Source: Candidatus Sumerlaeia bacterium (GTDB lineage: Bacteria; Sumerlaeota; Sumerlaeia; SLMS01). Taken from it: a stretch of 14,155 bases of DNA. The translations under genes were made by a program, and so were the position numbers. The stretch is taken from positions 1 through 14,155 of the forward strand of contig JBBQYG010000100.1 in NCBI GenBank assembly GCA_038208905.1, given 5' to 3'. Positions 1-14,155 of the stretch are shown piece after piece. The notes under the pieces were generated by a model, which had not been told where the DNA came from, searched no databases, and saw only the letters and a list, made by a program, of their open reading frames with translations. Numbering within the stretch: the stretch's first letter is position 1; each line of letters opens with the position of its first letter.

Positions 1-364
1 CCTGCTCCCTCACCAACATGTCGGGCACGGAAATCACGGGGGGGGGGCTGGGCTGGGGTTTCTCCGCGAAGCGCGCGTCGCGGTCTGACTTGCGAAGGTG
101 CTCGTAGGAGATGTTTCGGGCCATCGTGTGGAGCCATCCCGCCAAGCGGGAATTCGTCCGCAGGTTGCCGAGGGTAGAGAAAGCCCGTATGTACACGTCG
201 TGGGCGATGTCCTCGGCCTTCTCGGGGTCGCGTGTCACTCCGAGGGAGGTGGCGAAGATCATCTGGCGATGGGGCTCGATGAGGCGCCAGAAGGCGGAGG
301 CGTCTCCATCGAGTGCCCGCCGCAGGAGTGCGTCGCGGGTGATATCGTCGAGCGTGGGATTCAT
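1..364 (-). CDS. ECF-subfamily RNA polymerase sigma-70 factor, N-terminal part (region 2 plus linker); 3' end runs off the window
   Basis: Manual translation from ATG at 364-362, with no stop to the edge: MNPTLDDITRDALLRRALDGDASAFWRLIEPHRQMIFATSLGVTRDPEKAEDIAHDVYIRAFSTLGNLRTNSRLAGWLHTMARNISYEHLRKSDRDARFAEKPQPSPPPVISVPDMLVREQ. The motifs GD..AF..L, AEDI..DV.I.A and GWL..MARN...E.LRK match ECF sigma region 2. An SD-like GGTGAGGAA lies 6 nt upstream. Absent from the ORF track, probably because there is no stop codon in the window. Confidence 0.92.
   Translation of the reverse strand, partial: MNPTLDDITRDALLRRALDGDASAFWRLIEPHRQMIFATSLGVTRDPEKAEDIAHDVYIRAFSTLGNLRTNSRLAGWLHTMARNISYEHLRKSDRDARFAEKPQPSPPPVISVPDMLVREQ
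38..47. repeat. G10 homopolymer (C10 on the coding strand, encodes S-PPP) in the sigma2-sigma4 linker
   Basis: Sequence reads aaatcac-gggggggggg-ctg; the sigma frame stays open through it. Confidence 0.9.
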
Positions 365-370
365 GCGTGT

Positions 371-379
371 TTCCTCACC
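371..379 (-). promoter_or_regulatory. Ribosome-binding site of the sigma factor gene
   Basis: GGTGAGGAA on the minus strand, 6 nt before ATG 364. Confidence 0.6.
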
Positions 380-422
380 CTAATTCGGGGGGAGAGCTTG
401 CTCCCTCTCCCTCCTCCGCCTG

Positions 423-470
423 TAAGTGATCGTGCCCGGCGGGCGGTTGGAATGGAAATTCACTTTTTTC
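423..470 (-). promoter_or_regulatory. Candidate ECF-type (autoregulatory) promoter
   Basis: Minus strand reads GAAAAAAGTGAATTTCCATT-CCAACC-gcccgccgggcacg-ATCACTTA: an AT-rich upstream element, an AAC-containing -35 and a CACT(TA) -10 located 17 nt after AAC. Pattern match only. Confidence 0.35.
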
Positions 471-528
471 ATGGAGCCCGCCCCGGGGGTGTGGCACCGA
501 TTCGGGGCCCGCCGAGGATCGGCGATCT

Positions 529-535
529 GAAAGGA
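529..535 (+). promoter_or_regulatory. Ribosome-binding site of the WecA-like gene
   Basis: GAAAGGA 8 nt upstream of GTG 544. Confidence 0.6.
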
Positions 536-543
536 CCGATGGC

Positions 544-1650
544 GTGAACCCTTGGCTCATAGTGGCGGCGCTTGGCTTTCTCCAATGTTTCGCCGTGGCG
601 TGGGTTCTGGTGCCGCTGGTGCGGGATCGCGCAGAGGCCCTTGGCCTGATTGATCGCCCCACGCTGGCGCGCAAGCAGCACGACCGCCCGATCCCGCGCT
701 GTGGCGGGCTGGGAATCTTCCCGGCCTTCTGGGGGATGCTGGCGCTGAACATCGCGCTGGCGACGCTGGTGGTGCCGCGGCTGGGCTTCCTGCCGGAGGG
801 TATCCGCGCGCTGGCGGCGAACGTCGGGACAAAGACGGGCGAGCTGGAGGCGCTCTTTCTCGGCTCCTTCATCATCTTTGCGCTGGGGCTGCTGGACGAC
901 CGCTTCAACCTGCCGCCAGTAGTCCGGCTGGCTGTGCAGGTGATGGCCTGCGTGCCTCTGTTGATGGGCGGCGTGGTGCTGAAGGTGTTCCTCCCCCCGG
1001 TCATTGCGTGGCCATTGACTGTGTTCTGGCTGGTGTTGCTGACGAACAGCTTCAACTTCCTCGATAATATGAACGGCCTGACCAGCGGGGTGTCCGCGAT
1101 TATCTGCGGGGTGATGGCGCTGATCGCGCTGCTGGCCCAGGAGTGGTACATGCTCCTGTGTTTCGCGATGCTGGGGGGCGCGGTGACCGGTTTCTGGAGG
1201 TACAATTTCCCCAAGGCGTCGGTGTTCCTCGGCGACAGCGGAAGCACACATCTGGGTTTCCTGCTGGGTGGGCTGGCGATTCTTTCCACGTACTATCAGG
1301 AAGGCGTGCCGACACGTCTGCCCATCCTGATTCCGCTGGTCGTGATGGGGTTGCCGCTCTTCGATACGATCTCCGTTATGTGGATCCGGTGGAGCTCGGG
1401 AAAGCCGCTGATGGAGGGGGACACCAACCACGTTTCCCACCGGCTTGTGGCGCTGGGGATGAGCCGCACAATGGCGGTCGTATTCCTTTACGGAGTGGCG
1501 TTGGCTACGGGTCTGGCTGCGATCCCCCTCCGCAATCTGGATGTTGCGCACGGAATCGTGCAGGTAGGCGTTATTTTCTTGATCTTCTTCCACCTGCACT
1601 GGCTTGAAAGAGTCAGCTATCGCAAGAGCCGCGTAGCCAACTCCCCGTAA
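544..1650 (+). CDS. MraY/WecA/TagO-family (Glycos_transf_4) undecaprenyl-phosphate alpha-N-acetylhexosamine-1-phosphate transferase
   Basis: 368 aa with about 10-11 hydrophobic segments. Motifs DRP..RKQH..PIPR.GGLGIF, GLLDD, NSFNFLDNMNGL, FLGDSGS, PLFDT and GDTNHVSHRL (HIHH-like) fit the WecA/TagO branch better than MraY. Confidence 0.93.
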   Translation: MNPWLIVAALGFLQCFAVAWVLVPLVRDRAEALGLIDRPTLARKQHDRPIPRCGGLGIFPAFWGMLALNIALATLVVPRLGFLPEGIRALAANVGTKTGELEALFLGSFIIFALGLLDDRFNLPPVVRLAVQVMACVPLLMGGVVLKVFLPPVIAWPLTVFWLVLLTNSFNFLDNMNGLTSGVSAIICGVMALIALLAQEWYMLLCFAMLGGAVTGFWRYNFPKASVFLGDSGSTHLGFLLGGLAILSTYYQEGVPTRLPILIPLVVMGLPLFDTISVMWIRWSSGKPLMEGDTNHVSHRLVALGMSRTMAVVFLYGVALATGLAAIPLRNLDVAHGIVQVGVIFLIFFHLHWLERVSYRKSRVANSP

Positions 1651-1662
1651 GGTGCCCCGTTC

Positions 1663-2976
1663 ATGCTCCCGTTCCTGCACCGCTCCGTCTTCGCCCTGTC
1701 GGCGGCGACTGTTCTCCCCGTGCTTTTCTCAGGATGCTTTACCATCAAGATGCGCGAATTGCGAACGCAGGTGCAGATCCGCGACGCGCGGATCACGCAG
1801 CTCCAGCAAGACCTTGACGCCCACCGCGACCGCGCCGATTCGGCGACGCGGGAGGCCGCCGAACTTGCTCGCCGGGTGGAAGTCAGCGACGGGTCGGTGG
1901 CGCTGCTGCGCAGTGAACTCGGACTCGCCGGAGAAAAGCTTGCCGCCTCACGCGTGGCGCTGAACACGAGCGTCGATTCCTCGAAACGCGACCTTGGCCA
2001 GCGGCTGGCCGATTCGATGCGGCTGGAGCAGGAACTCAAGAACCAGATCGGCACGATGGAGGATAGCAAGTCGCGCCTGGAGGGGAACCTCCTCAAGGCG
2101 GAGGCCGACCGAGACGCGGCGGCCAAGGAACTCGCCGAGTCGAAGGTGTCTCTGGAGGGGCGGCTCCGCCAGATCGAGGAGTTGGAATCGGCCCTCGGGC
2201 AGGAGAAGCAATCCGTAGTTTTGCTGAAGGCTTCGCAGGAATCGGAGCAAGCCAAGTGGCAGAACGACAATACGACAACCTCTAGTCGGCTAAATGCCGA
2301 GCACGAGGCCAAGCTCCGCGAACTGACCACGACCAGCGAGGCGAAGGTCGCCGAGATGGAAGTCGCGACCAAGGACCTGAAGACGCGCATGGAGGAGGAG
2401 ATACGCCGCGCGGAAACCCTGGCGACGGAACTAAGGCAGGCCAAGGATACCGTGACCGCGGCGGACAAGGCCAGAGCCGACGAGGAGGCCGCGCGCACCG
2501 CCGCCGCCGCCGCGCTCCCAGCGCCCATTGATCTCGCCGCGAAGCGCGATCAAGCCGGGGCTCGGCTGAAGACCTTTGTCGATTCGGGGGCCGCGCGCAT
2601 CGAAGTAGGAGAGAAGGGCATCCGCGTGATCCTGTTCTCCGACGAGCTTTTTCAGCCGGCGACGACGCTGCTTTCGGATCAGGGCCTGAGGGCACTTTCT
2701 GCCACGAACGATTTCCTGCAGGAGTCCAAGCCGATCCAGATCACTGTCCAGGGCCACACCGACAACATTCCCGTGCGCAATATGCCCTATCCCGACAACT
2801 GGGAGCTGGCCGGCGCCCGCGCGGCGGAGGTCGTGCGCTGGCTGGCATCCAAGCCCGGTGCGGAGCCCGGCAGGATCGTGGCGCAATCGCACTCCTACCA
2901 CACGCCGCTGGGCGAGAACTCCACCCCCGCGGGCCGCCGCCTGAACCGCCGCGTGGAGGTGGTGGTTGGCTTCTGA
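1663..2976 (+). CDS. Predicted lipoprotein with a long coiled coil and a C-terminal OmpA/MotB-like peptidoglycan-binding domain
   Basis: Signal peptide ending in lipobox LFSG-C (Cys25, codon at 1735). About 250 aa of E/K/R/A/L heptad-like helix, then an AAAAALPAP hinge, then LFQPA..L, ITVQGHTDNIP, NWELAGARA..V and NRRVEV. Confidence 0.88.
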   Translation: MLPFLHRSVFALSAATVLPVLFSGCFTIKMRELRTQVQIRDARITQLQQDLDAHRDRADSATREAAELARRVEVSDGSVALLRSELGLAGEKLAASRVALNTSVDSSKRDLGQRLADSMRLEQELKNQIGTMEDSKSRLEGNLLKAEADRDAAAKELAESKVSLEGRLRQIEELESALGQEKQSVVLLKASQESEQAKWQNDNTTTSSRLNAEHEAKLRELTTTSEAKVAEMEVATKDLKTRMEEEIRRAETLATELRQAKDTVTAADKARADEEAARTAAAAALPAPIDLAAKRDQAGARLKTFVDSGAARIEVGEKGIRVILFSDELFQPATTLLSDQGLRALSATNDFLQESKPIQITVQGHTDNIPVRNMPYPDNWELAGARAAEVVRWLASKPGAEPGRIVAQSHSYHTPLGENSTPAGRRLNRRVEVVVGF

Positions 2977-3056
2977 GGTCGGAAAAGCCTTTCGCACCGG
3001 GGTCGGTTCCGCGACTTTGGGGCGCCGATAGTCCTGAGCGGAGTTTCCTGCGCCCC

Positions 3057-3992
3057 TTGCCCGACAACCCGACACTCCCCCGCATCACCGTGGTGGTGCT
3101 GTCATACAACAGCGCGTCGTTTCTGCAAGGCTGCCTCGACGCGCTGGAGCGGTCGCGGGGCGTGGAGCTTGAAATCACCTGCGTGGACAATGCCTCCGCG
3201 GATAAGAGTCACGAGATCGCGGAGAAGCACCCCGCAAAGCCGGGAGCGATTCACTCGGAGAAGAACCTCGGCTACAGCGGCGGCAACAATCTCGGCTGGC
3301 CGCTTGGCTCTGCGCCCTATGTGGTTTTCATCAATCCCGATTGCCGCGTGATGCCCAATACGCTGGCACGGCTTGTTGCGCCGATGGTGACCGAAGCGGC
3401 AGTGGCGGTGTGCGGCGGGCTGCTGTATTACCCCAACCGGAGCGTGATCCAGCACGCGGGGGGGATCCTGCATCCCAATGCCATGTGCGAGCACTTTGGC
3501 ATGAACGCCCCCGACGCACCGGAGTTCCACGAGAGCAAGGACGTGGACTATGTCACGGGCGCGCTGATTGCGTTTCGCCGCGCCGACCTGGAACGGCTTC
3601 GCGGATTCGACGAGGACTATTGGCCGGCCTACTACGAAGAGACGGACCTCTGCTGGCGGCTGCGGCGCGAGGGGAAGCGAGTGCGCTATGTTGCCGATGC
3701 GGTCGCGTTTCACTGGGAGTCGCCCGGGCTGACGAAGAACTCGGGGCGCTTTGTGAGGACGAGCTATCGCAGCCGCATCCGCTTCGTGATTAAGAATTAC
3801 ACAGTGGGCGAGCTTCTGACATTGTTTCTCCCCTTCGAGGCAAAGTGGCTGGCGGGCCCGTTTGCGCGCGGTTTCCGGCTGGCGACATTCCGTTCATATT
3901 GCTCGGGCGCGGTGTTTGCTGTGCGTTGCCTGCTACGATTCTCACGACGCGGGCCCCAAAAGCCATCGCGCCCCGAAATGGCGCCGAATTGA
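3057..3992 (+). CDS. Glycosyltransferase family 2 (GT-A fold, WbbL/rhamnosyltransferase-like)
   Basis: TTG start. Motifs ITVVVLSYN, VDNASAD, NLGYSGGNNLG, FINPD, DYVTGA and GFDEDY..YYEETDLCWR. Sugar specificity cannot be determined from the sequence. Confidence 0.92.
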   Translation: MPDNPTLPRITVVVLSYNSASFLQGCLDALERSRGVELEITCVDNASADKSHEIAEKHPAKPGAIHSEKNLGYSGGNNLGWPLGSAPYVVFINPDCRVMPNTLARLVAPMVTEAAVAVCGGLLYYPNRSVIQHAGGILHPNAMCEHFGMNAPDAPEFHESKDVDYVTGALIAFRRADLERLRGFDEDYWPAYYEETDLCWRLRREGKRVRYVADAVAFHWESPGLTKNSGRFVRTSYRSRIRFVIKNYTVGELLTLFLPFEAKWLAGPFARGFRLATFRSYCSGAVFAVRCLLRFSRRGPQKPSRPEMAPN

Positions 3993-5764
3993 AGGTTCTG
4001 AAGCCGCTTTATCCCTACATCCGGCGATACAGATGGAGCATTTCCATCGGTATCCTATTCGTGCTCATGGCCAACGCACTGGGGCCGGTGGTGCCCGCGC
4101 TGCTGGGCGACGCGGTCAACGCCGCCGAGAAGCGCCAGCTTTCGTCCGATGAGCTTTGGCTCTACGCGAGCCTGCTGGTCTGCGTGGCGGCCCTGGCCGG
4201 GTGCTTCCGGTTCCTGATGCGCCGCGTGTTGATCGACGTTTCGCGAGATGTGGAGTTCGATGTCCGCAATGACTTCTTCGAAAAGCTCCAGGGGATGGAC
4301 CCCGCGTTCTTTGACGACAACAACACCGGCGACCTGATGAGCCGCGCCACCAACGACATGGATCTGCTGAGGATGCTGATCGGCCCGGCGGTGATGTATT
4401 CCGCCAACACGATCTTCGGCCTGCCGCTGACGATGGTGTGGATGCTGGCGCTGGACTGGAAGCTGACCCTGATGGCGATGGTGCCGCTGCTGGGGCTGCC
4501 GCCGCTGGTAAAGTTCTTTGGAGCGCGGACGCATCTGGCGTCGAAGGCGCAGCAGGATTCCTTCGGCGAAATGACAACGATGGTGCAGGAGAACCTCGCG
4601 GGAATCCGCGTGGTGAAGGCCTATCGCCAGGAGCGGGCGGAGGAGGGGAAATTCCGGGAACGGAACGAGGTATATATTCGCCACTCGCTCGCGCTGGCGC
4701 GGCTTCAGTCAATGTTTTTTCCTTCGATCCGCCTGCTGGTTGGGCTTGGCTATGTTATCCTGCTGCTCGTCGGCGGGCGCCAGGTGATGACGGGCGACTT
4801 GGAGGTGGGCACGCTGCTCTCGTTCCTACTCCTCTTTGGCATGATGGTCTGGCCGCTGATCGCGGCGGGGTGGGTCATCAACCTGATCCAGCGCGGCATG
4901 GCGTCGCTTCAGCGCATCGAGAAGATCCTAGGCAGCGAGTCGATGGTAAAGGAGCCCAGCGGCCCCGCGCGCATCCTTCCCGCGCGCGGCGTGGACATAC
5001 GCGCCATGGGCCTGCAATTCAGCTATCCCGGCACCACGACTCCCCAACTGGCGGACATCAATCTGGACATTCCGGCAGGCAAGACGATCGGCATCGTGGG
5101 CCCCGTGGGTGCGGGAAAGAGCACGCTGGTGCACCTGCTGGGAAGGTTCTACCCGGTGGAACGCGGCATGCTTTACGTGGGCGGAATCGACATCAACGAT
5201 TGGCCAGCGCTGGAGCTGAGGAAACGCATCGCCTTTGTCTTTCAGGAGACGTTCCTCTTTTCCGACTCGATCGGGTGGAACATTCGTTTCGGAACCTCGG
5301 AGAACGCCGCCGACGAGGCCGTTCGCGAGGCCGCGCGCCGCGCACAGGTGCATCCCGACATCGCGGGGTTCCCGAAGGCATACGACACCGTGCTGGGCGA
5401 GCGCGGAGTGAACCTTTCCGGTGGGCAGAAGCAGCGGGTCTCCATCGCGCGCGCACTGCTTCGGGATGCCGAAATCCTGGTGCTGGACGACTCACTCTCC
5501 GCCGTGGACACGCACACGGAAGAGGCCATCCTTCGAGAGTTGAAGGATGCAATGGCGGGGCGGACGACGTTCCTGATCTCTCACCGGATATCCACAGTGG
5601 CGATGGCCGACGAAATCGTCGTTATCGAGGAGGGCCGCATCACCGAACGCGGCACCCACGAGGAACTGATCGCGCAGGGCGGACTCTATGCCACGCTTCA
5701 TCGAAAGCAGCAGACGGAAGCCGCGATCGAGCAAGAGGACTTCGACGGGGAGGCTCGGGCATGA
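3989..5764 (+). CDS. ABC exporter, fused TMD+NBD, MdlA/YheI-like subunit of a heterodimer (591 aa)
   Basis: Start reassigned to TTG 3989 (TTGA overlap with the GT2 stop), giving MKVLKPLYPYIRRYRW. Six-TM domain with TGDLMSRATND, Walker A GPVGAGKS, signature LSGGQ, Walker B ILVLDD, H-loop ISHR. Confidence 0.93.
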   Translation: MKVLKPLYPYIRRYRWSISIGILFVLMANALGPVVPALLGDAVNAAEKRQLSSDELWLYASLLVCVAALAGCFRFLMRRVLIDVSRDVEFDVRNDFFEKLQGMDPAFFDDNNTGDLMSRATNDMDLLRMLIGPAVMYSANTIFGLPLTMVWMLALDWKLTLMAMVPLLGLPPLVKFFGARTHLASKAQQDSFGEMTTMVQENLAGIRVVKAYRQERAEEGKFRERNEVYIRHSLALARLQSMFFPSIRLLVGLGYVILLLVGGRQVMTGDLEVGTLLSFLLLFGMMVWPLIAAGWVINLIQRGMASLQRIEKILGSESMVKEPSGPARILPARGVDIRAMGLQFSYPGTTTPQLADINLDIPAGKTIGIVGPVGAGKSTLVHLLGRFYPVERGMLYVGGIDINDWPALELRKRIAFVFQETFLFSDSIGWNIRFGTSENAADEAVREAARRAQVHPDIAGFPKAYDTVLGERGVNLSGGQKQRVSIARALLRDAEILVLDDSLSAVDTHTEEAILRELKDAMAGRTTFLISHRISTVAMADEIVVIEEGRITERGTHEELIAQGGLYATLHRKQQTEAAIEQEDFDGEARA

Positions 5765-7650
5765 GCACGACCGCGGAGAAGTTCCAGAGGGACCGGCTCG
5801 AGCGCTATCGCGAGGAGGAGCGGGAGTCTCTCCAAAAGCAAGGCGACCTAAAGCAGACAACGCGCCTGGTGAAATACTTGGCGCCCCGCCGCCACTTGGT
5901 AGGGCTCTGTATCGCGATGTCGATCGCGGTGGCGCTGCTGACGCCGCTGCCGATGCTGATCATCATGTACAGCATCGACCACTATATTATGAAGGGCAAC
6001 TATCACGGACTGTTTGCGATGGCGGGATGGCTGCTGCTGGCAGAGATTCTTATCTTTGCGGTGGACAGGACGAACACCGTGGTGATCGCACGCATCGGAC
6101 AGGAGACGATGCGCGACCTGAGGATGGAACTTTTCCGCCACATCCAGCGCCAGTCGCTGCGCTTCTTTGACCGCAACCCGGTGGGCCGACTGATCACGCG
6201 CCTGACCAGCGACGTGAACGCGCTGAACGAACTCTTCTCCCAAGGTGTCGTCGGCATCTTTCAGCAAGTATTCTCCCTGATCGTGATTGCCGGAGTTCTG
6301 ACCTACTACAATGCGTGGCTGGCGCTCTATCTGGTGCCTGTGCTGCCACTGATCGCACTGGCGTCGTGGAACTTCCGGAACAACGTCTTCCATTCCTACC
6401 GCCTCACGAGAGTGCGACTGTCGCGCATGAACACCTTCATGCAGGAGAACATCACGGGAATGCGGACGGTACAGGCAAACGCGAGGGAACGCCCGCAATT
6501 CTCGATCTTTCGCGGCCTGAACGATGCGAACCGCGAGGCACACCTCCAGACAGTCTTCCAATACGCGCTCTTCTTCCCGGTGATCGAAGTGATCTCCGCG
6601 CTCGGCCTCGGGATCATCCTGTGGCGCGGCGGCATGATGTACCTCTCGCCGGAGGCATCCACCACGCTCACTGTGGGGACGCTCGCTCTCTTCGTGCAGG
6701 CGCTGGAGCGGTTCTTCCAGCCGATCAAGGACCTCTCTGAAAAGTACAATGTGGTGCAGTCCGCCATCGCATCGAGCGAGAGACTCTTCGCGCTACTGGA
6801 CACCAAGCCCGCCGTGGAAGATCCCGCCGAGCCCGTGGCGGTCGCGCCGCTGGCCCACTCCATCGAGTTCCGCGACGTGTGGTTCGCCTACAACGACGAG
6901 CAATGGGTCCTGAAGGGTGTCAGCTTTCGCGTCGAGAAGGGTCAGACCGCGGCAATCGTCGGCCCCACGGGGAGTGGAAAGACCACGCTGATGTCGCTCC
7001 TCTGCCGGTTCTATGACATCCAGAAGGGTGCTATCCTGATCGACGGCGTGGATATACGCGAGATGCGTCAGGAGGACCTTCGCAAGAAGATCGCCATCGT
7101 GCTTCAGGACGTGTTTCTCTTCTACGGCACGATCGCCGAGAATGTCAGGCTCGGCGAAACGACGATCAACGATGCGCGCATAGAGGAAGTCTGCCGAGAG
7201 ACTGGCTTCGACCAGTTCGTGCGGCGCTTCCCAAAGGGCTACGCAACCGGTGTCCGCGAACGCGGCGCCACGCTCAGCACGGGCCAGAAGCAGCTCCTCA
7301 GCTTCGCGCGCGCGCTGGCCTTCGATCCCGAAATTCTGGTCCTCGACGAGGCCACCGCCAACATCGACACGGAGTCGGAGGAGCAACTTCGCCGCGCCGT
7401 CGCCAAGCTCTGCGATGGCCGCACCTCCCTCGTCATCGCCCACCGGCTCTCCACCATCCAGCGCGCCCACAAGATCCTCGTCATCCACCACGGTCACTTG
7501 GCCGAGGAAGGCAACCACGAGGAACTTCTCGCGAAGGGTGGGCTGTATAGAAAGCTGTACGACTTGCAGTATAGGGAGCAGGGAATGGGGACCGGGGAAT
7601 TGGGAACGGTGCGGGAGGGCGGAGCAGTTGGCAGGATCGAGGCCCGGTAG
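5761..7650 (+). CDS. ABC exporter, fused TMD+NBD, MdlB/YheH-like subunit of a heterodimer (629 aa)
   Basis: Start ATG 5761 (ATGA overlap with the upstream stop, GGGGAGG upstream). Motifs FFDRNPVGRLITRLTSDV, Walker A GPTGSGKT, signature LSTGQ, Walker B ILVLDE, IAHRLSTI. Confidence 0.93.
   Translation: MSTTAEKFQRDRLERYREEERESLQKQGDLKQTTRLVKYLAPRRHLVGLCIAMSIAVALLTPLPMLIIMYSIDHYIMKGNYHGLFAMAGWLLLAEILIFAVDRTNTVVIARIGQETMRDLRMELFRHIQRQSLRFFDRNPVGRLITRLTSDVNALNELFSQGVVGIFQQVFSLIVIAGVLTYYNAWLALYLVPVLPLIALASWNFRNNVFHSYRLTRVRLSRMNTFMQENITGMRTVQANARERPQFSIFRGLNDANREAHLQTVFQYALFFPVIEVISALGLGIILWRGGMMYLSPEASTTLTVGTLALFVQALERFFQPIKDLSEKYNVVQSAIASSERLFALLDTKPAVEDPAEPVAVAPLAHSIEFRDVWFAYNDEQWVLKGVSFRVEKGQTAAIVGPTGSGKTTLMSLLCRFYDIQKGAILIDGVDIREMRQEDLRKKIAIVLQDVFLFYGTIAENVRLGETTINDARIEEVCRETGFDQFVRRFPKGYATGVRERGATLSTGQKQLLSFARALAFDPEILVLDEATANIDTESEEQLRRAVAKLCDGRTSLVIAHRLSTIQRAHKILVIHHGHLAEEGNHEELLAKGGLYRKLYDLQYREQGMGTGELGTVREGGAVGRIEAR
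7574..7608 (+). repeat. Five tandem GGGA-NNN heptamers (left arm of an imperfect inverted repeat)
   Basis: GGGAGCA GGGAATG GGGACCG GGGAATT GGGAACG, inside the 3' end of the second ABC gene. Confidence 0.85.
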
Positions 7651-7674
7651 CTACTCGACGACGGAATGGCGTGC

Positions 7675-7702
7675 GATTCCCCATTCCCTGTTCCCCATTC
7701 CC
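7675..7702 (-). repeat. Four tandem GGGAA-NN heptamers on the minus strand (right arm of the inverted repeat)
   Basis: Plus strand GATTCCC CATTCCC TGTTCCC CATTCCC, equal to minus strand GGGAATG GGGAACA GGGAATG GGGAATC, just downstream of the giant gene's stop. Confidence 0.88.
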
Positions 7703-7706
7703 CACC

Positions 7707-10700
7707 TCACTTCTTCCCCGTATCCGTGTCCCCAAAGAATATATCCGAATCCAGTGCCTTCAGCGCGTCGCGGCGGAGGATGGTTTCATTGAGGCGCTTG
7801 CGGGTTTTCTGGTCGCTTGGGTTGATGGCGAGGATGCGTTCACAGTTGGTGACGGCGTGGCCAAGGTCATTGCGGGCAATGTAGATATCGACGGCGATGG
7901 ACAGTTCGGAGAGCGTCTCTGTGATTTGTCCCAGTTGCTTGTAGACATCGGCGATCTTGACCCGGACCTCGGCGTTCTGGGGATTGACGGCGAGGATGTC
8001 CCGATAGTCCTCGACGATCTGGGCGAGGGCCTCCTCGCCTTCCTTGCGATCCATCTCGTCGAGCGTCCCCTTAAGCAGATCGGTGGGACTCTTCTCTCCG
8101 CCGATCATGGCGATCTGAGTATCTGAGAGATCGAATTCCTCCGCGGCATCCCGCCCAAGGGGCCGATCGGCAAGGCCGAGCGTGGGATCGCCTTCGGCGA
8201 GGCGACGGCGCACCTCCGTGCCAGTGCGCGTTTGCGTTGCGGTGAGCATCTCTTTCACCGCCGTGTTGCGGGGATCGATGGAGGTGACGAGCTGGAACAT
8301 GGCCACTGCCTCGTCCACTTCGCCCGCGTCCACCAGGTTCTGGGCAAAGGCGAGCATGTCATCCACGATCTCGTTCAGCTTCCCGGCCTTGGGATACTGG
8401 CGGATGAATTCGCGCTTGGCCTCGAGATCATTGGGGGCGAGCGCGATAACCTTGCGCAGGATATCGATGGCACCGCGGAAGTCGCCCAAGGCGATCAGTC
8501 GGCGGGAAAACTCGCGGTAATCCGGGAGGATATCTATTTCCTTCCCGATGGGCAGGTATACATGGAAGAATTCCCGCCAGGCGGCGGTTTCGTCGGGAGA
8601 GATCGCGAGGAGGCGGCGGTACTCGGCCAACGCAAGGTCGGCCATGCCACGCTCGGCATAGCTCTTCGCGAGGACGCGCATCTCCGAGTATGCCTCTCCG
8701 CGCTGGCCCGAGGCTATCAACAGCTGGATATAGCGGCGGCGATGGTCCACGTCGAGGGGATCGACCTCGAGCAGTTCGCGGAGCGCATCGGTCTGGCCGT
8801 TCTCGTCCCGGCGGGCCGTATAGACATCGAGCGCCTCGCGAAACTCGCGCGCCGCGGCGCCACGCGACTCGGCGGCCTTGTGGATGCGGCCAAGCGTCAT
8901 GTGGTACTCGGTATCCTCGACCACGTGGGGGCGTATTCGGTCCAGGGCCGAGAGCGCCCTTGGGAACTTCCCCTTGAGGAGGAGCAGCTTGGCGAGGCGG
9001 ACGCCGGTGATGATCGCCTGCTGGTGGTCTGGCCGCGCGATGTGATACTCTAGCTGGGCCTCCATGACATCCTCGCGGTCGGGCGCGAGCTCGACAAGGC
9101 GATCGAAGTATGTGCGAGCCTCGGCCTGGGAACCATTGCGACAGAGGAATACGGCGACCTTGAGGTAGTCGTCCACGAGGTGGAACTCGTCGAGGAACTG
9201 GCGCATGATTTGGATATACCGCAGGCGGACGGCGTTGTCGTCGGGGCTGAAGGTGAGGATCTTGGCGAGCGTCGCGCCGCACTCCCGCATGTCGCCGCGC
9301 TGGTACAGGAGGTCGGCCAGCTTGCGCAGGTTGGCTTCGATGGACTCGCGGTCGCCATCGACCTCGGTTAGTTCAACAAGCTTTGCAAGGGGGGCGGGTT
9401 CCTCCGGCAGTATGGCGACGATCTCTCTCGCCACCGCGGCGGCGCGCTCGCGATTGCCAAGCTGGAGGTGCGACGAGATCAGTTCCTCGGAAAGCGCGAC
9501 GGCGTCCTCGTTCATGCCGAGCTGGCAGAGGAGCCTCAACTTGATCTCCCCCGCGCTTACGTCGCCGGGGTGCAGGTCCAGCGCGCCATCGATCTCCACC
9601 AGAGCCTCCTCTCGCCGCCCCTCGCGCTCATACTCGCGGGCAAGGTCGGCAAGCTCGTGGGAGGCTAGTTCGGGAATGCCCGCCGCCTCGTACAGTTCCG
9701 CTGCGCGGCGGCGGAGCGCCTTACCCGTGCCGAGAAGGACGATCCCCTCGATCATCAGGTCGCGAGCCTTGCCAATCTCGCCCTCTCCCACGAGATAGGT
9801 GAGCCCATCGACGAAGACTTGAGTGCCCTTCTCGACTTGATTGCGTCCGCGGTAGAATGTGCCTAGACGGCGGAGGACATCAACGTTGGCGGGTGCGATC
9901 CACGCGGCCTTCAGGAGACCCTCCTCATAGAGGTCGGTGCGGTTCTCCTTGTCGGCGAGATCGCTCATGCGGAGGAAGCTGCGGAGCGCCTTCTCGTCGT
10001 CGCCGACGATGGCGGCGAGCTCGCCCGCGCGGCGCAGGAGGCCAGGTTCGCGGTGATGGATGAGGGCCTGCTCCAGCCAGCCGAGGGCGCGCTCGTGCTC
10101 CTTGCGGGACTGGTGGTAGTCGGCGAGCCAGAGCAGCGCGGCGAGGGCCTTGCCCTTCTGCTTGGCGGCCTCCGCGAGGAACACGGTGAGGCGGCGTGGC
10201 TCGGGGTCGCTCGGCAGCGCGGAGCTGGCTTCCTCCGCTGCGGCGAGTGCTCCCTCCACATCGCCCGCTGTCTGGAGCAACTGGGCCACGGCGACGAATC
10301 GAGCGCTGGCCTCCTTCAGCTTTCCAAGGGCGAGGAAGTGGGCACCGGCCTGGAGGTTGATCGCGGGATTGTTGGCATCAAGCCGAAGGGCCGAGAGGAG
10401 CGAGGCTTCCTCACCCGTGGCGTCGCCGGCCCGGCCTTGGAGTTCGGCAAGCCGCGCGTAAGCCGACGCGGCGGGGAGATCGTCTTCCACCGATTCGAGA
10501 GCGCGCGCGTGGAGAGCGTGGATCGGGCGCGACTCGGGGTCGGCCAGCGCGGCGGAATGAAGGCAGGAAATGCAGGACCGAAAGTCCCCAGCGGCGGCGA
10601 ACGTTTCGGCGGCGGCGAGGAGGTGAGCGGCGCCGTTGGCCGAATCTCCTGCCTCGACATAGGCGCGGCCGAGCTGCTCGCGTATCTGTGGGTCGCCGGG

Positions 10701-13700
10701 CTCGAGTTCGTCGAGGCGCTGGAGCACCTCGACGGCCTCCATGAAGGCGGCCTCGCCGACGTAGAGATGGTGCGCCTCGCGCAGCAGGTCGGTGGCCTGG
10801 TCCGTCTGGCCCGACGCGATGAGAAGTTCTGATAGGCGGAGGCGCGCCTCCAGATTGAGACGGTCGCGCTGGGCGATTTCCCGCCATAGATCCGTGGCCT
10901 GGGCGATATCCCCCTGGGACTCGAGCGCGCGGGCGAGGCGCGCGGCGGCATCAAGAGCGCCCGCCTCGTTGCCCGCTTCCTCCCGCGTGCGGCGAAGACC
11001 GGCGAGCGCGGGCGGGTGATCGGCTTTCAATTCGGTGGCTTGGAGAAAGGCGGCTTCCGCGCCCGCCAGATCCTGCGATTTGAAGGAGGCGTCCCCCCAG
11101 CGGATGAGCAAGTCCATCGCCTCGTCTCCGCGACCGAGCGCCCGCAGGTCGCTTGCGAAACCGCGAAGGGCGGCGATATCCTCGTCGTCGATGGAGAGTA
11201 TCTCGCGATAGGCCCGCTCAAGCTCCTCTGTGCGGCCCGCGGCGGCGAGAAGTGGTATGAGCGCGCGGCACTCCAGGACAATCTCGCTCAGCGGATCATC
11301 CCCGCGCTGCCTGTAGCTATCCAGCAGGCGCAGACGCAGATCAACGTCGGCGGGGCGCAGGCGCACGGCGCGAGCAAGGGCGGCGCTGGCCTCCGCCAGA
11401 TCGTCGGAGGAGGCATTGGACTCTGCGAGGGCGATCCACTGCGCGACGGCTTCCTCGTCCCGGCCCATTCCCTCGTCGGCGAGGGCTCGATAGCGGCGCA
11501 ACCTGCGGTGCCGCGCCAGAAGTTCCTCGTAGGATTCGAGGAGGTCGGCGAGCGGTTGGAAGGCGCGACCCTCGAGTAGGATGGCCGCGGCAGTGGACAA
11601 TACGGCGACGGCCTCGGCCTCGGAATCCTGCTCGATCTGCAGCGCAACGAGCCGAGGCACCAGGCGGGCGTAGTCGGCGAAGCGGCGCGCTTCCGCATAG
11701 AGATCGAGGAGGAGGACTTTGAGTTCCGGCGAAGCGTGGTTGCCGGAGACGGCGGCCTCGCCGGAAGTGATCGCCTCGTCGAGCTTGCCGCGCTGCTGCA
11801 TGGATTCGAGAAGTTGAATCCGGATCGATGCGGCCTCGTCGGACCGCCCCGTCGATTCCAGCACCGTGGCGAGCCGAGTCATGGCCTCGTCGTGTGCGGG
11901 GTCGAGTTCCAGCAGCCGCCTGAGCACCTCGACGCTGGCTTCCGGGCGCCCCTTCTTGTCGTTGACGCGGACGAGGCGGAGGAGCGCCTCCACCGCCCCG
12001 GCACGGTCGCCGTTGGCTTCGCGCAGGTCGGCGTTGAGCCTCAGTGCCTCGGGGTTGGAGGGGTCGAGGCGGAGCATCTCCCGCGCGGCGCGCAGGGGCT
12101 TTTCTGCGTCGCTTCCCGCCAGGCTTGCGACCCTGTGCCAGGCGGCGACGGCGCCGGGTCGGTCGCCGGTCTGCTCGCACAGGTGGGCCAGCAATTCCCA
12201 AGCATCGATGTCGCCTGGGCTCCATGTCATGCAATCGCGAGTCACGGCGACAGCGAGGAGCGGCAAGCCCGTCTCGCGGAGTTCGCGCGCGAGCGGCAAT
12301 GCCACGGCAACTGCCCCGGCGGTATCGCCGAGGTTGTGAAGTTGAAGGGCATAGCGGCGGCGCAACTCGTGGTGGTCGTGGTCGAGCTCCACGAGCGCGT
12401 GCGCCCCCGCACGATACTCCTCCGCCGTGGGAAATCTGCCCGCGGCAAGGCTCAGCGCCTTGAGCAGGAGTGGACGGGATTCCTGGACTTCGCCCTCTCG
12501 GGAGAGGATTCCCACAAGCAGCGCAAGATCGTCGTAGTCATCGGGCTCCAGATGGCGGAGCTGTTCGAGTGCCTCCCGTGCGTCGGCTGGGGCGGTCTCG
12601 GCAACACGCCGCGCAAAGACCCGAAGCCGGTCCACGGCCTCCTCTGGCTGGCCCGCGGCGACGAGTATCTCCACGGCGGGCTGGAGGAACCCGTAGCTCT
12701 CCGGGTTGGCATTGGCAAGCGAGAGGCGGAGCGAGAGCGCGTCCTCCCAGGCGCCGGAGCGGGAAAAGCCATCGCAGAGTTCCTCGGCGAGCGGGATCGC
12801 CTCGTCGAGGCGACCAAGCGCGAGCAAGGCGTGCACACGGCAGCGGCGGACCTGTGGCAAGTCGGCGAGCGATGCGAGGTCGCCCGACGGCTCGGCGAGG
12901 GCCTCTTCCGCCCGGCCAGTGACGACGAAGGCGTCGAGGGCGCGCAGGAGGGACTCGAGGGATTCGGGCTCGTTACCCGAAGTACTGTGAACGCGAGCGC
13001 GTTCGAGGTGAAGCCGTGGGGAGGTCGGCTCGCGATCAAGCTGATGCGAGAGGGCGGCAAGCGCCGAATCGAGATCACCGCGCTCGATCGCACGGGCGCG
13101 AAAGCGATCAGCAATGGCGGTGGCCTGATCGGCGCGGTCGTGATTGCGTAGAATGTCCACCAGCCGAAGGACCGATGGCCAATCCTCCTCGTAGTGATTC
13201 TCGTACTCGCGACAGAGCCGTTCGGCGTCTTCGCTGCGCGATTGCTCCAGCGCGGCGGCAAGGAGCGTGACGTATTCGGCGGCGGCCTCTTCGGAGCGAC
13301 TGCGCGCCACGAGGGCCGTGGCCAGCCGGTGACGGTAGTCGTCGTTGGAAGGATCGCACTCCAGCACGCGTCGCAGAGCGTCGATGGCCGACTCTCCGTC
13401 TCCACGCTTCTCGAAAAGCTCCACGGCAAGGGCCAGCGCTGCGATGGCTGCGGCGGTGTCGCCCTGTGCGCGCAATACCTCGCCGCGCGCCTCGAGGAGT
13501 TCGGGGGACTCGGGGGCCGACACGATCAGTCCGTCGATGGCCTGCAAGGCAAGACCGAGGTCTCCGGCGGCCAATAGGTCCTCGCTGAGCGATGCGATTT
13601 CGGCGGCGAACTGTTCGTGGCGCTCTCCCTCGACAAGCAATCCCGCAAGCAGGACGCGAGCGGAGAAGCGCGTGGGATCGGCGCGGCGGACGGCGAAGAG

Positions 13701-14155
13701 CTGGGCGACGGCGTCGGTGTTTCGACCGTCGGCGATGAAGATTTTGGCGAGCGATTCGCGATAGGGATTGGCGGCGCGGGAATCGTCGCCCTGGGCCAGC
13801 AGTTCGATAAGTCGCGCGAGGATTTCGACGTCGTCGGGTAGCAGATCGGCGAGGGCGCGAAGGATGCTTTCGTCCGACTCGCCGGTCTGCGCAGTGGCAA
13901 GGAGCGCGAGGCGGTAAAGGCGTATCGCTTCCACCGTGTTGCCCAACTTGCCATGCAGCGCGGCGAGCGACTCCTGGCGCGCGCGCGGGAGGGCTCCGAT
14001 GGAATCGAGCTGCGCCAGCGCGGTGAAAGCTGTCTCGCGGTCGCCGACGGCGAGCGACAAATCCGCCGCCTTGGCCAGATCGCCGACGGCGGACGCACGG
14101 CTCTCCACATTGGCGGCGAGGAGGATGCCCCGTTGCGCATGAAATCGGGCGGACC
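7707..14155 (-). CDS. Giant TPR-like alpha-solenoid protein built from 54-aa repeats; 5' end lies outside the window
   Basis: The 2133-aa ORF stays open upstream of GTG 14108 to the window edge (SARFHAQRGILLAAN-V), so it is at least 2148 aa. It has recurrent xP(D/S/N)(D/N)...LA..Y...G...A motifs. No transmembrane segment or catalytic domain was recognised in the visible part. Stop TGA at 7709-7707. Confidence 0.92.
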   Translation of the reverse strand, partial: SARFHAQRGILLAANVESRASAVGDLAKAADLSLAVGDRETAFTALAQLDSIGALPRARQESLAALHGKLGNTVEAIRLYRLALLATAQTGESDESILRALADLLPDDVEILARLIELLAQGDDSRAANPYRESLAKIFIADGRNTDAVAQLFAVRRADPTRFSARVLLAGLLVEGERHEQFAAEIASLSEDLLAAGDLGLALQAIDGLIVSAPESPELLEARGEVLRAQGDTAAAIAALALAVELFEKRGDGESAIDALRRVLECDPSNDDYRHRLATALVARSRSEEAAAEYVTLLAAALEQSRSEDAERLCREYENHYEEDWPSVLRLVDILRNHDRADQATAIADRFRARAIERGDLDSALAALSHQLDREPTSPRLHLERARVHSTSGNEPESLESLLRALDAFVVTGRAEEALAEPSGDLASLADLPQVRRCRVHALLALGRLDEAIPLAEELCDGFSRSGAWEDALSLRLSLANANPESYGFLQPAVEILVAAGQPEEAVDRLRVFARRVAETAPADAREALEQLRHLEPDDYDDLALLVGILSREGEVQESRPLLLKALSLAAGRFPTAEEYRAGAHALVELDHDHHELRRRYALQLHNLGDTAGAVAVALPLARELRETGLPLLAVAVTRDCMTWSPGDIDAWELLAHLCEQTGDRPGAVAAWHRVASLAGSDAEKPLRAAREMLRLDPSNPEALRLNADLREANGDRAGAVEALLRLVRVNDKKGRPEASVEVLRRLLELDPAHDEAMTRLATVLESTGRSDEAASIRIQLLESMQQRGKLDEAITSGEAAVSGNHASPELKVLLLDLYAEARRFADYARLVPRLVALQIEQDSEAEAVAVLSTAAAILLEGRAFQPLADLLESYEELLARHRRLRRYRALADEGMGRDEEAVAQWIALAESNASSDDLAEASAALARAVRLRPADVDLRLRLLDSYRQRGDDPLSEIVLECRALIPLLAAAGRTEELERAYREILSIDDEDIAALRGFASDLRALGRGDEAMDLLIRWGDASFKSQDLAGAEAAFLQATELKADHPPALAGLRRTREEAGNEAGALDAAARLARALESQGDIAQATDLWREIAQRDRLNLEARLRLSELLIASGQTDQATDLLREAHHLYVGEAAFMEAVEVLQRLDELEPGDPQIREQLGRAYVEAGDSANGAAHLLAAAETFAAAGDFRSCISCLHSAALADPESRPIHALHARALESVEDDLPAASAYARLAELQGRAGDATGEEASLLSALRLDANNPAINLQAGAHFLALGKLKEASARFVAVAQLLQTAGDVEGALAAAEEASSALPSDPEPRRLTVFLAEAAKQKGKALAALLWLADYHQSRKEHERALGWLEQALIHHREPGLLRRAGELAAIVGDDEKALRSFLRMSDLADKENRTDLYEEGLLKAAWIAPANVDVLRRLGTFYRGRNQVEKGTQVFVDGLTYLVGEGEIGKARDLMIEGIVLLGTGKALRRRAAELYEAAGIPELASHELADLAREYEREGRREEALVEIDGALDLHPGDVSAGEIKLRLLCQLGMNEDAVALSEELISSHLQLGNRERAAAVAREIVAILPEEPAPLAKLVELTEVDGDRESIEANLRKLADLLYQRGDMRECGATLAKILTFSPDDNAVRLRYIQIMRQFLDEFHLVDDYLKVAVFLCRNGSQAEARTYFDRLVELAPDREDVMEAQLEYHIARPDHQQAIITGVRLAKLLLLKGKFPRALSALDRIRPHVVEDTEYHMTLGRIHKAAESRGAAAREFREALDVYTARRDENGQTDALRELLEVDPLDVDHRRRYIQLLIASGQRGEAYSEMRVLAKSYAERGMADLALAEYRRLLAISPDETAAWREFFHVYLPIGKEIDILPDYREFSRRLIALGDFRGAIDILRKVIALAPNDLEAKREFIRQYPKAGKLNEIVDDMLAFAQNLVDAGEVDEAVAMFQLVTSIDPRNTAVKEMLTATQTRTGTEVRRRLAEGDPTLGLADRPLGRDAAEEFDLSDTQIAMIGGEKSPTDLLKGTLDEMDRKEGEEALAQIVEDYRDILAVNPQNAEVRVKIADVYKQLGQITETLSELSIAVDIYIARNDLGHAVTNCERILAINPSDQKTRKRLNETILRRDALKALDSDIFFGDTDTGKK

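Follow-up and report, generated by a model that had tools for sequence, protein, structure and literature searches.

The window, i.e., the whole 14,155-nt stretch of Sumerlaeota DNA that was analyzed, carries on its minus strand most of a giant gene. The frame at 7707-14153 encodes 2148 aa without an internal stop, is open at the contig end and aligns collinearly with the orthologue P0024 (2945 aa) over residues 810-2932 of the latter. What it lacks is roughly the N-terminal quarter of a protein of ~2,930 residues, in which a strictly 54-residue, three-helix variant of the tetratricopeptide repeat (TPR) unit recurs some 40-50 times. The features of this gene are as follows:

7707..14153, minus strand: giant gene, C-terminal 2148 residues plus the stop codon (7707-7709); open frame, with the 5' end lost at the contig end
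8292..14111, minus strand: main array of 54-residue three-helix units, residues 15-1954, holding 37 of the 38 detected units; from the HMM unit map and autocorrelation
8763..9410, minus strand: four consecutive units, residues 1582-1797, modelled alone with 12 predicted helices; AlphaFold2 pLDDT 96.8, pTM 0.86
8067..8180, minus strand: probable disordered linker, residues 1992-2029, in the non-repeat stretch 1960-2056; pLDDT <50
7710..7985, minus strand: conserved C-terminal module, units from 2057 and 2111 plus a terminal helix; from conservation and pLDDT 91-97
7734..7775, minus strand: terminal motif RRDALKALDSDIFF (family consensus KRDAFKALESAILF); from a 15-row C-terminal alignment

A sequence-only reading of the window had proposed that the upstream contig be sought for the missing N-terminus, and the N-terminal 784 residues of the giant protein of this genome were indeed found on another contig, C168. 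They were located only when the N-termini of homologues were used as queries; tblastn of the 2148-aa protein against its own genome returned just one weak TPR paralogue and no continuation. No overlap of at least 10 nt was found between the ends of the two contigs, and the 5 nt common to both would place the frames of both contigs in register. The join of C100, the contig of the window, to C168 is a putative one, made from this 5-nt overlap and from collinearity with orthologues and not from reads. The giant protein has a net charge of -112 and a pI of 4.9. It has no signal peptide, starting with a predicted zinc-binding domain instead, and no enzymatic domain was found with Pfam and NCBIfam profiles. 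Its strong acidity together with the lack of a signal peptide suggests that the protein is probably a long cytoplasmic scaffold.

A 54-residue repeat, counted by hand in the sequence-only reading, was borne out by autocorrelation (scored with BLOSUM62 against 30 shuffles), in which lag 54 was the strongest (z=17.2), followed by lags 108 (z=12.4), 20 (z=11.2) and 34 (z=10.1). An iterated 54-position HMM detected 38 units in the 2148-aa frame, close to the ~35 that had been estimated, and successive units were spaced by exactly 54 residues in 26 of 37 cases. The proline turns from which the period had been read lie at residues 105, 159, 213, 267, 321 and 375 near the N-terminal end of the frame, at 1528, 1582, 1636 and 1690 and at 1798, 1852, 1906 and 1960 further on, and at 2057 and 2111 at the C-terminus, each 54 residues from the next within its run. 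Across 30 aligned units the majority residue is Pro in position 2 and Gly in positions 19 and 39, as had been described, and Ala in positions 24 and 44; the same Pro/Gly/Ala pattern emerged from a family profile that drew on 1812 units from 78 proteins. Identity of the units to the first one is only 11-26% and Tandem Repeats Finder found no 162-nt repeat in the DNA, which indicates that they are old and diverged. The picture of an old protein with units of constant length and no enzyme domain thus agrees with the retained spacing, the divergence of the units and the lack of both a DNA repeat and an enzyme profile match. A super-period of 108 residues was also considered and was rejected, as the mean z fell from 19.5 through 16.1 and 13.2 to 11.4 at lags 54, 108, 162 and 216 across 88 proteins.

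The make-up of the unit is that of TPR half-motifs. In the family profile, the helix-A half-motif LAxxYxxxGxxxxA occurs twice per unit, 20 residues apart, and the second copy is followed by one helix B and then a Pro turn, so that the 34+20 division proposed from the sequence corresponds to a doubling of the 20-residue helix-A half-motif ahead of helix B. Pfam TPR families matched above their cut-offs (among them TPR_19, 194.6 bits; TPR_14, 181.8; TPR_2, 108.3; TPR_8, 89.9), and each unit accommodates two overlapping Pfam TPR registers that have the middle helix in common, one starting at position 5 of the unit (TPR_2) and the other at position 25 (TPR_8, TPR_1 and TPR_14). The protein therefore has the 34-residue motif pattern of a TPR but not the 34-residue tandem period, as lag 54 dominates. 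Solved chains match the 54-position profile over positions 1-34 or 28-54, none of them over the whole profile. A PDB sequence search with the 669-aa C-terminal fragment gave 0 matches at E<=0.001, and the ESM Atlas returned nothing beyond generic TPR clusters. As had been anticipated, annotation conceals the repeat under the TPR label, with relatives being named plainly "tetratricopeptide repeat protein" in the source records.

AlphaFold models of the 669-aa C-terminal fragment and of the four units modelled alone (pLDDT 89.2 and 96.8, respectively) both have the three helices per unit that the sequence-only reading had expected; in the four-unit model these comprise ~13, 17 and 14 residues, joined by 3-4-residue turns. 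About seven of the modelled helices superpose on ordinary 3-TPR domains, including those of Sti1, PP5, HOP and FKBP52, with an rmsd of 2.1-2.5 Å over 105-123 residues (e.g., 2.2 Å over 111 residues for 3upv_A, 2.4 Å over 116 for 1a17_A and 2.3 Å over 106 for 1elw_B), and the local antiparallel A/B helix packing of TPRs is present in the predicted models. By comparison, the twelve-helix model fitted CTPR8/16 and OGT (9qhb, 8chy, 1w3b) poorly (TMq 0.27-0.34, rmsd 15-17 Å), as did the 669-aa model with 8chy (11.3 Å over 257 residues), so that the right-handed superhelix of the CTPR/OGT type is not reproduced by the predicted twelve-helix model. The different solenoid geometry that had been suggested therefore holds at long range, over 12 predicted helices, but not locally, where seven helices pack as in a TPR. 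The fold comparison proposed along with it gave as best long-range matches the twisted sheets of SNAP and Sec17, namely gamma-SNAP 2ifu_A (Z 13.5, 6.3 Å over 209 residues) and Sec17 9cru_G (Z 13.0, 5.6 Å over 215), a Z of ~13 being, according to the search tool, the level that helical repeats attain through common arrangement alone. Another Sec17 chain, 9nlu_I, superposed at 2.9 Å over 157 residues. The SNAP family (PF14938) was absent among the 25 matches listed of 28 Pfam families.

Behind the main array, the probable linker corresponds to residues 513-550 of the 669-aa model, where pLDDT is <50, and in the family alignment this region shows little conservation and varies in length. Conservation within the family is highest in the C-terminal module that follows, where 16 alignment columns are invariant among 15 orthologues, and the terminal motif of this module was one of two search patterns with which 19 confirmed loci were found.

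At the other end, full-length family members begin with a predicted zinc-binding domain of the DnaG type, as judged from profile matches and conserved ligands. The N-terminus of the homologue P0004 matches PF01807 with 27.6 bits (cut-off 24.9), and the family N-terminal profile matches residues 7-96 of Aquifex DnaG (2au3_A) with an E of 1.3e-4. All 11 aligned sequences have the three Cys ligands, and 10 of them also have the His ligand. In the copy on C168, which had no Pfam zinc-ribbon match of its own, the predicted zinc site has Trp in place of His (CPCW) and a 3-residue insertion. A separate canonical DnaG is present in the same genome. The same module of zinc domain and 54-residue repeats is also found in a paralogue, where it is joined to a DnaA ATPase domain.

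The family is typical of Candidatus Sumerlaeota, an uncultured phylum, and is so far known only from there, with single-copy orthologues in 41 of 75 Sumerlaeota genomes. Lag 54 or 108 was the strongest in 137 of the 145 relatives (matches of at least 400 aa). In 77 proteins with the zinc motif the commonest unit spacings were 54 (656 times), 108 (214), 162 (78) and 216 (39), and 54 or its multiples persist across proteins that are only 21-30% identical. Since this spacing is kept even though the units have diverged and the DNA holds no repeat, selection on unit length is needed to account for it. All or part of the 14,155-nt stretch is contained in 20 DNA runs from 15 studies; no RNA run is among the runs listed as containing it. 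As far as titles and abstracts go, the literature held no description of a 54-residue TPR repeat or of a three-helix TPR-type alpha-solenoid. Titles and abstracts likewise offered nothing relevant on CHC2 zinc fingers combined with TPRs, on Sumerlaeota TPR proteins or on giant TPR/zinc ribbon/primase proteins, nor on AgmK among the matches listed.

The window also carries GT4, GT2, OmpA-domain and two ABC exporter genes. These glycosyltransferase and exporter genes are convergent to the giant gene and not co-directional with it. Downstream synteny was found in two (L014 and L020) of the four relatives with usable flank and was absent in two genomes of another family, while a fifth fetched stretch, L011, mostly misses the downstream flank. 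An upstream gene for a secreted protein, with a marginal SPOR match as its single Pfam match, is not conserved beyond the same family-level group, the upstream genes of other families being different ones. Conservation of the gene neighbors does not extend past this group, and they offer no clue to function. A promoter and terminator scan of the 3' intergenic region identified no sites.

An alternative explanation is an ordinary TPR superhelix, in which the 54-residue period would be a structurally meaningless relic of an ancestral block of one and a half TPRs. Matches to Pfam TPR families far above cut-offs, the good fit of seven helices to canonical 3-TPR domains and a PrsT profile that is collinear with the protein helix by helix (267 residues versus 256 profile positions) would all be expected under this explanation. 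It is nevertheless unlikely, as exact spacings of 54 or multiples have been kept despite the low identity between units and between proteins, twelve predicted helices fit CTPR and OGT poorly, and P0018, an ordinary TPR protein that this search also recovered, has its strongest lags at 68 and 34. PrsT was also the best NCBIfam match, which, together with the export-type genes in the window and the retention of the downstream block in two related genomes, could point to a TPR protein that is located in the periplasm or envelope and serves polysaccharide or pilus export (PrsT, BcsC, PilF or PgaA type) that works with its neighbors. This is very improbable, given that the score for PrsT (TIGR02917, PEP-CTERM TPR lipoprotein), 137 bits, falls far short of the cut-off of 312.2, that the neighbors are convergent, that downstream synteny is limited to two of four relatives and that the N-terminus holds a predicted zinc-binding domain and no signal peptide.

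Just as improbable is an ARM/HEAT-like repeat that is not derived from the TPR and has a short first helix lying across the hairpin. Three helices per unit, and the matches to ARM_TT21 (58.3 bits) and ARM_TT21_5th (50.2 bits) above Pfam cut-offs, are in line with it, but the predicted helices are similar in length and separated by short turns, the sequence motifs are TPR half-motifs, and superposition of the models on TPRs points to a helix 1 that is antiparallel to helix 2. Moreover, all 50 structural matches listed were TPR, SNAP or designed TPR-type proteins, with no classical ARM or HEAT protein among them.

Taken as a whole, the evidence moderately favors a TPR-derived three-helix solenoid that serves as a length-defined scaffold or tether. 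The two parts of this explanation differ in strength; the structural description as a 54-residue three-helix solenoid, which draws on the predicted models, is very likely to be right, while a function as a long length-defined scaffold or tether is a tentative suggestion from sequence features and on the doubtful side. In this TPR-derived solenoid, the body would be one long alpha-solenoid of 54-residue units with three antiparallel helices each, the middle helix acting as helix B toward the first helix and as helix A toward the third. An odd number of helices per unit would relate successive units by a near two-fold screw, so that the usual TPR curvature should not accumulate and an extended twisted ribbon like that of SNAP and Sec17, rather than a superhelix of the CTPR type, should result; this shape follows from symmetry reasoning and from the fold-search numbers. 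The zinc-binding domain may anchor the solenoid at one end, with DNA or the replication machinery as conceivable targets, and attachment at the opposite end may be through the conserved C-terminal module of two units that follows the flexible linker. The strongly acidic body speaks against DNA binding along the length of the protein. A bolder version, which is quite unlikely, would have a nearly straight acidic rod on the order of 100 nm (2,900-3,100 residues, with a rise of ~1 nm per helix assumed), attached by its zinc domain to DNA or the replisome and at the opposite end by its conserved C-terminal module, as a length-defined ruler or cytoskeleton-like strut. Together with the DnaA-type paralogue it would make up a system, peculiar to the phylum, that positions or times chromosome replication, and the three-helix unit would then serve to cancel out the curvature of TPRs.

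Few repeat folds are understood as well as TPR arrays, on which protein design also draws widely. The strict 54-residue, three-helix unit that this natural family has kept over about 50 copies and through deep divergence represents a different way to tile TPR helices, one whose odd helix count should alter the long-range shape, and an architecture that the public name "tetratricopeptide repeat protein" conceals. The giant gene is also among the largest conserved genes of Sumerlaeota, a phylum of which we know of no cultured, studied member, and its replication-type zinc domain and DnaA-fused paralogue could make it a tangible starting point for studying how the cells of these organisms work.

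Several known systems can be compared with this protein. The TPR is a 34-residue helix-turn-helix with two helices per repeat; the 54-residue unit has the same small and large helix-A residues, Gly turn, Ala-rich helix B and Pro turn, but a longer period, three helices with helix A duplicated and a middle helix that is ~3 residues longer. The ARM repeat, with three helices in ~42 residues, also has an odd number of helices per sequence repeat, but in it a short helix 1 crosses the hairpin, unlike the similar helix lengths and TPR motifs found here. The twisted hairpin sheet of alpha/gamma-SNAP and Sec17 resembles the predicted models at long range in shape only; it is limited to nine such helices and a globular end, and acts on SNARE complexes. 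The DnaG zinc-binding domain (PF01807, CHC2 zinc ribbon) matches the first ~100 residues of full-length members, which differ from DnaG in that neither the primase catalytic (TOPRIM) domain nor the helicase-binding domain follows. Finally, SgmX and AgmK are large bacterial TPR scaffolds that, like the giant protein, are long, cytoplasmic and without an enzyme domain; the Myxococcus SgmX profile (NF052243) gave a weak partial match at the C-terminal module, where 47 bits against a cut-off of 1800 place the giant protein outside the SgmX family.

The 54-residue repeat of the giant protein is real. The gene (window 7707-14153, minus strand) is a single open frame, 2148 residues long, cut off by the end of contig C100, which makes up the entire window (14,155 bases) and is one of 301 contigs of a 4.2-Mb genome. 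Autocorrelation of the product (BLOSUM62, with 30 shuffles as background) was highest at lag 54 (z 17.2), followed by lags 108 (12.4), 20 (11.2) and 34 (10.1), in agreement with the period that the sequence-only reading had counted by hand between Pro turns; these landmarks were all found at the places it named, exactly 54 residues apart. A 54-position unit HMM, started from 14 units and refined by iteration over the protein, detected 38 units, and 26 of the 37 successive spacings were exactly 54. The majority residues among 30 aligned units were P2, G19, A24, L31, A32, G39 and A44, three of which (P2, G19 and G39) that reading had already picked out. Identity to the first unit is 11-26%, and no 162-nt repeat was found in the DNA, which argues for an old array.

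The N-terminus, which the sequence-only reading had proposed to look for on an upstream contig, was traced to another contig of the same genome, C168, represented by the stretch L021:
L021:1-2373, minus strand, putative 5' part of the giant gene (N-terminal 784 residues), assigned by homologue alignment and contig-end register
L021:2428-4848, minus strand, immediate upstream neighbour of the giant gene

The C168 frame has 791 codons and is open at the contig end (base 1). Counted from its first Met, it has 784 residues, which align to positions 1-795 of P0024, a 2945-aa orthologue whose residues 810-2932 align with residues 16-2142 of the window's protein. Three related genomes have the gene upstream of this frame in the same position, next to their giant gene, and the end of C100 and the start of C168 share 5 bases, an overlap that makes both frames coincide on one Ser codon. 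Together, this collinearity, upstream gene and register indicate that the C168 frame is probably the missing N-terminus and that the whole protein would have about 2,931 residues.

In the homologues, the N-terminus is a domain of about 100 residues with C-P-x-H ... C-x(5)-C. This domain matches Pfam Zn_ribbon_DnaG above cut-off in the homologue P0004, and a profile of eleven N-termini matches residues 7-96 of 2au3_A, the zinc-binding domain in Aquifex DnaG (E 1.3e-4). The giant protein's own putative zinc domain on C168, for which no Pfam match was found, has kept three Cys, while Trp replaces His (CPCW vs CPxH). The same divergent CHC2-like domain was also seen at the N-terminus of a 538-codon frame with a few TPRs on C19 (L023:1030-2643, plus strand) and in a short zinc-domain-only frame on C11 (L058:1501-1755, minus strand; PF01807 20.9 bits, below cut-off).

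A family profile of 1812 units from 78 proteins gave the consensus P-D-D/N-L-E-A-R-E-R-L-A-E-L-L/Y-E-E-L-G-R-T-E-E-A-V-E-E-L/Y-L-R-L-A-E-L-Y-L-E-A-G-D-L-E-E-A-L-E-A-L. Each unit carries two copies of an L-A-x-x-Y/L-x-x-x-G-x-x-x-x-A block, which we take to be TPR consensus positions 7, 8, 11, 15 and 20 (helix A and the turn), followed by an Ala/Leu-rich helix B and the Pro turn. The two copies are offset by 20 residues, which explains the secondary lags of 20 and 34. Pfam models align to the unit in two registers, TPR_2 from position 5 and TPR_8, TPR_1 and TPR_14 from position 25, so that the middle helix is shared by two overlapping TPR motifs. Against the PDB, canonical TPR/PPR chains matched only positions 1-34 or about 28-54 of the unit profile, and no chain matched all 54 positions.

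The three helices per unit proposed by the sequence-only reading were seen in both AlphaFold2 models, which were built from 37-row alignments of orthologous C-terminal regions: one of the C-terminal 669 residues (mean pLDDT 89.2) and one of four units alone (216 residues; pLDDT 96.8, pTM 0.86). The helices are about 13, 17 and 14 residues long, with turns of 3-4 residues. When the four-unit model was searched against 48,161 PDB representatives, ordinary three-TPR domains (e.g., 3upv_A, 1a17_A, 1elw_B and 1p5q_A) fitted about seven helices in a row, with an rmsd of 2.1-2.5 A for 105-123 residues. Two chains matched best over the full twelve helices, gamma-SNAP 2ifu_A (Z 13.5; 6.3 A over 209 residues) and Sec17 9cru_G (Z 13.0; 5.6 A over 215), although, by the tool's own warning, Z near 13 is common among helical repeats. 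Consensus-TPR superhelices and OGT compared poorly by Foldseek (TMq 0.27-0.34, rmsd 15-17 A). With the 669-residue model, Sec17 9nlu_I fitted at 2.9 A over 157 residues, whereas the 8-repeat CTPR 8chy fitted only at 11.3 A over 257. The models thus suggest helix packing that is TPR-like locally and a long-range path that departs from the canonical TPR superhelix; the different solenoid geometry proposed earlier would hold at long range but not locally.

Since each unit has three antiparallel helices, equivalent helices of adjacent units point oppositely, and by the helix anatomy of the models a near two-fold screw would have to relate each unit to the next. No odd/even super-period was found among 88 proteins at least 2000 residues long (mean z 19.5, 16.1, 13.2 and 11.4 at lags 54, 108, 162 and 216); this steady fall fits equivalent surroundings for all units and an extended twisted ribbon.

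The repeat is a family trait. Among 17 large relatives from a word-indexed search, 15 (P0002-P0016; 2,447-3,660 aa) had a dominant 54 period, which was also dominant, more weakly, in P0017 (1,236 aa); the weakest match, P0018, is an ordinary TPR protein with top lags of 68 and 34. When 1.84 billion representatives were searched exhaustively by HMMER, with the C-terminal 669 residues as query, 110 proteins matched at E<=1e-30; among the matches listed, 145 had 400 aa or more, and the top lag was 54 or 108 in 137 of these. The commonest unit spacings in 77 Met-initiated matches with a CHC2-like motif were 54 (656 times), 108 (214), 162 (78) and 216 (39). A query made of the last 297 residues had matches at E<=1e-10 in 41 of 75 genomes from the phylum (23 of 43 good-quality genomes), usually at a single locus, and in none of the 13 and 7 genomes of two family-level groups. 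Scanning 185,579 species genomes with two C-terminal motifs as patterns gave 19 confirmed loci, of which 18 carry the title Candidatus Sumerlaeota or Sumerlaeia and one only 'bacterium'. The names given to homologues thus assign the window to Candidatus Sumerlaeota.

Family members fall into narrow length classes (about 1,361; 2,598-2,607; 2,943-2,956; and 3,039-3,120 aa) despite low identity, which hints that the total number of units may be under selection. P0011 and P0012 (2,670-2,730 aa, 'bacterium' MAGs) show a 54 period that is just as strong (z 29-32) and long acidic Glu/Ile/Ala-rich inserts, and are without the zinc domain; the unit may therefore occur beyond this orthologous group.

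A 1385-aa paralogue on C46 (L022:1170-5324, minus strand; C46:10169-14323) combines a CHC2-like zinc domain with about 11 detectable 54-residue units and, at its C-terminus, a Bac_DnaA ATPase domain (PF00308, E 8e-63); no DnaA DNA-binding domain was seen. Among 150 matches, ten representatives end in the same way (1,354-1,365 aa in seven, 1,749 aa in two and 2,150 aa in one), and a canonical DnaA is separately present on C22.

Pfam and NCBIfam show no enzymatic domain in the giant protein, as had been proposed, and no NCBIfam equivalog reached its cut-off. The protein has a putative zinc domain in place of a signal peptide and is very acidic, with a net charge of -112 (-84 to -299 in relatives) and a pI of 4.9. 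A linker of about 40 residues (pLDDT <50) separates the unit array from a strongly conserved C-terminal module of two units, with the terminal helix KRDAFKALESAILF. The reading with most support makes the protein a long scaffold or tether in the cytoplasm whose two ends differ from each other. Its possible link to DNA or replication, suggested just by the N-terminal domain type and the zinc/54-repeat/DnaA-ATPase paralogue, seems rather unlikely.

The other genes of the window are:
2-364, minus strand, sigma-70 region-2 fragment
544-1650, GT4 MraY/WecA-type transferase
1663-2976, coiled-coil protein with OmpA domain
3057-3992, GT2 glycosyltransferase
3845-5764, ABC exporter gene
about 5752-7650, ABC exporter gene

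The adjacent, slightly overlapping ABC exporter genes converge on the giant gene; these and the GT2, OmpA-domain and GT4 genes are convergent neighbours, conserved only in close relatives. On the other side, the last ~200 residues of the upstream product (L021:2428-4848) are 62-63% identical to the product encoded at the same place in the three related genomes, where the start of the product resembles a signal peptide. The sole Pfam match of the L021 product is a marginal one to SPOR, and in other families of the phylum another gene takes this place.

No account of this family, or of any TPR-type repeat with 54 residues, was found in the open literature searched. The giant protein is relevant to repeat-protein structural biology and to Sumerlaeota research, its function being proposed by inference. 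By comparison with known systems, it is made of TPR parts with, in the models, TPR-like local packing, but it departs from the 34-residue, two-helix definition of the TPR and, as modeled, from the canonical superhelix; its predicted likeness to SNAP/Sec17 is confined to long-range shape.
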